Source: Candidatus Omnitrophota bacterium (GTDB lineage Bacteria > Omnitrophota > Gorgyraeia > Zapsychrales > Zapsychraceae). Taken from it: a stretch of 64,000 bases of DNA. Every line of letters starts with the position of its first letter. Position 1 is the first letter of the stretch. A model generated the notes under the pieces. It worked only from the letters and a program-made list of their open reading frames with translations. It was not told the origin of the DNA and searched no databases. Made by a program: the position numbers and the translations under genes. Positions 1 to 64,000 of this stretch are shown here, one piece after another. The stretch lies in contig DATDQB010000010.1 of the NCBI GenBank assembly GCA_035292445.1, positions 67,563-131,562 of the forward strand, given 5' to 3'.

Positions 1-274
1 AGTAATACCGAAATGAATCGATAAAAAAAAGATTGTTTGAATTGAACGTTAAACATAATCCCTGTTTTTGTGAATAGTTAATTGTGAATCGTAAATAGTA
101 CAAAACACAATGAACTATTAACAATTAACTATATACGATTAACTTTCTTGGGATTATGCATTGCTTCCAGGCAGGACATGGCCTGAATTACCGTGGCAGG
201 AATTTGAGTTAATTATAATACATTCTTAGGTAAGATGCTAATTTTTTTACTTATTATAAATATTATAGAATCCT

Positions 275-303
275 CCATAAAAAAACCCTTTTAAAAAGGG
301 TTT
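275..303 (-). terminator. intrinsic terminator (hairpin AACCCUUUU/AAAAGGGUU followed by 7 U on the minus strand)
   Basis: Perfect inverted repeat at about 284-302. On the minus strand it is followed by UUUUUUUAUGGAGG. It lies about 280 nt downstream of the trpF stop. Confidence 0.6.
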
Positions 304-470
304 AAAATAAAAAAGCCGATAAAAGTCAGCGTTGAGGTTTTCTCTCCTCAGTCGCCCTTCGGCAACCCAGCCACCATATCGCCTACTCACATAGCCCCAA
401 TCGGTTTAATTTGCCCATTATCATTAATGGGCCTTTGATGCTTTCGACAATTTAGGTCTGTGGTTTTGCG

Positions 471-490
471 TCCCCGGGTTTCCCCGGGTT
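471..490. repeat. exact tandem duplication of 10-mer tccccgggtt
   Basis: Read directly: tccccgggtt tccccgggtt at 471-490. Confidence 0.9.
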
Positions 491-587
491 TACCTTTATC
501 GGCTTAGTTGAAATATAACATATTAAGCATATACTCGCAAATATTTATCTTATTGATACATAACAAGTTACAAATTAAAAGAAAAAA

Positions 588-1199
588 TTAGCCATGGACG
601 GCTTCAAGGAAGGCGTTGACTTGGCGGGAATCTTTCCTGCCGGGCGATTCCTCCACCCCGCTTGAAACATCAACGGCAAAGGGTTGCACTATTTTAATGG
701 CTTCGGCAACATTGGCAGGGTTCAGGCCGCCGGAGAGAATGACGGGCCTGTCTAACCTTATGTCCTTCATTAGGTTCCAATCAAAGGCCTGTCCGCTTCC
801 GCCATATTCTTTTTCGGAAAGCGTATCAAAAAGATACGCATCCACCATATAGTCCTGGACAGAATTTAGATTAAACCTCTCACCAATTCTAAAGGCTTTG
901 ATGATCTTGTACTCCTTAAACCTCTTGCAGTAGATAGCGTCTTCTTCTCCGTGGAACTGAAGCGTGTGGATGCGCGTGAACTCGCAAATATCCTTGATCG
1001 CCCCCTCTTTGGCATTAACAAAAACCCCCACCGGTACGACAAATGGCGGCAACGCTTCGATGATCTTACGTGCTTTGCTGGGGGAAATATAACGGCCGGA
1101 TTTATTATAAAAGACAAACCCCAACGCCCATGCTCCGGCATAGGCCGCCTGCAACGCATTTTCTTTGTTGGTAATGCCGCAGATTTTGACACGAACCAT
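588..1199 (-). CDS. trpF: phosphoribosylanthranilate isomerase
   Basis: 203 aa. MVRVKICGIT N-terminus and overall PRAI (TIM-barrel) pattern. Last gene of the trpG-D-C-F run. Confidence 0.88.
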   Translation of the reverse strand: MVRVKICGITNKENALQAAYAGAWALGFVFYNKSGRYISPSKARKIIEALPPFVVPVGVFVNAKEGAIKDICEFTRIHTLQFHGEEDAIYCKRFKEYKIIKAFRIGERFNLNSVQDYMVDAYLFDTLSEKEYGGSGQAFDWNLMKDIRLDRPVILSGGLNPANVAEAIKIVQPFAVDVSSGVEESPGRKDSRQVNAFLEAVHG

Positions 1200-1261
1200 T
1201 TTGATACCTTTCCCGTACGGGCGGGGTTTCCCCGCCCTCTATGGGCGCGGAGACCGCGCCC

Positions 1262-2050
1262 CTACATCCCTTTCATTATTTCTTCTATTTTTTTTCCGAT
1301 ATCTTTCGAGCGCATGAACGTTTCCCCGATCAACACCGCGTGCGCGCCCATCTCCTTCAACGCTTCCACATCCTTATGCGTTTGAATGCCGCTTTCAGCC
1401 ACGATCGTCTTTCCCTTGGGAATCTTAGGGATCAGCTTCTCACACGTTTTAAGGTCAACCTCAAAAGTTTCTAGGTTTCTGTTATTGATCCCGATGATCT
1501 CCGCATCCATGGCCAAGGCGCGTTTTAATTCCTCTTCATCATGCACTTCCACCAGACAATCCAGGTCAATTTTCGTGGCCTCTTCATAGAATTCATTGAA
1601 CTTCTTATCCGTCAAGATGGCGACGATCAGTAGCACTGCGCTCGCGCCGTTATATCGCGCCTCATACAGCTGGCCACTATCGATAATAAAGTCTTTGGTC
1701 AAAACAGGCACATTAAATCCATCGCTGATTTGTTTCACGTAAGCAGGTTTCCCAAGAAAATATTTATCTTCTGTAAGAACAGAAATGGCGTCCGCGTGAT
1801 GCGCCACGTAAGTCTTGGCGATCGCCATGACGTCGAAATCTTCTCGGATAAGCCCCTGCGAAGGAGATGCTTTCTTGATCTCGGCGATCAAATTGATCCG
1901 GTTGGGTTGGGATATCTTTTGCTTAAAGAGCCGGTAACGGTTATAGGTGGTTGCCTCGAGCCGTTTTTTGATAGTGTCGTAGAAAGATCTGTTTTCTTGA
2001 ATGAACTTCTTTTTATGCTCAAGGATCTTTGTCAAATACTCAGCGGCCAC
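1262..2050 (-). CDS. trpC: indole-3-glycerol phosphate synthase
   Basis: 262 aa. IGPS motifs (IAEIKKASPS, GINNRNLETFEVD). Sits between trpD and trpF. Confidence 0.9.
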   Translation of the reverse strand: MAAEYLTKILEHKKKFIQENRSFYDTIKKRLEATTYNRYRLFKQKISQPNRINLIAEIKKASPSQGLIREDFDVMAIAKTYVAHHADAISVLTEDKYFLGKPAYVKQISDGFNVPVLTKDFIIDSGQLYEARYNGASAVLLIVAILTDKKFNEFYEEATKIDLDCLVEVHDEEELKRALAMDAEIIGINNRNLETFEVDLKTCEKLIPKIPKGKTIVAESGIQTHKDVEALKEMGAHAVLIGETFMRSKDIGKKIEEIMKGM

Positions 2051-3053
2051 GGTTGGTGAACTCCCTTAAGCTTTCGAGCTTTTCCATGGCCTTACCCATA
2101 TCGATGGACTCAGCGGCCTTTTTGATGCCTTCGTTGATCGAGCGAGCAACCTCGGCGACAAAAAGCCCGTAACCGGCGTTAAGGACCACGATGTCGCGCT
2201 TGGGCCCCTGTTGGCCGTTTAAAATATCCAGGGCGATCTGCAAGTTCGTGTTTAGGTCGCCGCCTTTAAGGTCTTGCGGGTCGGCCCTCTCAAAACCCAA
2301 TTCTTCCGGCGATATATCGTACGAGACGATCTCGTTCCCATCGAACTCGCCGATAAAGGTCTTGGCGGTCGTTGTGATCTCATCAAGCCCGTCACTGCCG
2401 TGGACGACCATGGCCCTTTTTAAACCTAGATTCTTAAGAACATGCGCCATCGGTTCCACCAGATCCCGGTTATACACGCCCATGATCTGATGGGTGGCGT
2501 TCGCCGGGTTCGTCAACGGCCCAAGAACGTTAAAGATCGTTTCCACTTTCAATTCCTTGCGGATGGGTGCCACGTTTTTCATCGCCGGATGCAATTTCTG
2601 CGCGAACAAAAATGCGATGCCCACTTCATCCAAGCATTCCTTCAAAAGCGCCTCTTCGACATTCAGATTGACCCCCAGCGCCTCCAGGATATCCGCGCTG
2701 CCGCAGCGGCTGGAAACGGAACGGTTGCCGTGCTTCGCAACGATCGCACCGGCACCGGATACGACCAGCGCCGCGATCGTTGAAATATTAAAGGTATGCA
2801 TCTTATCCCCGCCGGTCCCGCAGGTGTCCAGGATATTCTTATGCTTTGATTTGATGGGGATCACGAACCGCCGCATGATCCTCGCCGCGCCGGTTATCTC
2901 TTCAATACTGGGGCCCTTGGAGCGCAGCAATAAAAGGAATTGGGCGACGTCATCCTTGTCGGCCTCACCCGACATGATCTCCTGCATCACAGCCTCGATC
3001 TCTTTCTGGGTGAGGTTTTCCTGATTCTGTAATTTTTGGATGATGTTTTGCAT
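2040..3053 (-). CDS. trpD: anthranilate phosphoribosyltransferase
   Basis: 337 aa. DTCGTGGD and glycosyltransferase family 3 pattern. Overlaps trpC by 11 nt. Confidence 0.9.
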   Translation of the reverse strand: MQNIIQKLQNQENLTQKEIEAVMQEIMSGEADKDDVAQFLLLLRSKGPSIEEITGAARIMRRFVIPIKSKHKNILDTCGTGGDKMHTFNISTIAALVVSGAGAIVAKHGNRSVSSRCGSADILEALGVNLNVEEALLKECLDEVGIAFLFAQKLHPAMKNVAPIRKELKVETIFNVLGPLTNPANATHQIMGVYNRDLVEPMAHVLKNLGLKRAMVVHGSDGLDEITTTAKTFIGEFDGNEIVSYDISPEELGFERADPQDLKGGDLNTNLQIALDILNGQQGPKRDIVVLNAGYGLFVAEVARSINEGIKKAAESIDMGKAMEKLESLREFTNRGR

Positions 3054-3098
3054 GATAAAAATAATGATGTAGGGGCGTACGGCCGTACGCCCCTACGG
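3054..3098 (-). terminator. intra-operon terminator/attenuator-like hairpin between trpG and trpD
   Basis: 28-nt perfect GC-rich palindrome gtaggggcgtacggccgtacgcccctac (3069-3096). On the mRNA strand it is followed by AUCAUUAUUUUUAUC, immediately before the trpD ATG. Confidence 0.4.
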
Positions 3099-3667
<569 letters not shown>

Positions 3668-3668
<1 letters not shown>

Positions 3669-4930
3669 TATTCTTTTTCCCTGTATACAACAGCACCGAT
3701 TTTCTTGAGCTTTTCATCAATGTCTTCGTACCCGCGCTCCAAATGGTAAAGACGATGGATCTCTGTCCTTCCTTTGGCGGCCAGGCCGGCAATAAGCAAT
3801 GCGGCGGAAGCCCTCAAATCGGAGGCCATGACCGGCGCCCCATAAAGCTGTTTGACGCCCTGCACGATGGCGTTGGCGCCTTCTCGTTGAATATTAGCGC
3901 CCATACGGTTAAGCTCCGCGATATGGATAAACCTGTCCGGGAAAACTTTGTCTGTGATAATACTGATCCCTTTCGTCAATGAAAAAAGCGCCAAAAACTG
4001 CGCCTGCAGATCCGTCGGCAATCCCGGATAAGGATACGTCGTGATATTGACCGGCTTGATGACCCGCGCCGGCTTGACCTTAATGACGTCTTTGTCCTCA
4101 TATACTTTGATACCGGCTTCGTGCAATTTATCAACGACCGCCATTAAATGGGAAATGTTAGCGCCCTTTATCGTGATCGGATGGCGGGTGGCCGCGGACA
4201 AGAGAATGTAGGTCCCAGCTTCAATACGATCCGGGATGACTTTATAATGAACGCCTTTCAATTGCTTGACGCCGGTAATGACCAGCCGCGGGCTGCCCTT
4301 GCCCTTGATCTTGGCACCCATCAGCATCAGCATGTTCGTCAGATCCTCGATCTCCGGCTCACAGGCCGCCGATTCAATGACCGTTTCTCCTTTGGCCAGC
4401 GTTGCCGCCATCATGATATTGGCCGTCGCCAAAACAGATGAGCCGAATACACCGCCCAAATACACATGCGCGCCTCTTAAAGGCGTTGCCTTCGCCATCA
4501 CATAACCGCCTTCGACGTCCATCTTGGCCCCCAGCGCTTTCAGGCCCTTGATATGCAAATCGACCGGGCGAATGCCGATGACACACCCGCCGGGCAAGGA
4601 AACTTTAGCCTTTCCCAGTTTCGCCAACAGCGGCCCCAGAACGCAAAAGGACCCGCGCATGGTCGAAACCAGTTTATACTCCGCAATATGGCTAAGCTTT
4701 CCCCTCTGGCGGATGGTAACGGTATGGTTCTCGAATTCGATGAGCTTGCCCAACGATTTTAACAACCGGATCATCGTGTGGGTGTCCCGTAATCTGGGGA
4801 CGTTGCGGATGACAACAGCTTCTTCCGTCAAAAGCGACGCCGCCATGATCGGAAGAACGGAGTTTTTGGAACCGCTTATCTCGACTTCCCCTTTGAGAGG
4901 CTTTCCCCCTTCGATCACAAGTTTATCCAT
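3668..4930 (-). CDS. murA: UDP-N-acetylglucosamine 1-carboxyvinyltransferase
   Basis: 420 aa. EPSP-synthase fold; MDKLVIEGG start and the catalytic Cys in [15 protein letters not shown]. Confidence 0.92.
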
Positions 4931-4943
4931 TTAGGCGTTCCTT

Positions 4944-5783
4944 TTAATTGGTGGTGAATTCCTCAAATGTGAATGGGTGTATTGATTTCAAAACGCAAAT
5001 CGCAAAACGGTTCGTTTTTACGTAATCTCTGCCGAATTCGATGTGCCTGAACCGACGGAAATATTCATTGAGCTTATAAACCAGCTCGCTTTGGCCGTCC
5101 CAGATCTCGAAGATCAGCTTGCCGCTTTCCCTCATGACATTCGGTGTAAAAGCGAGTAGGTAGCGGACATAATCCAACCCGTCTTCTCCGCCTTCCAACG
5201 CGAGCCACGGCTCCTTCTGTACCTCTTTGGGCAGACGCGACAGATAATCGGTAGGGATATACGGCGGGTTCGAGATGACCAGATCGAACTTCTGTTCTTC
5301 CTTTAAAGGCTGCTGTAAAAAATAGCTCATGTCCTCGTTAGAAAATTTGATTCGCTCAAAAACGCGGTGGAAATGCGCGTTGCGCCGCGCCACATCAAGC
5401 GCGTCTCTGGAGATATCCAGCGCCGTTATCAAACAATCTGGAAAATGCTTGGCCAGGGCAATGGCGATGTTGCCGGAACCGGTGCCCAGATCCAGAACGG
5501 TCAACGTCTTCCCGCCGTACATCTTGTTCATGATATCAACCGCCGACTCGACCATCAGCTCTGTCTCGGGCCGCGGGATCAGCACGCGCGCGTCGACAAA
5601 AAGCTTAAACCCCATAAAATCCGCATGGCCGATGATGTATTGCAGCGGCTCTCCGTGGATACGGCGCGACTGCATCTGCTCAAAAAGTTGTTTCTGCTCA
5701 TCCGTCAACCCTCTTTTTTCTAGGTACAAATCCACCCGACGACATTTCAAAACTTCCATCAGCATTTGCTCTTCTTCGGTCAT
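4944..5783 (-). CDS. prmC: release factor glutamine N5-methyltransferase
   Basis: 279 aa. NPPY motif and SAM-binding LDLGTGSG. Immediately downstream of prfA in the classic prfA-prmC pairing. Confidence 0.9.
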   Translation of the reverse strand: MTEEEQMLMEVLKCRRVDLYLEKRGLTDEQKQLFEQMQSRRIHGEPLQYIIGHADFMGFKLFVDARVLIPRPETELMVESAVDIMNKMYGGKTLTVLDLGTGSGNIAIALAKHFPDCLITALDISRDALDVARRNAHFHRVFERIKFSNEDMSYFLQQPLKEEQKFDLVISNPPYIPTDYLSRLPKEVQKEPWLALEGGEDGLDYVRYLLAFTPNVMRESGKLIFEIWDGQSELVYKLNEYFRRFRHIEFGRDYVKTNRFAICVLKSIHPFTFEEFTTN

Positions 5784-6835
5784 GCCTGTTCCTTCTCGGC
5801 CGCTGCCATCAACGCATCGGTCAGCCCATCCAGGTCCCCGTCCAAAATGCTTTGTAATTGATGGCTGGTAAAACCGATGCGATGATCCGTGACGCGCCGA
5901 TCGGGGAAATTGTACGTGCGGATCTTCTCGCTGCGGTCTCCCGAGCCTATCTTGAGTTTGCGCTCCCGGTATTCCTTTTCATACTGCTCTTGCTTCATCT
6001 GATCATAAAGCCTGGCCCTTAAAACGCGCATGGCCTTGAGCCTGTTCTTCAGTTGAGAGCGTTCATCCTGACAGGTAACGACCAAACCTGTCGGAAGATG
6101 GGTGATACGGACCGCCGAATCGGTGGTGTTGACGCTCTGGCCGCCGGGCCCGGAAGAACGGTATATATCGATCTTCAGATCACTGGGCTCGATCTTGACC
6201 TCAATTTCCTCCGCCTCGAATAAGACAGCCACCGTTACCGCCGAGGTATGGATACGGCCCGAGGCCTCGGTCGTGGGCACGCGCTGCACCCGATGCGCCC
6301 CGCTTTCATATTTCAATCGGCTCTCAGCCCCCACGCCACTGATACTGAAAATGACTTCTTTAAAGCCTCCCGTATCGCTATGGGAGCTGCTGATGTGCTC
6401 GGCCTTCCAACCTTTTTTATCGGCGAACTTAGTGTACATGCGGTACAAATCGGCGGCAAAAAGGCTCGCCTCCTCCCCGCCGGTTCCCGCCCTGATTTCA
6501 ATGATCAAATTCTTGTTCGATCCCTGCTTCTTCGGGTTCACCAGGTCTTTCAGCTGCTCAAGAAGCTGCTTTTCGTTTTTCTGCAGCTCACTCAGTTCTT
6601 CTTTGGCCAGCTCCTCGAATTCACGGTCGTGCTTTTCTTTCAGTAACTTCTTTAACTCATCGATCTGCCTGACGGTTTTCTCATGTTCCTTGAAGGCCGC
6701 AACCAACGGTGTCAGATCCGAGTATTCTTTGGCAACCTGTTGGTACTTCGCCTTGTCGCCAATGACATCCGGATCGGCCAGAAGATTTTCGAGCTCATCA
6801 AAGCGCTCTTTCTGTTTAGCCAACTTCTCAAACAT
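5780..6835 (-). CDS. prfA: peptide chain release factor 1
   Basis: 351 aa. GGQ motif (SGPGGQSVNTTDSAVRITHLPTG) and RF1-type domain architecture. Confidence 0.95.
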   Translation of the reverse strand: MFEKLAKQKERFDELENLLADPDVIGDKAKYQQVAKEYSDLTPLVAAFKEHEKTVRQIDELKKLLKEKHDREFEELAKEELSELQKNEKQLLEQLKDLVNPKKQGSNKNLIIEIRAGTGGEEASLFAADLYRMYTKFADKKGWKAEHISSSHSDTGGFKEVIFSISGVGAESRLKYESGAHRVQRVPTTEASGRIHTSAVTVAVLFEAEEIEVKIEPSDLKIDIYRSSGPGGQSVNTTDSAVRITHLPTGLVVTCQDERSQLKNRLKAMRVLRARLYDQMKQEQYEKEYRERKLKIGSGDRSEKIRTYNFPDRRVTDHRIGFTSHQLQSILDGDLDGLTDALMAAAEKEQA

Positions 6836-6840
6836 GGATG

Positions 6841-7044
6841 TTATTTCGACTTTTTGTATCGTTTTTCAAAACGCTCGATACGCCCGCCTGCATCCACCAA
6901 CCTCTTCTCTCCGGTAAAGAACGGATGGCACGCGGCGCAAATTTCCACGCGGATATTCTGGGCTGTCGAGCGGGTATGGTACACCGCCCCGCAGGCGCAG
7001 GTAATGGTCGTTTCGCTGTAATCAGGATGAATCTTGTCTTTCAT
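6841..7044 (-). CDS. rpmE: 50S ribosomal protein L31
   Basis: 67 aa. MKDKIHPDY start and the CxxC...CxxC zinc ribbon. Confidence 0.9.
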
Positions 7045-7059
7045 GTTACTACTCTCCTT

Positions 7060-8466
7060 TTATTTATTCATGTTGTCAAGAAACTCTCTGTTTGATTTAT
7101 ACTTGCTTATCTTGTCGATCAAAAGCTCCATGGCCTCGGCGGAATTCAGATCGTTAATGGCTTTACGCAAAAGCCAAACGCGCTGCAGATCCGACTCGGG
7201 CAGGAGCATTTCTTCATGGCGTGTGTTGGAGCGCTTGATGTCAATGGCCGGATAAATGCGCCGTTGAAATAGCGTGCGGTCCAATTGCAATTCCAAGTTA
7301 CCGGTTCCTTTGAACTCTTCAAAAATAACTTCGTCCATGCGGCTTCCGGTGTCCACAAGCGCGGTCGCGATGACCGTTAAGCTGCCGCCTTCTTCGACCG
7401 CCCGGGCGGAACCGAAAAAGCGCTTAGGCTTATGAAGGGCGTTACTATCCACACCGCCGGAAAGGATCTTTCCGCTGTGCGGCACAACAGTGTTGTAGGC
7501 CCGCGCCAAACGCGTGATGCTGTCCAAAAGAATGACGACATCGCGTTTATGCTCGACAAGGCGTTTGGCCTTCTCTAATACCATCTCCGCCACCTGAACG
7601 TGGCGCTCGGCCGGCTCATCGAAGGTGGAAGCGATAACCGTCCCCTTCACATGGCGCTGCATGTCCGTGACCTCTTCCGGTCGCTCATCGATCAAAAGAA
7701 CGATGAGGATAATGTCCGGATTGTTGGTCATCATCGAATTGGCTATTTTTTGAAGAAGGACCGTTTTACCGCTGTAAGGCTGCGCCACGATCAAGGCGCG
7801 CTGGCCCTTACCCAGCGGGGTCAAAAGGTCCATGATCCGCGTGGAAACCTCTTTCGGGTCGGTTTCCAAAAGGATCCGGTCTTTGGGATAGATCGGCGTT
7901 AAATTGTCAAAGAAGATCTTATCTTTGCAATGTTCCGGATTCTCAAAGTTAACCGCCTCAACCTTAAGAAGCGCGAAATATTTCTCGCCTTCTTTGGGCG
8001 GGCGGATGTGGCCGCTGACGCTATCGCCTGTTTTCAGATCGAACCGGCGAATCTGGGAAGGCGAAATATAAATATCATCCGGACACGGAAGATAATTATA
8101 ATTGGCGCTTCGTAAGAATCCAAACCCTTCCGGAAGGATCTCCAGCGTCCCTTCGCCGAACATAAGCCCCTGTTTTTCGGCCTGGCCCTGAAGGATCTTG
8201 AAGATAAGGTCCTGTTTCTTAAGAGAGCTGGCGCCATCTACACCCAAGCGCTTGGCCATTTTATTAAGCTCATCCATCCTCATCTCTTTTAACTTGGTGA
8301 TATCAAGCTGATCCTCACCCGTGGATGGGGCGTCTTTTTTGGACTCGGACTTCTTCTCTTTTTCTTCGGATTTAACTTTTTCTTTTTCCTCCGAAGCTTT
8401 CACTTCTTCTTCTTTTTCTTTTTCTTTTTCTGTTGATTTTTTTTCTTTAGTTACAGTTTTTGCCAT
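7060..8466 (-). CDS. rho: transcription termination factor Rho (with ~50-aa Lys/Glu-rich N-terminal extension)
   Basis: 468 aa. RNA-binding OB domain, Walker A ([10 protein letters not shown]) and a RecA-like ATPase core. The first ~55 residues are a KEKEKEEE low-complexity tract. Confidence 0.95.
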
Positions 8467-9032
8467 AATGCGTTCACCTGTTTTTCTGTTTGATTTTTGG
8501 TTCCGTTGTTATCTATGATAAAATCCGCTAACCGGATTTTCGTTCGCAAAGGCATTTGGGCTTTAATCCGCCTTAAGGCCTCTGCTCGGCTGATGCCAAG
8601 TTTGCGCGTAGCACGCCTCAGCTGTATTGCTTGATTAGCTTTCACGACGACGACACAATCGGCTAATCTATCTAAACCCGCCTCAAAAAGAAGCGGGACC
8701 TCTAAAACGACTATTTTTGCGCGGTTCTTGTACCTTTTTAACTCCTCCTTGATAAGCTGTCCCACCCGCGGATGGACAATGGCCTCTAATTGTTTCAATT
8801 TTCTCTTACTGTTAAACACCGCGCCCGCCAATTTCTTGCGGTCGATTCTTTTCCCTTTTAAAATGTCTTTACCAAACACCCGGATAACGGAAGCATAACA
8901 AGCGCCCCGGGGTTCCAGCAATCGATGAGCGAGGCGGTCCGCATCAATGACTTTGGCGCCCTTTCGCCGGAAAATACCCGCAACCGACGATTTTCCCGTT
9001 GCTAAACTCCCCGTTAATCCGATAATAAGCAT
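8451..9032 (-). CDS. coaE: dephospho-CoA kinase
   Basis: 193 aa. [16 protein letters not shown]-loop typical of CoaE. Confidence 0.88.
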
Positions 9033-10426
9033 TGATAGGTTTTCTTATACGCTTCAGCTGAATCCTTCCATGGAAACCGCGATTTAAAGGCGTTGGCGAT
9101 GGCGTGTTCTAATTTGTCTTTATGCTTATACAGTTCACACGCACGGCGAACCGCCTTTAAAAACCCTTTTGTAGAATGTTGTGAAAAAACGATACCATTA
9201 CCCGTTTTGAAAGATTTATCGACCGGAACAACCGTATCCGCCAACCCGCCGGTCTCAAAAACAACCGGGACCGTTCCATAGTTCAAAGCGATCATCTGGC
9301 TTAAACCGCAAGGCTCATATGTCGAGGGCATCAAAAAGAAATCCCCGGCGGCATAAACCTGATGGGCCAGCACCTCGTCGAAATCAACGCAGACAGCCAA
9401 GCGGTCCTTGTGGCCTTGGGCCAGCGCCTTCAATTGCTCCTCGTAACGATGATCGCCAACCCCCTGGATCAAGATTTGAAGATCTTCTTTCATCAAATCC
9501 TTCATAACATCGATCATAAGATCGACCCCCTTTTGATGGGAAAGCCGCCCCACGCTGGCAAATAAAGGCGTGTTTTCTTTGACCGGCAACCCCAGCCGCT
9601 GTTGAAGCACGGATTTGTTGACCGCTTTCCCGTGCCCATAATTTCCCTTCCCATAGGTCTTGGCGATAAAACGGTCTTTGGCCGGGTCCCAAGTGTCATA
9701 ATCGATGCCGTTAAGAATACCGACAAGCTTACGGGATCTTTTCTTTAAGATCGCCTCCAACCCGCAGCCGAACTTTTTTGTCTGGATTTCTTTGGCATAG
9801 CGCGGGCTGACAGTGCTGATCCTATCGGCGTAGACGATGCCCGCTTTTAGAAAATTTCCTTTCCCGTGAAATTCAAAAACATCCGATGAAAATAGATCCT
9901 CTTTCAAACCCAACCAGGCAAACTTTTCTTTGTGGAAATGCCCCTGGTAAGCCAGATTATGGATCGTCAAAAGGGATTTTGTCTTTTTAAAGAACGGGTC
10001 TTTCTGATATTTCTCCTTTAAATAAACCGGTATGAGCGCCGCGTGCCAATCATGCGCGTGAATTATATCCGCCGGATGCCCCAAGGTTTTAAGCGCCTCG
10101 AAAACCTGGATATTGAAATGGTGGAACCGCTCAAGATTATCATGATACTCGCTGTGGCGGTCCCCATAGATTCCGTGGCGGTGGAAATAGGCCGTGCTTT
10201 CGATAAAATAAACGTCCACGCTTTGGCCGAGCTTCGTATGCGAAAGATGCGCGTTAACTTTCCTGATATTGAATTTCTCCCGCTCGATGCAGCCGTAGCC
10301 GGGTATGAATACATCCAGCTTTACGCCGATCTTCTCAAGCGCCAACGGCAGCGTCCCACAAACATCGCCCAGTCCGCCGGTCTTGGCAAAAGGGGCTACT
10401 TCCGCTGAGCAAAAGGCCACTCTCAT
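9014..10426 (-). CDS. glgA: glycogen synthase (ADP-glucose type, GT5)
   Basis: 470 aa. N-terminal KTGGLGDV motif and GT-B fold pattern. Confidence 0.88.
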   Translation of the reverse strand: MRVAFCSAEVAPFAKTGGLGDVCGTLPLALEKIGVKLDVFIPGYGCIEREKFNIRKVNAHLSHTKLGQSVDVYFIESTAYFHRHGIYGDRHSEYHDNLERFHHFNIQVFEALKTLGHPADIIHAHDWHAALIPVYLKEKYQKDPFFKKTKSLLTIHNLAYQGHFHKEKFAWLGLKEDLFSSDVFEFHGKGNFLKAGIVYADRISTVSPRYAKEIQTKKFGCGLEAILKKRSRKLVGILNGIDYDTWDPAKDRFIAKTYGKGNYGHGKAVNKSVLQQRLGLPVKENTPLFASVGRLSHQKGVDLMIDVMKDLMKEDLQILIQGVGDHRYEEQLKALAQGHKDRLAVCVDFDEVLAHQVYAAGDFFLMPSTYEPCGLSQMIALNYGTVPVVFETGGLADTVVPVDKSFKTGNGIVFSQHSTKGFLKAVRRACELYKHKDKLEHAIANAFKSRFPWKDSAEAYKKTYQCLLSD

Positions 10427-10427
10427 C

Positions 10428-12995
10428 CTAAACTTCCTTGGTTTCCAACCAGTTCATCCCGACCTTAATACTGACCTTAACAGGCGTTGACAGCTTCATC
10501 GGCGATTCCATTTCACGGCGGACAAGCTCAATCATCGCCTTTTCCTCGTCTTTAACAACATCAAAGACCAGTTCATCATGGACCGTCATGATCATCCGGG
10601 AAGCCGTCTTCTGGCGGTCCATCTGTTCCTGGACCTTGATCATGGCAAGTTTGATGAAATCCGCCGCCGAACCCTGAACCGGCGTATTGATCGCCTGGCG
10701 CTGCGCCAACTGGCGGATCGCATTGTTCTTGCTGTTGATATCGGGAATATAACGCCGGCGGTTCAAGATCGTCGTCACATAGCCGTTGGTTTCACATTCC
10801 TGAATAACCCGCTCAATATATTCCTTAACTTTAGGATAACGGGCAAAATACGTGTCAATGAACGATTGGGCTTCGGGTGTTGAGATATTGAGATCTTTGG
10901 CCAAGCCGTAGGAACTCATCCCGTAAATGATGCTGAAATTGACCCGTTTGGCTGTATTGCGCATCTCATAGGTGACCTCGGACTCCTTGACATCAAAAAT
11001 CAAAGATGCCGTGAGGTTATGGATGTCCTCTCCCTTTTCAAAAGCGCTCAGAAGCGTCTTATCCTGGGAAAGGTGCGCCAGGATCCTCAGTTCAATCTGC
11101 GAATAATCGGCCGATAACAGCACGTTCCCTTTTTTCGACGGGATAAAGGCCTTTCGTATCTCGCGCCCCAACTCCGTGCGGATCGGGATATTTTGCAGAT
11201 TCGGATTGCGCGAGGAAAAACGCCCCGTTTCCGCGCCGATCTGGTCGAACTCCGCGTGGATCCGGCCGTCTTTGGCATCCACCATCTTCGGCAACGCGTC
11301 GATATACGTTGATTTCAATTTAGCGAGCTGGCGGTATTCGAGAATGAGCGAGGCCACGTCATGGTTCTTGGCAAGGATCGTTAAGACCTCTTCGTCCGTT
11401 GAGAAACCTGTCTTTGTTTTTTTAACAACCGGCAACTTCAGTTTCTCAAAAAGGATTTGGCTCAGCTGCTTGGGTGAATTAAGGTTGAATTCCTGCCCGG
11501 CCAATTTATACAACTTCTTCTCAAGATTGCCGATAGAGCGCTCGCATTCTTTGGATAACGAGGCCAAGAGCTCTAGGTCGATTTTTACGCCATGGCTTTC
11601 CATTTTGGATAACACAATGGACAGCGGCACTTCCAGTTCATTATGAAGCTTAAGCAGCTCGCGCTCTTTCAATTCCTTCAATAGAACAGGATACAGCCCC
11701 GTCAGGGCGGCTGTTTCGTGGGCGCGGCGGTTATTGTCAGAGATCGATTGCTTTAAATAACGCCAAGCCAAATCGCTGGGCGTTGAGGTGGTATAACTTA
11801 AACCGGCCAAGTAACTGGCCAGCTTCACATCGAAAATATTATTAAAAAAATCCCCCTCGTTATCGAATTCTTTTAAAACACTTTTAAAATCATACGTGAT
11901 CTTAGCGATCTTCTCGTCTTTAAAAATAGGTTTCAAATGCTGCGTCAATTTCGCCTCGATCTGAAAGACCGAGGCCCCGTCGATACTGAGGGTTAACCCG
12001 GACTGATGGAAAAGCGACTGCTCCGATACATCGCCCGGCAGGAACGCAAAGAACTTCTTTGACTTTATCTTATCGATAAGCTCATCCAGGCCCGCTTTGG
12101 CCGCAATGTCTTTGATGGCCATTTCCTTCTGCGGCTGATCCGCCGATGCGTACTCTTCGGCCAGGCGCCGGAATTCCAATGAGCGGAAGATCCCATGGAG
12201 CCGATCCCTATCCGGTTCTTTGACCTCCAACTCATCTAACGCGTATTTGACCGGGGCGTCCGCTTCCAAGAGCGCCAATTCTTTGCTGAAGAAAGCCTGG
12301 TCTTTCTGCGTCTTAAGCTTCTCCCTGACACTTTCTTTATCGACTTTGCTGAGGTTCTTATAAATGCTTTCCAAAGAGCCGAACGATAAAAGGAGACTTC
12401 GAGCCGTCACCTCACCTATCCCCATAACACCCGGGATGTTGTCGGTATTATCGCCTGCAAGCCCAATAAAATCGACAATGAGCTGCGGCTCGAATCCCAA
12501 TTTCTTCTTTAAGGCCGGCGTATCATACGTTTCATCGTTTCGCACGCTGTAAAACTTAAGGTCCTCACTGGCCAGCTGGTACATGTCTTTGTCATCGCTG
12601 ACGACCGTGATTTCCAGATCATTCTTGGAAAGCTTCTTGACGACCGCGGCGATCAGATCATCGGCCTCATAACCGGCCTGCTCAAGAATGGCGACGTGAT
12701 ACGCGCCCAGAACCTCTTTAATGACCGGGATCTGTGCGCTCAAGCCCTCCGGCATGGCCTGGCGCTGGATCTTATACTGGGCGTACTTGGCCGAGCGGTG
12801 CGTCTTTTCTTTCGAATCGAAGCAGGCAACCACATAATCGGGCTTCATCTCGCGCAAGATCTTACGCAGCGTGTTGACGAAGCCGTACACCGCATTGGTC
12901 GGTTGCCCCGCACTGGTCGCTAATTCCCTGATGGCATAGAACGAACGGTAACACAACGCATGCCCGTCGATAAGAAATAATCTTTTTGTTGCCAT
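10428..12995 (-). CDS. polA: DNA polymerase I
   Basis: 855 aa. 5' nuclease domain (LIDGHALCYRSFYA), polymerase motifs A (DYSQIELR) and C (VHDE). Confidence 0.95.
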   Translation of the reverse strand: MATKRLFLIDGHALCYRSFYAIRELATSAGQPTNAVYGFVNTLRKILREMKPDYVVACFDSKEKTHRSAKYAQYKIQRQAMPEGLSAQIPVIKEVLGAYHVAILEQAGYEADDLIAAVVKKLSKNDLEITVVSDDKDMYQLASEDLKFYSVRNDETYDTPALKKKLGFEPQLIVDFIGLAGDNTDNIPGVMGIGEVTARSLLLSFGSLESIYKNLSKVDKESVREKLKTQKDQAFFSKELALLEADAPVKYALDELEVKEPDRDRLHGIFRSLEFRRLAEEYASADQPQKEMAIKDIAAKAGLDELIDKIKSKKFFAFLPGDVSEQSLFHQSGLTLSIDGASVFQIEAKLTQHLKPIFKDEKIAKITYDFKSVLKEFDNEGDFFNNIFDVKLASYLAGLSYTTSTPSDLAWRYLKQSISDNNRRAHETAALTGLYPVLLKELKERELLKLHNELEVPLSIVLSKMESHGVKIDLELLASLSKECERSIGNLEKKLYKLAGQEFNLNSPKQLSQILFEKLKLPVVKKTKTGFSTDEEVLTILAKNHDVASLILEYRQLAKLKSTYIDALPKMVDAKDGRIHAEFDQIGAETGRFSSRNPNLQNIPIRTELGREIRKAFIPSKKGNVLLSADYSQIELRILAHLSQDKTLLSAFEKGEDIHNLTASLIFDVKESEVTYEMRNTAKRVNFSIIYGMSSYGLAKDLNISTPEAQSFIDTYFARYPKVKEYIERVIQECETNGYVTTILNRRRYIPDINSKNNAIRQLAQRQAINTPVQGSAADFIKLAMIKVQEQMDRQKTASRMIMTVHDELVFDVVKDEEKAMIELVRREMESPMKLSTPVKVSIKVGMNWLETKEV

Positions 12996-13072
12996 ACCAA
13001 GTTATGCACTGAAGAACGTTTATACATCCATCGGATCTTGCGGATCCCTGGGTGCCGATGTTTGGTGGAAAT

Positions 13073-13897
13073 CTACTCGCTTGGAATTGTGGAAAGCATG
13101 TTCCGGATTTCTTGTCTGGCAGACAGCGTATTTCCCGATTCAAGCATTTTTAAGGCGTGCTCCGAACGACGCTCAAAATCTTCCTTGGCCTTTTGAATCA
13201 CCAGATCCTTTTTTGCCTGCACGATTTTGGGATTGTGGGGCGTCAGCCTCAGCGCCTCATCGAACTCCAAAAACGCCCTGGTATATTGGCCTTCTTGGGC
13301 AAATTTCTGGCCGCGGCGAAAATGTTCATTGGCCAACGTCACGCTTTTGGTGAATTCCTCGTGGACTTTGACGACAAGCTCTTTATCCAGCCCTTTAGCT
13401 TCATGGGTCAGGGCCCAAGTAACCGCTTCGGGGCGGATCTTTAACAGCTCTTCTTTGGCCTTCTGGGCCCAAGGGTCGTTGGGCTCAGCGCGTTCAAAAC
13501 GCTTCTTGAAATACTGAAAGGCTAATTCCTCTTGTCCGTTTGACTGGTACAGATAGGCCAAGTTCGTATAGGCCGGCAAATAATTCTCATCTACTTGGAC
13601 GGCTTGAAGATAAAATTGTTCCGCTTTGGAAAAAAGTCCTATTTGCTCGTAAATCACCCCGATATCATTGAGGACCACCGGGTTTTCTAAGCCCAACTCA
13701 ACGGCTTTGATGTAATTATTTAAAGCCTCGGGTAAATTCCCTTTTTGTTGCTGCGTAAAACCCAAATCTCGATATTCTTCGGCTGCTTTTAATTTTGTAT
13801 CGGCAAACGTAAGGGAATGAAAGGCGAAACAGGAAATGAATGAAAGAAGAACAACAGTACTAAGACTGGAATTTCGTTTTTTATGTGAGTTAAGCAT
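13073..13897 (-). CDS. secreted tetratricopeptide (TPR) repeat protein
   Basis: 274 aa. N-terminal signal peptide followed by repeated 34-aa TPR-like units (AxxYxxLG / AExYYxxA patterns). Confidence 0.7.
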   Translation of the reverse strand: MLNSHKKRNSSLSTVVLLSFISCFAFHSLTFADTKLKAAEEYRDLGFTQQQKGNLPEALNNYIKAVELGLENPVVLNDIGVIYEQIGLFSKAEQFYLQAVQVDENYLPAYTNLAYLYQSNGQEELAFQYFKKRFERAEPNDPWAQKAKEELLKIRPEAVTWALTHEAKGLDKELVVKVHEEFTKSVTLANEHFRRGQKFAQEGQYTRAFLEFDEALRLTPHNPKIVQAKKDLVIQKAKEDFERRSEHALKMLESGNTLSARQEIRNMLSTIPSE

Positions 13898-13947
13898 AAT
13901 ATAAAATCAGACGTTTGGCAAGTGAAAATTCCTGCCCGTTTTCTAAC

Positions 13948-15198
13948 CTATTGCCCCTCCTCAAGTTGTCTGAGAAGCGCCCCATTGCCTTGCGGTTGTG
14001 TTTCGGCCGGGCTGGCGGCGATGAACTCCGGAGCTATTTCCACCAGGCTGATACTTCCTTCAACGGCCTTCCTGAACAAGTCCTTTTTATCCCGAGCGTT
14101 AACTAAGACGGCGCCAACGGCCCGGCCTTCATTGATCACAAGCTTTTTGAACGTGAAGTTCGCTTCATCGAAGAATATCTTAACGTCTTGCCCCTGCCCT
14201 TCATAGGAGCCGATACCAATGATATCCAGCCCATCGCTGCGCAGTTGGTCGACAGCAAGATGCGATATAGCCGAGGTGTTCTCACCCAAGATGTGCGCCG
14301 CAACAAGTGTTCCCTGCTGTTCCAACTCCTCAACGGATTTATCCGGACGGTTGTTTGCCTCATTTTCCTGCTGGGCGGCCAGATCAACGGCATAGACACT
14401 ATCGACATTCGTCTTAAAATTCCCATCGACCACAATTCTGTTTTTAACGGCTAAATGGGAGTCGGCGAACAATTTATGGTCCGCAGCGGCATCGACGAAT
14501 AAAATAACGTCGCCACCGACCACTTTATTGGATTTTAACCGCACCGCCTTGGCCTCGCCTTCTCCTAAAATTTCGGAAATTTCCGTGCCTGTGTAAAGGT
14601 TCAATCCTTTCTCAATGAGGATATGCGCTAGCTTGGCGCAAACATCCGCCGGGAAAATAGAGGATAATACCTGCGGGCTTTGGGTCACCAGCGTCACGTC
14701 CTTTTCCTGTTTGCGAAAAGCCAAAGCCACTTCCAGCCCCTTTAAGCGGTCCGATTGGATCGCGACCGATTCATAAATGGGCAACGTATCGTAAAGCTCG
14801 TTGATGATCTTGAGCTTATTAAACGCGTTGACCCCGGCCTTACTTGTCCCTTTAACGTCCGGATATTTTTCTGTCGGGAAATCGGCAATGATCAAAATAT
14901 CAAAATCGATCTGTTCTTTCTCCTCGGTAAAGATCTTCTTCCTGTTGAGGTTAACCCGGTCGATCTTTTTATCCAGAAGGACATTGATCTTGTTCTTCTC
15001 AAAAAATTCCCTCGACTTGTAATAAAGCTGGCTTGTCTTGTGCTCCTTGGCGATCAAAGGGCCAAACAGCAACCGGTTGCACGGGTAAAACCCATCAAGG
15101 GAGATGATGGTGATGTCTGCCTCTTGGTCTTTCTGCCGGATGATCTCAACGGCCTTGACGGCCGCGATGGAAGTCCCTAAAACGACGACTCTTTTCAT
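13948..15198 (-). CDS. FAD/NAD(P)-dependent pyridine nucleotide-disulfide oxidoreductase family protein (NADH oxidase/CoA-disulfide reductase-like; dinucleotide-binding motifs degenerate)
   Basis: 416 aa. VVVLGTSIAA in place of GxGxxG, and a single Cys in an FYPCNRL context resembling the CoADR/Nox redox Cys. Rossmann-fold layout. Confidence 0.55.
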   Translation of the reverse strand: MKRVVVLGTSIAAVKAVEIIRQKDQEADITIISLDGFYPCNRLLFGPLIAKEHKTSQLYYKSREFFEKNKINVLLDKKIDRVNLNRKKIFTEEKEQIDFDILIIADFPTEKYPDVKGTSKAGVNAFNKLKIINELYDTLPIYESVAIQSDRLKGLEVALAFRKQEKDVTLVTQSPQVLSSIFPADVCAKLAHILIEKGLNLYTGTEISEILGEGEAKAVRLKSNKVVGGDVILFVDAAADHKLFADSHLAVKNRIVVDGNFKTNVDSVYAVDLAAQQENEANNRPDKSVEELEQQGTLVAAHILGENTSAISHLAVDQLRSDGLDIIGIGSYEGQGQDVKIFFDEANFTFKKLVINEGRAVGAVLVNARDKKDLFRKAVEGSISLVEIAPEFIAASPAETQPQGNGALLRQLEEGQ

Positions 15199-16073
15199 AC
15201 GCTGATTCTCTCCTCGTGTTTTCGTTGTAGTTTAAAAGCTTCAATGCCGTTACGCATCAGCATGACGACCGTCACCGGCCCGACACCACCGGGAACGGGC
15301 GTGATAAAGCCCGCTTTCCCTTTGGCCTTTTCGAATTCCACATCACCGACGATTTTCTCACCGACACGATTGATGCCAACATCGATGACAACGGCCCCTT
15401 TTTTAACCCAATCGCCTTTAATAAGGTTAGGCCTGCCCACCGCAACGACCAAAATGTCCGCTCGATTCACGTGCTCCTGAAGCTTGCCCGCTTCGCTGGT
15501 CGCGATATGGCAAACGGTCACCGTCGCGTAGCTTTCCAAAAGAAGCAACGACAACGGCTTGCCCACGATGCCGCTATGGCCGACGATCACCGCCTCTTTA
15601 CCGCGGATGTCGAGTCCGGTTGACTTGATATGTTCCATCACCGCCGCCGGCGTGCAGGGAATGATCCTGGTTTCCCCCAGGATCATCTTACCGATATTAG
15701 CGACGTTAATGCCTTCCAGGTCTTTATTGGTATCCACCATATTGGCAACGATATGATAATCGATCTGCCGCGGAACCGGCTTATGAAGCATTATACCGTT
15801 CACGTTTATGTCATTATTTAGCTTTTTGATCTCATTACTGAAATCCTTTTGGGAAATGCTGGCGGGGAACGTCTTAAGCTCATACCTGATGCCGATGTAC
15901 TCGGCGGCCTTTATCTGGGCATTGGCATACGTGCGCGAGCCCGCATCCTCTCCTATCACCAGATTCACCAGATGCGGCACGTCATTATACTTGTCTTTCA
16001 GCTGAGCCACTTGCGCTTTAAGCTCATCCTTGATCTTTGCCGCCAGGATTTTTCCGTCCAATAATTTAGCCAT
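15195..16073 (-). CDS. folD: bifunctional methylenetetrahydrofolate dehydrogenase / methenyltetrahydrofolate cyclohydrolase
   Basis: 292 aa. MAKLLDGK start and conserved FolD motifs (GHSGIVGKP, PGGVGPVT). Confidence 0.95.
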   Translation of the reverse strand: MAKLLDGKILAAKIKDELKAQVAQLKDKYNDVPHLVNLVIGEDAGSRTYANAQIKAAEYIGIRYELKTFPASISQKDFSNEIKKLNNDINVNGIMLHKPVPRQIDYHIVANMVDTNKDLEGINVANIGKMILGETRIIPCTPAAVMEHIKSTGLDIRGKEAVIVGHSGIVGKPLSLLLLESYATVTVCHIATSEAGKLQEHVNRADILVVAVGRPNLIKGDWVKKGAVVIDVGINRVGEKIVGDVEFEKAKGKAGFITPVPGGVGPVTVVMLMRNGIEAFKLQRKHEERISV

Positions 16074-16074
16074 A

Positions 16075-16557
16075 TCAGTTATATTGCGAAAGGGTTAACG
16101 CGCCGTTAAAGGCGGACAATAATAATTCGCACGCCACCGCCACATCGGCGATGAGGTATTTGTTACCGGAGGCGACCAAAAAAGGCGCCTGATCGACCGC
16201 CTTATAACAGAGCCGGCACACTTCCAGAGGGACCTCCCTCGCCTTTATCACGGCCGCCTTTTTTACGCTGGGCGAGGCGTTCTTGGTTTCCCTCAACCTT
16301 AAATAAGCCTGAGTGTCCAAATCGACCAGCTCCAGCAACCTTTGGCGAAGTTTTTCCATTTCCTGGACGGTTTTCTTTAACTTTTTCTCGACCGCTTGGG
16401 GGGCTCCCTTGCCGAGGGAATATCGGGCAACCATCGACAGAAGCCCGGCGCCCAAAGCACCAGCCAACGCCGCGGCCGAACCGCCGCCGGGCACAGGTGT
16501 TTTCTCGGCTAGACAATCAAGGTATTCCTTAAGGGTGTGGTGTTTGAACGGTTTCAC
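16075..16557 (-). CDS. formiminotransferase-cyclodeaminase C-terminal-like (cyclodeaminase/cyclohydrolase family) protein
   Basis: 160 aa, all alpha-helical. PVPGGGSAAALAGALGAGL motif typical of the FTCD_C domain. Directly upstream of folD. Confidence 0.7.
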   Translation of the reverse strand: MKPFKHHTLKEYLDCLAEKTPVPGGGSAAALAGALGAGLLSMVARYSLGKGAPQAVEKKLKKTVQEMEKLRQRLLELVDLDTQAYLRLRETKNASPSVKKAAVIKAREVPLEVCRLCYKAVDQAPFLVASGNKYLIADVAVACELLLSAFNGALTLSQYN

Positions 16558-16646
16558 CGGATATAATTATAAATACTTATAAGAATAGAAATTAAGGGCG
16601 GAAGAGGCGTTTCTCTCAACTTTGCCAATTTAGATTAGCATTTATT

Positions 16647-17009
16647 TTATGCCAGTTCAAAAGCATTTTTGATTATTTCTATGGCGGGGCTATTATCCGG
16701 GTCTCCCAAAACCGATATAACATCAAACCTGGCATGGTGATCCATTAATTGATACTGCATCAAGTAGGCCTGGGCCAAGCGCGCCAGCTTTCTTTGTTTA
16801 TGGATGGTAACGGCTTCGAGCCCATCGCCAAATTCATCGCTCAAGCGGGTCTTCACCTCAATGAAACACAGCACATCTTTCTCTTTCGCGACAATGTCGA
16901 TCTCCCCTATCTTGTGGCGGTAATTCGTCTCAAGGATACGGTAGCCGTGCTGGCGCAAAATAGAAACGACCAGCTTTTCGCCGAGTTGTCCTAAATCTCG
17001 TTTAGACAT
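16647..17009 (-). CDS. yraN: YraN family (UPF0102) putative endonuclease
   Basis: 120 aa. GEIDIVA...FIEVKTR core. Conserved position immediately after rnhB. Confidence 0.8.
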   Translation of the reverse strand: MSKRDLGQLGEKLVVSILRQHGYRILETNYRHKIGEIDIVAKEKDVLCFIEVKTRLSDEFGDGLEAVTIHKQRKLARLAQAYLMQYQLMDHHARFDVISVLGDPDNSPAIEIIKNAFELA

Positions 17010-17012
17010 TTT

Positions 17013-17663
17013 CTAATAACTGAACGATTTTCGATGGATCAAAGACGGTCCGAACCGCCGCAGGGCAGCTTTATGCGCAGGCGTCGGATAGCCTTTATGC
17101 TGGCTGAATCCGTACTGGGGATAAATGCGGTCGTAACAACTTAAGATCCGATCCCGGACAACCTTGGCTACGATGGAAGCGCAGGCAATGGAAAAAACTT
17201 TATTATCACCACCAATGATCGAGCGGTGGTGAAACGATAAATCACTTTTGAACCGGTTGCCGTCCACCAACAAACAGACCTTTTGATGAAAATTGCCCGC
17301 CTGCCTTCGCCGCAGCGGCAGCTTGCCGATAAGCTCGTTAACGGCGTTGGTCATGGCCAAAAAGGTTGCCTCCAAAATGTTAACGCGGTCGATGACCTCT
17401 TGTGAAATAATGCCGACGCCAACATAGGCGTTATCCATGATCTCATGGAACGCTTCTTCTCTTCTTTTGGGGGATATGAGCTTGGAATCTCGGATGATCG
17501 TACGGAAATTTCTTCTTCGAATGGAGACCGCGCAGGCGACGACAGGCCCGGCTAACGGGCCGCGGCCGGCTTCATCAACGCCGATAATAAGGGAAAAACC
17601 GCTTTTTTTGACTTGGTCTTCAAAGGTAAGGGTGAGATTATTGGGCTTGTTCCTTTTGAACAC
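17013..17663 (-). CDS. rnhB: ribonuclease HII
   Basis: GVDEAGRGPLAGPVV catalytic motif. The maximal ORF extends to 17861 but overlaps rplS by ~220 nt; an in-frame GTG at about 17663 is the most plausible start. The true start is not resolved. Confidence 0.7.
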   Translation of the reverse strand: MFKRNKPNNLTLTFEDQVKKSGFSLIIGVDEAGRGPLAGPVVACAVSIRRRNFRTIIRDSKLISPKRREEAFHEIMDNAYVGVGIISQEVIDRVNILEATFLAMTNAVNELIGKLPLRRRQAGNFHQKVCLLVDGNRFKSDLSFHHRSIIGGDNKVFSIACASIVAKVVRDRILSCYDRIYPQYGFSQHKGYPTPAHKAALRRFGPSLIHRKSFSY

Positions 17664-18009
17664 GTGCGGCCTTACCCGTGCGCTCTCGCAGGTAATACAA
17701 TTTGGCGCGTTTGTTGACGCCTTTTTGCACGACATGAAGGCTTTCGATGACCGGAGAATGTATCGGGAAACAACGCTCGACACCTTCGCCGAAGGAAATC
17801 TTACGAACCGTAAATGTGCCTCGCAGGCCGCGCCCTGTCTTGCTGATGACCGTTCCTTCAAAAGGGTGCAAGCGGGTCTTGTCCCCTTCCTGCACCTTGA
17901 TCATCATCTTGATCGTATCGCCGACCGTAAATTCAGGCAGGTTCTTATTCATGTATCTTTCTTCGATTGCTCTGATTGTCGCGCCGACATTGGTAACCAT
18001 AACTTCCAC
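17638..18009 (-). CDS. rplS: 50S ribosomal protein L19
   Basis: L19 signature TVRKIS.GEGVER...HSP. The start is possibly at the internal MNKNLPEF Met (about 17952). Confidence 0.88.
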   Translation of the reverse strand: MEVMVTNVGATIRAIEERYMNKNLPEFTVGDTIKMMIKVQEGDKTRLHPFEGTVISKTGRGLRGTFTVRKISFGEGVERCFPIHSPVIESLHVVQKGVNKRAKLYYLRERTGKAARVQKEQAQ

Positions 18010-18037
18010 TCCTCAAATATTTTATATCACAATGGAT

Positions 18038-18715
18038 TTATTTTTTCAACAAATCGGGCCGGAACTTCTTGGTGGCCTTTAAAGCCTGTTCTTTTCGCCA
18101 CTTCTGGACCTCAGCGTGATTGCCAGATAGTAGCACATCCGGAACTTTTTCGCCACGAAAATTTGCCGGCCGCGTGTACTGGGGGTACTCCAATAAATTA
18201 TGCTCGAACGACTCATCGTGAAGCGATTCGCTTCTGCCCACGACCCCCGGGATCAACCGTACCACACAATCGACGAGGACCATCGCGGGCAACTCACCGC
18301 CGGTCAACACATAATCGCCGATGGAAACGCATTCATCCACTGTCATGTCAATGACGCGCTGGTCCACGCCTTCATAATGCCCACAAATTATAATCAAATT
18401 GGAAAGTTTTGCAAACCTTTTTACCACCAGTTGCGTCAAAGACGTGCCCTTCGGGTCCATCAGAATAACACGCGCCTTTCGCTTTCCCTTGATCTTTTTG
18501 ACAGCGTCCACCAATGGTTGGGTGCCCATCACCATGCCCGGCCCGCCGCCGAAGGGGCGGTCATCGACTTTACGATGCTTGTCTTTGGTAAAATCCCTTA
18601 GATCATACACGATGATCTTGACCTTCTTTTTCTCCTGAGCCCTTTTGATAATGGACTCGCCAAAAACAGGTTGAAACATGTCGGGGAAAATTGTGATGAT
18701 GTCGATGCGTAACAT
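18038..18715 (-). CDS. trmD: tRNA (guanine37-N1)-methyltransferase
   Basis: 225 aa. MLRIDIITIFP start and SPOUT knot motifs (ICGHYEGVDQR). Confidence 0.95.
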   Translation of the reverse strand: MLRIDIITIFPDMFQPVFGESIIKRAQEKKKVKIIVYDLRDFTKDKHRKVDDRPFGGGPGMVMGTQPLVDAVKKIKGKRKARVILMDPKGTSLTQLVVKRFAKLSNLIIICGHYEGVDQRVIDMTVDECVSIGDYVLTGGELPAMVLVDCVVRLIPGVVGRSESLHDESFEHNLLEYPQYTRPANFRGEKVPDVLLSGNHAEVQKWRKEQALKATKKFRPDLLKK

Positions 18716-18716
18716 T

Positions 18717-19886
18717 TTATAAATTTGCCTTTACCGGTAGGGAACGGGCATGCCCGTTCCCTACGTTGAATAATTCCGATTTATAATTTTCCAAAAATTC
18801 ATTTTGAAACGCTTCATAACGATCCGCCTCGATCGCCGCGCGGATTTCCCGCATTAAATTAACATAAAACAGCACGTTATGGTACGAAATTAAATGCAGT
18901 GCCGTAATCTCGTTCTGGTTCAACAAATGGCGGATGTAGGCCCGGGTATATTTCTTGCAGCAAATACCTTCGCAGGTAGGGTCGATAGGGGTAAAATCGT
19001 TGGTGAATGTGGCGTTGTTAAGGTTTATTTTTCCTGCTTTGGTAAAAGCCGCGCCGTGGCGACCGTAACGTGTCGGGATACAGGTGTCGAACATATCGAT
19101 GCCCATGCCGACGGCCTTGACGATCTGGTCCGGCAAGCCAATGCCCATAAAGTAACGCGGCTTATCCGAAGGCAGATGCGGCATGAGCCAATCAAGCGTT
19201 TCGAACATGTCCTTGACCGGCTCGCCCACGCTCACCCCGCCGATGGCGTAACCGTCAAAACCGATATCAAGGATCTCTTTGACCGACTGCAACCTTAAGT
19301 CCTCATAGGTTGCGCCCTGGATAATACCAAAGAGCGATTGCTTAAACCTGGAAGGATGTTTCTTGAAATAATCTTTGCAGCGCTTGGCCCACTTTGTCGT
19401 GCGTTCGACGGCCTTTTGCGCTTTCTTGCGTTCACAGGGATAAGGCGCGCATTCATCCAGGCACATGATCATATCCGCTCCCAGGGTTTGCTCGATTTTA
19501 ATGACGTCTTCGGGAGTGAGAAAATGCAGCGAGCCGTCAATGTGCGAGCGGAATTTGACGCCTTCATCGGTAAGCTTGCGGAATTTGGTCAAGCTGAATA
19601 TCTGGTAGCCGCCGCTGTCTGTTAAGATTGGAAGCTCCCAGTTCATAAACCTATGGAGCCCGCCCGCCGCTTCAATGACCTCCATCCCCGGGCGAAGGTA
19701 TAAATGGTACGCGTTGGAAAGAACGATCTGCGAATTAACCGCACGCAAATCCTCAAAGGTCAACGACTTGACCGTCGCGTTGGTGCCCACGGGCATGAAA
19801 AACGGCGTTTGGACCTCGCCGTGAGCGGTTGCCATCACCCCGCGGCGGGCATTTGTTTTTTGATCTTTCTTTATTAACGTGAACAT
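18717..19886 (-). CDS. tgt: queuine tRNA-ribosyltransferase
   Basis: 389 aa. TPFFMPVGT and the zinc-site CCxxC pattern. The last codons contain a 28-nt perfect palindrome. Confidence 0.95.
   Translation of the reverse strand: MFTLIKKDQKTNARRGVMATAHGEVQTPFFMPVGTNATVKSLTFEDLRAVNSQIVLSNAYHLYLRPGMEVIEAAGGLHRFMNWELPILTDSGGYQIFSLTKFRKLTDEGVKFRSHIDGSLHFLTPEDVIKIEQTLGADMIMCLDECAPYPCERKKAQKAVERTTKWAKRCKDYFKKHPSRFKQSLFGIIQGATYEDLRLQSVKEILDIGFDGYAIGGVSVGEPVKDMFETLDWLMPHLPSDKPRYFMGIGLPDQIVKAVGMGIDMFDTCIPTRYGRHGAAFTKAGKINLNNATFTNDFTPIDPTCEGICCKKYTRAYIRHLLNQNEITALHLISYHNVLFYVNLMREIRAAIEADRYEAFQNEFLENYKSELFNVGNGHARSLPVKANL
18736..18763. repeat. 28-nt perfect palindrome gtagggaacgggcatgcccgttccctac (GTAGGG...CCCTAC family), inside tgt 3' end
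   Basis: Read directly. It encodes the tgt C-terminal GNGHARSLP and shares 10-nt half-sites with the palindrome at 20891-20916. Confidence 0.85.
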
Positions 19887-19893
19887 TTATTCC

Positions 19894-20466
19894 TTATTCA
19901 CTTACATCCTCGGCCGCGGTTTCAGTTTCCTCGGATTTTTCTTCAGGAGTTTCTTCAAGAATTTCATCAGAAGTTCCTTCAAGATTTTCTTCAAGAGCTG
20001 CTTCGGGAGCTTCTACCAAGGCTTCTTCCGCGGGCTGCGCTGGTTCGACCGTCGGCTCAACAACTTGCTCTACAGCCGGCTCAACAGTTGGCTCAACGGC
20101 TGGCTCAACAACTTGCTCATCACTTAGAACGATTGTCCCTTCCACATCGGCCTGTGTTTCGGCAGCAACGGGTTCTTCCACAATGATGGGTTCAACCAAA
20201 GCAGGCTCAGTGACGCTGGCAGCCGGTTCTATAAGCTCAAGGACCGGGGCTGAAGGCTCTTCAACCGGTGCTGCTTCTCCAACATAAGAAATCTCATCCG
20301 TCCTGTAGGTATGGTTGACCCCTCCCACATCAAGGGTGACGAACCCATCAGTCTTGGCCACCAACTTTCCCTCAAGCCGCCGGCCGTTTTTCAATATCAT
20401 TACTTCACCGAAAGCTTGCTGGACGAACAAACCAAGAAAAATAACCATCAATAACCCTTTTCTCAT
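19894..20466 (-). CDS. secreted acidic repeat protein (hypothetical)
   Basis: 190 aa. N-terminal signal/TM, a small beta-rich domain, then VEPxVEP and E/P/V-rich repeats encoded by imperfect ggctcaac tandem DNA repeats. AAGGAG RBS 6 nt upstream. Eight nt upstream of tgt. Confidence 0.6.
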   Translation of the reverse strand: MRKGLLMVIFLGLFVQQAFGEVMILKNGRRLEGKLVAKTDGFVTLDVGGVNHTYRTDEISYVGEAAPVEEPSAPVLELIEPAASVTEPALVEPIIVEEPVAAETQADVEGTIVLSDEQVVEPAVEPTVEPAVEQVVEPTVEPAQPAEEALVEAPEAALEENLEGTSDEILEETPEEKSEETETAAEDVSE

Positions 20467-20539
20467 ATGAACTCCTTTTTATTTTTAATGATTTCACTAA
20501 CATCATTTCCGTATGTGTCCCAAGGACTTCTTAGTATAT

Positions 20540-20581
20540 AAAATTAAAACAAAAAAAGCCAAAGGAATTAATTCCTTTGGC
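20540..20581 (-). terminator. intrinsic terminator downstream of the tRNA
   Basis: Perfect palindrome gccaaaggaattaattcctttggc (20558-20581), followed on the minus strand by a UUUUUUUGUUUU run. Confidence 0.6.
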
Positions 20582-20596
20582 TTTTTCCGTCGTCTA

Positions 20597-20650
20597 ACGG
20601 GCCTGACTAACGGAATTGGATAAAGCTCCTATCTGCTGATATAAATATCG
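20597..20650 (+). other. degenerate inverted partial copy of the adjacent tRNA (acceptor/D/anticodon-arm half)
   Basis: gggcctgactaacggaattggataaAGCTCCTATCTGCTgat aligns with tRNA positions ~1-40. There is a 14-nt exact match agctcctatctgct in opposite orientation to the intact tRNA. A second shorter copy (cctatctgc acggttg) sits at 20701-20726. Confidence 0.6.
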
Positions 20651-20737
20651 CACGCCCCCTTAATTTTGTCAAGCAGAGATTAAAACGAGAGTGCGCTTTA
20701 CCTATCTGCACGGTTGACCTGCGCATTCTCTATATAA

Positions 20738-20810
20738 CGGCCCCAGCGGGAATTGAACCCGCAACCACCTATTTAGCAGATAGGAGCTCCATCCATTGAG
20801 CTATGGGGCC
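20738..20810 (-). tRNA. class-I tRNA with anticodon GCU and tRNA-Arg(UCU)-like identity features (isotype ambiguous: Arg-like body, Ser AGY anticodon)
   Basis: 73-nt cloverleaf folded by hand: 7-bp acceptor GGCCCCA/UGGGGCC, discriminator G73, D-arm GCUC-AAUGGAUG-GAGC with A20, anticodon stem CCUAU/AUAGG, loop CUGCUAA (U33, G34-C35-U36), 5-nt variable loop, T-arm GCGGG-UUCAAUU-CCCGC. No CCA is encoded. There is no long variable arm, so it is not a canonical tRNA-Ser. Confidence 0.8.
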
Positions 20811-20831
20811 GCTATATTAATTCTTATTGCA

Positions 20832-20883
20832 ATCAAAAAACAAAAAAATCCCCCACAAAATCGAGCATGATTTCATGGGGGAT
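20832..20883 (-). terminator. intrinsic terminator upstream of the tRNA / downstream of the GIY-YIG gene
   Basis: Stem auccccca/ugggggau (20848-20855 and 20876-20883), followed on the minus strand by UUUUUUUGUUUUUUG. Confidence 0.55.
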
Positions 20884-20890
20884 ATAAATG

Positions 20891-20916
20891 TAGGGAACGG
20901 TCGCGACCGTTCCCTA
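20891..20916. repeat. 26-nt perfect palindrome tagggaacggtcgcgaccgttcccta
   Basis: Read directly. Half-sites TAGGGAACGG and CCGTTCCCTA are identical to those of the palindrome at the tgt 3' end. Confidence 0.85.
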
Positions 20917-20947
20917 TCGAAAATTAAAACCGTTGGGGGCGGTGATT

Positions 20948-20976
20948 ATATTAAATAAACTTGATTACCCTGTCAA
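20948..20976 (-). promoter_or_regulatory. sigma70-like promoter candidate (TTGACA - 17 nt - TAATAT) on minus strand
   Basis: On the minus strand: TTGACAgggtaatcaagtttattTAATATaatcacc. A consensus -35 with a 17-nt spacer. It points toward the palindrome, terminator and tRNA. Confidence 0.35.
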
Positions 20977-21043
20977 CAGAATTAATTCGGGTTACGTCGT
21001 GTGTCCCTTTCTATTTCCTTCTATTTTTCCCGTTGTTCCTTTT

Positions 21044-21517
21044 TTATTCCGAATTATATTTTGGATTCAACAAATCAATTAATATAGCCTCAATGATTCT
21101 TGCTTTCCTTACCGTTTCTATTTCAACAGTCTTTACATAACACTCATTCAAGAAATAATCACGTAATTTATCAATATTTGCAGAAAACTTGTCCTCTTTT
21201 AGTAATTTTTTTGAAAAAGTGTGATGAATGTTTTCTAAATCTGTTGTATTGCAAACTAAATCACCTAAACGATAATTTAAGGTATGTCCGCCTTTACCGG
21301 CATGTCCAACATACAAAAGCTTTCCTCCTTTTTCATAAATCGCATAAATCCCAGGTGAACGAAGAATATCTGTCCTTGCCCTCCAATTGGACTTAATAAT
21401 TTCTTTAAAGCTTTGGTAAGGTGCGTTTTCAAAATCCTGAACTTTATCTTTAATAAATTTTTGAATGTTCTCTGAATTATTCATTGCGTTCTGTTCTGGG
21501 ATCTGTTCCAGGGACAT
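21044..21517 (-). CDS. standalone GIY-YIG (UvrC N-terminal-like / URI domain) nuclease with ~45-aa N-terminal extension
   Basis: 157 aa. GIYAIY...(10)...YVGHA...LNYRL...E..EAILIDLLNPKYN matches the GIY-YIG/UvrC-N pattern. The gene is markedly AT-rich (about one-third GC by eye) against a mid-GC background. It starts 5 nt after the queA stop. Confidence 0.75.
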   Translation of the reverse strand: MSLEQIPEQNAMNNSENIQKFIKDKVQDFENAPYQSFKEIIKSNWRARTDILRSPGIYAIYEKGGKLLYVGHAGKGGHTLNYRLGDLVCNTTDLENIHHTFSKKLLKEDKFSANIDKLRDYFLNECYVKTVEIETVRKARIIEAILIDLLNPKYNSE

Positions 21518-21521
21518 GTGC

Positions 21522-22574
21522 CTAAATAATCAACATCCCATCCCCATAACTGTAAAACCGGTACTTCTTTTCGATCGCCTCCCTGTATACTTTCATAATC
21601 AGATCATGGCCCGCGAAGGCGCTTACGAGCATAAGCAGCGTACTGTAGGGAAAATGGAAATTCGTGATCAGGCAATCGACCATTTTAAAGGAATAGCCGG
21701 GATAAATGAATAAATTTGTATTACCCTGAAGGGGACACGTCAAATGCTTCGCATTTGAGTGCTGCTCGCTTCGCTCGCTGCAGTCCCCGGCAACCGTTTC
21801 CAATACCCGGCAGGCAGTCGTACCGACCGCAATCACAGGATGTCCTTGTGTTTTCGCCTGCTGAATCGATTCATACGATTTCTTTGACACCTCATATTCT
21901 TCATGATGCATGCGATGGCGCGTGATGTCTTCTTCCTCAACGGGTTTGAAGGTCCCATAATTGACATGCAAGGTGACATTCAACACCGTATGCCCCTGCC
22001 GCTTAAGCTGCGCAAGGAGCCCCTTGGTAAAATGCAACCCGGCCGTGGGGGAAGCGACCGAACCATCTTTTTTCGCGTAAACGGTCTGGTAATCCGTGCG
22101 ATCCGACGCCTGATCAGGTCTTCGGATATACGGCGGAAGCGGCATGTGGCCGAATTTCCTCAAAAAAGGTTTGATGATTTTCTTATTGAAGCGCACCAGG
22201 CGATTTTCTTTGTCTTTGATCTGGGCGATGAGACTTCCTCCATTAAAATAGATCGGTTCATTGACCTGCAATTTTTTCAAAGGCTTGATCAGCGTTTCAT
22301 AGGTATAGCCGTCAGCCAATCTCTTCAGTAAAAAGATCTCCACCTGCCCGCCTGTTTCGCGTTTTCCGAATAATCGCGCGGGGATGACCTTGCTGTCATT
22401 GACGACCAGGCAGCTTGCGGGCGGTAAATAGCGGCCGATGTTGGCGAACACATCATGCGTTATTTGTCGCGTTGCCCGGTCGATCACCAAAAGTTTGGCA
22501 TCTTCCCTTTTCTTCAAAGGAAATTGCGCGATCAGATCCGGCGGCAACGCGTATCCGAAATCTTCACGTTTCAT
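21522..22574 (-). CDS. queA: S-adenosylmethionine:tRNA ribosyltransferase-isomerase
   Basis: 350 aa. MKREDFGYALPPDLIAQFP start and conserved QueA core. Confidence 0.95.
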   Translation of the reverse strand: MKREDFGYALPPDLIAQFPLKKREDAKLLVIDRATRQITHDVFANIGRYLPPASCLVVNDSKVIPARLFGKRETGGQVEIFLLKRLADGYTYETLIKPLKKLQVNEPIYFNGGSLIAQIKDKENRLVRFNKKIIKPFLRKFGHMPLPPYIRRPDQASDRTDYQTVYAKKDGSVASPTAGLHFTKGLLAQLKRQGHTVLNVTLHVNYGTFKPVEEEDITRHRMHHEEYEVSKKSYESIQQAKTQGHPVIAVGTTACRVLETVAGDCSERSEQHSNAKHLTCPLQGNTNLFIYPGYSFKMVDCLITNFHFPYSTLLMLVSAFAGHDLIMKVYREAIEKKYRFYSYGDGMLII

Positions 22575-23728
22575 GGCTTAACGACCTCGGCCCCGGGATA
22601 GTAAAACCCGAGTATCTCTTTAAAATCAAATCTTTTTCTGGCCATCTTGTTGGCCCCCCACTGGCTCATGCCTACGCCATGGCCCCAGCCCTTTCCTAAA
22701 ACGTCAAAAAAATACCCCTGCATTTCGATGTCATAAAACGTGCTTTTTAATTCATTCGGGCCAATAATGTCGCGGAACTTCCGGCCAGCCACCTTGACGC
22801 TTTGGCCATCGCGGGTTATGAATTCAAGCGTTTTCACGCGCCCACTTCCTGTGCGCTCGATGATTTGTATTTCCTTAATGGCCCCGAGTTTAAAGCCGTT
22901 TTTATTCAAAGTCTCTTGAACGTCTTTGGCACGGAAATTCTTCTTCCAATGAGCATTAGGCGCTCCCAGTGAATAAAGATCGGGTTTCCCTTTTAATGGC
23001 GGCAGATCATGCTCCCACAGCTCATCCACATCCTCCGTGTGCCCACCGGAGTTGGAATGGTAATACGCCGGCAGCACATTCCCTTTGTACGTCAAGATCA
23101 TCCCCTCGGTCCGGCTGGTCGCCGTATTGGTGCGGTAACGCTCGGCCGTTTTGCCGCCGTACACTTGGGAATAAATGTCGTTGGTAACATCGAATTCTTG
23201 GTTCTTATTTTGTTTGATCTGAAACACCGCGTAAGTGCGTGCGGCGACCGCCTGGGCCATCATCGCCTGCATGGGCCAGCGGTCGGTGATCTCGTGGTAG
23301 AGCACCCCGCGCACGTACTGCTCCAGCTCCAGCGTGTTGATAACCAGAAGTTTCTTTCCATCCTTGGCGATCAAGTCGATAAACCCGCGGTAGCGCTGGG
23401 TGTGATCGCCCACTAAGACGCTGATCGTTTTATTGGAGGCGATGCGAAGTTTGCGGGCCGGGTATATCTTTTTACCGACCTGGATGCCGGTATCCTGGAC
23501 GCGCACCCGAGAATTCCTTAAGACCCGCCCTTCATCCAATATCTCATTGGTTACCAGATTGATGATCTGATACCGCCCGCGGCTGGCCACCACCGTATCC
23601 AAAGCCCCTTTTAAAACGGCGATGCGGATCTGTTTCTCGGCGGAACGGGAATCTTGGATAAAAATGATGCCGGTCAATGATGCCACCGCGACCAGCATCA
23701 ACAGCGTTCTTTTTAGCGTTGGTTCCAT
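22571..23728 (-). CDS. SpoIID/LytB domain protein (amidase enhancer family)
   Basis: 385 aa with signal peptide. SpoIID-type motifs (YYHSNSGGHTEDV, GHGVGMSQWGA). Confidence 0.8.
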   Translation of the reverse strand: MEPTLKRTLLMLVAVASLTGIIFIQDSRSAEKQIRIAVLKGALDTVVASRGRYQIINLVTNEILDEGRVLRNSRVRVQDTGIQVGKKIYPARKLRIASNKTISVLVGDHTQRYRGFIDLIAKDGKKLLVINTLELEQYVRGVLYHEITDRWPMQAMMAQAVAARTYAVFQIKQNKNQEFDVTNDIYSQVYGGKTAERYRTNTATSRTEGMILTYKGNVLPAYYHSNSGGHTEDVDELWEHDLPPLKGKPDLYSLGAPNAHWKKNFRAKDVQETLNKNGFKLGAIKEIQIIERTGSGRVKTLEFITRDGQSVKVAGRKFRDIIGPNELKSTFYDIEMQGYFFDVLGKGWGHGVGMSQWGANKMARKRFDFKEILGFYYPGAEVVKP

Positions 23729-23928
23729 AGGAAAAATAAGAAGCTGACGATAAGGCTAAGCAAGATACACGTCGTTAAAGGAAAATAAAATGTGAGATCT
23801 TCTTTCTTGATCAAAATATCGCCGGGCAGCTTACCCACGCCGGGGATCTTGCCGAAAGCGTATAATAAAATGCCGGTGAGGATAAAAACAATACCAAGGG
23901 TAATGAATAATTTGGCTAAAGGGACCAT
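23713..23928 (-). CDS. DUF2905 family small membrane protein
   Basis: 71 aa, two TM helices, KLPGDI motif. Typical location downstream of ruvB. Confidence 0.6.
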   Translation of the reverse strand: MVPLAKLFITLGIVFILTGILLYAFGKIPGVGKLPGDILIKKEDLTFYFPLTTCILLSLIVSFLFFLWNQR

Positions 23929-23934
23929 CGTGAA

Positions 23935-24969
23935 TTAAAAAAGATTGGGTTGCGAGTTCTTCTTGGAAAGGGACTGGCCTTTGATATGTTTGAGGGAATT
24001 TTCCGTAAGCGCGCGCCCGCGCGGCGTGCGGTTCAAGAATCCGATCTTCAAAAGGTACGGTTCGATCACATCCACGATCGTGTCGACTTCCTCGTTAAGG
24101 GTCGCCGCGAGCGTTTCCACACCGACCGGCCCGCCCTTATAATGTTCATCCATGACCCGCATCAGCTTGCGGTCGATCTCATCCAGACCAACCTCATCGA
24201 TCCCTAAGGTGCGTAACGCTTCCACCGCAATTGTTTGGGTAATTTGGCTATTATTGGCCTTGACCTGGGTGTAATCGCGCACCCGGCGAAGCAAACGGTT
24301 AGCGACCCGCGGTGTGCCCCGCGCGCGCCGGGCGATCTCAAAAGCGCCCTGCTCATCGATCTGCACGTTAAGCTTCTTAGCCGAATTAATGATGATCTGC
24401 TTTAATTCTTCGGGCTGATAAAAATCCAGATGATGAAATATCCCGAACCGGTCCCTTAAAGGGGATGCCAACAAACCGCTTCGGGTCGTGGCGCCGATCA
24501 GGGTGAACGGCTTTAAATTGAAATTGATTGTTTTGGCATAGGGGCCCTTATCGATGACAAAATCGATCTTGAAACTCTCCATGGCCGGGTACATGAATTC
24601 CTCGACCACTTTGGAAAGCCGATGGATCTCATCGATAAATAACACATCACCCGCTTCCAAATTCGTTAAGATGCCGATCAGATCCCCTGCCCGCTCAATG
24701 GCGGGGCCTGAGGTGACGGTGATGCGCGCGCCCATTTGATGGGCCACGATATAAGCCAGCGTTGTTTTTCCCAATCCCGGCGGGCCCGAAAGAAGCATGT
24801 GCTCCAGCGGCTCTTTCCTTCTCCTGGCCGCCTCCATCGACACGCGCAAATTATTGATCAGCTCGCGCTGGCCGATGAAATCCTCGAGCTGCTGCGGCCT
24901 TAAGGATAGGCTGATCAGCTGATCTTCTTCGGTTTCCTGGTTAAAGACTATTCTTTTTTTCTCATCCAT
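23935..24969 (-). CDS. ruvB: Holliday junction branch migration helicase RuvB
   Basis: 344 aa. AAA+ Walker A (GPPGLGKTT), sensor motifs and a C-terminal winged helix. Confidence 0.95.
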   Translation of the reverse strand: MDEKKRIVFNQETEEDQLISLSLRPQQLEDFIGQRELINNLRVSMEAARRRKEPLEHMLLSGPPGLGKTTLAYIVAHQMGARITVTSGPAIERAGDLIGILTNLEAGDVLFIDEIHRLSKVVEEFMYPAMESFKIDFVIDKGPYAKTINFNLKPFTLIGATTRSGLLASPLRDRFGIFHHLDFYQPEELKQIIINSAKKLNVQIDEQGAFEIARRARGTPRVANRLLRRVRDYTQVKANNSQITQTIAVEALRTLGIDEVGLDEIDRKLMRVMDEHYKGGPVGVETLAATLNEEVDTIVDVIEPYLLKIGFLNRTPRGRALTENSLKHIKGQSLSKKNSQPNLF

Positions 24970-24986
24970 GGGGATTCTTTCCTGCC

Positions 24987-25763
24987 TTAGGATGCCTCGG
25001 GCGGCTGATCCTCGGGATCTGAACTGTCTTTGGGCAAGATATTCTCTCTGTTCCTTAAGATCTCAATGGGGCCGAACACTTCCTGCTGGATCACTTTGAT
25101 CTCCTGTAACCGGATGAGCTCCAAGATAGCGAGGAAGGTAACGACGACCTCGGTGCGGCTGCGGCATTTCTTAAACAGATCGTTGAGCGCCAGCGAAGAC
25201 GCTTCCAAAAGAGCGTGCAAAAGATCGTGAACCTTGTCATCAACCGTGTACTTATCATCAATGATCTCATGAATAATTTCCTCCGGAAGCTTCTTGAGCG
25301 CCTCGGAAAAGGCGTTGATCAAATCAAAAAGGTTGACTTCCAAAAGAACCTCTTTGGCGTCTTCTTTGAGCTGTTCGCGCGCCACTTCATCAACGAAGCG
25401 AGAGAAGAAATCACGGCGCAGCTTTTCTTTGTCCTGAAGGGTGTCGGCGATCTCTTTGAATTTCTTGTATTCCAACAAACGACGGGCCAGTTCATCGCGG
25501 GGGTCTTCTTCCTCTTCCTCCTGCAGGGTCGGGTCCGGGGGAAGGAGCATTTTCGACTTGATATGCATCAACGTCGCGGCCATGACCAGAAAGTCGCCGA
25601 CGATATCGAGATCGAGGATCTTCATCAACTCGATATATTCCATGTACTGTTCGGTGACCAAAGCTATAGGGATATCTTTGATGTCGATATCATTCTTCTT
25701 AATAAGATACAAAAGAAGATCCAACGGCCCTTCGAAAAGATCTAATCTGAGTTTATATTTCAT
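24987..25763 (-). CDS. scpA: segregation and condensation protein A
   Basis: 258 aa. LDLFEGPLDLLLYLI N-terminus typical of ScpA (kleisin). Confidence 0.85.
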   Translation of the reverse strand: MKYKLRLDLFEGPLDLLLYLIKKNDIDIKDIPIALVTEQYMEYIELMKILDLDIVGDFLVMAATLMHIKSKMLLPPDPTLQEEEEEDPRDELARRLLEYKKFKEIADTLQDKEKLRRDFFSRFVDEVAREQLKEDAKEVLLEVNLFDLINAFSEALKKLPEEIIHEIIDDKYTVDDKVHDLLHALLEASSLALNDLFKKCRSRTEVVVTFLAILELIRLQEIKVIQQEVFGPIEILRNRENILPKDSSDPEDQPPEAS

Positions 25764-26740
25764 CCGAAAACAACCTTTCGCACCTCTTGCATGGTCTTTG
25801 AAGCGATTGCTGAAGCCTTGTTCCGGCCTTCATGAAGAATGTCTTTCACCTTTGCTTTGTTCCTGACAAGCTCCACCCTTTTCTCGCGTATACTTTTAAG
25901 CGTCTCAAGCAACCCTTCCGCCATGATCATCTTGCAATCCGTGCACCCCTTTTGCGCCTTCGTGCACCAGTTATACACCTCTTTGGCCTTGCCGGGGACA
26001 AAGACATTATAATAGCTGTAGACATTGCATTTGTCGGGATGGCCCGGATCCGAGAGTTTGATGCGCTTGGGGTCCGTGAACATGCCCTTCACCTTTTTCT
26101 TGAGCTCTTCTTCGGAATCGGATAAATTGATGGCGTTTTGGTAGCTCTTGCTCATTTTACGGCCATCCACTCCCAACAGCCTCGGGGTTTCGGTCAAGAT
26201 AGGCTTACAGTCATGAAAAAGATCGGTTTTATAAATATGGTTAAAACGCCGGGCGATCTCGCGGGTCAATTCCAAATGGGGCAGCTGATCCTCTCCGATA
26301 GGGACCGCATCCGCCTTATAAAGTAGTATATCAGCCGCCTGCAGGACTGGGTAGCCCAAAAATGCATATGTTTGGAGGTCTCTTGTTTTTATTTCCCGCA
26401 ATTGCTCCTTATAGGTAGGATTTCGCTCAAGCCAGCCTAAGGGGGTGATGCAGCTAAGCATCATGGCCAGCTCTAGATGCTCGGGAACATGGGATTGGAT
26501 AAATAGGATGGACTGTTCGGGGTCAATGCCGCAGGCCATCCAATCAATGGCCATCTCAACGATGCTCTCGCTGATGTCGCGGCTTTGCCCGTATTCGCCC
26601 ATGAGGGCGTGCCAATCGACGATACCAAAAATGCACGAGTGAGTTTTCTGAAAATTGACCCAATTCTCCAAAGCACCGACAAGATGCCCCAGGTGCAATT
26701 TTCCTGTCGGGCGCATCGCGCTGAAAACCGTCTTTCTCAT
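25760..26740 (-). CDS. trpS: tryptophan--tRNA ligase
   Basis: 326 aa. Class-I HIGH (TGKLHLGH) and KMSKS motifs. Confidence 0.95.
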   Translation of the reverse strand: MRKTVFSAMRPTGKLHLGHLVGALENWVNFQKTHSCIFGIVDWHALMGEYGQSRDISESIVEMAIDWMACGIDPEQSILFIQSHVPEHLELAMMLSCITPLGWLERNPTYKEQLREIKTRDLQTYAFLGYPVLQAADILLYKADAVPIGEDQLPHLELTREIARRFNHIYKTDLFHDCKPILTETPRLLGVDGRKMSKSYQNAINLSDSEEELKKKVKGMFTDPKRIKLSDPGHPDKCNVYSYYNVFVPGKAKEVYNWCTKAQKGCTDCKMIMAEGLLETLKSIREKRVELVRNKAKVKDILHEGRNKASAIASKTMQEVRKVVFG

Positions 26741-29082
26741 AATTTTTGCGCTATCTTTTCTTCTTCGTAAGCTTCGATAATATCGCCGACCTGAAAAGCT
26801 TCAAACCCGGTCAACTGGATCCCGCACTCCAAGCCTTCGTTGACCTCCCGGACATCGTCTTTAAAACGCTTCAAGGAGGCGATCTGGCCGCTGTGGACGA
26901 CCGCGTTCTCGCGCATCACATCGACCTTGGCCTTACGGTTGACCTTGCCCCGCTGGACATAACAGCCGGCAACGATGCCGTGCTTGGATAACTTGAACAC
27001 GTTCCTGACCTCGATGCGGCTTAAAAATACTTTCTTTGTCTTGGCCTCCAGCATGCCTTCCAAAGCCTTTTTCATGTCATCGACGGCGTCGTAAATGATC
27101 TTATATTGCCGGACATCCACAGGGTCTTTCTCAAGCTCCTGTTTGGCCTTCAAGCTTATCCCGACATGAAACGCGATGATGATCGCTTTGGAAGCGAGCG
27201 CCAGCAAGACATCGGAGGCGGCCACGTCCCCCACCCCCTTATGGATAAACCTGACCTTCACTTTGTTGCTGGGGATTTTGGCCAGCGAATCATGTAAAGC
27301 TCCCAAAGATCCTTGCACGTCGGCTTTTAGAATGACGTTCAATTCTTTGACGAAACCTTCCTGAAGTTTGGAATACAAACCTTCCAGCGTGATACGCTGG
27401 CTGGCGTATAACCTTTTGTCTTTTAATTTTTCCTGGCGCTTGAGCGAGATTTCCCTTGCCAAGCGTTCATCCTCAACGACATAAAACTCATCCCCCGCTT
27501 GCGGAACATCCGGTAAGCCCAAAATTTCAACCGGCGAAGACGGCCCCGCTTCCTTAAGCGTCCTACCGCGGTCATCAAACATGGCCCTGACCTTGCCATA
27601 ATAAGGCCCGACGACAATGATATCCGCATCATGAAGCGTGCCGCTTTGGACAATAAGGGTTGCCATGGCGCCTTTCCCATGGCTTAAATGCGCTTCCACC
27701 ACGATCCCCGAAGATTTTTTGTTCGGGTTGGCCTTGAGTTCCAAAAGTTCCGCCTCCAAAAGGATCAGCTCCAACAGTTGATCGACGCCTTCCCCGGTAA
27801 CGGCGGAAACGCCCGCGACAACCGTCTTCCCGCCCCAATCTTCGGGAGACAGATCATATTCCATCAGTTGTTTCTTCACCCGGTCCAGATCGGCGGAAGG
27901 TTTATCGATCTTGGTCAGCGCCACGACAATGGGCACGTTAGCAGCGCGGGCGTGGTTGATCGCCTCTTCCGTCTGTGGCATCACGCCTTCATCAGCGGCC
28001 ACGACCAGAACAACCAAATCCGTGATATGCGCGCCTCTAGCCCGCATGGCGGTGAAGGCCTCATGGCCCGGCGTATCTAAGAATGTGATCTTCCCCTTAG
28101 CCATGTTAACCGAATAAGCCCCAATGTGCTGTGTGATGCCTCCATGTTCCAAATCAGCCACCTTGGTCTTGCGGATACGGTCAATCAATGTCGTCTTTCC
28201 ATGGTCAACATGGCCCATAAATGTGACCACCGGAGCGCGCGGCAGTAAATTTTTCTTGTCTTCAGGCCCTTCTTTATGGGATTCGATCAGCTGCTCTTCC
28301 TGGGTCTTGATATGAACCGCGTTAAACCCGAACTTCTGGGCCAAATGATTGATAATGTCACCGTCCATGCTTTGGTTGATATGGACCAAGATCCCCATCT
28401 GCATCAATTGTTTTAAGACCTCACTAGGTTTCTGCCCAAGCCTGGCGCTCAATTCTTTAACGGTAATGGGGACTTTTATTTCAATGTCCGGCAGGGCGGT
28501 ATCGCGGACCCATTCCGCCTTTTGGGCCAGCTCTTGAGCTTCTTTCTGCTCCGGCGTTTTTGTCTCTGCGGTTTCCTTTGCGGGCGGCATCCATCCCGTC
28601 GTTGGGGTGGCTTCCTGGCCTGCTGTCGGCTCTTGCTTGGAAAATTCCCTGGAAGATTTCTTTCGTTTGCGGGGAAGAGGCTTTAACGCGATCATCGGCC
28701 CGGCGCTTACCTTTTTCTTGATGACCGTTTTCTTCTTGAGGACTTTCGGTTCTTTCTCAATGGTTTTCTTGTCGACAACCTTCTTTTTGGGTTCTTCCTC
28801 CTTGGCCTCTTTTTTAACCTCTTTCTTAACTTCTTTCTTAACCTCTTTCTTCTTATCAGATTTCTTTTCCTTCTCTTCGGCCTTAGAAGAAGCTGCCGGC
28901 TCTTCCTTTTCAGCTTCTTTCTCAGTCTTTCCGCTTTTCTTAAAAGTACTGCGCACGACGGACACGACCGCCTCGCTTAATTCCTGGGAACTGTCTTTGG
29001 CCTTAAGCTTTAACGATTTCAATGTCTTTAATATATCGTCACTCGATATTTTTAACTCTTTGGCCAGATCGGATACTTTCAT
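26737..29082 (-). CDS. infB: translation initiation factor IF-2
   Basis: 781 aa. KE-rich repeat linker, G-domain ([18 protein letters not shown]) and C-terminal beta-barrel domains. Confidence 0.95.
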
Positions 29083-29087
29083 GAATG

Positions 29088-30341
29088 CTATTCCTTCCCT
29101 TCCCTATCGGGTTCGTCGGCTTCTTTTTCTTCCGCAGCCTCTTTCGGCTCTTCTTCTTTCGCTTCTTCCTCAACGGCCTCGAACATTCCCTTGGCTTCCT
29201 TGATGAGCTTTTGAGCCTTAATTTTACCTAAACCTTTAACCTGTGTCAATTCATCGACGCCAGCCTCGGCAATCTTCTCGAGCGTGTCAAATCCCGCCTC
29301 TTTGAGCCCTGTGATGATCTTCTCACCGACCCCTTTTAAATCTTCAATGGTCGCATCTTCTTCAACAACCTCTTCCCCTTCTTCTTCTTGAAGCTGTTTC
29401 CATTGATCAAAGGTGAATAGATCAAGCTCCCACCCGACCAACTGGCTCGCCAGGCGGACGTTCTGCCCGTGCCGGCCGATGGCCAGGGATAATTGGTCAT
29501 CCGCTACAATAATATTAGCCTTTTTCTCGTCATAGTTAAGCTGAATCTGGGAAATTTCAGCTGGTGAGAGGGACGCCTGGATATATTCCTTGATGTCCGA
29601 AGAATAGCGCACAATGTCGATCTTCTCGCCATGAAGCTCGGAAACGATATTCTTGACACGGCTTCCGCGCATCCCGACACAGGCGCCGACGCAATCCACT
29701 TTTTCGTCTTTAGAATAAACGGCGATCTTGGTGCGTTCCCCGCAATCACGGGCGATCGACTTGACCTCCACGATCCCCTCAAAGATTTCCGGAACTTCGA
29801 GCTCGAACAAGCGCTTCACGAAGCTGGGGTGTGCCCGGGAAAGGATAATTTGCGGGCCCCTGTTTTCCCTGGTGACCTCCATGATCAAGGCGCGGATGCG
29901 GTCCCCCTGGCGGAATTCCTCCTTCGGCGATTGTTCCTTTTTGGGGATATAGGCCTCGGTCTTCCCCAGGTCAATGATGATGTTGCCCCGCTCAAAACGG
30001 TAAACCCCGCCGCTGATGATCTCCCCGATGCGGTCATGGTACTCTTTAAAGATGACGTCTTTCTCCGCCTCGCGGATCTTCTGGATCACGACCTGCTTGG
30101 CCGTCTGGGCCGCGATACGGCCGAACTCGGAGGAACGGATCTCTTCATCGCCCGCATAAGCGCGCAGCTTTCCCGTCTTCAAGTCCAACACCGCACGCAC
30201 CTCCTGGTTCTTATCCACTGTCCAGAGCTTCTTCGCGGCGGAGGCAACGGCCGATTCCACGGCCTCGATCAAGATCTTCTTATCGATGCCTTTATCGCGC
30301 TCTATCTGTTCCAATATTCCGATTAATTCGACATTTTCCAT
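29088..30341 (-). CDS. nusA: transcription termination/antitermination factor NusA
   Basis: 417 aa. S1 domain, two KH domains, and a C-terminal acidic repeat region. Confidence 0.95.
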   Translation of the reverse strand: MENVELIGILEQIERDKGIDKKILIEAVESAVASAAKKLWTVDKNQEVRAVLDLKTGKLRAYAGDEEIRSSEFGRIAAQTAKQVVIQKIREAEKDVIFKEYHDRIGEIISGGVYRFERGNIIIDLGKTEAYIPKKEQSPKEEFRQGDRIRALIMEVTRENRGPQIILSRAHPSFVKRLFELEVPEIFEGIVEVKSIARDCGERTKIAVYSKDEKVDCVGACVGMRGSRVKNIVSELHGEKIDIVRYSSDIKEYIQASLSPAEISQIQLNYDEKKANIIVADDQLSLAIGRHGQNVRLASQLVGWELDLFTFDQWKQLQEEEGEEVVEEDATIEDLKGVGEKIITGLKEAGFDTLEKIAEAGVDELTQVKGLGKIKAQKLIKEAKGMFEAVEEEAKEEEPKEAAEEKEADEPDREGKE

Positions 30342-30352
30342 GATTATATCTC

Positions 30353-30808
30353 CTATATGATTTGCACGGCCTTTTGGATGATCGCCAAAGGAATCACCAG
30401 TTCTTTCACATGCGTATGGATGGTCACCCCATCGGCCGTAACCTCTGACACTACGCCGTCATGCTCCAGTTTATTTTCAACGATCTTCGACAAATGAAAT
30501 TTGACCATTCTTCCTTTGACCCTTGTAAAATCTTTGTGTGTCTTCAACGGCCGGTCTAACCCCGGCGATGAGACTTCAATCGTATAATCCCCCTCAAACA
30601 AGCTCTCGGACTCGATGAAAAGAGAAACCTTTTTGTTAACCCTGGAGCATTCATCCAACGTTATGCCCCCTTCGTAATGGTCCAAAATCATCAAAACGGC
30701 AACAGTCCTGTTATGATGGTGAATCGTAAAATCAACGATCTCCAGATCATGCTCTTCCAGGATCGGCGCTAGAAACTCCTCAATTCTTGTTTTAACATCC
30801 TCAAACAC
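30353..30808 (-). CDS. rimP: ribosome maturation factor RimP
   Basis: 151 aa. Conserved position upstream of nusA. RimP-like N-terminal helix-sheet plus C-terminal Sm-like region. Confidence 0.85.
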   Translation of the reverse strand: MFEDVKTRIEEFLAPILEEHDLEIVDFTIHHHNRTVAVLMILDHYEGGITLDECSRVNKKVSLFIESESLFEGDYTIEVSSPGLDRPLKTHKDFTRVKGRMVKFHLSKIVENKLEHDGVVSEVTADGVTIHTHVKELVIPLAIIQKAVQII

Positions 30809-32009
30809 GGCTTTCTCTCATTGTAAGAAGCTTTGCAACAAGGTCTTTCTTTTCAACCAATACTGTTTCGCCGCTTTGGCGAACTTTGATCTCGACTTTT
30901 CCTTCCTTAAGGTTGCGCTGACCGATAATTATCCGGTAAGGGATGCCGATCAGATCGGCATCGTTGAATTTACGCCCCGGCGACTCATCCCTGTCATCGA
31001 CCAACACTTCCAAGCCTTCTTGTCCCAAGTCTTTAAGGTATTGCCCGGCCAAGTCGGTGATCTCTTTGCCTCCATCGGAGCCGACGATCGGCAGGATCTC
31101 TACATCAAAGGGGGCGACTTCCACCGGCCATATAATACCTTTTTCATCATTATGGGTCTCGATGATGGCCGCGATCACGCGGCTGACGCCAATGCCGTAA
31201 CAGCCCATGATCATGGGCTTTTGTTTGCCGTCTTCATCCACGAAAAACGCCTGTTGAGCCTGGCTGTATTTCGTCCCTAATTGGAAGATATGCCCCAATT
31301 CGATCACGACCTGCTCTTTTTCCTTGCCGTTTTTGTCTTTAATTTTAATCGTATCTTCTCCAATAGGGGCCGGCACCATAAATTCATGCGAGACATCTCC
31401 GCCCATCGCTCCGGAATCGGCTTCGGTGATGATCACATCAAGGCCGCAACGTTTAAATATTCTTTGATACGCTTCATACATCAGTTGATAATTTTTCTTC
31501 AGGCCCTTTTCATCCCGGTCAAAACTATAAGCGTCTTTCATGATAAATTCGCAGGCGCGCACCACTCCAAAACGCGTGCGCAGCTCATCACGGAACTTGG
31601 TCTGGATCTGGTATAACACGACCGGCATCTGCCGGTAGGACTGGACAAAACTTTTGACCAGATCGGTTATCACCTCTTCGTGCGTCGGGCCCAAGCACAT
31701 ATCGCGTCCACGGTTGTCTTTAAACCGGTACATCACCTCTGCCAAATCCTTGTCCCGTCCGGTCTGTTTCCATAATTCGATCGGCTGAAGGCAAGTCAGA
31801 AACAACTCTCTCGCTCCAGCCGCATTCATCTCCTCGCGGATGATGCTTTCCACCCGTTTTAGAACGCGTAAGCCTAAAGGCAAATAAGAATACACGCCTG
31901 AGGTCAACATATGCACCAATCCGGCCCTTAGCATGAGCTGATGGCTCACGGCTTCGGTGCCGATCGGTACTTCCTTAAGCGTGGGGATAAAATAGCTCGA
32001 CCAATACAA
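30801..32009 (-). CDS. proS: proline--tRNA ligase (short form lacking the INS editing domain)
   Basis: 402 aa. Class-II motifs (FRDE...R, KDAYSFD, GCYGIGVSR). Only ~90 aa separate motif 2 from motif 3. Confidence 0.82.
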   Translation of the reverse strand: MYWSSYFIPTLKEVPIGTEAVSHQLMLRAGLVHMLTSGVYSYLPLGLRVLKRVESIIREEMNAAGARELFLTCLQPIELWKQTGRDKDLAEVMYRFKDNRGRDMCLGPTHEEVITDLVKSFVQSYRQMPVVLYQIQTKFRDELRTRFGVVRACEFIMKDAYSFDRDEKGLKKNYQLMYEAYQRIFKRCGLDVIITEADSGAMGGDVSHEFMVPAPIGEDTIKIKDKNGKEKEQVVIELGHIFQLGTKYSQAQQAFFVDEDGKQKPMIMGCYGIGVSRVIAAIIETHNDEKGIIWPVEVAPFDVEILPIVGSDGGKEITDLAGQYLKDLGQEGLEVLVDDRDESPGRKFNDADLIGIPYRIIIGQRNLKEGKVEIKVRQSGETVLVEKKDLVAKLLTMRESRV

Positions 32010-32014
32010 TTTTG

Positions 32015-33283
32015 TTACTCCTTAAAGAATCCCGGAGGTAATTTGACCATCCTTTTTGCGAATTTGCCCATAAAAGAAGGCGGCGTCTTGTCCATGACCC
32101 ATTCGCCGATAATTGAACCGTCTTCTTTCATGCCGGTTTGTTTAAACGCAAAAACATGGCGCATATAAATTTTGTCTTTATCTTCGTCATAGACCACATC
32201 GGTAACATAGGTCGTACGCCTTTTACCGTCAAGAAAAAGCTCAACGTGCACAATGAGATCGATGGCCTTGGCGACCTGTTTTCGGATCTCCGGCGTGCTT
32301 AACTGGATGCCGGTCATGAGCATCATCGTGACCATGCGGTTGAAGCAATCCTCGGGGGATTCCGCGTGGACAATGGCCAGCGATCCGCTGTGACCGCTAC
32401 TGATCGACTGGACCAGATCCAGCATTTCCTGGCCTCTGATCTCACCGATGATAATGCGGTCCGGGCGCATGCGCAGGGAATTGATAAACAATTCCCGCAT
32501 GGTGATCTCACCTTTCCCTTCGATATTGGGCGGCTTGGACGTCAATTTAACGACGTGCTCCTGCAAAAGGTTCAACTCGGGGGTGTCTTCAATCGTGATA
32601 ATCCGTTCATGGGAAGGGATGTGGCGCGAAAAAACATTCATGATGGTCGTTTTACCGGCACCGGTCGAGCCGCTGTAGATCACGTTGAATTTGCCCTTCA
32701 TCGCGGCGATCAAAAGGATCGATATCTGTTTGTCCACCATGCCTAAATTCAGCAAATCTTCGACGGTGCCGATATCGTCTTTGAATTTCCTGATCGTCAT
32801 GACCGGGCCGATGATGGAACACGGCGGGATAATGACGTTGACGCGGGAACCATCCGTCATGGAAAAATCCACATACGGTGAGGATTCATCGAGGCGGCGG
32901 TTGCTTCCCGAGCTGGCCAAGATCTTCTGAATGGTATGCAATAAATGCGAATTTTCGTCAAAGCGTATATTGGTGAGCTCAATGCGCCCATGCTTTTGGA
33001 CATAAATGGCCTTGGCACCGTTGATCATGATTTCCGTGACCGCTTTGTCTTCCATCAAAGGCTTTAAGGGCCCAAGGCTCGCGACCGCGCTCACCATGCT
33101 GCGGATCAGCTCCATCCTCTCTTCGGGAAAGATCTCGATGTTCTGTTTCAAGCACAGCTCTTCGATGGCGTTGGCGACAAATTCCCGCAATTGGTCCTCT
33201 TTCAGCTTGTCTTTAACCTGAAGGAAGTCCGTTTGATTGATGAGGTAACGGTTGACTCTGCTACGTATTTCTTCTTCGACCAT
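32015..33283 (-). CDS. CpaF/TadA/VirB11-family secretion ATPase (orphan)
   Basis: 422 aa. Walker A GSTGAGKTT, Asp box TIEDTPEL, Walker B/His box (RMRPDRIIIGEIRG). No TadB/TadC, pilin or secretin genes nearby. Confidence 0.8.
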   Translation of the reverse strand: MVEEEIRSRVNRYLINQTDFLQVKDKLKEDQLREFVANAIEELCLKQNIEIFPEERMELIRSMVSAVASLGPLKPLMEDKAVTEIMINGAKAIYVQKHGRIELTNIRFDENSHLLHTIQKILASSGSNRRLDESSPYVDFSMTDGSRVNVIIPPCSIIGPVMTIRKFKDDIGTVEDLLNLGMVDKQISILLIAAMKGKFNVIYSGSTGAGKTTIMNVFSRHIPSHERIITIEDTPELNLLQEHVVKLTSKPPNIEGKGEITMRELFINSLRMRPDRIIIGEIRGQEMLDLVQSISSGHSGSLAIVHAESPEDCFNRMVTMMLMTGIQLSTPEIRKQVAKAIDLIVHVELFLDGKRRTTYVTDVVYDEDKDKIYMRHVFAFKQTGMKEDGSIIGEWVMDKTPPSFMGKFAKRMVKLPPGFFKE

Positions 33284-33309
33284 GGATTTTCCCTAATATA
33301 AATACGGCG

Positions 33310-34407
33310 TTAAAAAATTCCTTTGATTTTATCGATCCAGCCAAAACGGGCAAAATCACTGTAAAAAACATATATTGCCAAAAGAATGATCAGGCTGAAA
33401 CCAAACCGGGCAACGTATTCATCGATCCTAGGTGGCAAAGCTTTTCCCCTTACTTTCTCGACCGCCAACAGGAACAAATGCCCGCCGTCCAAGGGAACAA
33501 CGGGCAAAAGATTAAATATTGCCAAACTCGCTGAAATAACGCCAACGATAAGCAACAAATGCGCCATGCCCATCTCAGCCGCCGATTTAATGATGTAAAA
33601 TATCCCGATGGGCCCTGTCATGGATTCTTTCGGCGACATGCTGCCCGTGAGCATAAAGTAAATGGCTTTATAGGTCATGACGGTGATCTCGACTAATTTG
33701 TCGTACGCCTTCCCGAACGATTCAAAGAACCCACACTTCAAAGCGATAATTTCCTCCGCGGGGCTGATGCCGACCATGCGGACCGTTTTCAGCTGCCCGA
33801 AAATATTTTTTCTTTCCACCACTTTAGGAACAACAGAGATCTTCAGCGGTTGGGCCTCCCGCAACACATCTAATTCAAGGGTCGACGACTGGGATTCGCT
33901 GATCAACTTCTGCACATCGCTCCAGCTTTCCACCGCTTGTCCATCTACTTTTAAAATCTGGTCTCCTACTTGCACGCCGGCCTGCTGGGCGGGGTAATCT
34001 TCGATCAGCTCGCCGACTTTGTTCGATAAATCAGGAAAGCCCAGCATAAACACAATCACCAGACAGAAATACGCCAGGAAGAAATTAACCAGGGGACCGT
34101 TAAAAACAATAAGAGAACGATGGCCGGGTGATTTGGAATAAAATTCCTCCGACGTGCCCTTGCATTGGCTGCGCTCATCGCCGGCCATTTTCACATAGCC
34201 ACCTAAGGGAACGGCACAAACCAGAAACTCCGTGTCATTATGCATCCGTGAAAAAAGCTTGGGCCCGAAGCCGACTGAAAACCGTTCCACTTTCACGCCG
34301 AGTTTCTTGGCCGTTATAAAATGGCCCCACTCGTGCACGATGATCAACACGCTTAGAACGACGATGAAAATAACGATACTTTGGATGTTGGCGATAACCT
34401 GTTCCAT
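33310..34407 (-). CDS. rseP: RIP metalloprotease RseP (site-2 protease)
   Basis: 365 aa. HEWGHF zinc motif, a PDZ domain and the LDGG motif. Confidence 0.9.
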   Translation of the reverse strand: MEQVIANIQSIVIFIVVLSVLIIVHEWGHFITAKKLGVKVERFSVGFGPKLFSRMHNDTEFLVCAVPLGGYVKMAGDERSQCKGTSEEFYSKSPGHRSLIVFNGPLVNFFLAYFCLVIVFMLGFPDLSNKVGELIEDYPAQQAGVQVGDQILKVDGQAVESWSDVQKLISESQSSTLELDVLREAQPLKISVVPKVVERKNIFGQLKTVRMVGISPAEEIIALKCGFFESFGKAYDKLVEITVMTYKAIYFMLTGSMSPKESMTGPIGIFYIIKSAAEMGMAHLLLIVGVISASLAIFNLLPVVPLDGGHLFLLAVEKVRGKALPPRIDEYVARFGFSLIILLAIYVFYSDFARFGWIDKIKGIF

Positions 34408-34408
34408 G

Positions 34409-35563
34409 TTATTTATAAATGATCTTTCTGGCTTCTTCCCTGGCCCACTGATCGGCCTTCATGATCGCATCCAGATCCGGATGCGCCTGCGGGCGATGGC
34501 GTAAAACTATTTTTTCAACCACTTTGTAAATTTGGGTAAACTTGAGCTTTCTTTCCAAAAAAGCCTCCACGGCTTCTTCATCCGCGGCATTTAAGACGGC
34601 CGGAAGCGTCCCTCCTTTTCTGGCAACATGAATAGCCAACGCCAGCGAAGGGAATTTCTTCACATCCGGCTTACGAAACGTCAACTGCTTAAGCTCGATG
34701 AAATCAAGCGGTCTTAAGCCCGACTCCAGCCGCTGCGGATACGTCAGCGCATATTGAATCGGGAGCCGCATATCCGTGAGCCCCAGCTGAGCCATGACCG
34801 AACCGTCTTTGAAAGCGACCATCGAATGAATGATGGATTCGGGATGAAGCACAACCTCAACCTGATCCACGCTCAGATCGAACAACCGTAACGCTTCGAT
34901 AATTTCAAAGCCTTTATTCATGAGCATCGCCGAGTCGACCGTGATCTTGGCGCCCATTTTCCATGTCGGATGCCTTAAAATATCCGGCACCGAAAACTTA
35001 TCAAATCTTGCTTTGGGAATATCCCGCAACGTCCCGCCTGAGGCGGTTAAGTAAACCTTCTTAAGTTCGTTCCTGTTTTGGCCCTGCAAACACTGAAAAA
35101 TGGCGCTTTGCTCGCTGTCAATGGGAATGACCTGGGCCCCGTGCCTGGCAGCTTCTTTCATTAAAATATCTCCGGCCACGACCAGCGCCTCTTTGTTGGC
35201 CGGCGCCACCCGCTTGCCGCATCGAACCGCTTTGAGAAAGGGTTTCAAAGCAGCACTGCCCCGCATCGCCACAACGACAATGTCAACTTCCTTTAAGGAA
35301 ACCAGCTCCTCCAAGTCGCGTTCGACGTCCATGATGTTAACACGCCTCGCCAAGCCATTACCGCTGAAATAATCCTGGCCCTTTTGGCTCAGCGCCACAT
35401 GGGAGGGGTGAAATCGTTTTAGCTGCTTTTCAAGGAGCTTGAAATTGTTATAGGCCGTCAGACCGACGACTTTAAACCGGTCAGGATAACGCTCAATCAC
35501 TTTAAGCGTATTAATGCCGATTGAGCCGGTCGATCCCAAAATAACAATGTTTTTGGCACGCAT
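34409..35563 (-). CDS. dxr: 1-deoxy-D-xylulose 5-phosphate reductoisomerase
   Basis: 384 aa. ILGSTGSIG NADPH-binding N-terminus and conserved Dxr core. Confidence 0.95.
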   Translation of the reverse strand: MRAKNIVILGSTGSIGINTLKVIERYPDRFKVVGLTAYNNFKLLEKQLKRFHPSHVALSQKGQDYFSGNGLARRVNIMDVERDLEELVSLKEVDIVVVAMRGSAALKPFLKAVRCGKRVAPANKEALVVAGDILMKEAARHGAQVIPIDSEQSAIFQCLQGQNRNELKKVYLTASGGTLRDIPKARFDKFSVPDILRHPTWKMGAKITVDSAMLMNKGFEIIEALRLFDLSVDQVEVVLHPESIIHSMVAFKDGSVMAQLGLTDMRLPIQYALTYPQRLESGLRPLDFIELKQLTFRKPDVKKFPSLALAIHVARKGGTLPAVLNAADEEAVEAFLERKLKFTQIYKVVEKIVLRHRPQAHPDLDAIMKADQWAREEARKIIYK

Positions 35564-35564
35564 C

Positions 35565-36392
35565 TTAACTGAACGACAAGATCCAACTGATATAAAAATA
35601 AAAAGCCGGAGCGGAAAACAAAATACTGTCGATCGAATCCAGCACCCCGCCTAAGGCCGGCAGCATTTTTCCCGAATCTTTGACGTTAAGATCGCGTTTG
35701 ATCAAAGATTCTGATAGATCTCCGAGCTGTCCCAGACCTCCGAAGAAAAACCCCATCAAAGCGACATGGACGATGGAAAGGTTCAGCTGAGCCGGGATCA
35801 GGTTGGCAGCGAAAATGGCCGCCAACACACTGCAAAGAAAACTGCCGATACAACCTTCGACCGTTTTATTGGGGCTTACACGCGGAAATAGCGGGTGCTT
35901 ACCGAATTTGCTGCCGATCAACAAAGCCCCCATATCCCCGCACTTGGTCACCAAAAGAATAAAGCCGAGCAATTTGACACCGGCCAACTCAACCTCCGGC
36001 ATCAGATAACGGATCTTGATCAAGAAACTAAACAGCCAGGAAACATATAGAATACCAAAGAGCGTAGTCGAGATCCCGATAACAGCATTAGCATTGTCGC
36101 GGCGCATAAACTGCAGAATGAAAATGAGCAAAAGCAACAAAACCATAAAAAGAAGTTCCCGCTTATCCGTCAGCTCAAACTGCAGAAAGATCGAGATCGG
36201 AATCAAAATACCGATCAAGATCCCTGTATAACTGTAAATGGGAAAACCTTTTTTCTTAAGCAAATAAAAGAACTCATAGAGCCCGCCTATTGTCAGTGCC
36301 AATAAGACCAGAATGAATACCCATTTGTAGAGTACGGCCGCAACCGACAAAGCGATCATGATCGTCGAGCTTATAAAGCGGTCTTTGTTCAT
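35565..36392 (-). CDS. cdsA: phosphatidate cytidylyltransferase
   Basis: 275 aa polytopic membrane protein with the C-terminal CDS signature (KRDLNVKDSG...GG.LD). Conserved uppS-cdsA-dxr-rseP order. Confidence 0.85.
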   Translation of the reverse strand: MNKDRFISSTIMIALSVAAVLYKWVFILVLLALTIGGLYEFFYLLKKKGFPIYSYTGILIGILIPISIFLQFELTDKRELLFMVLLLLLIFILQFMRRDNANAVIGISTTLFGILYVSWLFSFLIKIRYLMPEVELAGVKLLGFILLVTKCGDMGALLIGSKFGKHPLFPRVSPNKTVEGCIGSFLCSVLAAIFAANLIPAQLNLSIVHVALMGFFFGGLGQLGDLSESLIKRDLNVKDSGKMLPALGGVLDSIDSILFSAPAFYFYISWILSFS

Positions 36393-37126
36393 GCGGGAAC
36401 CTTAGGCTCGCCTATCCCCCCGAAACGCCGTTGGCGTTTCTGGTAGGCCAATAACGCGTTTTTAAATTCGTTTTGCGTGAATTCCGGCCAATACTTTTCC
36501 GTAAAATAAAATTCCGCGTAGGAAAGCTGCCAGAGAAGAAAATTACTGATGCGCAGCTCCCCGGAGGTACGGATCAAGAGATCTGGATCGGGCAAATTTT
36601 TTGTATACAAATGCTGATTAACGGTCTCTTCATTGATGTTTTTCACATCCAAAAGGCCGTCCTTGACTTTCTGGGCAATAGCTTGGATGGCATCAACGAT
36701 CTCCAAGCGGGAGCCATAATTAAAAGCCAGGTTCATAACGAGCCTGTCGTTGTGTTTGGTTTTCTCCACCACCGTATCGATCATATCCAGTACCGATTTT
36801 GGGATGCGCTCGCGACGGCCGATAGTTTGGAACCTGATATTGGTGTCAATGAGCTTATTGATCTTTCGTTCAAGGACCGTTGTGAGTATCTTAAGAAGCA
36901 ACTCAACTTCGGAGGCCGGCCGGTTCCAATTTTCCGTGGAAAAAGTGTAGAGGGTCATGATTTTGATGCCGATCTCGTTGGCGTAATCGACGATCTCCTC
37001 TACCCTTTTGACACCCTCAATATGGCCAGTTGAACGGGATAGGTTGCGTTCTTTGGCCCAGCGGCCATTACCATCCATAATGATAGCGACATGCTTAGGC
37101 AGGCGTTCTTTGATCAATTCTTCCAT
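36389..37126 (-). CDS. uppS: isoprenyl transferase (undecaprenyl diphosphate synthase)
   Basis: 245 aa. HVAIIMDGNGRWA cis-prenyltransferase motif. Confidence 0.95.
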   Translation of the reverse strand: MEELIKERLPKHVAIIMDGNGRWAKERNLSRSTGHIEGVKRVEEIVDYANEIGIKIMTLYTFSTENWNRPASEVELLLKILTTVLERKINKLIDTNIRFQTIGRRERIPKSVLDMIDTVVEKTKHNDRLVMNLAFNYGSRLEIVDAIQAIAQKVKDGLLDVKNINEETVNQHLYTKNLPDPDLLIRTSGELRISNFLLWQLSYAEFYFTEKYWPEFTQNEFKNALLAYQKRQRRFGGIGEPKVPA

Positions 37127-37140
37127 GGCACTTAATTAAA

Positions 37141-37165
37141 ATGGGGGATTGTCTATCCCCCATTT
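37141..37165 (-). terminator. hairpin aatgggggat-tgtct-atcccccatt, weak terminator candidate
   Basis: 10-bp perfect stem. The downstream tract on the minus strand is UUAAUUAAG, which is only moderately U-rich. Lies between the coiled-coil gene and uppS. Confidence 0.3.
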
Positions 37166-37210
37166 AAGCTGAAACACGATTCAACCAAATGCTTCTAAAG
37201 CTTATACCAT

Positions 37211-37582
37211 TTAAATATCACCCGTTTGAACAGTTGGAGGCACCTGAGGCGGCATTTGACTGATATCCTTCATCTTCTTCTCAAGAGTATCCTTCGTTTC
37301 AAGCGCTTCCTCTAACCGTGCCTGCAAATCATTCTTAAGCGTCATGGCCTGCTTCAAAAGCAGATCATTCTTTTCCAACTGCCCTTTGACGCCGGCTAAT
37401 TCTTTCTCCAACGAGGCGATTCTCTGGCTTGCCTTAAGGAGGTCTTCCTCCGTCACCATCCGCGTATAACGTTCGCGATTAAGGTCATTTTGGGCCTGGT
37501 CCGCCGATTTGTTATGAAAATACGCCACGGCGCCGCTTATCAAGGCAACCAGTACCGCTAGAATGATGGCAACATTCTTCAT
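37211..37582 (-). CDS. hypothetical membrane-anchored coiled-coil protein
   Basis: 123 aa. N-terminal TM helix then heptad-rich coiled coil. Paired with the downstream OmpA-like gene. Confidence 0.5.
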   Translation of the reverse strand: MKNVAIILAVLVALISGAVAYFHNKSADQAQNDLNRERYTRMVTEEDLLKASQRIASLEKELAGVKGQLEKNDLLLKQAMTLKNDLQARLEEALETKDTLEKKMKDISQMPPQVPPTVQTGDI

Positions 37583-37596
37583 GAATTTGAGAGAAC

Positions 37597-38211
37597 TTAT
37601 TCACGACCTTCTTTGGTCGTTTTCGGTAAAATGACGATCTCAACCCGGCGGTTTTTCTGGCGCCCTTCTTTTGTCGCGTTGGATATAACCGGATGGAATT
37701 CACCAAAGCCGGAAATGGATAAACGTTGCGGAGATAAATTCTGCTTGTCGATCAAATAATGAAGAACACTCAACGCCCGATTGGCCGATAATTCCCAATT
37801 TGATTTCCAGCCGGAACGTTTGATAGGTTCATCATCCGTATGCCCTTCGACACCGACATTGAGGTCTTTGACGGTTGTATTTAGGACGGAGGCCACTTTA
37901 TCCAGCGTAGCGAACGATTGAGAGCGCAGATCAGCTTTTCCGGAGTCAAACAAAACCTCGGCCACAAAAGTAACGACCAGTCCGCGGTCCATCATTTCCA
38001 CTTTAACATCTTTATCAGCAATTTCTTTGCGAAGGCGCTCTTCTAATTCCTTTTTAGCCCGCTCCAGATCAGATAGCTCACTCTTTAATTTTGAAATCTT
38101 TTCGACATCCACCCGGCGGCCTTTCTGGAAAATCATCGTACAGCCGGAAAAAGTAAAATTAATTATAATAAGAGAAATAATTATTTGAAATAACGCAAGT
38201 TTGGTGCGCAT
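37597..38211 (-). CDS. OmpA/MotB-like peptidoglycan-binding domain protein
   Basis: 204 aa. N-terminal TM/lipobox-like segment (FSGC), a coiled-coil linker, and an OmpA-like domain (GHTDDEPIKRSGWKSNWELSANRA). Confidence 0.7.
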   Translation of the reverse strand: MRTKLALFQIIISLIIINFTFSGCTMIFQKGRRVDVEKISKLKSELSDLERAKKELEERLRKEIADKDVKVEMMDRGLVVTFVAEVLFDSGKADLRSQSFATLDKVASVLNTTVKDLNVGVEGHTDDEPIKRSGWKSNWELSANRALSVLHYLIDKQNLSPQRLSISGFGEFHPVISNATKEGRQKNRRVEIVILPKTTKEGRE

Positions 38212-38303
38212 ACCAGCCTCCTTTTTCAGTAGTCCACATTAACATAGGGAAAATTTAAAGTCAAGAATTTTTAGAAACCACAAGCATTGCAACAAGATAG
38301 AAC

Positions 38304-39575
38304 TTATCGAATGATGATTTGGTCTCTTTTGGTGCCCACAGAAATATATTTGACCCCCACTTTAAGGAGCTCTTCCAGCCTTTTAATGTAACGCCGCGCC
38401 GCATCGGGAAGTTCTTTAAAATTCTTGATGTGGCTGATGGGCGTCTGCCACCCCTTCATGTCCTCATAAATCGGTTCGGCGTTCTCTAAGACTTCCAAAT
38501 CGGTAGGAAAAACCTTGTAAACCTTTCCTTTATATTTATAGGCGGTGCAAATCTTAATCGTTTTAAGCTCATCCAACACATCCAACTTCATAATGGCCAG
38601 CTCGCTGACACCGTTAATGATGATCGAATAACGTACCAGCACGGCGTCAAACCATCCGCAGCGACGGGGCCTCCCGGTCGTTGCCCCGAACTCTTTCCCC
38701 TTAAGGCGGATCTCGTCTTTTAAGGTGCTTGTAAACTCTGTTGGAAAAGGCCCTTCGCCGACCCTGGTCGTATAAGCTTTGACGCAAGCGATGATTTTAT
38801 CGACCTTTGTCGGCGCAACCCCGCATCCGGCGCAAACGCCTCCGGCGATGGAATTGGAGGAGGTGACGAACGGGTATGTCCCGAAATCGATGTCTAAAAA
38901 CGTGCCTTGCGCCCCCTCAAAGAGGACGGATTTCTTCTTATCAATTGCCTCATTAAGAAAAATGGCCGTATCACATATGTAAGGAGCCAGCCTCTTCCCA
39001 TAAGCGAGGTATTCTTTATAAATGGAATCGAAATCGAATTGCGCGGCATCAAAGACCTTCTCGAAAATTTCATTCTTTTCGCGCAGGTTATCGTCCAGTT
39101 TGGACTTAAGCACGTTGGGATTAAGCAAATCCACCGCCCGGATACCGCAGCGGCTGACCTTATCGGCATAACAAGGCCCGATGCCGCGGCCTGTCGTACC
39201 AATCTTATTCTGCCTCTTTGTCTCGCGCAGGCCATCAAGGATGCGGTGATACGGCATCACGACGTGGCAACGATCGGATATTTTTAAGCGTTGGGGGGAA
39301 ACATGAATGCCCCGTTTATGGAGGGATTCGACTTCCTCAATCAGCGCCTTGGGATCAACGACAACGCCGTTCCCGATAACGCAAATTTTTCCCTTATGAA
39401 GAACGGCCGACGGCAATAAATGAAATATATACTCTTTATCTTTAACGACTACGGTGTGCCCGGCATTATTGCCGCCTTGATAGCGAACGGTGATATCCGC
39501 ATCCTGCGAAAGGATGTCGATGAGCTTCCCCTTACCTTCATCTCCCCATTGGGAGCCGACCACAACAAAATTCAT
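38304..39575 (-). CDS. purA: adenylosuccinate synthetase
   Basis: 423 aa. GSQWGDEGKGK P-loop and GTTGRGIGP motif. Confidence 0.95.
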   Translation of the reverse strand: MNFVVVGSQWGDEGKGKLIDILSQDADITVRYQGGNNAGHTVVVKDKEYIFHLLPSAVLHKGKICVIGNGVVVDPKALIEEVESLHKRGIHVSPQRLKISDRCHVVMPYHRILDGLRETKRQNKIGTTGRGIGPCYADKVSRCGIRAVDLLNPNVLKSKLDDNLREKNEIFEKVFDAAQFDFDSIYKEYLAYGKRLAPYICDTAIFLNEAIDKKKSVLFEGAQGTFLDIDFGTYPFVTSSNSIAGGVCAGCGVAPTKVDKIIACVKAYTTRVGEGPFPTEFTSTLKDEIRLKGKEFGATTGRPRRCGWFDAVLVRYSIIINGVSELAIMKLDVLDELKTIKICTAYKYKGKVYKVFPTDLEVLENAEPIYEDMKGWQTPISHIKNFKELPDAARRYIKRLEELLKVGVKYISVGTKRDQIIIR

Positions 39576-39590
39576 GATAACCGTTCCTTC

Positions 39591-40304
39591 TTAGAACTGG
39601 ACAACGCGCAAAAGATAATAAATTAATCCAAACCCGACGGCTAGATAAATAGCCGCATAAATAGCCCGCTCGAGATAGCCTGTTGCATTCGATAGAGCGG
39701 GCCGCATCAAACTGCTGCCGATACAAAAAAGCCAGAAAGCGACCAATATGATCGTATACGCTAAGATATAAGAAAGATACACCCCAAACACCTTGAGCCA
39801 ACCAGCGGAGAGCTGTAATTGCTGGGACAATAAAATAAAAAGGTAATAATTTTGGGTCAACCTCCCCTCCACCAGGGAGAGGACCGCCGCCGAAAACACG
39901 CATAACAAAAGAAGAAAAGCCGTATTCTTCAAACTCCGTGTTTGGGCATCCGCCGTCAACGTTCTGGGTGAAGGCAAACGAAGCGCTGCTTTATCTTTGC
40001 CTGTTTGTTCTTGCCAACGATAGCGTAAATGAGCGAATCCCAAAACAAAAAACAGGCCAGCCAAAGCCGTATACAGCCCGATTACCAGCAGTTTCATGAA
40101 AGAACGGTAAATTAACCCATCGAAAATGCCGCTTAACACAAAAAAATTGATCAGCCAGGCGACAGTAATAAAGATGAGCCCTGAGATGATCAATTGAAAA
40201 CGACTGTGACGAACAATGCTAAGGATCGTCACATAAACTAAAGCCGTGGCCAGCGCAAAAGGATTCATCGCATTTTGTAAGCCCAACAAGAACGCTAGCC
40301 CCAT
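39591..40304 (-). CDS. hypothetical polytopic membrane protein
   Basis: 237 aa with about six predicted TM helices. No recognisable catalytic motif. Confidence 0.5.
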   Translation of the reverse strand: MGLAFLLGLQNAMNPFALATALVYVTILSIVRHSRFQLIISGLIFITVAWLINFFVLSGIFDGLIYRSFMKLLVIGLYTALAGLFFVLGFAHLRYRWQEQTGKDKAALRLPSPRTLTADAQTRSLKNTAFLLLLCVFSAAVLSLVEGRLTQNYYLFILLSQQLQLSAGWLKVFGVYLSYILAYTIILVAFWLFCIGSSLMRPALSNATGYLERAIYAAIYLAVGFGLIYYLLRVVQF

Positions 40305-40317
40305 AAATATTCTTCGT

Positions 40318-41901
40318 CTAAACTTTCAAGAGCTTGATAAACAAAATATTCTTTGTTTTCTTAAGGCGCCCCAACACCTCATCCGAAACCGCACTGTCGA
40401 CATTGATGACACTGATGGCGACCCCGTCCTGCGCCTCGCGCCCTAATGTGATCCCGGCGATGTTGACCTTGACTTCTCCAAGGATCGTGCCGACCGCCCC
40501 CACAAGGCCGGGCTTATCGTTATTCTTGATAAAAAGCATATAACCGTCGGGAACGGCCTCCACATAAACATCGCTGATCTTAACGATCCGCGGTTTATTA
40601 TTGCTGGAAAGCGTCCCCCAAAGGGAAAAATTCTCCTTATCGGTCGTGACCGAAAGCTTGATACAGTTGACGAACTCCTCTTCTTTCGTCGAATTGACCT
40701 CTTCCACTTTAATAGCCCGCTCTTTGGCGACATCAAGCGCGTTGATGAAATTAATGTTCTCGTTAAGGATCGGTTTCAATAGGCCGTTGACCAATGATAA
40801 AGTGAGCGGAGCGACCTTATGCTTATTCATAACGCCGCTGTAAAGGATCTGCACGCTGCTGATACGCCCGTTAACAAGCTGGCCAGTGAATTTACCCATC
40901 CGCACCGCCAGGTCGATAAAAGGCGCCAGGGTCTTGTACGCCTCGGCATCGACCGATGGGAAATTGGCAGCATTCACGATGCCGCGGCCGGTCAAGGCAT
41001 TACGGACCGTCTCGGCGATCTCAATGGCGACGTTGATCTGGGCCTCCGAGGTGGATGCGCCCAAATGAGGCGTCACCACGCAGTTATCAAGCTTTAAAAG
41101 CGGCGAATCCGCCGGCAACGGCTCGGTTTCATAAACATCCAACGCAGCCCCGGCGATCTGCTTCTCCGATAACGTTTTGGCTAACGCTTTCTCATCAACG
41201 ATCCCGCCGCGGGCGCAGTTGATCAGCCGGGCCGTTTTTTTCATCAATTTAAATTCTTTCTCCGATATCAAATTTTTCGTTTCCGAGCTTTTAGGGATAT
41301 GGATCGTGATGAAATCAGACCTTTTAAGCAGCTCATCCAATTCAGCCAATTGAACGCCCCGCTGTTCGGCCACTTCAGCGGATATATAGGGATCGTAAAC
41401 AAGGATATGCATGTTAAATGCTTTGCAAAAGTTGGCGACCGTCGAACCGATGCGCCCGAAACCGATGATCCCCAGCGTTTTCCCATGCAATTCAACGCCG
41501 CCGTATTTATTACGATCCCATTTGCCGTTTTTTAACGAGGTGCAGGCCTGCGGAATGTTGCGGGCTAACGCCAGGATCATGCTCATCGTATGTTCCGCCG
41601 TTGAGGTGGTATTACCCGCCGGCGTATTCATCGCCACAATGCCTTTTTTGGTGGCTGCCGGCAGATCCACGTTATCAAGCCCGACACCGGCACGCCCGAT
41701 GAATTTCAGATTATCGGCGGCTTCAATGATGTCGGCGGTGACGTTGGTGCTGCTGCGCACAATCAACGCGTCATAATTTTTAATGATGCTTTTTAATTCT
41801 TCCGGCTTTAAGTCATATTTGCAGTCGACCTTGATGTTTTTCTCTTCCTGAAGAATCTTGATGCCTTCTTCGGCCAATTTATCGCTGATGAGGACTCTCA
41901 T
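40318..41901 (-). CDS. serA: D-3-phosphoglycerate dehydrogenase
   Basis: 527 aa. 2-hydroxyacid dehydrogenase NAD-binding GxGxxG (GIIGFGRIG), catalytic R/E/H, and C-terminal ASB and ACT domains. Confidence 0.95.
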   Translation of the reverse strand: MRVLISDKLAEEGIKILQEEKNIKVDCKYDLKPEELKSIIKNYDALIVRSSTNVTADIIEAADNLKFIGRAGVGLDNVDLPAATKKGIVAMNTPAGNTTSTAEHTMSMILALARNIPQACTSLKNGKWDRNKYGGVELHGKTLGIIGFGRIGSTVANFCKAFNMHILVYDPYISAEVAEQRGVQLAELDELLKRSDFITIHIPKSSETKNLISEKEFKLMKKTARLINCARGGIVDEKALAKTLSEKQIAGAALDVYETEPLPADSPLLKLDNCVVTPHLGASTSEAQINVAIEIAETVRNALTGRGIVNAANFPSVDAEAYKTLAPFIDLAVRMGKFTGQLVNGRISSVQILYSGVMNKHKVAPLTLSLVNGLLKPILNENINFINALDVAKERAIKVEEVNSTKEEEFVNCIKLSVTTDKENFSLWGTLSSNNKPRIVKISDVYVEAVPDGYMLFIKNNDKPGLVGAVGTILGEVKVNIAGITLGREAQDGVAISVINVDSAVSDEVLGRLKKTKNILFIKLLKV

Positions 41902-41903
41902 GG

Positions 41904-43058
41904 CTAAACTCCGATTTCTTTGGTATGAAACACATCTTCGGCGGCCTTAACGCCCGCGCCTTTAATAAAACGGTGATTCATCTCACCCAGCACTCGCTCC
42001 AAGAACGAAATGCCGGTCAAAATATCCTGCTCGCTGACGCATCCCATGTGGGCGATGCGAAATATCTTACCCTTTAATTCGGCCTGCCCACCGGCCATCG
42101 TAATGCCATGGACATCGCGAAGAGTCTTGACCAACTTTTCGCCGTCGATACCTTGCGGCACATTGACCGCCGTTAAAGCGTTGGCTAAACAAGATGGGTG
42201 CGTATACATCGTCAACCCTAGCGCCTTAACCGCCTCCCGCGTGGCTTTGGCCAACAGCGCTTGACGAGCGAACCATTTATCGAGACCGGCTTTTTTGATG
42301 AGATTTAAGCTTTCAACCAGGCCAATCACGATGCCGATCGCCGGCGTAAACGGGGTATCGGTCGCGGCAAACGCCTTTTTAGAGGCCCGTAAATCGAAAT
42401 AGTACCGCCTGTTTTTTGATTGTTCTATAAGTTTATACGCTTTGGCGTTTACTGAAATAAAAGCCAAGCCCGGCGGAAGCATAAAGCCTTTGTGCGATGC
42501 TGAAGCAACAACGTCCACGCCCCAGGCATCGGTTTTCAAATCATTCACTCCCAGGCCGCTGACACTATCAACCACCAAAACAGCATCGGTCTTTTTGACA
42601 ACATCGGCCACCGCTTTGATATCCGTCAAAACGCCCGTTGAGGTTTCAATTTGCGTAATAAAAACAGCCTTAACGCCCTTATTTTTGTCCAACACTTCCT
42701 TGATCTGCTTTGGCTCGACCGCTTTGCCCCACTCAACTTGGATCACCAACGGATTGGCGCCATAGGCATGGCACAGTTCGGTCCAGCGCTCGCCGAACTT
42801 ACCGCCTTCGACCGTGATGGCTTTATCGCCGGGAGAAAGCAGATTGCAAACGGCTGCCTCCATCGCCCCGGTCCCGGAAGAAGCCAAAAGGTATATTTCG
42901 TTCTTGGTCTGAAAAACGTATTGCAAACCGGCAATGGCGTCTTTGATATTTTGTTGAAATTGCGGGGTGCGATGATGAATAATCGGGCGTGCCAACGCTT
43001 CGCGGGCCTCTTGAGGGATCATGGTCGGTCCCGGCGTCAGCAAAATATTACGTTCCAT
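41904..43058 (-). CDS. class-V aminotransferase (AGXT/phosphoserine aminotransferase-like)
   Basis: 384 aa. PLP-lysine context (SASHKGFMLPPGL). Adjacent to serA, which suggests a serC-like role. Confidence 0.82.
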   Translation of the reverse strand: MERNILLTPGPTMIPQEAREALARPIIHHRTPQFQQNIKDAIAGLQYVFQTKNEIYLLASSGTGAMEAAVCNLLSPGDKAITVEGGKFGERWTELCHAYGANPLVIQVEWGKAVEPKQIKEVLDKNKGVKAVFITQIETSTGVLTDIKAVADVVKKTDAVLVVDSVSGLGVNDLKTDAWGVDVVASASHKGFMLPPGLAFISVNAKAYKLIEQSKNRRYYFDLRASKKAFAATDTPFTPAIGIVIGLVESLNLIKKAGLDKWFARQALLAKATREAVKALGLTMYTHPSCLANALTAVNVPQGIDGEKLVKTLRDVHGITMAGGQAELKGKIFRIAHMGCVSEQDILTGISFLERVLGEMNHRFIKGAGVKAAEDVFHTKEIGV

Positions 43059-43100
43059 GGTAAACTGCCTTTCTCATTTCTGTAAGATTCCTTATTGAGG

Positions 43101-43715
43101 TTATTTCTTGATCTGTTTAGCGCTCATGACCACTTCATCGACGATGCCGTAATCCTTAGCTTCTTCGGCCGACATAAAATAATCACGGTCACTATCTTTA
43201 ATAATTCTATCCAATGATTGGCCGGTGTGCTTGGCCAAGATCTTGCTCAACTCTTCCTTCATCCTTAAAATTTCTTTGGCTTGGATGGAAATGTCGCTGG
43301 CCGTCCCTTCCGTTCCTCCCCACGGCTGATGAATCATGATGCGCGCATACGGCAAGGCGTAGCGTTTTCCTTTGGTCCCAGCGGCCAAAAGAAGCGATCC
43401 CATGCTGGCGGCCTGCCCCAGGCAATAGGTGCAAACATTGGGTTTGACGAATTGCATCGTGTCATAGATCGCTAACCCGGCCGTGACCGAACCGCCCGGC
43501 GAATTGATATAAACATTGATGTCTTTGGTGGCGTCTTCACTGTGCAAAAAAAGAAGTTGGGCGATAATCAGGTTGGCAACGGTATCGTCAATCGCCGTTC
43601 CGATAAAAACAATCCGCTCTTTAAGTAATCGGGAATAAATATCGTACGCCCGTTCTCCATGAGAGGACTTCTCAACAACTATCGGGACTAACACTTGCGA
43701 TTTAAGCTCTTTCAT
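43101..43715 (-). CDS. clpP: ATP-dependent Clp protease proteolytic subunit
   Basis: Ser-His-Asp triad context (GQAASMG, IMIHQP). The maximal ORF starts at 43730, but the ATG at about 43715 has a GGAGG RBS and forms an ATGA overlap with the tig stop. Confidence 0.92.
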
Positions 43716-44608
43716 TTTGTTTCCTCCCATTCTGCTTCTTTTAATAAAAATTCGATGACTTTAGCCGGAAGGTTCTCCCCTTCTTTAGCCTGGATTTGCT
43801 CCAATTGGGCGATTTTATCCAAAACGAGATATACTTTTATATCTTTTTCTACCGATTCCTGCAACTCTTTTCTTAATTCCTCTTGCCTTTTTTTAAGCTC
43901 TTCCTCTTTGGCCCCGTGATGGGACTTCATATGTTGAAGGGCTTCGCGGACACGCCGCTCCAATTGCCTTTTAAGCAAGCTTTGCGGCACGGGGACTTTC
44001 GTTTTCTTAAGCAAGGCTTCAACGATCTGATTTTCGACATCAATGCGGTTCTGGCGGTCTTTATCAAGCTCCAGTTGGCGGCGCAACGTGTTTTTAAACT
44101 CCTCCAAATTGGGGTAACCGAGCCCGCGGACAAAGGCATCGTTGATCTCGACAGCCTTATCCTCTCCCTGCCCTTTTTTAATGAAATCCAGCGTTTTCTG
44201 AAGATCTTCTTCTGAAACGGTTGAACTCTTACGTTTTATCTTTAAGCCCTTATAATCTTTGATTTTGATGTCAGGCTTGATGTCCAGCTTGGCTGTAAAA
44301 GTAATAACGCCGTCTTTCAGGTTCACGTCGTGAATCTCCGGAGAATCGATAGGAGAAAGATTTTCCTTTTGAATGCCTTCCTGATAAACTTCAGGCAAAA
44401 TCTTACGGATGGCCTCTTCTTGAGCATAATGGCCGTGGTGGGCCTCCAAGACGTTACGCGGGACCATGCCTTTGCGAAAACCTTTGACGTGCGCCGTTTT
44501 GCTAAGCTCCTTGTACACATCGTCAAGGACCTTTGTCACGCGCTCGCGCGGGATCTCGAATTTCAATTCACGTTTTAGTTCATCGACTTTTTTCACTTCC
44601 AGCTTCAT
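43712..44608 (-). CDS. tig: trigger factor (short form lacking the FKBP-type PPIase domain)
   Basis: 298 aa. N-terminal ribosome-binding domain with GFRKGMVP signature, then directly the C-terminal chaperone arm domain. No FKBP segment is present. Confidence 0.82.
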
Positions 44609-44619
44609 CTTAATGCTCC

Positions 44620-45354
44620 TTACATTCTAAATTTTTCGCCTAAATAAATCTTGCGGGCTTCAGCGTCGTTGATCAATTCCTCCGCCGTTCCGGAAAGAAG
44701 GATCCTTCCATCCGCGATTAAATAAGCGCGATCAGTTATCGAGAGTGTTTCACGGACATTGTGATCCGTCAGTAAGATCCCCAAACCTCTTTCCCTTAAA
44801 TCTTTGATTATTTCCTGGGCTTCGGCAACAACAATGGGGTCGATCCCGGAAAACGGCTCATCCAGCAATAAAAACGACGGGTTGGTCACCAAAGCGCGCG
44901 TGATCTCGAGGCGCCGGCGCTCTCCGCCGGAAAGGGTGTAGGCTTTGCTTTTGGCCAGATGGGAGATATTGAGCTCCTCCAGCAGGGCGTTCAAGCGTTT
45001 CCGGCGTTCCTGCGGGCTGATATCAAGGGTCTCCAAGATCGCCATGATATTTTCTTCCACGGTCAACTTACGAAAGATGGATGATTCCTGCGCCAGATAC
45101 CCCATGCCCAAACGGGAGCGCTCATGGATCGGTTTTTTCGTGATATCGTCGTTATCGAAATATATCTTGCCTTCATCCGGCGGGATGATGCCGACGGCCA
45201 TATAAAAAGTGGTCGTCTTTCCCGCGCCGTTGGGCCCCAACAACCCGACGATCTCGGAGCGCCCGACCGTGATGCTGACACCGTCCACAACGCTTCGGCT
45301 GCCGTATCTTTTAACGAGATTCTTAGTTTCCAGAAGATGTAATGGCACCCTCAC
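44620..45354 (-). CDS. lptB: LPS export ABC transporter ATP-binding protein
   Basis: 244 aa. Walker A GPNGAGKTT, ABC signature LSGGERRR, Walker B LLLDEP. Context kdsD-kdsC-lptC/A-lptB. Confidence 0.9.
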   Translation of the reverse strand: MRVPLHLLETKNLVKRYGSRSVVDGVSITVGRSEIVGLLGPNGAGKTTTFYMAVGIIPPDEGKIYFDNDDITKKPIHERSRLGMGYLAQESSIFRKLTVEENIMAILETLDISPQERRKRLNALLEELNISHLAKSKAYTLSGGERRRLEITRALVTNPSFLLLDEPFSGIDPIVVAEAQEIIKDLRERGLGILLTDHNVRETLSITDRAYLIADGRILLSGTAEELINDAEARKIYLGEKFRM

Positions 45355-46144
45355 CCTCCGTCAACAAAATCAGTTTCGGCCTTCCCGACAGCGTTAATTT
45401 CTGTTGCTGCGCGTCATAAACGGCCTTCTCGGCGTATGTTTTATTCTCCCCTTGCGTGATAACGACATTGCCTATGCAAACCATTGAACTGATCGCCGAC
45501 ATGTCCTCATTAAAATAAACTTCCATCGTGTCGGCTTTAAGCGTCCGGTCGCCTTGCACCGCCACCACATTTTTATCAAAGACCGCTTTCCCGGTCGCCT
45601 GATCGATCACAACAGGCCCGTCCGATGTGATCGTGAGCAACTTATCATCGCTGGCTTCAGGCTGCGTATCGACAAAAACAGTCACATCCTTATTAAGCTG
45701 CGCCAATTTGGTCCCCGGCTTGGCTTCCATCCCCGTGCCGTAGGCAGAAAAACGCTGGTCCGTGATCTTCACGTCGTCAGTGGTTGTGACCAGATCTTCA
45801 TTGCGGTCCCATTCCAGCGAATCCGTTACCAGCTGCGAACCGTCTTCAGAAGTTACGACGACGTTTTCTTCGAGGCGCATCTTGCCGCTCGTCTGGTTGA
45901 TAAAACCCGTCTTGGCCTTGACGTTCATGGTCTGTTCGCCGTACGAATTCGCGTCGACATTCGTCAGCTTGATCTCGGGACCCAAAATGTCGGCGGTTTC
46001 TCCGTTGACATCCCAGGCCTTGGAACCATCGTTGGCAAAGCCTTCCAGGTTAAATCCCTGGAACTTCTGCTCCTGCTCATTCGCCAAACTAAAAGCAGCC
46101 GTCATTAACACAAAACATATTGTCAAAAAAAGTTTGTTCATCAT
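45323..46144 (-). CDS. LptC/LptA (OstA-like) family LPS transport periplasmic protein
   Basis: About 273 aa if started at the MMNKLF Met, whose ATG overlaps the kdsC stop as TAATG (maximal ORF to 46174). Signal peptide and beta-jellyroll OstA-like repeats. Larger than either E. coli LptC or LptA. Confidence 0.6.
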   Translation of the reverse strand: MMNKLFLTICFVLMTAAFSLANEQEQKFQGFNLEGFANDGSKAWDVNGETADILGPEIKLTNVDANSYGEQTMNVKAKTGFINQTSGKMRLEENVVVTSEDGSQLVTDSLEWDRNEDLVTTTDDVKITDQRFSAYGTGMEAKPGTKLAQLNKDVTVFVDTQPEASDDKLLTITSDGPVVIDQATGKAVFDKNVVAVQGDRTLKADTMEVYFNEDMSAISSMVCIGNVVITQGENKTYAEKAVYDAQQQKLTLSGRPKLILLTEGEGAITSSGN

Positions 46145-46668
46145 TAACGGAACGATTCTAAGACCGGGTTCCACTTTCCCTGCGCTTTTAAGATCATCTC
46201 GATCACTTCGCGAACCGCTCCCTCTCCTCCCTGTTTTTTAGTGACATAATGGGCTTTTTCCTTGATGTCTTTAACAGCCGCGGGGACCGCCACCGCCGCC
46301 CCGACACGCTTGAAAACAGCCAAATCCGGCAAATCATCGGCGACGAAACAGACCTCTTCGTCTTTCAACCCAAGTTCTTCCAGAAGTTCTTTGTAGGCCT
46401 TTAATTTGGGAAAGGCGTTTTGAATGATTTTGTCGACCTTCAAGTCTTCCGCCCTGGCCTGCACGGCCTGCGAGTAACGCGCTGTCAAAATAGCCGTCTT
46501 AAAACCGCACTTTTGGAATAACACCATAGCAAATCCATCGTGAACATGAAAGAATTTTATTTCTTTGCCCTCATGGTCGTAAACGATCTGCCCTTGCGTG
46601 AGAACGCCATCCACGTCCAATAAAAGCAATTTAATTTTTTTCAATCGATGCGTTAACGCTTGGCTCAC
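46144..46668 (-). CDS. kdsC: 3-deoxy-D-manno-octulosonate 8-phosphate phosphatase
   Basis: 174 aa. HAD motif I LLLLDVDGVLT and KdsC-family length and context. GTG start. Confidence 0.85.
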   Translation of the reverse strand: MSQALTHRLKKIKLLLLDVDGVLTQGQIVYDHEGKEIKFFHVHDGFAMVLFQKCGFKTAILTARYSQAVQARAEDLKVDKIIQNAFPKLKAYKELLEELGLKDEEVCFVADDLPDLAVFKRVGAAVAVPAAVKDIKEKAHYVTKKQGGEGAVREVIEMILKAQGKWNPVLESFR

Positions 46669-47624
46669 AATAAACCGGCCTTCAGCAAATCCTGGATATC
46701 CAATAAACCCACTAAGCGCCTTTTCTTATCCAGTACAGGCAGCTCGTCTATTTTCCTTTCCTTCAAGACCCTTAAGGCCTCAACGGCCAGCATATCGCTT
46801 AAAATGATCGTTGGCTTTTTCGTCATGACCTCTTTGACTTTCCGATTAAGGAGTTCCGGGTCGGTTTCGATATGCCGCCTCAGATCGCCGTCCGTGAAGA
46901 TCCCGACGAATTTACCTTGAGCACTAACCACGCACGCCGAACCGCACCGGGCTTTGGTGATCGCCAGAAGAACGTTCTTGATGGCCGTGTTTTCCCTGAC
47001 CTTCGCAAAATGGGGGCTCTTGCGCATGATATCTTCGACCCTTAGCAACAGCTTCCGCCCCAATAAACCGCCGGGATGGTAAAAGGCAAAATCTTCATGC
47101 TTAAAATTCTTTCGGATGATCAAACAGGCCGCCAAGGCATCCCCCAGCGCCAATGTCGCGGTCGTTGAGGCCATCGGCGCCAAATTCAACGGACAGCCTT
47201 CTTTCTTTACGGAAACATCCAGCGGCACATCAGCGTACTTGGCCAGCGCCGAATGCTGGTTTCCCGTCATTGTGATAATCTTTGAGCCTATCTTCTTGAT
47301 CAAAGGCAGGAGCTTTTTGGTCTCTTCCGTTTCCCCGCTATTGGAGATGATGATGAGCACATCCTGTTTGGTGACTTGCCCTAAATCCCCGTGAACAGCT
47401 TCCGTGCTGTGCATAAAAATGCTCGGTGCCCCGATCGAAGAAAGAGTGGCCGCGATCTTACGGCCAATGAGGCCGCTTTTTCCCATGCCGGAGACGATCA
47501 CCCGCCCCTTGCACTTGGCGACCATGTCGACCGCTTTTAGGAAATTACGGTTCAACCGCCTGGCCACGTCCCTGATGGCATCGGCTTCGATCCTTAAAAC
47601 CTCTTTGGCTTTAGCTAAGCTCAT
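46665..47624 (-). CDS. kdsD: arabinose-5-phosphate isomerase
   Basis: 319 aa. SIS domain (VSGMGKSG) plus tandem C-terminal CBS domains. Confidence 0.9.
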   Translation of the reverse strand: MSLAKAKEVLRIEADAIRDVARRLNRNFLKAVDMVAKCKGRVIVSGMGKSGLIGRKIAATLSSIGAPSIFMHSTEAVHGDLGQVTKQDVLIIISNSGETEETKKLLPLIKKIGSKIITMTGNQHSALAKYADVPLDVSVKKEGCPLNLAPMASTTATLALGDALAACLIIRKNFKHEDFAFYHPGGLLGRKLLLRVEDIMRKSPHFAKVRENTAIKNVLLAITKARCGSACVVSAQGKFVGIFTDGDLRRHIETDPELLNRKVKEVMTKKPTIILSDMLAVEALRVLKERKIDELPVLDKKRRLVGLLDIQDLLKAGLL

Positions 47625-48445
47625 TTCTTTTTGACCACTTCGTGAATGGATTTAAGAACACACAACAATTTCTCCAATTGGTGTAAGGCGATCATATTGG
47701 GCCCGTCCGATAAAGCTTTTTTCGGATTGGCGTGCACTTCCAGGAATAATCCATCAGCCCCGGAGGCGATCGCGCAGCGCGACAATAGAGGAATAAATTC
47801 GCTTTGGCCGCCGGAGGCCGTTCCCAAGCCGCCCGGCTGCTGCACGCTGTGGGTGGCGTCAAAAACGACTGGATAACCGGTCTGTTGCATGATGGGGATG
47901 GAGCGGAAATCGCTGACAAGGTTGTTGTAGCCGAAGGTTGTCCCGCGCTCGGTCAAAATAATTTTCTTATTGCCGGTATATTCAATTTTTTGGATGACCT
48001 GCGGCATATCCGAAGGTGCCATGAACTGACCCTTTTTGATGTTAACCGCCTTTTTTGTCTGGCCGGCGGCCGTCAATAGATCCGTCTGCCGGCACAGGAA
48101 AGCAGGGATCTGGATCACATCCAATACATCCGCCGCCTGCGCCACTTCTTCCACCGAATGAACGTCGCTTAAAACAGGAACGCTGACCTTGCGCTTGATC
48201 TCATCCAGGATCTCAAGGCCCTTATCCAACCCCAGCCCGCGAAAAGATTTGATGGAGGTACGGTTGGCCTTATCATAGCTCGCCTTAAAAATATAAGGGA
48301 TTTGTAACCGCTGCGCGATCGCCTTTATGGATTTGGCCAGATGAAGTGCCATGGCCCTATCCTCAATGACACATGGCCCGGCGATAAGAACGAAAGAGCG
48401 CCGGTCGCCAATCTTGATATTTCCTATTTGAACTGTTTTCTTCAT
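47621..48445 (-). CDS. kdsA: 2-dehydro-3-deoxyphosphooctonate aldolase (KDO8P synthase)
   Basis: 274 aa. DAHP-synthase-like TIM barrel. FLIAGPCVIE-type N-terminus (LIAGPCVIED). Confidence 0.95.
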   Translation of the reverse strand: MKKTVQIGNIKIGDRRSFVLIAGPCVIEDRAMALHLAKSIKAIAQRLQIPYIFKASYDKANRTSIKSFRGLGLDKGLEILDEIKRKVSVPVLSDVHSVEEVAQAADVLDVIQIPAFLCRQTDLLTAAGQTKKAVNIKKGQFMAPSDMPQVIQKIEYTGNKKIILTERGTTFGYNNLVSDFRSIPIMQQTGYPVVFDATHSVQQPGGLGTASGGQSEFIPLLSRCAIASGADGLFLEVHANPKKALSDGPNMIALHQLEKLLCVLKSIHEVVKKK

Positions 48446-49155
48446 TTTTGTGCCAGGATGGCTTTGACCTTTTCCAGATCATCAGCCGTATCCACTCCGA
48501 TCGTTTCAATTTTTGTCTTGACCGTTTTGATCTTATAACCGCCGTCCAAGGCCCTCAACTGTTCCAATTTTTCTTTCTCTTCATTTTTTGACCGTGGCAT
48601 CTGGCTGAACTTCAAAAGAAAATTTTTCCGGTAGGCGTAAATGCCCAGATGTTTATAAACTTCCTTGCCCTTATCTTTCGGTGCCTGGCGCGAGAAAGAA
48701 ACGGCGTAATTGTCCGGGCCGACGACCACCTTCACGACATTCGGGTTACTCAGATCAGCTTTTGATACGATCGGCTTGACCACCGTGGCCATCTGGCAAT
48801 CCGCGTCATTATTGAGCGCATCGACCAGATCATCGATGATCTTCGCCGCGATCAAAGGCTCGTCGCCCTGGATATTAACGACAATGTCAAATTCCAGCGG
48901 CTTGACCGCCTCGGCAATACGATCGGAGCCTGATTGATGGTCTTTGGACGTGAGGACCGCCTTGGCGCCGAATGTCTTGGCAGCCTTTAGGATCCTCTCG
49001 TCATCGCAAGCTATCAAAAGATCGTTCAAGCGCCGGCTTCCTTTGGCGCGTTCCCATACATGCTGAATCATCGGCTTTCCCGCGATGTTGGCCAAGATCT
49101 TTCCCTGCAACCGCGTGGAACCCCAGCGCGCCGGTATAATGCCGATAGCCTTCAT
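48442..49155 (-). CDS. kdsB: 3-deoxy-manno-octulosonate cytidylyltransferase (CMP-Kdo synthetase)
   Basis: 237 aa. IIPARWGSTRLQGK N-terminal motif. Confidence 0.95.
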   Translation of the reverse strand: MKAIGIIPARWGSTRLQGKILANIAGKPMIQHVWERAKGSRRLNDLLIACDDERILKAAKTFGAKAVLTSKDHQSGSDRIAEAVKPLEFDIVVNIQGDEPLIAAKIIDDLVDALNNDADCQMATVVKPIVSKADLSNPNVVKVVVGPDNYAVSFSRQAPKDKGKEVYKHLGIYAYRKNFLLKFSQMPRSKNEEKEKLEQLRALDGGYKIKTVKTKIETIGVDTADDLEKVKAILAQK

Positions 49156-49158
49156 GGA

Positions 49159-50175
49159 TTAACCGGCCTCCAGCAGTTCCTGCTTGGTGACGGCCACCGC
49201 CCCCAACTTTCCGACAACGATGCCGGCGGCGATATTAGCGAGCTCAGCCGCCTTGCGCTTGGTCGCCCCACAACTTAAAACGAGCGTGAAGACCGAAACG
49301 ACCGTATCACCGGCACCGGAAACATCAAACACTTCCCTCGCCTTTGTCTTGATCGAAACCGGTTTTTTATCTTTCTCGAAAAGCCGCATGCCCCGCTCAC
49401 CCATCGTGATCAACAGCGATTCCAGGTCCAAATAAGCCAAAAGCTCTTTCCCGGCCAAATTGATATCCTCGTCTGTTTCAAGCGTATCTTTACGGATCTT
49501 CAACCGTTGGCCGCGCCCATCGGTGATCTTGATATTACGAATGGCGTTTTCCGTTTCCCTCAAATTCGGCGTGATGGTGGTGACCTTTTGATAATAACTG
49601 AAATGTTCCACTTTCGGGTCAACAACGATCACTTTCTTTTTCTCAAAGGCCAATGACTTGACAAAATTCAACAGCTCAGGGGTGATCAATCCCTTGCCGT
49701 AATCGGAAATGATGACCGCATCCACCTCATGAAGATGCTGCTCAATAAAATGAAAGATCTTTTTTCTGACAGTTTCCTCGGCCAGGGCTTTGACTTTTTC
49801 CCTGTCGATGCGTACCATCTGCTGGTGCTGGGCGATCACCCGCGTTTTGGTGATGGTGGGAACCGTCTTATCGATACAAATACCAGATGTATTGATCCCC
49901 TTTTTCTTAAGGGTACGTATCAAGATCTGGCCTTCAAAATCGTTGCCTATACGCCCGACTTGGGTGACTTTAGCCCCCAAAGCACTTAAATTATGGGCCA
50001 CGTTGGCGGCCCCGCCAGGAGTGTAAAAGAAGCTTTCCTCCAGCACAATCGGCACGGGGGCTTCGGGAGATATGCGCGTTACCTTTCCCTGAATATAGCG
50101 GTCAAGGATGACATCACCTATCACCATGATATGTTTTCGCCCGAACTTGGCAATGATATTTCGAAAGCGACTCAT
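49159..50175 (-). CDS. hldE: D-glycero-beta-D-manno-heptose-7-phosphate kinase (HldE domain I / RfaE kinase, PfkB family)
   Basis: 338 aa. Ribokinase-like fold with GAGD and DTxGAGD motifs. No adenylyltransferase domain II is fused. Confidence 0.85.
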   Translation of the reverse strand: MSRFRNIIAKFGRKHIMVIGDVILDRYIQGKVTRISPEAPVPIVLEESFFYTPGGAANVAHNLSALGAKVTQVGRIGNDFEGQILIRTLKKKGINTSGICIDKTVPTITKTRVIAQHQQMVRIDREKVKALAEETVRKKIFHFIEQHLHEVDAVIISDYGKGLITPELLNFVKSLAFEKKKVIVVDPKVEHFSYYQKVTTITPNLRETENAIRNIKITDGRGQRLKIRKDTLETDEDINLAGKELLAYLDLESLLITMGERGMRLFEKDKKPVSIKTKAREVFDVSGAGDTVVSVFTLVLSCGATKRKAAELANIAAGIVVGKLGAVAVTKQELLEAG

Positions 50176-50233
50176 TTTAATATTAATAAATATATAACTT
50201 TAGTATTATTTAGGGTTTAAGAAACGAACGATT

Positions 50234-51274
50234 CTAACACAGTTTAAAAACGGCGTCAACAGCTTCTAAAACCGCATCCGGCTTGAGGTTATGGAGGTAT
50301 TCTGCGGTGGCTATGCCGGCCTTTTTGAAGGAAGGCGCTGTATCTTGGGGGACGCTAACCACTTGCGAGCGTGGCTCAAGCGGCCGCCAGCGCTCGGGGT
50401 TGATCCCAGGCTGGTTACGCGTAAAAATGGAAACAACCGGGGTGCCGAGTCCTGCCGCCAGATGAACAGGCCCGGAATCGTTGGAGATGAGCAGCCGGCA
50501 GCTCCTTAAAAAACTGGCCAGCTGACTTAAGCTCGTCATGCCGGAAAGGTCTAAAACGGAAATGGGGACCAATTTAAGGACCTTATGGCACAGGGCTTTG
50601 ACCTCATCCGTCCCAACCAGAACGACCCGGCAAGGATATTTCTTGAGCACGGCGTTGATGACCTCGGCAAAATATTCGACCGGCCATTCTTTGGAAGGAT
50701 CACTCGCCCCTAAATGGACGGCTATAAGACAATCGTCTTCTTTAATTCCCTGGTATTTGAATAACTGCCCTAACCATTGTTCGGCCTCTTCCTGGATGCA
50801 CACATGCAGCTTCTTGTCTTGCGCATGAACGCCTACATGGCTTAACAATTCCAAACAATATTCGGCTTCATGCTTTTTTCCCAAATAGCGTTCATCCAAG
50901 ACCGGCTGCGTTAACAGGAATCCGAATTTATTATTTTTATACCCGATGCGCTCCGGGATATCGGCCCAAAAGCACAAAAGGTTCGTCCTCCGCTTGGTAT
51001 GATAGATGATTGCCAAATCGAATCTTTTTCGGCGAATTTCTTTGACCAGCCGCCAGAAGCCAAAAACGCCTTTATGTGTTTTTTTCCTATCATCTATCAA
51101 CACTTCATTCACGTAAGGATTCTTATTGACCAATAAAAATGTCTGCGGGCTGACCAATAGCGTTATCCTGGAGGTGGGAAACGCGTGACGCAAGGCTTGA
51201 AGCGCCGGCGTTGTCAAGATCACATCGCCGATGCGGTCGGTGCGGACAACGAGGATGTTCTGATAAATTTTCAT
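50234..51274 (-). CDS. ADP-heptose--LPS heptosyltransferase (GT9)
   Basis: 346 aa. GT9 pattern (RIGDVILTTP, DSGPVHLAAALGTP). Confidence 0.8.
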   Translation of the reverse strand: MKIYQNILVVRTDRIGDVILTTPALQALRHAFPTSRITLLVSPQTFLLVNKNPYVNEVLIDDRKKTHKGVFGFWRLVKEIRRKRFDLAIIYHTKRRTNLLCFWADIPERIGYKNNKFGFLLTQPVLDERYLGKKHEAEYCLELLSHVGVHAQDKKLHVCIQEEAEQWLGQLFKYQGIKEDDCLIAVHLGASDPSKEWPVEYFAEVINAVLKKYPCRVVLVGTDEVKALCHKVLKLVPISVLDLSGMTSLSQLASFLRSCRLLISNDSGPVHLAAGLGTPVVSIFTRNQPGINPERWRPLEPRSQVVSVPQDTAPSFKKAGIATAEYLHNLKPDAVLEAVDAVFKLC

Positions 51275-52251
51275 CGTCTGAAGAAAAACCGTTTGCCGTC
51301 AAATTGAACACACTGGAACACCGAGGCGGCGCTGACGGATTCGATCGAGCGCTCCTCCTCTTTCTGCTGTGAGCTCGATTGAAGAAAATGGGACACCTCA
51401 CTCCACGGGCCGTATCTCACCGGATCCGAAGCCTTGCCGAAGATCGCCAAAACAGGTATGTTTAAATAGCTCGCCAAGTGCATCGGCGCGCTGTCATTGG
51501 AAACCACTAAACTGGCCCCGTTCATTAACTGGGCCAACTGAATGAGCGTGGTTCTGCCGGCAAGATTAACGGCCGGCGAAGACATGCTCTTATGAATCTG
51601 TTCACTGACAGCATAATCTTTCTCGTCCCCCACCAGCGCGATCTTGACCTTATAGGACTTCGCCAGCCGCTCGGCCAACTGGATAAACCCTTGCGCATGC
51701 CAGCGTTTGCTCGGATGCGCGGCCCCGGGCGCTATCACGACATATGGTTGATGCTCGCCGATTTCATTGGCGATCAAGTTCTTGATGTATGCCCGGTCCT
51801 CTTCCCTGATAAAAAGAGCATGCCGCTCCTTTGACAAAGATATGAACGGATAAACGGTTTTGAGGCGATTAAGATGTTTGTCCCGCATATGAAGGTCCCA
51901 TTTCTTTATGTGCTCGGCGGGGGTCCGATAACGGGGGAAAATCAAATAAGGTATGGCGGAATTCCTTAGATCAATGACCAGATCAAAACGCTCGCGAAGC
52001 AACTCCATCATCCAATACATCGTTTGAAAAGGCGGCTGATGTTTGTCGTAGATATAAATCTTCTTCAGGCGAGGATGCCCCTGAAAAAGCGATGCGGCCT
52101 TCGGGCCGATGACCAGCGAATGCTGCGCATGGGGAAAATCGCAAAGCAAAATATCGATAACGGGCAGCGTCAAGATCACGTCACCGATATTGGTCAGTGA
52201 CACGACCAGTATTTTCTTAATTTGCGATGGATTCAAGGGCACGGATGACAT
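51271..52251 (-). CDS. ADP-heptose--LPS heptosyltransferase (GT9)
   Basis: 326 aa. GT9 pattern (NIGDVILTLP, NDSAPMHLASYLN). Confidence 0.8.
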   Translation of the reverse strand: MSSVPLNPSQIKKILVVSLTNIGDVILTLPVIDILLCDFPHAQHSLVIGPKAASLFQGHPRLKKIYIYDKHQPPFQTMYWMMELLRERFDLVIDLRNSAIPYLIFPRYRTPAEHIKKWDLHMRDKHLNRLKTVYPFISLSKERHALFIREEDRAYIKNLIANEIGEHQPYVVIAPGAAHPSKRWHAQGFIQLAERLAKSYKVKIALVGDEKDYAVSEQIHKSMSSPAVNLAGRTTLIQLAQLMNGASLVVSNDSAPMHLASYLNIPVLAIFGKASDPVRYGPWSEVSHFLQSSSQQKEEERSIESVSAASVFQCVQFDGKRFFFRR

Positions 52252-53233
52252 CCTCTACTTTCAAAACCTGCATGCATAGGTTGCTTGGACATTCCAAAAA
52301 ATAACAGGCCTGAAGGTTGCAGCCGATGGGTTTCTCCAATATCTTTGTTTTGGCCAAACCCCGCGGCCCCGTGACCTGGGGGCGGGTGGGCCCAAAAAGG
52401 CCGACCGTTTTGGCGCCGACACTGCTGGCGATATGAAGCGGCCCCGAATCAGCCGAGACCACAGCTTGCGCCTTCCTCATAATAGCCATCAGCTGTTTAA
52501 GGTTCGTTTGCCCGATGAGATCGACCAAATGATCATGCGTAACCGCCATCCCGATCTCATTGGCCAAGACGTCATCATCCGGCGCCCCGGTCAGAACGAT
52601 CTTTGTTGGCCAGCGCTCCAACATGCGCTCGATTAATTGGATATAACTTTTAACCGGCCAGCGTTTTAAATGCCAATTGCCGCCGGGATTGACAACAAAG
52701 AACGGCTCATTCGTTTTGATGCCGTGCTCTTGAAGAAGGCCTTGGGCTTCTTTTTCCGCCTGCTCGCTCACCCGCAGATACGTTTGCCTTTTGCTGACCT
52801 TGATGCCGAAGGATTCAACCACGTTTAAATAATAGTCCGAGCGATGGGCTTCTTCCGATAGCGGCGGGATAACGTGCGTCAGAAATGCCCGGTCCCCTTT
52901 CTTCCCGTAACCGATCCGCTGAGGGATTTGCGCCGCCCATAACATCATGGCGCGCGAACGGGACGGACGAAGCAGAAAGGCCGCGTCAAAATTATTTTGT
53001 TTTAGCTGCCGGCTCAATTTCCATTTGGCCAGAAGCGAGCGGTGCGCCCCGCGCTCGTCATAACAGATTATTTCATCAACCTCAGGGACGCATTCCAATA
53101 TCTCACGGACACGGGGGACCGCCAAGCAGGAAATATGAGCATCAGGGTAATGTTCTTTGAGCGCCCTGAAAATGGGCGTTGAAAAAATCACATCCCCTAA
53201 CCAATTGACATTAACGACAAGGATATTTTTCAT
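52217..53233 (-). CDS. ADP-heptose--LPS heptosyltransferase (GT9)
   Basis: 338 aa. GT9 pattern (WLGDVIFSTP, ADSGPLHIASSVG). Confidence 0.8.
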   Translation of the reverse strand: MKNILVVNVNWLGDVIFSTPIFRALKEHYPDAHISCLAVPRVREILECVPEVDEIICYDERGAHRSLLAKWKLSRQLKQNNFDAAFLLRPSRSRAMMLWAAQIPQRIGYGKKGDRAFLTHVIPPLSEEAHRSDYYLNVVESFGIKVSKRQTYLRVSEQAEKEAQGLLQEHGIKTNEPFFVVNPGGNWHLKRWPVKSYIQLIERMLERWPTKIVLTGAPDDDVLANEIGMAVTHDHLVDLIGQTNLKQLMAIMRKAQAVVSADSGPLHIASSVGAKTVGLFGPTRPQVTGPRGLAKTKILEKPIGCNLQACYFLECPSNLCMQVLKVEDVIRALESIAN

Positions 53234-53238
53234 CGCTG

Positions 53239-54333
53239 TTACCTGTTGATGGCATTACGATAAACTTCAAGCGTGCGATCAACCATGCGCTGTGACGAAT
53301 AATGCTTTAACGCATATTCGCGGGCGGAAAGCCCCATGGAATTCCGCCGGGCATCATCTTTTAACAAAGTAACGACTCGATCAGCCAGCATGGCGACATT
53401 TTCAGCTTCGACCAACACGCCGGTCTTCCCATCTTCGATCAAACTAGGGATCCCACCAACACGCGAAGCCACGACCGCCACGGCGCAAGCCTGCGCCTCC
53501 ATGACCGATAATCCCAGCCCTTCCTGGCGCGACGGGACCACCACAACATTCATGACCGACAATGATTGGGCCGTTTGATCGATGATCGGATAAAACTCGA
53601 TCCTTTTCCTTAAATTTAACTGTTGGACCAACGCAATTAATTCATTCCTTGTTTTTCCTTCGCCGAACAAAAGCAGTTTGGCGTTGGGAACCTGTTCAAG
53701 GATCTGCGGCATCGCCCGGATCAAAATATCCTGTCCCTTTATCGGCGATAACCGGGCGATCATGCCGATCACGGGCTCATCCTTGAGCATGTATTGTTTG
53801 CGCAGGCGCACCTTTTCTTCCAGGCTGATCGGCGAAAAATCTTCCAGATCAATGCCATGCGTCACTAAATGGATTTTTTCTTTGGGAAGATGAAAATCCT
53901 TGTGAAGGTGTTCCGCAACCGCCGGTGATATCGCGATGCACTCCCCCCAGCACGGCCACCAACGCCGAGATAACCGCGGCTTGAAATAGCCATGGCACGT
54001 CGATACGTAAGGAACACGCTTGAATTTATGAAGCAAACTTCCCATCACCTGGGTGATGCGGGTCTGGGCATGAACGATCTCGATATTTTCTTTTTCGATA
54101 TATTTAGCCAGCGGCCTTAACGCCAGATAAATTTTGGGGTCTAATTCCGATTTCGTGCGGATACTTAAAAGTAAATGTTTCGCCCCCAACGCTTCAAATT
54201 GGGGGATCATATCTCCCCCACCTGAGGCCAAATGCACCTCGTGGCCCAAGCGGCGCAGCCCCTTGGCCAGCGTCAAAAGATAGCGCGTGATGCCTCCCAT
54301 GTTCAAATGCGTTGTTAAGAACAATATCTTCAC
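53239..54333 (-). CDS. glycosyltransferase family 4 (LPS core)
   Basis: 364 aa. GT4 N-terminus (NMGGITRY) and the E-x7-E motif region. Confidence 0.82.
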   Translation of the reverse strand: MKILFLTTHLNMGGITRYLLTLAKGLRRLGHEVHLASGGGDMIPQFEALGAKHLLLSIRTKSELDPKIYLALRPLAKYIEKENIEIVHAQTRITQVMGSLLHKFKRVPYVSTCHGYFKPRLSRRWWPCWGECIAISPAVAEHLHKDFHLPKEKIHLVTHGIDLEDFSPISLEEKVRLRKQYMLKDEPVIGMIARLSPIKGQDILIRAMPQILEQVPNAKLLLFGEGKTRNELIALVQQLNLRKRIEFYPIIDQTAQSLSVMNVVVVPSRQEGLGLSVMEAQACAVAVVASRVGGIPSLIEDGKTGVLVEAENVAMLADRVVTLLKDDARRNSMGLSAREYALKHYSSQRMVDRTLEVYRNAINR

Positions 54334-56423
54334 ACCTTAACTCCCATCAATTCATTGATATTTCTTAACACTTCCTCAGGGCTGATGTCTTTCATGCACG
54401 CATGCGTGAGGATGCGGCAGCGCGGGCTGTAACACGGCGCGCAGGCCAATTTCTTATCAAGGATGACCATGGTCTTGGCCGGTGGGACGTGGCGCGTGGC
54501 ATCCGTCGGCCCAAAAAAAGTAATAATAGGCGTATTGACGGCCGCGGCCACATGAAGCGGCGCCGAATCCGGCGTCAGGTAAACCTTACAGCGCTTCATT
54601 AAGGCCGCCAATTGCAGAATATCCGTTTTACCCACCAAATTGGCCGGCTTGGCCTTGGTCATCGACAATAGTTGCAGGACTTTAGGCTGGTCTTTCTGCA
54701 TCCCCGTCACAACGACCCGTATGTTCTGGGCGGCCAGCAGATCACACAGCCGGGCGATATACTCAATCGGCCAATTTTTCGTCGACCAATTCTCCGAAGC
54801 GGCGATATTAATGCCGATGATATTTTGCGCACTCCCCAACCATTCGGCCTCCAATAATTGCTGGATATACTGATCGTCTCTCTTCGACGGCCACAATTCC
54901 AAGGACATTTCTTTGGGCATTTCGATACCTAACATCTGAAGGAGCTGGAACTGGTGCGGCACCGCCGGAACATCGTCCCTCCAGCTCTTTAAAGGATTTG
55001 ATAGAAGGAATCCCCACCTGCGGTTATAACCGTAGCTTTCCCGCGGCATGCACAAAAAAGCCAACGCATGGCTTTTTCTGCTGTTTTGAAAATCGACCAC
55101 CTTATCAAAACGGTATTTTCTTAAATTCGCCCCCATCCTCACAACACCCCACCAACCTTTGTCTTTATGGTCATATATAACAAGCTCGTTGATATAAGGA
55201 CAACTTTGAAGGACCTTGCGGGATTCCTTGCCAACGAGGCAATAAATATTGGCCTTGGGGAATTTGTTCCTAATGGCCTTCAACGAGGCCGTCACCAGGA
55301 CCACATCACCGATAGAGCTGATCTTAATGACCAAGAGGTTCATCGACCTTAACAATTCTTCATAAACAGCGATGGTCCTTGAGGCCATCTTATCCAAGGT
55401 GAATTCATCCTGCAATTTCTTCTTGGCCGCTTCGATGAGCCGTTGGGCCAACGATTTATCTTCCCAAAGGCGCATCACCGCCTCCGCCATGGAATCGGGG
55501 TCTTTGGGAGTGACCAATAACCCGGTTCTTTCATGGTCGATAATATCAATGACCCCTCCCACTTGGGTCGCCACGACCGGCACCCCGACTGCCTGCGCCT
55601 CCAAAATGACGCGGCCGAAGGATTCCGGGGTGACCGTTGATAAAACCAACACGTCCGCCTGCGCTAAAAGCTCAGGCACGTCGCTGCGGTTTCCTAAAAA
55701 ACTGACTTGGGTACTTAAGCCCAATCGCTTCGCCAAATCTTCCAGCTCTCGTTTATAAGCTTCTTTTTGGACAGGCGCATCACCGATGATCCAAACCTTT
55801 GCATAGGGATACTTTCGTACGACCTTGGCCATGGCCTGCAAAAAATACGTATGCCCTTTCAGCGGCGTAATGCGCCCTACCATGGCGATGATAGGGCCAT
55901 TGCCCTTGTGCTTCTCTTTCTTGACGGCAGCAAATCGGTCCAAGTCAACGCTGCGCGGGATGCGACGGATACTTTCCGCCGGCACCTTAAAATGATCGAT
56001 CATATGCCGGCCGATGGCTTCGCTGGGAACGATCACCCGCTTGGCCCATCCCATGACTTGGCTGAAAAACTTATTCTTGTAATAACCGTGACAGGTCGTG
56101 ATAAATGAGGCGTCGGTACCCCGGCAAGCGAAAAAGGCGATCCAGGCCGGGACCCGTGAGCGCGCGTGGACGATATCGATCTTATGGTCGATAATGATCC
56201 GACGGACCTCTTTGATCATTCTAAGTACGGTCCATAAGGATTTTTTATGGACGGGTAACGTGAGGTGCTTGCTGCCGCCTTTTTCCAGATTTTCGACCAA
56301 CCGGCCGCCGTTAGAAACGACGAAAGACGCATGGCCGCCCTTAACCAAGCATTTCGACAAATCGAGCGTGCCGGTCTCAACACCGCCGACGTTAAGTTCT
56401 GGAAGGATCTGCAGGATTCTCAT
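54330..56423 (-). CDS. bifunctional glycosyltransferase: N-terminal GT4 + C-terminal GT9 heptosyltransferase fusion
   Basis: 697 aa. Residues ~1-370 are GT4 (NVGGVETG ... EAQAVGVPVVAT). Residues ~375-697 are GT9 (SIGDVVLVTA, DSAPLHVAAAVNTP). Confidence 0.8.
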   Translation of the reverse strand: MRILQILPELNVGGVETGTLDLSKCLVKGGHASFVVSNGGRLVENLEKGGSKHLTLPVHKKSLWTVLRMIKEVRRIIIDHKIDIVHARSRVPAWIAFFACRGTDASFITTCHGYYKNKFFSQVMGWAKRVIVPSEAIGRHMIDHFKVPAESIRRIPRSVDLDRFAAVKKEKHKGNGPIIAMVGRITPLKGHTYFLQAMAKVVRKYPYAKVWIIGDAPVQKEAYKRELEDLAKRLGLSTQVSFLGNRSDVPELLAQADVLVLSTVTPESFGRVILEAQAVGVPVVATQVGGVIDIIDHERTGLLVTPKDPDSMAEAVMRLWEDKSLAQRLIEAAKKKLQDEFTLDKMASRTIAVYEELLRSMNLLVIKISSIGDVVLVTASLKAIRNKFPKANIYCLVGKESRKVLQSCPYINELVIYDHKDKGWWGVVRMGANLRKYRFDKVVDFQNSRKSHALAFLCMPRESYGYNRRWGFLLSNPLKSWRDDVPAVPHQFQLLQMLGIEMPKEMSLELWPSKRDDQYIQQLLEAEWLGSAQNIIGINIAASENWSTKNWPIEYIARLCDLLAAQNIRVVVTGMQKDQPKVLQLLSMTKAKPANLVGKTDILQLAALMKRCKVYLTPDSAPLHVAAAVNTPIITFFGPTDATRHVPPAKTMVILDKKLACAPCYSPRCRILTHACMKDISPEEVLRNINELMGVKV

Positions 56424-56428
56424 AAGCT

Positions 56429-58423
56429 TTAAATGACGTACCGCATCGCCTCAAGGACGACCGCATAATCATCAAGGCGTTTTGTTTGAATTTTATTTTT
56501 GGCCACATCGAATACGGCCGAAGCGATCTCTTTGATGTCCGAGGTGACGATATAGCCTTTTTGATCAAGATTCTTGATGAATTTATGGTGTTTATCGGAA
56601 GAGGAAAGCGCCTTGGCCTTTGCTTCGGGATAAAAGACAATTGTATTCTTACCGGAAGAGGCCGCTTCCGAGATCATGGAAATGCTGTCCCCGGAAACGA
56701 CATTAATGTCCGACAGCCCCAAGATCCCACCCACCGCCTCAGGGACATTCTCCTGGTTGGCAATGACCAAAAGCGGGCAGCGCGCATCCTTCTTTAATTC
56801 CCGGTACAATAATTGTTCGATGGAAGGCGGCGTGCGCCTTGAGCTGGTGCAAAGGATCTCGGCGTTAATTTCCGCGCAAGCCTCTTTCAACTGATGGACC
56901 AGCATCTTGATCTGCACCTCGCTTAAATAGACATTCTTGGCATCGCCGCCTATGAAGACGCCGATCTTCGTCCTTACCTTGCCCTGTAAATGCGTGAAAT
57001 GTTTAAGAAGCCTCTCCTTTTGCTCTTCCAAATATTCATCAGTAATCAAATTGGCAGCGGCATGGGTGATACAAAATGGCAGCTGGTCTTCGTGCGAAAA
57101 AATGTCACGGTATTTCTGCGGCGCGTCGTGTTGCGGCAGCACAACCATATCAAACGCCGCATACCGGAATAAACCCGGCTTTAAAATACAAATGCTTTTG
57201 GCGTTATGTTCTTTGGATAGAATTTTATTCAACCCAGCCAACGATGAGCCGCAGGAGATCATAAAATCCGCCCTTAAAGAATTGACCTCTTTCAGCGATT
57301 GCGGCGTCAAGAACCACCTCAAAAATCCTATTTTACCTTGTCGTATAAATGGATAAATCAAGACACTAATCATCGAAAATAATTTCTGATAAAACAAGGA
57401 CTTGAACCGGACATTGATCGTCATCTCATTGGAGTGGATCCGCCGTTCGCTCAAAGCGACCTGTGCCGTTCTGGCGACCGCCTGGGATTGCCGCAGATGG
57501 CCCGTGATATTATCCGCCAGGATCGCCACATTGGCTTCATTGGAATATTTCCAAATCTTATAAAACCACATGTATTCCGCCGGGTATTGACGGATATAAT
57601 CCTCCATCCGAAGGGCGACCGCCTTCAAGTTCGCCTCCGCGTCCTTTTCCATATCATCGGTCTTTGAAAGCTCAAAGGGTTTATGAAACACCATGCGGTG
57701 TTTGTATCCCTTTTGCCTGATAATGATGGAAAAACAAATCGGCACCCCGTACTTTAAGCCTATACGCATCGCTCCGCTGGACATCGAGGCTTTGCGCCCA
57801 AAAAAGGGAACCAAAATGCCGTCGCGCCCCCCCTGATCCACGACCATACCGATGATCTCGTTATTTTTAAGGCTTTTAAGAAAGTCCCGTGTGCCCATGC
57901 CCCGCGAAAGGACGACCTGGCCGCCGCAGGTGCGGTAGGAATTCAAAAGCTCATCCAAACGCGAATGTTTTTTTTGTTGCTTAACGATCACTTTATAGGG
58001 ACGGCCCAACATCCCGCAAGAAAAACTGGCGATCTCCCAACTGCCAAAATGCATGGCCAACAGGATGACGCCGCGACCCAGCTTCAAGGCCTCTTCGATA
58101 TGCTCTTGTCCCTGAATATCAACGACGTCTTTGAATTTCTTTAAATTACCGATGGAAGGGATGCGGAACAATTCGATAAGATTCTGTCCGTAGCTTTTAA
58201 AACAACCTTTAGTGATGTTTTTGATCTCTTCGGGTGATTTTGAATCGGCAAAGGCGATCTTGAGATTGGCGTACACCTGGCCACGGCGTTTGGCATCAAA
58301 GAGATAGGCCATCAGCCCGATCAGCCGCCCGATGGCCAAAGCCGCGGAGACTGGAAGACAGCGCAGGAACAGGCCGAATAACCGGACACTATAATAAATG
58401 ATAAATTCTTTCAAGTAATGCAT
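56429..58423 (-). CDS. lipid A biosynthesis (Kdo)2-lipid IVA acyltransferase (LpxL/HtrB-like) fused to an ELM1/DUF1022-like domain
   Basis: 664 aa. N-terminal ~300 aa is LpxL-like (TM anchor, HFGSWE catalytic HxxxxE/D motif). The C-terminal ~350 aa is an ELM1-like (GT-B-like) domain commonly found near LPS core genes. Confidence 0.7.
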   Translation of the reverse strand: MHYLKEFIIYYSVRLFGLFLRCLPVSAALAIGRLIGLMAYLFDAKRRGQVYANLKIAFADSKSPEEIKNITKGCFKSYGQNLIELFRIPSIGNLKKFKDVVDIQGQEHIEEALKLGRGVILLAMHFGSWEIASFSCGMLGRPYKVIVKQQKKHSRLDELLNSYRTCGGQVVLSRGMGTRDFLKSLKNNEIIGMVVDQGGRDGILVPFFGRKASMSSGAMRIGLKYGVPICFSIIIRQKGYKHRMVFHKPFELSKTDDMEKDAEANLKAVALRMEDYIRQYPAEYMWFYKIWKYSNEANVAILADNITGHLRQSQAVARTAQVALSERRIHSNEMTINVRFKSLFYQKLFSMISVLIYPFIRQGKIGFLRWFLTPQSLKEVNSLRADFMISCGSSLAGLNKILSKEHNAKSICILKPGLFRYAAFDMVVLPQHDAPQKYRDIFSHEDQLPFCITHAAANLITDEYLEEQKERLLKHFTHLQGKVRTKIGVFIGGDAKNVYLSEVQIKMLVHQLKEACAEINAEILCTSSRRTPPSIEQLLYRELKKDARCPLLVIANQENVPEAVGGILGLSDINVVSGDSISMISEAASSGKNTIVFYPEAKAKALSSSDKHHKFIKNLDQKGYIVTSDIKEIASAVFDVAKNKIQTKRLDDYAVVLEAMRYVI

Positions 58424-59435
58424 CTTCGTTACTTTCTAAGGCAAACGTTACTCTAAGGGATAAAATCTGCAGATCTGATGAAAATGATCCTAAAACATTC
58501 TCCAGTTTCATGCGGTCTTTTTCCGTCGTCACGACCGTCTGGATCCTGTTGACCTCACACAGCCTGTTAATGGCCTGAATGTCCTGCGCAGCGTACACAT
58601 GGTGATCCATAAAGGGGAGGTTCATGACCACCTTTGCTCCCAGCGAACGCAACGTATTTTCGAACGAGGCAGGATTGCCGATGCTGCAGAACGAACAAAT
58701 GGTTTTGTTCTTAAGCGCATCTATCGGCCGCGTTTGATTATTTCTTAGATCCAGGCAATCCAGCGGCTGGTGTCTGGCAAAAAGGATCAAGGTTTTGGGG
58801 TTCACGTGCCGTACGCTCTCTTCGATCGATGCCGCAACCGCCTTTCCTTGATCAGCCCTGGTCAAAATAATAACCTGGGCGCGGCCAAGCGCCGCTACGG
58901 CTTCACGTAAGAACCCCCGCGGCAACAGATGCCCTCCTGCCCAGGGGTTGGTGGTATCAATAGCCACAATATCCAGATCGCGCTTTAAACGTAAATGCTG
59001 GAACCCGTCATCCAGCAAGAACACATCGCAGGAATCGCGTTTCAAGAATTCCTGCGCGACGCCGGCGCGGTCAGCCCCGACCAAGACCGGGATCCCGAGC
59101 TGTTCCTGAAGCCATCGGGCTTCATCGCTGGTGGCCCCCTTTTGATCCATGTAACCGCGCGTTAAGATAACCGCCCTTTTCCCTTTTGCCTTGATCTTTG
59201 AGGCCAAATACGCAACGAGCGGCGTTTTGCCAACGCCTCCGGTTGTGATATTACCCACACTGATCACCGGTTTCGGTAATTTAAATGACCTGATAATGCC
59301 GGCCTTATATAAAAATACCCGGACAGAAACCACAACGGCGTACAAAAGCGACAGCAAGAGCAATAATGCCTTTATAATCTCGGCAACAAACCCTCTTTTC
59401 CGGCCTATGGCTATCTCGTAGAGAAATTCTTTCAT
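58389..59435 (-). CDS. lpxK: tetraacyldisaccharide 4'-kinase
   Basis: 348 aa. N-terminal TM segment and P-loop GNITTGGVGKTP. Confidence 0.9.
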   Translation of the reverse strand: MKEFLYEIAIGRKRGFVAEIIKALLLLLSLLYAVVVSVRVFLYKAGIIRSFKLPKPVISVGNITTGGVGKTPLVAYLASKIKAKGKRAVILTRGYMDQKGATSDEARWLQEQLGIPVLVGADRAGVAQEFLKRDSCDVFLLDDGFQHLRLKRDLDIVAIDTTNPWAGGHLLPRGFLREAVAALGRAQVIILTRADQGKAVAASIEESVRHVNPKTLILFARHQPLDCLDLRNNQTRPIDALKNKTICSFCSIGNPASFENTLRSLGAKVVMNLPFMDHHVYAAQDIQAINRLCEVNRIQTVVTTEKDRMKLENVLGSFSSDLQILSLRVTFALESNEDALLERIYHLL

Positions 59436-60694
59436 TCCTTAAAAAACGGGCTTACGAGCTCCAGCGTCCGCAAGCCGGCCCCCTGATATTTTTCAACGAC
59501 TTTTTTGGCATTGGCGCCGATGTTCTGGCGTTTATTCTGGTCCTCTAATAACTCTCTCATCTTCCCGTATAATTCATCCGCGCGTTGGATTTGTACGATG
59601 GCCTTCTCGTTCAAGAAGATCCGTACCACATCTTTGAAATTATAGGTCAACGGGCCAATGATCGTCGGCTTGCCGTAAAAGGCCGGCTCGATCATATTTT
59701 GCCCGCCTCCCACTGCCAAAGATTTACCGACAAAAACAACGGTGGCGATACTGTACAAATTCTTAAGAATGCCGATCTGGTCGACCACCACGATTTCCTT
59801 TTCTGAAACGGCCTTGCTATTTAAAGCCGAATACAAAAGCGGCTTAAACCCGTGCGTGGCGACCAATTGGGCGACCTCCTGGGAACGTTCGATATGCCTC
59901 GGGCTAATGATCAACTTCAAAGGGCCGAACTCATTCTGCAATTTCTTAAAAGCGTTGAGGACAATCTCTTCCTCACGGGGGTGCGTACTGCCGGCGATAA
60001 CAATTAGATCGTCTTTTGAGAACCCCAACGCCGTCTTCTCCAAGCGATTGTTACTGAGCAGATTGTCGAATTTGATATTTCCCGTTATATGCACCTTCTC
60101 TTTTGGAGCGCCGATCTCGATCAGGCGCTCGTAATCCAATTCGGATTGAACGCAAAATAGATCCACTTTCGCGAGGATCCTTCGGATAATGTTTTTGATC
60201 CTTTGATATCCCCTGAAAGAACGCTCCGATATACGGCCGTTGACCTGAATGATCGCAACGTTATTTCGATGAAGGGCTCTGTATAAATTCGGCCAGATCT
60301 CCGTTTCGGCCGCGATATACACTTTGGGTCGGATCAGACGGATGAATTTGCCGACCACCCAGCTTAGGTCCATCGGTGCGTACAAAACCACACAATCGCC
60401 GCTCAATCGCTGGTTGGCTAGCGCATAACCTGTTTTGGTAACGCTCGTGCAAACGATCTGATATCGGGGGTAACGCGCCTTAAGCTGTTTGATAAAATCC
60501 GTCATCGCCAAGACTTCCCCAACGCTCACGGCATGAAGCCAAATATTCTTCTTGGACTTTAATCGATCCACCGTTGCCTCAGGGATATTCCCGAAACGCA
60601 TTCCATACCCGCCGTGCAGTTTCCTTCGAACAAACAAAATCGGACAATAAAAAATAAATAGTGCTAAGTATAAAATATCGTAAAGGATGAACAT
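59432..60694 (-). CDS. waaA: 3-deoxy-D-manno-octulosonic acid transferase
   Basis: 420 aa. KdtA N-terminal motif (WLHAVSVGEV) and GT30 architecture. Confidence 0.9.
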   Translation of the reverse strand: MFILYDILYLALFIFYCPILFVRRKLHGGYGMRFGNIPEATVDRLKSKKNIWLHAVSVGEVLAMTDFIKQLKARYPRYQIVCTSVTKTGYALANQRLSGDCVVLYAPMDLSWVVGKFIRLIRPKVYIAAETEIWPNLYRALHRNNVAIIQVNGRISERSFRGYQRIKNIIRRILAKVDLFCVQSELDYERLIEIGAPKEKVHITGNIKFDNLLSNNRLEKTALGFSKDDLIVIAGSTHPREEEIVLNAFKKLQNEFGPLKLIISPRHIERSQEVAQLVATHGFKPLLYSALNSKAVSEKEIVVVDQIGILKNLYSIATVVFVGKSLAVGGGQNMIEPAFYGKPTIIGPLTYNFKDVVRIFLNEKAIVQIQRADELYGKMRELLEDQNKRQNIGANAKKVVEKYQGAGLRTLELVSPFFKE

Positions 60695-60696
60695 GT

Positions 60697-61560
60697 TTAT
60701 TTGGCCCGCGGATGGGCCGCATCATAGACTTTTCTTAGACGTTCCGTTGAAACATGTGTATAGATTTGTGTTGTTGAAAGGCTGACATGGCCCAATAACT
60801 CCTGCACGCTTCTTAGATCCGCCCCCCGGTCCAGCATGTGCGTGGCAAACGAATGGCGCAACACGTGAGGGGAAATGTTCTTGGTGGCGCTGACCTGTTT
60901 GATGTATTTGTCCGTGATGTTAAAAACGCCGCGGCTCGTCAGGCGCGTCCCGTTCTTATTGAGGAATACCGCACGGGCGCTACCCTTTCTTTTATCGAGA
61001 TACGACCGGATGGCATCGGCGGCTTTCCCTCCCATAGGGACCAACCGTTCTTTTTTACCCTTACCTCTTACTTTGGCGATCTGGCCGATCAGATCTACGT
61101 CGTCCACGTCAAGCCCGACCAATTCGCTCACGCGTATCCCCGTGCTGTAGAGCGTCTCCAAAATGGCCCGGTCACGGCGGCCAAAGTCGGTGTCTGTTTT
61201 CGGCGCTTCGATGAGCGCCGTCATCTCCCCTTCCGTCAAAAACTTAGGCAACGTTTTATCCAATTTGGGCGACATGAGCAAAACCGCCGGATTATCTTTA
61301 AGATAACCTTCTTTGTTCAAAAACCTGAAGAAACTGCGCATGGACGAAAGTTTTCTGGCCATGGAACGGGGTTTTAAATTTCTTTCTCTCAGGCTACCCA
61401 GAAACCGGCGCAGATGCAAATACTCCACTTTCTCCAAGGCCAATGGCCCAAGGAAGGTAAAAAATTCCGTTAAATCAAGCTTGTAATTAAGGACCGTGTG
61501 CGGTGAGTAGTTTCTTTCGATTTCCAGATACGAAATAAATTTATCTAGGTATCGGTTCAT
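60697..61560 (-). CDS. xerC: tyrosine recombinase XerC/XerD
   Basis: 287 aa. Core-binding domain plus catalytic R...HxxR...Y (LRHSFATHML, TQIYTHV). Housekeeping topA-xerC context. Confidence 0.85.
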   Translation of the reverse strand: MNRYLDKFISYLEIERNYSPHTVLNYKLDLTEFFTFLGPLALEKVEYLHLRRFLGSLRERNLKPRSMARKLSSMRSFFRFLNKEGYLKDNPAVLLMSPKLDKTLPKFLTEGEMTALIEAPKTDTDFGRRDRAILETLYSTGIRVSELVGLDVDDVDLIGQIAKVRGKGKKERLVPMGGKAADAIRSYLDKRKGSARAVFLNKNGTRLTSRGVFNITDKYIKQVSATKNISPHVLRHSFATHMLDRGADLRSVQELLGHVSLSTTQIYTHVSTERLRKVYDAAHPRAK

Positions 61561-63632
61561 TTATTATGAACGGGGTGGCCTGTCTTTAGATATTTGCAAT
61601 GCGGGTACTTTTGCTCCGGCGTCTTTGCAGGCAAATTTTTCACCCGTTCCCCACCGCAGTCATCGGAAGGTTGGGGAGGCAATTTATTAGTGATATACGT
61701 GCAGTCGGGATATTTGCTGCAACCGTAAAATTTATTTCCCCGCTTGCCGCTGCGCTCGACCAGTTCCCCGCCGCCGACGCATCCGTATTCAGTGCAAGGG
61801 ATGCCCAACGCGTATGGCTCGGAATACTTGCATTCCGGAAATTTCTGGCAGCTTAAGAAGCGCCCGCGCCTTCCCCATTTGACCAGCATGGGGAATCCCC
61901 CCGGGCACATCCGCTCGCTTAAGGTCTGGTGGTCGGATTTCTCAATATTTTCCATGGCGAAATCAAGCTGCTCTTTGAAGGTCCCATAAAATTCCTTGAG
62001 CAAGTTAGGATACTCCAACTCGCCTTCTTCGACTAAATCCAGATTCGCCTCCATTTTGGCGGTAAAGCCTTCGTCCATGATGCGGGGGAAATATTGGACC
62101 AGTAGATCGCAAATGGTTATCCCCAGATCCGTTGGCGACAAATACCCGCGGTCACGATGGACATAATTACGCAGCACCAGCGTCTGGATGATCGAGGCAT
62201 ACGTGCTGGGCCGGCCGATCCCGTCTTCCTCCAAGGCCTTGACCAAACTGGCATCGGAAAACCTGGGCGGCGGTTTCGTAAAATGCTGCGTAGGACGGAT
62301 TTCTTTAACGCTCAACTCATCGTCTTTCTGGTAATGGCTAAGATCGATTTGCTTCTCTTCTTCTTTATCTTCCATCTCCAAACGTAAAAATCCGTCAAAC
62401 TTAAGGGTGGAGCCGTTCGCTCCCAATTGGAACCGACCCGCTTTGATCTCTATCTTTTTATACTCATATACGGCCGGGACCATTTGAGAGCTAACAAAGC
62501 GGTTCCAGATAACGGTGTAAAGCTTATACTGGTCTTCATCAAAATATTTTTTGATATCCTGAGGCTTATGGTTCACATCGCTGGGGCGGATGGCCTCGTG
62601 TGCCTCTTGGGCGCTCTTTTTAGATTTGTATTTGTTGGGCTCATCCGGCAAAAACTCTTTACCGTATTGGGATTTGATGAAGGCGCGCACCTTCTCAATG
62701 GCCGTTTTCGAAACATTGACGGAATCGGTCCTCATGTAGGTAATTAAACCGGTCGTTTCGCCGTCTCCCAGCTCGAGACCTTCATAGAGTTGCTGGGCGA
62801 TCATCATTGTTTTATTGGCATTAAAGCGCAGTTTATTAAAAGCTTCCTGCTGCAGGGTGCTGGTAATCAAAGGCGGGGATGGGTTGCGCCGGACCTCCTT
62901 TTCGTTGATGTCGTTAACGATGAACTTTTCTTTTTTAAGTTCATCGACGATCCTTTTAGCCTGATCCTGCGAATCCAGATCAAAAGATTTACCATCTATT
63001 TTCTCAAGGGAAGCCTGCAAAGTATCCGGATAGCCTTTTTTCAACAAATCCGCCGTAACCTGCCAATATTCATCGGGGACAAATTTTTCGATGCCGCGAT
63101 CGCGATCGACAATCAATTTTAAGGCGACCGATTGGACCCGCCCGGCGCTCAATCGTGAGCCGACCTTCTTCCATAAAAGCGGGCTGATCTGATACCCGAC
63201 AATGCGGTCCAGAATGCGCCGTCCGACCTGGGCCTCCACTTTCTTCTTATCAAATTGGCGCGGATGGGCGAATGCTTCCTTAACGGCTTCTTTCGTGATT
63301 TCCTGAAACGTAACGCGATAGACCTTCTTGCCTTCGCCGATATGCTGAATGATGTTCCACCCGATCGCCTCCCCTTCCCGGTCGGGGTCGGTGGCCACAT
63401 AAATCTCTTTGGCGCCCTCTACCATTTTTTTAAGTTTGGTCAGCTGCTTGGCCTTGCTGCGCACCACAATAAATTTCGGCTCGAAATTATTATCGACATC
63501 GACGCCCAAAGTAGATTTGGGCAGATCGATCAAATGCCCCATGGAAGCAACCACTTTGAACTTATCTCCCAGGATCTTATTAATGGTCTTCTCTTTGGTT
63601 GGAGACTCAACGATGACGATCGCCTTTGTCAT
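61557..63632 (-). CDS. topA: DNA topoisomerase I
   Basis: 691 aa. TOPRIM N-terminus (AIVIVESPTK), catalytic Tyr region and C-terminal Cys4 zinc ribbons. Confidence 0.95.
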   Translation of the reverse strand: MTKAIVIVESPTKEKTINKILGDKFKVVASMGHLIDLPKSTLGVDVDNNFEPKFIVVRSKAKQLTKLKKMVEGAKEIYVATDPDREGEAIGWNIIQHIGEGKKVYRVTFQEITKEAVKEAFAHPRQFDKKKVEAQVGRRILDRIVGYQISPLLWKKVGSRLSAGRVQSVALKLIVDRDRGIEKFVPDEYWQVTADLLKKGYPDTLQASLEKIDGKSFDLDSQDQAKRIVDELKKEKFIVNDINEKEVRRNPSPPLITSTLQQEAFNKLRFNANKTMMIAQQLYEGLELGDGETTGLITYMRTDSVNVSKTAIEKVRAFIKSQYGKEFLPDEPNKYKSKKSAQEAHEAIRPSDVNHKPQDIKKYFDEDQYKLYTVIWNRFVSSQMVPAVYEYKKIEIKAGRFQLGANGSTLKFDGFLRLEMEDKEEEKQIDLSHYQKDDELSVKEIRPTQHFTKPPPRFSDASLVKALEEDGIGRPSTYASIIQTLVLRNYVHRDRGYLSPTDLGITICDLLVQYFPRIMDEGFTAKMEANLDLVEEGELEYPNLLKEFYGTFKEQLDFAMENIEKSDHQTLSERMCPGGFPMLVKWGRRGRFLSCQKFPECKYSEPYALGIPCTEYGCVGGGELVERSGKRGNKFYGCSKYPDCTYITNKLPPQPSDDCGGERVKNLPAKTPEQKYPHCKYLKTGHPVHNK

Positions 63633-63642
63633 GACTGCATCC

Positions 63643-64000
63643 TCACTCTCGAATAAAATATTTTCCGGGAAGTTGTTTAACCAATTGTTTCAACTCAAGC
63701 GCCAGTAACGTGCTTAATACCTGCGAGGCCTTAAACCCCGTTGTGTGCACCAACTCATCCAAATGGATCGTTTTCTCGTGAAGCGCCTGATAAACAACGG
63801 ACTCATCGCTGGATAAGGACGCCTGCTCAAATCTTTTGATCCGGTTATTGAACGTCTGATCAAAATCTTCCAATATGTCTTCGACGCCGGTGATCAACTT
63901 CGCCCCTTGTTTAATTAACTCGTGGACGCCGTAAGAACCGGCCTGATCGACCGGCCCCGGAAGCGCATATACTTCTTTCCCCTGCTCAAGGGCGAAATCG
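63643..64000 (-). CDS. dprA: DNA processing protein DprA (C-terminal part; gene continues beyond window end)
   Basis: The open frame runs to the window edge. ...LEQGKEVYALPGPVDQAGSYGVHELIKQGAKLITGVEDIL then a winged-helix C-terminus. Conserved dprA-topA order. Confidence 0.8.
   Translation of the reverse strand, partial: DFALEQGKEVYALPGPVDQAGSYGVHELIKQGAKLITGVEDILEDFDQTFNNRIKRFEQASLSSDESVVYQALHEKTIHLDELVHTTGFKASQVLSTLLALELKQLVKQLPGKYFIRE

Follow-up and report, generated by a model that had tools for sequence, protein, structure and literature searches.

The window examined here, a stretch of 64,000 nucleotides from a Candidatus Omnitrophota genome, contains a short tRNA gene in which an arginine-type body carries the anticodon GCU, a triplet that pairs with AGC and AGU rather than with an arginine codon. 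The locus raises the question of which amino acid such a tRNA would carry, what it would do at AGC and AGU codons, and whether its surroundings hold anything that could keep it in check.

Identity of the tRNA

The initial annotation described the gene as a 73-nt class-I cloverleaf with a GCU anticodon and a short variable loop, and the Rfam tRNA model bears this out over the full length of 73 nt (68.3 bits, E 9e-13). The gene lies on the minus strand, which the annotation had not specified. The sequence reads GGCCCCA UA GCUC AAUGGAUG GAGC U CCUAU CUGCUAA AUAGG UGGUU GCGGG UUCAAUU CCCGC UGGGGCC G; it is an intact class-I tRNA in which all four stems are entirely Watson-Crick and U8, A14, G18G19, A20, U33 and the T-loop UUCAAUU are present. 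Anticodon nt 34-36 occupy window positions 20777-20775, the variable loop is UGGUU (5 nt), position 73 is G, and CCA is not encoded. A rare feature is G21, which occurs in 0/121 Arg-type viral tRNAs and 2/65 GCU-type genomic tRNAs; replacing the near-universal A21, it could weaken folding or recognition by ArgRS. ARAGORN labels the gene 'tRNA-Ser (gct)' and places its ends at 20737-20811, one extra base on each side, the label being derived from the anticodon alone.

The complete bacterial arginine identity set consists of A20 as the main element, together with C35, U or G at 36, A or G at 73, G2-C71 and C3-G70 (PMC9976931). The window tRNA has A20, C35, U36, G73, G2-C71 and C3-G70, as read off the sequence. 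In an anticodon-blind scan, its D-arm was accompanied by arginine anticodons in 121 of 121 tRNAs, and a scan with acceptor strand and D-arm together returned, besides the window GCU gene, seven matches elsewhere, every one of them UCU. The arginine-type body proposed in the initial annotation is thus confirmed, and the E. coli tRNA-Arg(UCU) compared there, argU of NC_000913.3, does have D-arm AGCUCAGUUGGAUAGAGC and loop CUUCUAA. BLAST of the window tRNA against annotated phages was uninformative, giving mixed isotypes (Arg, Asn, Met, Gly) at ~75% identity and no E. coli match.

A long variable arm characterizes tRNA-Ser of all organisms except animal mitochondria (PMC9976931). With a variable loop of 5 nt, the window tRNA lacks this class II arm, and recognition by a bacterial SerRS is not expected, as had been supposed before. 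Its GCU triplet is a serine anticodon, which gives no serine identity because SerRS does not use the anticodon. ArgRS, in turn, reads A20, C35, U36 and N73 and not N34, so that arginylation is to be expected and the window tRNA would be charged with arginine.

A predicted transcription unit or leader lies upstream of the tRNA. Its promoter (TTGACA-17-TAATAT) spans 20976-20948 and is followed by two hairpins, a perfect one at 20916-20891 and one at 20883-20848 that resembles a terminator, carries a U run and ends 37 nt before the tRNA; an Rfam search of the leader matched no known RNA family. These hairpins may limit read-through into the tRNA, which is possibly made at a very low level, since the terminator-like hairpin stands between the tRNA and its sole recognisable upstream promoter. 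In addition, leader and trailer bases are predicted to lengthen the acceptor stem of the precursor from 7 to 14 bp, an extension not seen in the other tRNA/sRNA modules described below. The features of the locus are collected in Table 1.

Table 1. Features of the insertion between queA and tgt, in window coordinates.
Feature	Position	Strand	Basis
Lineage-specific insertion, ~1.6 kb	19887..21521		queA/tgt adjacent in relatives; lower GC
157-aa stand-alone GIY-YIG nuclease-domain protein	21044..21517	minus	directly after queA
Upstream transcription unit or leader	20848..20976	minus	promoter and hairpins; fold z = -5.7
Leader/trailer pairing (AUAUAGC...GUUAUAU)	20731..20817	minus	inverted repeat I14; fold
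tRNA gene, Arg-type body, anticodon GCU	20738..20810	minus	Rfam tRNA model, ARAGORN, anticodon-blind scans
Sigma-70-type sRNA promoter (predicted)	20644..20672	minus	promoter scan, 10/12 match
Predicted anti-tRNA sRNA, ~95 nt	20541..20637	minus	promoter, fold and terminator predictions
sRNA seed AGCAGAUAGGAGCUUUAUCCAAU	20615..20637	minus	inverted repeat I1; duplex table
Degenerate inverted copy of tRNA nt 1-41, CUGCU kept	20600..20643	plus	local alignment
190-aa predicted secreted protein, acidic P/E/V-rich repeats	19894..20466	minus	translation; directly before tgt

The G34 base call and the meaning of AGY codons

The possibility of a sequence error at position 34, left open by the initial annotation, is contradicted by four other assemblies (three ENA samples and one JGI metagenome), in which the tRNA, G34 included, and the adjoining 39 nt on either side are identical. 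All five assemblies represent one near-clonal population (99.94-100% identity), so that their agreement backs the base call and not evolutionary conservation. An ordinary tRNA-Arg(TCT) in close relatives, also considered earlier, can be dismissed, as this site is without any tRNA in the nearest relatives.

AGY makes up 381 of 20,392 codons (1.9%) here. Codon-by-codon comparison with relatives aligned AGY to serine in 42-51% of cases, close to the 50% for UCN, and to arginine in at most 4%; a changed genetic code with AGY reassigned to arginine is therefore rejected. Moreover, no arginine signal was detected at AGY positions in the insertion's own genes (including the GIY-YIG gene) or in housekeeping genes, and local recoding of the insertion genes was likewise rejected. 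With AGY meaning serine in this organism, an Arg-charged GCU tRNA would mistranslate.

Genomic setting of the tRNA

The tRNA sits within a low-GC insertion that splits queA (21522-22574) from tgt (18717-19886). This part of the initial annotation is well founded: in three Omnitrophota relatives (L074, L076 and L078; ~63% QueA identity), the two genes are separated by a gap of ~50 bp without a tRNA, and GC is 0.40-0.46 inside the insertion against ~0.49 for the window. Conserved synteny of the tRNA in relatives was accordingly rejected. The gene order held in common there is NusA-IF2-TrpRS-ScpA-RuvB-SpoIID-QueA-Tgt-TrmD-L19-RNaseHII, and the TrpRS-type gene of the window (25760-26740) is a member of this operon, which is conserved in the relatives.

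Two protein genes flank the RNA region, and no ORF was found within 20467-21043. The 157-aa protein scores 18.8 bits with the Pfam GIY-YIG model, under the cut-off of 22.6, and a word-indexed protein search matched only the protein itself. Its 43 homologues share invariant Y69, G71, R83, H99, E143 and N155, and the family profile matches the GIY-YIG domain of UvrC (8e-8) and T4 endonuclease II (7e-4); judged by these motifs, with their conserved Arg, Glu and Asn, the protein is a member of the GIY-YIG superfamily. An apparent truncation of the nuclease in some strains turned out to be a gene-calling difference on identical DNA. The nuclease gene belongs to the insertion but does not accompany the RNA pair as a conserved partner: no tRNA was found near its homologues elsewhere, and the two genes are therefore probably independent passengers. 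For the 190-aa protein, neither Pfam nor PHROG gave a match, and the window insertion contains no integrase.

A predicted antisense sRNA gene beside the tRNA

A predicted sRNA gene starts 100 nt downstream of the tRNA. It is predicted to begin with a seed at the 5' end and to contain an internal hairpin and, as recognized by a terminator scan, an intrinsic terminator with a stem at 20591-20548 and a U run; its fold has z = -5.1. The predicted promoter consists of TTGACA, a 17-nt spacer and GATATT, with a TG before the -10 element, which ends 6 nt before AGCAG. The sRNA 5' end (AGCAGAUAGGAGC...) is complementary to the tRNA from nt 36 back to ~14. Over the 23 nt of this seed duplex (tRNA nt 36-14), 20 pairs are Watson-Crick, 2 are G-U and 1 is a mismatch; seed nt 1-14 are perfectly matched, and anticodon bases G34, C35 and U36 are all covered. 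The calculated cofold gain of the window sRNA with the tRNA is -19.9 kcal/mol, against -0.5 for non-cognate sRNAs. No Rfam family matched the sRNA in permissive scans of the window region and seven module loci.

On the plus strand, the same DNA resembles a degenerate inverted copy of the tRNA 5' part, with a local alignment score of 38 (shuffles 25 +/- 3.3, maximum 36), and this copy is probably the evolutionary origin of the sRNA seed. An invertible switch was also considered and rejected, as sequence inspection showed that inverting the DNA between the repeats creates no tRNA 3' half.

Neither the antisense sRNA gene nor the recurrence across phyla described next figured in the initial annotation, and they are the features that most constrain interpretation. 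The annotation had offered 'decoy or regulatory tRNA' as one option; its direction is right, although it had been tied to no evidence.

Recurrence of the tRNA/sRNA pair

The same pair was found at 18 further loci in eight other phylum-level groups and three viral contigs, giving 19 modules with the window. Arg-bodied GCU tRNAs as such occur at 64 loci in 185,579 species genomes, and the sRNA was seen at only ~15 of these 64. An 11-mer exactly complementary to nt 26-36 was found at a distance of 42-113 nt downstream of 10 of ~80 GCU tRNAs and, even with one mismatch allowed, beside none of 129 ordinary tRNA-Arg genes, chance being ~7e-5 per locus. Alignment scores of 26-39 for the modules compare with a maximum of 21 in a control whose tRNAs came from viral and metagenome sets, most modules being from the genome collection. 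Most modules were found by a pattern that fixed the Arg-type D-arm and CUGCUAA, so the conservation of both within the modules is largely by construction, and only L229 and L230 escape this bias, for the D-arm only. A D-arm-blind scan added two modules, in each of which the sRNA is complementary and the tRNA has A20. No modules came from a UCU/AGAAG control scan, and viral scans for the same anticodon stem and T-arm, for modules with a 4-nt variable loop and for convergent modules gave 0 matches.

The complementarity covaries, each seed following the anticodon stem of its own tRNA. Against its own tRNA, each sRNA shows 0-1 mismatch in 6 variable positions, and against foreign tRNAs ~3.9. The nt-26 pair, which was not used for picking the modules, is formed in 18 of 19 and includes 8 double changes. 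Compensatory changes are also seen between L038 and L073, which have a syntenic neighbour gene in common, and between L031 and L037, both of which adjoin an IS1595 transposase gene. Seed duplexes in the 19 modules span 13-32 nt, and the tRNAs of the modules reach 58-72 bits with the tRNA model. An equivalent predicted promoter, at the same distance from AGCAG, is present in the other modules as well (at least 14 of 19 by promoter count).

Three gene orders occur, with the sRNA downstream on the same strand, convergent or upstream, and the sRNA is always antisense with the seed at its predicted 5' end; varying order with constant polarity points to action in trans. The genomic contexts include a terminase-portal gap, DUF5131, hicBA (twice), IS1595, a phage integrase and the operon-splitting insertion of the window, and no protein is common to the modules within +/-4 kb. 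Apparent microsynteny between L044 and the window was rejected as the universal tig-clpP pair. No match to the tRNA/sRNA pair turned up in Rfam or the literature searched, and searches on Arg-bodied GCU tRNAs, toxic or anti-tRNA RNAs and tRNA-based defence found nothing relevant.

Proposed mechanism

The reading tentatively preferred here, with somewhat less than even confidence, is that the anti-tRNA sRNA masks a tRNA with the potential to mistranslate serine codons as arginine, the two forming a toxin-antitoxin-like two-RNA module on mobile DNA. A single change of N34 to G, invisible to ArgRS, would create a tRNA that is charged with arginine by ArgRS and pairs with the serine codons AGC and AGU. 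The single-stranded 5' end of the sRNA, which consists of AGCAG and the anticodon-stem complement, could start pairing at the anticodon loop, where AGCAG matches C32-U36, and from there open up the anticodon stem and, for the window sRNA, the D-arm as well. As the duplex would cover the anticodon together with the ArgRS determinants C35 and U36, the tRNA would be neither charged nor decoded, and a duplex of at least ~20 bp might also be a substrate for RNase III. If the sRNA level dropped, the stable tRNA would be freed and arginine inserted at serine AGY codons. Such masking and release would work on the principle of a toxin-antitoxin or abortive-infection cassette made of RNA only, which might spread via prophages, insertion sequences and small insertions. 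In yeast, accumulation of engineered mistranslating tRNAs is lethal (PMC6125640). What counts against the proposed pairing is that a tRNA, once folded and modified, is not easily invaded by another strand. The wider proposal that these modules form an RNA-only class of addiction or abortive-infection systems in at least nine phylum-level groups, with an Arg-charged AGY-reading tRNA as toxin and a toehold sRNA as antitoxin, is a doubtful one at present.

Alternative explanations

The same structural evidence would fit deliberate mistranslation or local recoding, in which an Arg-inserting AGY reader serves stress-induced proteome diversification or a phage stage and the sRNA is an ordinary repressor. 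The natural dual-identity tRNAProX, which also has G21, provides a precedent (PMC10404621, PMC11415595), and one module lies within a phage late-gene region. This explanation is rather improbable in view of the sporadic, mobile-element-linked distribution without a conserved protein partner, the lack of the module in the nearest relatives of the window organism and the AGY positions of the GIY-YIG and housekeeping genes, which carry no arginine signal. It is equally improbable that the tRNA delivers no amino acid at all and acts as an uncharged A-site decoy at AGY (a stalling or stringent trigger) or as a sponge or target titrating an sRNA that has its true targets elsewhere, or that the pair serves RNA processing, for instance as an RNase III or RNase P site. 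A functional tRNA would not normally have G21 or, as in the window, a 14-bp acceptor stem and an upstream terminator, which tallies with such a role. However, the whole arginine set, the perfect stems and all tertiary bases but A21 are retained, the module tRNAs score well on the tRNA model, and the seed always lies over the anticodon and covaries with the neighbouring tRNA and not with other sequence. Transcripts linked to tRNAs that sponge sRNAs are known, as in the case of 3'ETS-leuZ, and lend the sponge variant some support.

Evolutionary debris, that is, an inserted copy of tRNA-Arg(UCU) with a U34-to-G change whose complement is a decaying inverted duplication or an att scar, would account for the sporadic occurrence of Arg-bodied GCU tRNAs, many without a detectable sRNA, and for the resemblance of the plus-strand copy to a degraded tRNA 5' half; moreover, tRNA genes are common integration sites. 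This explanation is already disfavoured and is given a low probability. It is at odds with 19 independent modules that have exact seeds and compensatory covariation, with predicted promoters and terminators correctly placed in each gene order, with an antisense polarity that survives flips and with the lack of the complement beside the ordinary tRNA-Arg genes, and in the window it is the tRNA that is intact and the copy that is degraded. Integrase att scars repeat the 3' part of a tRNA, at the distal end of an integrase-encoding element, and not nt 24-36, whereas the repeat here involves nt 1-41 or 24-36, on the 5' side, 42-113 nt off and always in antisense polarity. Least credible, and very nearly dismissed, is the notion that the organism reads its serine AGY codons with this tRNA, which SerRS would charge in spite of a variable loop so short, or that AGY has been reassigned to arginine. 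The GCU anticodon, G73 and the ARAGORN label agree with a serine decoder; the missing long variable arm, the Arg-type body and the absence of the gene at this site in relatives disagree, and the alignment of AGY with serine instead of arginine speaks against reassignment.

Implications

Should the pairing work, the module would hold the first natural dedicated sRNA against a tRNA anticodon arm, as judged from the literature searched and Rfam, and the first candidate for a tRNA serving as a controlled poison. If the masked-toxin reading is true, mistranslation would join the mechanisms of toxin-antitoxin systems and phage defence, the recurrent Arg-bodied GCU tRNAs annotated as 'tRNA-Ser' or as isotype mismatches would be explained, and the split AGN codon box and the blindness of ArgRS to position 34 would be exploitable. 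The pair would further provide a compact and programmable means of making missense incorporation conditional. Two small RNA genes in E. coli would suffice for a direct test of the hypothesis. Even without a toxin role, the covariation of tRNA and sRNA marks a conserved RNA-RNA interaction, which calls for an explanation. For annotation pipelines, the tRNA-Ser label should be avoided for Arg-bodied GCU genes.

Comparison with known systems

Ordinary tRNA-Arg(UCU), such as E. coli argU, resembles the window tRNA in its D-arm type with A20, its short variable loop and an anticodon loop that is alike except at position 34, where G instead of U shifts decoding from AGR (Arg) to AGY (Ser). Like the module tRNAs, it is often carried by phages and associated with prophage ends. 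The window tRNA differs from it by G21 and by the dedicated adjacent antisense sRNA, which was seen beside 0/129 ordinary genes. The tRNAProX/ProRSx system (PMC10404621, PMC11415595) likewise combines a mismatch between body identity and anticodon with G21 and a sporadic distribution. It needs a co-encoded dedicated synthetase paralogue, whereas no conserved protein partner accompanies the tRNA here and ordinary ArgRS should suffice, since N34 is not read by ArgRS. In addition, tRNAProX has A33 or A34 where the window tRNA keeps U33, and no antisense RNA partner has been described for it, unlike the sRNA that adjoins the window tRNA.

T-box leaders also pair a codon-like triplet with a tRNA anticodon ahead of a terminator. 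Of the folded tRNA they contact no more than the anticodon and one further base, through the specifier loop of stem I, and the NCCA end, through the conserved antiterminator sequence, and they precede aaRS or amino-acid genes, whereas the sRNA complementarity extends 13-32 nt into the stems and the genes downstream of the modules are unrelated; permissive Rfam scans of the window region and seven module loci gave no T-box match. Engineered toxic tRNAs with a swapped anticodon and retained charging identity, which can be lethal once accumulated, are similar in principle, but they are synthetic constructs in yeast, based on tRNA-Ser and controlled by tRNA decay instead of an antisense RNA (PMC6125640).

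The modules have the arrangement of type I and type VIII systems, with adjacent genes for a candidate toxin and an antisense RNA, separate predicted promoters and extended complementarity. In type I systems such as hok/sok, the RNA genes are adjacent, the toxin is a small, usually membrane peptide and the antitoxin binds its mRNA; here the target RNA is a tRNA, and the ORF-free region around it encodes no toxin peptide. The type VIII system CreTA (PMC8501985) is a pair of neighbouring small RNA genes, poison and neutraliser, each with a promoter of its own, and like the module it is found on DNA that is mobile or linked to defence; in the module, the poison role is a candidate one. CreT also works through arginine AGA/UCU decoding (PMC8501985). 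CreT itself resembles an mRNA and acts by sequestering a tRNA of the host, whereas in the module the tRNA itself is the candidate toxin; and unlike CreA, which uses Cascade on DNA, the candidate antitoxin of the module would pair directly with the tRNA anticodon arm.

Genomic setting and identity of the tRNA gene

In the Omnitrophota relatives, genes follow the order NusA-IF2-TrpRS-ScpA-RuvB-SpoIID-(SSB)-QueA-Tgt-TrmD-L19-RNase HII, and queA and tgt lie about 50 bp apart with no tRNA between them. The low-GC insertion splitting these two genes, as described in the initial annotation, was recovered in this comparison. An ordinary tRNA-Arg(TCT) in close relatives, which the initial annotation had named as a refuting case, was not seen at this site. 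No tRNAs beside nuclease homologues were found elsewhere. The promoter-hairpin-terminator unit upstream of the tRNA has no Rfam match and could be an sRNA in its own right or else attenuate the tRNA as its leader; a terminator-like hairpin stands between the tRNA and its only visible upstream promoter in the window. All of the roughly 60 large ORFs in the window are on the minus strand. An SSB gene located between spoIID and queA in three relatives (L074, L076 and L078) is missing from the window (compared region 21522-23728), where the spoIID and queA ORFs overlap. The riboswitch aptamer has a long insertion in its second stem and lies upstream of the same-strand region 588-1199.

Features of the window and of related loci
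Locus	Feature	Position	Strand	Remarks
Window	Extra DNA, 1.6 kb, lower GC	19887-21521		Between queA and tgt, compared with relatives
Window	GIY-YIG nuclease-domain gene, 157 aa			In insertion; joined to end of queA transcription unit
Window	Non-coding stretch, 577 bp			In insertion; contains tRNA
Window	Predicted secreted acidic-repeat protein gene, 190 aa			In insertion; immediately before tgt
Window	tRNA gene	20810-20738	-	Rfam tRNA model, full-length match, 68.3 bits
Window	Leader and trailer pairing	20731-20817	-	Lengthens acceptor stem to 14 bp
Window	Shorter anticodon-arm complement GCAGAUAGG	20703-20714	-	Pairs with tRNA nt 27-35
Window	Promoter-hairpin-terminator unit, ~95 nt	20848-20976	-	Directly upstream of tRNA; fold z = -5.7
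Window	c-di-GMP-I-GGC riboswitch aptamer	357-503	-	Rfam RF03167, 61.4 bits vs gathering score 59
Window	tRNA-sRNA module			Operon-splitting insertion with GIY-YIG gene
L044	tRNA-sRNA module			Between terminase GpA and lambda-type portal gene
L022	tRNA-sRNA module			Adjoins DUF5131
L050	tRNA-sRNA module			Tandem repeat: tRNA, sRNA, hicB-hicA
L050	16-nt near-repeat TAGGGAC(A/T)GTCCCCAT	1190-2330	-	Flanks each tRNA-sRNA unit; hicB-hicA then follows
L031, L037	tRNA-sRNA modules			Adjoin IS1595 transposase
L083	tRNA-sRNA module			Adjoins phage integrase
L066	tRNA-sRNA module			Adjoins DnaD/HTH protein
L231	argU, ordinary tRNA-Arg(UCU), E. coli K-12	564723-564799		At DLP12 prophage junction, beside intD

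The tRNA gene, GGCCCCAUAGCUCAAUGGAUGGAGCUCCUAUCUGCUAAAUAGGUGGUUGCGGGUUCAAUUCCCGCUGGGGCCG, is the only one in the 64-kb window. Its stems are Watson-Crick throughout, its anticodon loop is CUGCUAA, and its variable loop of 5 nt lacks a long arm, as the initial annotation had described. With the D-loop AAUGGAUG, position 20 is A, and the single non-canonical base is G21 in place of A21, which occurred in 0/121 sampled Arg-type viral tRNAs. Bacterial arginine identity comprises A20, C35, U/G36 and A/G73 together with G2-C71 and C3-G70 (PMC9976931), while position 34 lies outside the ArgRS set; every element of this set is present. The E. coli argU sequence used for the initial comparison proved correct against NC_000913.3. 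ARAGORN reported the same gene as tRNA-Ser(gct), a label given from the anticodon alone, and its length of 75 nt is explained by the leader and trailer pairing, which extends the acceptor stem. The other modules lack this extension, which might retard processing by RNase P or RNase Z.

The body type was examined by two anticodon-blind pattern scans, of viral contigs and of metagenomes. The D-arm UAGCUCAAUGGAURGAGC with any anticodon retrieved 121 viral-contig tRNAs, all bearing Arg anticodons (UCU 102, ACG 11, UCG 3, CCU 3, CCG 2), and the acceptor strand plus D-arm retrieved eight metagenome loci, seven with UCU and the window organism's own GCU. Both scans confirm the arginine-type ancestry that had been proposed. 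A long variable arm is required in tRNA-Ser, animal mitochondria excepted (PMC9976931). Since the gene combines the Arg identity set and Arg ancestry with no long arm, the tRNA, if made and charged, would be expected to be an Arg-tRNA decoding AGC and AGU.

Base call and genetic code

The source is a Candidatus Omnitrophota MAG, and a QueA protein under the same name matched at 100%. Four other assemblies carry the tRNA and its flanks with no difference in sequence, which sets aside the suggested sequence error at G34; these assemblies represent one near-clonal population and so validate the base but do not inform on selection. When 20,392 window codons were compared with the syntenic genes of three Omnitrophota relatives, AGU aligned with Ser at 51%, AGC at 42% and UCN at 50%, while AGU and AGC aligned with Arg at 4% at most each. 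As AGY, which makes up 1.9% of codons, aligns with Ser like UCN and rarely with Arg, these alignments indicate that AGY is serine in this organism, and from codon usage we infer a canonical tRNA-Ser(GCU) in the MAG.

A predicted antisense sRNA beside the tRNA

The tRNA's strand carries a near-consensus promoter 100 nt beyond the tRNA 3' end, with TTGACA and GATATT spaced by 17 nt and a TG preceding the -10. It is followed after 6 nt by AGCAGAUAGGAGCUUUAUCCAAU, then by a hairpin and a 20-bp terminator carrying a U run. The first 14 nt of the predicted sRNA are the exact complement of tRNA nt 36-23, and the pairing, which extends as far as nt 14, comprises 20 Watson-Crick and 2 G-U pairs and 1 mismatch. 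The predicted duplex therefore takes in the anticodon, the anticodon stem's 5' strand and the D-arm's 3' half. The predicted cofold gain over the separately folded RNAs is -19.9 kcal/mol, against an average of -0.5 for sRNAs from other loci. In plus-strand orientation the sRNA region corresponds to tRNA nt 1-41 as an inverted, degraded copy, from which the seed probably arose. The second complement, GCAGAUAGG, sits within a hairpin in the spacer from the tRNA to the sRNA promoter and is not significant alone (estimated expectation about 0.08).

Recurrence and evidence for selected pairing

With patterns that fixed CUGCUAA and, in most scans, the Arg D-arm, a search of 185,579 species genomes (Arg-type D-arm, CUGCUAA, short variable loop) gave 64 loci across many phyla and a viral scan gave 16; ARAGORN labelled 57 of these 80 as tRNA(gct). 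An exact 11-mer complement of their own nt 26-36 was found 42-113 nt downstream on the same strand of 10 tRNAs, and a one-mismatch version at two or three more, compared with a chance expectation of about 7e-5 per locus; none occurred beside 129 ordinary Arg tRNAs, one mismatch allowed, these controls being drawn from different collections than the modules. Local alignment likewise separated the two groups (at most 21 among controls, 26-39 among modules). Six additional loci carry the complement in other arrangements, convergent on the opposite strand in five (L031, L037, L066, L067, L083) and upstream on the same strand in L070, and in all six the predicted transcript begins AGCAG and is antisense to the tRNA. 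A D-arm-free viral scan (CUGCUAA, T-arm, TTGACA and AGCAG at correct spacings) added two viral contigs, both with A20 and a seed complementary to their own stem, while the identical scan rewritten for UCU/AGAAG found nothing, though UCU tRNAs are far commoner in that collection. In total, 19 modules were obtained, from Omnitrophota (the window), Acidobacteriota (five), Gemmatimonadota, Chloroflexota (two), Actinomycetota (two), Elusimicrobiota (a tandem pair), Vulcanimicrobiota, Saccharimonadia (three) and viral contigs (three); an sRNA was detected at only about one in four genomic GCU loci.

Over six variable positions, seeds show 0-1 mismatches to their own tRNA and about 3.9 to foreign ones. 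In the alignment of tRNA nt 24-36 with sRNA nt 1-13, 95% of cells are paired, counts for columns 27-36 being circular because these served to pick the segments. The nt-26 pair, not used for picking, is paired in 18/19 modules, where it takes four pair types and shows 8 double changes. Double compensatory tRNA/sRNA changes distinguish the two members of each of two locus pairs: L038/L073, both Ca. Acidiferrales with a common neighbour gene (83% identity), and L031/L037, both Saccharimonadia, whose common neighbour (59% identity) is none other than the IS1595 transposase gene and so may point to a mobile element instead of vertical synteny. By script at least 14/19 modules, and by eye nearly all, have a TAnnnT-type -10 whose end precedes AGCAG by 4-9 nt; an exact TTGACA stands 16-18 nt farther upstream in nine, and terminators are predicted 30-100 nt later. 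Scores of the module tRNAs against the tRNA model range over 58-72 bits; the sRNAs have no Rfam match. The pairing is very probably a real, selected feature.

Genomic contexts and related loci

No protein gene is common to the module surroundings, and the neighbours are typical mobilome. In L050 the entire unit of 858 bp occurs as a tandem duplicate; in the window, the upstream hairpin TAGGGAACGGTCGCGACCGTTCCCTA starts with a similar TAGGGAAC, a likeness that may be coincidence. Three Acidobacteriota modules (L038, L073, L044) have a common 5' leader 90 nt upstream, preceded by promoter-like TTGTAA...TATAGT and ending TTGCT(C/T)AAT immediately in front of the tRNA. As argU illustrates, Arg(UCU)-type tRNA genes often partner mobile elements.

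Several related loci were also observed. One deltaproteobacterial MAG carries two identical GCU Arg-type tRNA copies (L015, L071) with G21 as in the window, and no antisense seed within 1.5 kb. A covarying GCU tRNA-like family, mostly alphaproteobacterial (L048, L056, L061, L062, L063, L065), has an acceptor stem of only about 5 bp and no antisense partner detectable within the locus. Other tRNA-like elements, in Bacteroidota (L039, L046, L049), Clostridia (L019, L025, L052, L082) and 12 viral contigs (L079-L081, L084-L086, L088, L089, L091, L092, L094), conserve the Arg-type D-arm, CUGCUAA loop and intact T-arm, with A/T-rich CTTGAAAAT, CTTGATTAT and CAGCAAATT instead of the 3' acceptor strand. 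ARAGORN rejects most of the viral copies, and these elements may represent junctions at att sites or else a tRNA-like RNA of a separate kind.

Possible function and comparison with known systems

An intact Arg-type tRNA with a serine anticodon is present in a standard-code genome, adjoined by a promoter-seed-terminator unit, and the complementarity is recurrent, specific and covarying irrespective of gene order. In binding the tRNA, the sRNA would use the anticodon loop as a toehold and proceed by strand invasion, and the duplex would block decoding and, because C35 and U36 lie within it, ArgRS recognition; free tRNA would place Arg at AGY codons. As AGN is a split box and ArgRS is blind to N34, one base change would make tRNA-Arg(UCU) a radical missense tRNA with charging kept. 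Engineered anticodon-swapped tRNAs are lethal on accumulation (PMC6125640). A stable tRNA checked by a short sRNA on mobile DNA would work on the same principle as a toxin-antitoxin or abortive-infection cassette, a reading we favour tentatively, at slightly less than even chances.

Mistranslation by the free tRNA could instead be regulated and non-selfish, and the RNA could act outside translation as a decoy, sponge or processing element; we consider these two unlikely, and equally so. Debris, for a gene whose stems are intact and whose pairing recurs, is distinctly more improbable. Least probable by far is a true Ser decoder or a code change. The gene departs from tRNA-Ser in its variable arm and from functional tRNA-Arg in one defining point, the codon read.

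In the literature searches and Rfam scans, no tRNA came up that is described as having a dedicated anti-anticodon sRNA. Among the nearest known systems, the module, whose function is predicted from sequence, resembles tRNAProX/ProRSx in having a dual-identity tRNA, but tRNAProX works with a protein partner and lacks an antisense RNA. CreTA and type I toxin-antitoxin pairs likewise have an RNA antitoxin, whereas their toxin is not a tRNA, and T-boxes share the anticodon pairing within a different architecture.

Follow-up and report, generated by a model that had tools for sequence, protein, structure and literature searches.

How did a low-GC gene for a stand-alone GIY-YIG nuclease come to lie between queA and tgt in an Omnitrophota bacterium, and what could such a gene do there? 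We addressed this question in a contiguous stretch of 64,000 nucleotides (contig DATDQB010000010.1 of Candidatus Omnitrophota bacterium), referred to in the following as the window. A preliminary description of this DNA had proposed an insertion carrying a UvrC-N-like nuclease of foreign composition, either a remnant homing-endonuclease-like or mobile cassette, or alternatively a small effector of a defence or toxin function.

The insert between queA and tgt

The genes that bear on the question are all encoded on the minus strand:

18717..19886, minus strand: tgt, the downstream flank, of native composition (Pfam TGT, 1.9e-156)
19894..20466, minus strand: gene for an acidic protein with a signal peptide, 190 aa, of native GC (0.50)
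21044..21517, minus strand: stand-alone GIY-YIG endonuclease gene of low GC, 157 aa with ATG start; motif residues G56-I-Y58, Y69-V-G71, R83, H99, E143 and N155
21518..21521, minus strand: spacer of 4 nt from the queA stop (TAG) to the nuclease ATG
21522..22574, minus strand: queA, the upstream flank, of native composition (Pfam Queuosine_synth, 5e-128)

The preliminary description had the queA/tgt pair split by about 1.6 kb, and the two genes indeed lie 1635 nt apart, with the acidic-protein gene, a tRNA and the AT-rich nuclease ORF between them. Syntenic Omnitrophota relatives were reached by a QueA protein search combined with contig look-ups (QueA identity at most 64%). In all four of them queA and tgt are adjacent, with gaps of 48, 287, -4 and 53 nt. 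The nuclease gene is absent from this locus in these four relatives, no tRNA stands at their queA-tgt junction, and the acidic protein is missing there as well; a 190-aa protein found in one relative (L024) is not homologous to it. Because the four relatives keep synteny, with queA and tgt side by side and no tRNA, the 1.63-kb insert is lineage-specific, and the comparison of junctions suggested at the outset thus identifies an insertion. Further QueA scans of genome and metagenome contigs gave only Verrucomicrobiota-like loci (41-51% identity) and one 1.1-kb fragment, which belongs to a 98% identical strain and ends before the queA-tgt junction.

In base composition, the nuclease gene is clearly foreign, and the low GC first noticed by eye was confirmed when windowed GC and codon adaptation were computed. 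Compared to 59 ORFs with a mean GC of 0.490 (sd 0.032) and a mean GC3 of 0.588 (sd 0.067), the gene has a GC of 0.321 and a GC3 of 0.272; it is the sole compositional outlier among them (z = -5.3 for GC and -4.7 for GC3) and has the lowest codon-adaptation score. The lowest-GC 474-nt window of the whole 64 kb (GC 0.306) is found at positions 21012-21485, and the lowest-GC 1-kb window (0.361) at positions 20476-21475. In the case of the acidic-protein gene, codon usage is atypical (GC3 0.42, z -2.5) and the CAI-like score is the second-lowest.

The nuclease ORF is intact, without frameshift or stop, it has full length relative to its homologues and it keeps all catalytic residues, so the term ‘remnant’ used in the preliminary description had to be dropped. 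In addition to the ORF itself, the span marked there (20820-21520) takes in about 224 non-coding nt that follow it. Likewise, the gene is wedged right after the queA stop as described, at a distance of 4 nt instead of the 5 nt given. The absence of a Shine-Dalgarno motif before the nuclease ATG, together with this 4-nt spacer, suggests that the gene is transcribed together with queA and coupled to it in translation. A start at M12 instead would widen the distance to the queA stop to 37 nt. Two further assemblies (L001 and L002) carry the same sequence, identical or 99.97% identical over 6 kb. The gene calls of public assemblies give only a 90-aa fragment, which starts from an internal TTG after an AAAGGAGG motif and has lost the GIY motif.

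Family, fold and genomic contexts of the nuclease

The GIY-YIG identity of the window protein is established by its family profile and by structure. Taken as a single sequence, the protein scores 18.8 bits with Pfam GIY-YIG and remains below the gathering threshold of 22.6 (E 0.0021), and its TIGR00194 match spans only model positions 7-31. It has no other Pfam domain and no RE_Eco29kI match. A word-indexed homologue search recovered only the gene itself, and an exhaustive HMMER search was needed: phmmer found 43 cluster representatives at E<=1e-3 among 1.84 billion, with nearly full-length alignments, lengths of about 140-180 aa and 43-50% identity to the window protein. In the family alignment (A1), G71, R83, H99 and E143 are invariant, and at least 90% of the members share G56, Y58, Y69, K104, L105, A139, P152 and N155. 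The A1 profile matched PDB sequences of UvrC-N (4.1e-9), T4 EndoII (4.9e-4) and Eco29kI (0.34). TIGR00194 (uvrC) was matched by 11 of 25 members, with a best value of 7e-11, and Pfam GIY-YIG by nine (E<=0.01); weak matches were obtained to TIGR01453 (group I intron endonuclease) for three of the 25 and to Pfam RE_Eco29kI for two. In the alignment to UvrC, R83, E143 and N155 of the nuclease correspond to R39, E76 and N88, and H99, judged by its position, would be equivalent to UvrC Y43 and I-TevI H40.

The structural model leads in the same direction. AlphaFold2 (AF2) supplied with the family alignment predicted one compact domain with the GIY-YIG alpha/beta fold (pLDDT 93.5, pTM 0.86; pLDDT 35 when run without an alignment). 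Strands at residues 56-62 and 66-73 hold the GIY and YIG motifs, and a long helix of residues 8-31 precedes the core, which answers what the N-terminal stretch of about 45 aa would form. In a Foldseek search against the PDB, a probability of 1.0 was reached by UvrC-N (TM to target 0.67-0.74) and by R.Eco29kI, whose match extends over a larger part of the query (TM to query 0.54). Foldseek also gave a probability of 1.0 for phage GIY-YIG proteins. Thus, the 157-aa ORF and its GIY-YIG match at residues 55-155 are as first claimed. The UvrC-N-like assignment stands by the family profile and the model, with the single sequence short of the Pfam threshold. The N-terminal segment is distinct and measures about 50 aa, as proposed; it is conserved across the family and not unique to this protein.

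Within a well-known nuclease superfamily, the family forms a rare branch without a name, found in bacteria and archaea, and its distribution is patchy and falls in variable regions. The surroundings of the homologues differ each time and include a restriction-modification (R-M) system, a PDC-S26 nuclease, an integrase, an IS element and AIPR. One homologue (L017) adjoins a ThaI-like restriction enzyme and an N6/N4 methyltransferase; it is the only one near a methyltransferase, and this methyltransferase already has its own ThaI-like enzyme. Another follows, at a distance of 20 nt, a PD-(D/E)XK protein with a PADLOC PDC-S26 match (3e-92), and in archaea the islet around the copies contains an integrase, an rve transposase, DUF3800 and AIPR. 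All-against-all BLASTP of the neighbours in seven contexts detected no conserved partner gene, except in two related archaeal islets. The spacing downstream of the homologues varies from 42 to 327 nt, and gene GC is below locus GC in six of eight contexts. Association with defence genes, in about three of seven independent contexts, is anecdotal.

The window protein had no PADLOC match at E<=1, and other members matched weakly (REase_II, 4 of 25; UzuA, 2 of 25, E 0.005). PHROGs returned a single non-significant match (E 0.12). No family member was detected in 2.9 M viral contigs by a pattern scan with the closer sub-alignment, nor by tblastn in 50,697 phage records or 72,556 plasmids.

The low-GC segment and its tRNA

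The nuclease gene shares its low-GC surroundings with several non-coding features:

20470..21521, no strand: low-GC segment of about 1.05 kb with the nuclease gene, two structured non-coding units and the tRNA
20948..20976, minus strand: promoter-like site TTGACA-17-TAATAT, downstream of the nuclease stop
20891..20916, no strand: perfect 26-nt palindrome TAGGGAACGGTCGCGACCGTTCCCTA, unique in the window
20848..20883, minus strand: terminator-like hairpin followed by a T-run
20737..20811, minus strand: tRNA with anticodon GCU (GCT in DNA) and a variable loop of only 5 nt
20644..20672, minus strand: promoter-like site TTGACA-17-GATATT, with TG upstream
20617..20637, minus strand: 21-nt segment complementary to tRNA nt 16-36
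20548..20591, minus strand: strong terminator hairpin (20 pairs) with T-run, closing the antisense unit

The tRNA has A20 and G73, its CCA is not encoded, and its flanks lengthen the acceptor helix by 7 bp. BLAST left its isotype ambiguous (phage tRNA-Met, Asn, Arg and Gly, all at about 75% identity); E. coli tRNAs gave no BLAST match, and the anticodon arm had no exact match in viral contigs. The antisense segment would form 19 Watson-Crick pairs and 2 G.U pairs with the tRNA at the RNA level, and it begins at the expected transcript start of the promoter-like site just upstream. The two structured units of the segment stand out in folding (z -6.0 and -4.8). The counts of promoter-like sites (6 compared to 3.4±1.8 in shuffled sequence) and of terminator-like sites (4 compared to 1.7±1.5) are not far above expectation.

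Two candidate explanations were rejected. The odd tRNA is not a sign of AGY recoding, as AGC and AGT align to Ser in relatives, like the UCN codons. Inverted repeats of 12 nt and 27 nt that flank the nuclease gene, considered as possible element ends, are compatible with chance in AT-rich DNA. A tRNA(GCU) that lacks a long variable arm, accompanied by a 21-nt antisense copy of its D/anticodon arm that lies between a promoter-like site and a terminator, is more unusual than the nuclease, and the two neighbours merit a separate look.

The low-GC islet could also be imagined as one functional cassette of a solitary nuclease, an anomalous tRNA and a dedicated antisense small RNA, and we regard this as highly improbable. 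In such a cassette, the tRNA would place a Ser anticodon on a short-variable-arm body with A20 and G73, as in Arg/Asn tRNAs, and the small RNA would carry at its predicted 5' end the 21 nt complementary to the tRNA, from D loop to anticodon. As AGY is still read as Ser in this genome, a tRNA of this kind would stand outside normal decoding. A tRNA-based conflict module, e.g. a mistranslating or decoy tRNA checked by antisense RNA, might then travel with the nuclease. The link between nuclease and tRNA hinted at in the preliminary description did not turn out to be general in the family: 19 loci with homologues yielded no tRNA.

Possible roles and likeness to known systems

Altogether, with a confidence only slightly above even, we favour the reading of a solitary GIY-YIG DNA endonuclease that is catalytically competent, was acquired horizontally and is of mobilome or defence type, and not a classical homing endonuclease. 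It would be neither a nucleotide-excision-repair enzyme nor a modular homing endonuclease. The analysis establishes the identity of the protein as a nuclease, with intact motifs and a GIY-YIG fold, the foreign composition of its gene in a lineage-specific insertion and the patchy occurrence of the family in variable regions; the substrate, oligomeric state, expression and biological role are inferred. In this reading, the gene was acquired horizontally with a stretch of low-GC DNA, about 1 kb long, that entered the tiny spacer between queA and tgt in this Omnitrophota lineage, and it is probably read through from a spoIID-queA transcript. The family combines a UvrC-like core with an N-terminal extension, helical and conserved, of about 50 residues and with additional sequence inserted between the catalytic Arg and Glu, an elaboration of the same kind as in R.Eco29kI and T4 endonuclease II. 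The chemistry may be one-metal-ion hydrolysis of the DNA phosphodiester. In this scheme, the tyrosines Y58 and Y69 would work on the nucleophile and the phosphate, the transition state would be stabilised by R83 and H99, Mg2+ would be bound by E143, and N155 would have a structural part. Oligomerisation, contacts to DNA or both might be the task of the N-terminal helix, and two active sites could then cut both strands. As a mobilome-type solitary nuclease, the protein may serve as a single-gene restriction-like defence nuclease or as a selfish nuclease.

The alternative of a small nuclease effector of defence type has some contextual support, because homologues adjoin an R-M system, PDC-S26, AIPR, an integrase and an IS element. 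Several points speak against the favoured reading, among them the sub-threshold Pfam score of the single sequence, the lack of a PADLOC match for the window protein and the anecdotal nature of the defence association. Here the gene sits in a housekeeping operon and not in a defence island. No methyltransferase or other self-protection partner is nearby, and an unregulated DNA endonuclease should therefore be toxic. Lastly, as no relatives were detected in the viral, phage and plasmid collections, no vehicle is known.

The competing explanations differ in which of these observations they accommodate. The one closest to the preliminary description, a free-standing homing-type endonuclease that cut empty queA-tgt junctions and was copied in by repair, like the T4-like seg/mob genes, would explain why the insertion is precise and falls between two conserved genes with hardly any spacer, neither of them disrupted, as well as the foreign composition, and it could draw on the weak TIGR01453 matches. 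T4 SegB, moreover, is located within a tRNA gene cluster. Yet the protein is modelled as one compact domain that lacks a C-terminal DNA-binding domain or linker, no intron was found, no relatives were detected in the viral and phage collections, other members occur in unrelated contexts and not at conserved junctions, and the insert consists of four separate units, not one gene. For these reasons the label ‘homing-endonuclease-like’ is not supported in its classical sense, and we judge this origin unlikely. To the same degree unlikely is a domesticated UvrC-N-like or Cho-like accessory nuclease of host DNA repair or recombination, expressed with queA. In sequence, the protein is closest to the GIY-YIG domain of UvrC/Cho, the short gap to queA suggests co-expression, the ORF with its catalytic residues is intact, and there is the precedent of the ‘Bacillus-II’ proteins, UvrC-derived and with an N-terminal extension only (PMC1564403). 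A host function of this kind does not go well with a gene that is missing at the locus in four syntenic relatives, has an extreme and unameliorated composition, belongs to a very rare and patchy family and carries no UvrB-binding, EndoV-like or (HhH)2 domain.

A silent passenger, i.e. a recently acquired gene that is unexpressed or already functionless in this host and has no role, comes with a small probability, marginally larger than that of the two preceding explanations. The extreme composition with the lowest codon-adaptation score in the window, the missing Shine-Dalgarno motif and the 90-aa gene call would all suit it, whereas the ORF is of full length, has lost none of the invariant family residues at 43-50% identity to homologues and recurs with the same or nearly the same sequence in the two further assemblies. 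Quite improbable is a toxin of a toxin-antitoxin (TA)-like module, checked by the downstream RNA of the 20976-20848 unit or linked in function to the odd tRNA and to the RNA antisense to it. A small nuclease without a protein partner stands alone here, two strongly structured non-coding units with promoter-like and terminator-like bounds lie in the same low-GC segment, and the 21-nt antisense match to the tRNA would fit as well. Against this, no homologue has a tRNA beside it, the downstream spacing of the homologues is variable and the counts of promoter-like and terminator-like sites are close to the shuffled expectation. GIY-YIG enzymes are DNA nucleases, and we know of no RNA antitoxin for them.

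The main value of the analysis lies in annotation, as it defines a rare family of solitary GIY-YIG nucleases in bacteria and archaea. No library tried assigns the family a place of its own: Pfam and NCBIfam matches are sub-threshold or at superfamily level, and those of PADLOC are weak or absent. The nuclease gene itself is real but fairly ordinary, and its locus, from the little-known phylum Omnitrophota, is a clean example of a gene inserted into the junction of a conserved operon. If the gene were a single-gene defence without a methyltransferase, it would raise the question by what means so minimal a GIY-YIG enzyme distinguishes the cell's own DNA from foreign DNA, and such a nuclease could supply a compact new nicking or cleavage specificity.

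Among known systems, the N-terminal domain of UvrC/Cho (PDB 1YCZ/1YD6; TIGR00194) is the best sequence and profile match and has the same fold, with a motif set in common (GIY, YIG, R, Y/H, E and a final PKYN). UvrC, however, has about 600 aa with UvrB-binding, EndoV-like and (HhH)2 domains, and Cho at least the UvrB-binding region, whereas the window protein has none of the three, ends two residues past the Asn (N155-S-E) and is enlarged by about 50 aa at the N-terminus and by about 40 aa inserted between Arg and Glu. In the case of the homing endonucleases (I-TevI, I-BmoI and Seg proteins), the catalytic domain is the same and, like the genes for them, the window gene is compositionally foreign and inserted between conserved genes that both remain undisrupted. 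These enzymes have about 220-270 aa in two domains, GIY-YIG at the N-terminus and a DNA-binding module (NUMOD, HTH or Zn finger) at the C-terminus, and they are defined by this C-terminal domain and its linker (PMC3664794). Their genes reside in group I introns or stand free in phage genomes, and the window gene is flanked by bacterial housekeeping genes. The window protein reverses the order with its N-terminal extension and has no DNA-binding module, and no group I intron was detected at E<=1 in positions 19800-21700.

R.Eco29kI (PDB 3MX1/3NIC), Cfr42I and Hpy188I are small stand-alone enzymes with a GIY-YIG core, an N-terminal extension and internal insertions, the additions serving DNA recognition and dimerisation, and the architecture of the window protein is consistent with this plan. 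R.Eco29kI gives the largest structural coverage of the query (about 172 alignment columns), at 17% identity and with 214 aa compared to 157 aa. Eco29kI-like enzymes have an adjacent methyltransferase, whereas the neighbours in the window are queA, the tRNA, the acidic secreted protein and tgt. T4 endonuclease II (DenA, PDB 2WSH) is of similar size (136-143 aa), is likewise solitary and, besides a middle region, is extended at its N-terminus. Over its whole core it aligns with the family profile. EndoII is phage-borne, in contrast to the chromosomal gene described here, and it degrades unmodified host DNA while phage DNA is shielded by modified cytosine (PMC1564403). Single-gene GIY-YIG anti-phage systems also exist, namely PD-T4-3, PD-Lambda-1 and Uzume (10.1101/2024.10.26.620412), and what they have in common with the window gene is the concept of a solitary GIY-YIG nuclease as a defence gene.

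Layout and composition of the queA-tgt junction

According to the preliminary description, the queA and tgt pair is split here by a low-GC insertion carrying a nuclease gene. The ORF was indeed found between the two genes, which are separated by 1635 nt holding the nuclease gene, an acidic-protein gene and one tRNA.

Features of the queA-tgt junction (window coordinates)
18717..19886, minus strand: tgt (Pfam TGT, 1.9e-156)
19894..20466, minus strand: acidic protein with signal peptide, 190 aa
20545-20672, minus strand: putative antisense unit, from a promoter-like site to a 20-bp terminator, predicted 5' end at 20637..20617
20637..20617, minus strand (same strand as the tRNA): 21-nt segment complementary to tRNA nt 16-36
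20737..20811, minus strand: tRNA, anticodon GCT (ARAGORN; Rfam tRNA, 68.3 bits)
20883..20848, minus strand: terminator-like hairpin
20891-20916: perfect 26-nt palindrome TAGGGAACGGTCGCGACCGTTCCCTA, centre TCGCGA, unique in the window
20976..20948, minus strand: promoter-like site TTGACA-17-TAATAT, downstream of the nuclease stop
21044..21517, minus strand: nuclease ORF, ATG start, 157 aa
21522..22574, minus strand: queA (Pfam Queuosine_synth, 5e-128)

Regarding base composition, the low GC of the nuclease gene, initially judged by eye, was confirmed by computation. The gene has a GC of 0.321 and a GC3 of 0.272, i.e. z = -5.3 and -4.7 relative to the 59 window ORFs of at least 100 aa (GC mean 0.490, sd 0.032; GC3 mean 0.588, sd 0.067), and no second ORF among these comes near this deviation. 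The lowest gene-sized GC window in the whole 64 kb is 21012-21485 (0.306) and the lowest 1-kb window is 20476-21475 (0.361); therefore, the low-GC block is bounded by the queA stop on one side and the beginning of the acidic-protein gene on the other. The codon-adaptation-like score of the nuclease gene is also the lowest in the window (0.628; median 0.744), followed by the acidic-protein gene (0.631), which has a native overall GC (0.50) and a GC3 of 0.42 (z -2.5). The product of this latter gene, rich in E, V, P and A, gave no Pfam match. The second-lowest GC patch (0.346) was seen at 1-474, is apparently non-coding and adjoins a 203-aa ORF (588-1199).

Four Omnitrophota contigs keep the synteny scpA-ruvB-(DUF2905)-spoIID-(ssb)-queA-tgt-trmD-rplS-rnhB-UPF0102. 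In all four, queA and tgt are directly adjacent (gaps of 48, 287, -4 and 53 nt), no tRNA was found in the fetched loci, and the acidic-protein gene is absent from the junction. Thus, the pair is contiguous in these relatives and the whole 1.63 kb is lineage-specific. The organism is a Candidatus Omnitrophota MAG; an NCBI MAG protein matches its QueA at 100% identity, the next closest QueA being 61-64% identical. Two other assemblies contain the same locus and are uninformative because they are 100% and 99.97% identical over 6 kb. The relatives compared are distant; the unameliorated GC3 suggests that the insertion came recently, from a donor of low GC.

Only 4 nt lie between the queA TAG and the nuclease ATG, without a Shine-Dalgarno motif before the latter, which makes co-transcription and translational coupling with queA plausible. 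As family alignments start around residues 13-20, M12 is kept as a conceivable alternative start. In the proxy set (ORFs of 100 aa or longer that do not overlap, window 1-64000), 58 of 59 ORFs are on the minus strand and the remaining one is probably spurious; by its look, the whole 64 kb is a single block of co-oriented housekeeping genes. In two public assemblies of the locus (L001 and L002, 10001-10273, equal to window 21044-21316, minus strand) the nuclease is called as a 90-aa fragment beginning at an internal TTG (L68), downstream of the internal AAAGGAGG. This call misses the GIY motif, and its precomputed Pfam field is empty.

Family and fold of the nuclease

Taken literally, the refuting criterion of the preliminary description (no GIY-YIG hit above threshold) would reject the assignment for the single sequence, which scored 18.8 bits against PF01541 (E 0.0021, residues 55-155), below the gathering score of 22.6 bits; the assignment did stand for the family profile and the fold. 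No significant match was obtained in NCBIfam, PADLOC or PHROGs, and a word-indexed protein search returned only the gene itself. HMMER, run exhaustively against 1.84 billion cluster representatives, gave 43 proteins at E<=1e-3 (15 at E<=1e-10), mostly of 140-180 aa; their alignments begin near residue 15 and reach the C-terminus. Among 25 aligned members, G71, R83, H99 and E143 are invariant, and G56, Y58, Y69, K104, L105, A139, P152 and N155 are at least 90% conserved; as read from the alignment, these residues make the GIY...YIG...R...H...E...N signature complete. Used as a profile, the family matches the UvrC N-terminal domain (4.1e-9), T4 endonuclease II over the whole core (4.9e-4) and Eco29kI (0.34), while 9 of the 25 members match Pfam GIY-YIG and 11 match TIGR00194 uvrC (best E 7e-11).

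AlphaFold2 with the family alignment gave a model of pLDDT 93.5 and pTM 0.86. In this model, an N-terminal helix of 24 residues (8-31) is joined by a short linker to the motif strands 56-62 and 66-73; helices bearing R83 and H99/K104 come next, then strand three (126-132) and the E143 helix. The N-terminal segment had been considered unique, a view that has to be abandoned, the segment being conserved across the family. Foldseek against the PDB retrieved UvrC-N structures (probability 1.0, TM to target 0.67-0.74) and R.Eco29kI with greater query coverage (TM to query 0.54); against viral predicted structures, only generic GIY-YIG matches appeared. Family profile, alignment signature and structural results together thus establish the GIY-YIG identity at the level of family and fold.

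The tRNA and the structured units

Compared with the nuclease, a modestly interesting finding, the anomalous tRNA with its putative antisense unit is more unusual and deserves its own analysis. The tRNA carries a GCU (Ser) anticodon and a variable loop of only 5 nt; bacterial tRNA-Ser has a long variable arm. It bears A20, G21, C35, U36 and G73, has no encoded CCA, and its leader and trailer lengthen the acceptor helix by 7 bp. BLAST of the tRNA gave no clear isotype. Recoding of AGY was rejected, because in window genes both AGC (41%) and AGT (63%) line up with Ser of the relatives, as UCN codons do.

The 21-nt segment begins about 100 nt past the tRNA 3' end, at a distance of 137 nt downstream from its matching tRNA-arm sequence, and would pair in RNA through 19 Watson-Crick and 2 G.U pairs (two mismatches in DNA). 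A promoter-like site (TTGACA-17-GATATT) ends about 7 nt before it and a 20-bp terminator follows; the unit folds with z -4.8. It may be a true antisense RNA or, alternatively, a relic: recombination in the anticodon loop could have left it, and it could be an inverted tRNA half ending at the anticodon. A shorter copy, GCAGATAGG, was noticed by reading the sequence at about 20700-20708. The stretch with the palindrome and the hairpin (20942-20835) folds far better than shuffles (z -6.0). The region it belongs to (20835-20976, minus strand) separates the nuclease stop from the tRNA and may serve as tRNA leader, small RNA or protein-binding site.

Homologue contexts and possible role

Homologues occur in archaea and bacteria, one being named Aenigmarchaeota and others being flanked by L31e and eIF-6 genes. 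Their contexts are variable and differ for each homologue, with no partner gene shared across them and no tRNA nearby; in 6 of 8 contexts the gene has a lower GC than its locus. For the closest homologue whose context is available (47% identity; L034 6757-8459, L035 1689-3421), a PD-(D/E)XK (PF14281) protein of 407-417 aa, matching PADLOC candidate PDC-S26 at 3e-92, is encoded 20 nt upstream. Both genes are below contig GC and may form a two-nuclease pair. Archaeal homologues (L018 8001-10318, L027 1183-5207) have a small islet in common, in which the GIY-YIG gene is accompanied by genes of 147 aa (88% identity between copies) and 235 aa (63%). One set of contigs has a Phage_integr_3 integrase next to the islet, the second an rve transposase, DUF3800 and AIPR.

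The preliminary observation is confirmed and its interpretation partly supported: it was right about a foreign, solitary GIY-YIG nuclease and did not hold regarding a remnant homing endonuclease. According to PMC3664794, a C-terminal DNA-binding module defines GIY-YIG homing enzymes, whereas our nuclease has none; the locus contains no group I intron, and neither a pattern scan of IMG/VR contigs nor searches of 50,697 phage records and 72,556 plasmids gave any relatives. A free-standing homing-type nuclease is still conceivable. With respect to restriction-modification, one homologue has a ThaI-like restriction enzyme and an N6/N4 methyltransferase as neighbours, and no DNA methyltransferase adjoins our gene. 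It could also be a toxin with an RNA antitoxin, a silent passenger or a domesticated repair accessory, the latter being comparable to the 'Bacillus-II' UvrC derivatives, described with an N-terminal extension alone (PMC1564403).

Because homing and restriction-modification traits are missing, homologue contexts vary and single-gene GIY-YIG defence systems are known (PD-T4-3, PD-Lambda-1, Uzume; 10.1101/2024.10.26.620412), we take the protein to be a solitary DNA endonuclease that was acquired horizontally, is competent for catalysis and belongs to the mobilome or defence type; the defence-type effector put forward earlier is possible. Nuclease identity and foreign origin are very probable; the biological role is proposed tentatively, at somewhat less than an even chance. 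The main objection is that a DNA endonuclease without a partner should need a way to spare host DNA, and no such way is visible. Models of the three defence systems match the family weakly or not at all. The putative solitary endonuclease would cut DNA by the one-metal GIY-YIG mechanism, and its N-terminal helix would probably help it to oligomerise or to contact DNA, in the manner of Eco29kI and EndoII.
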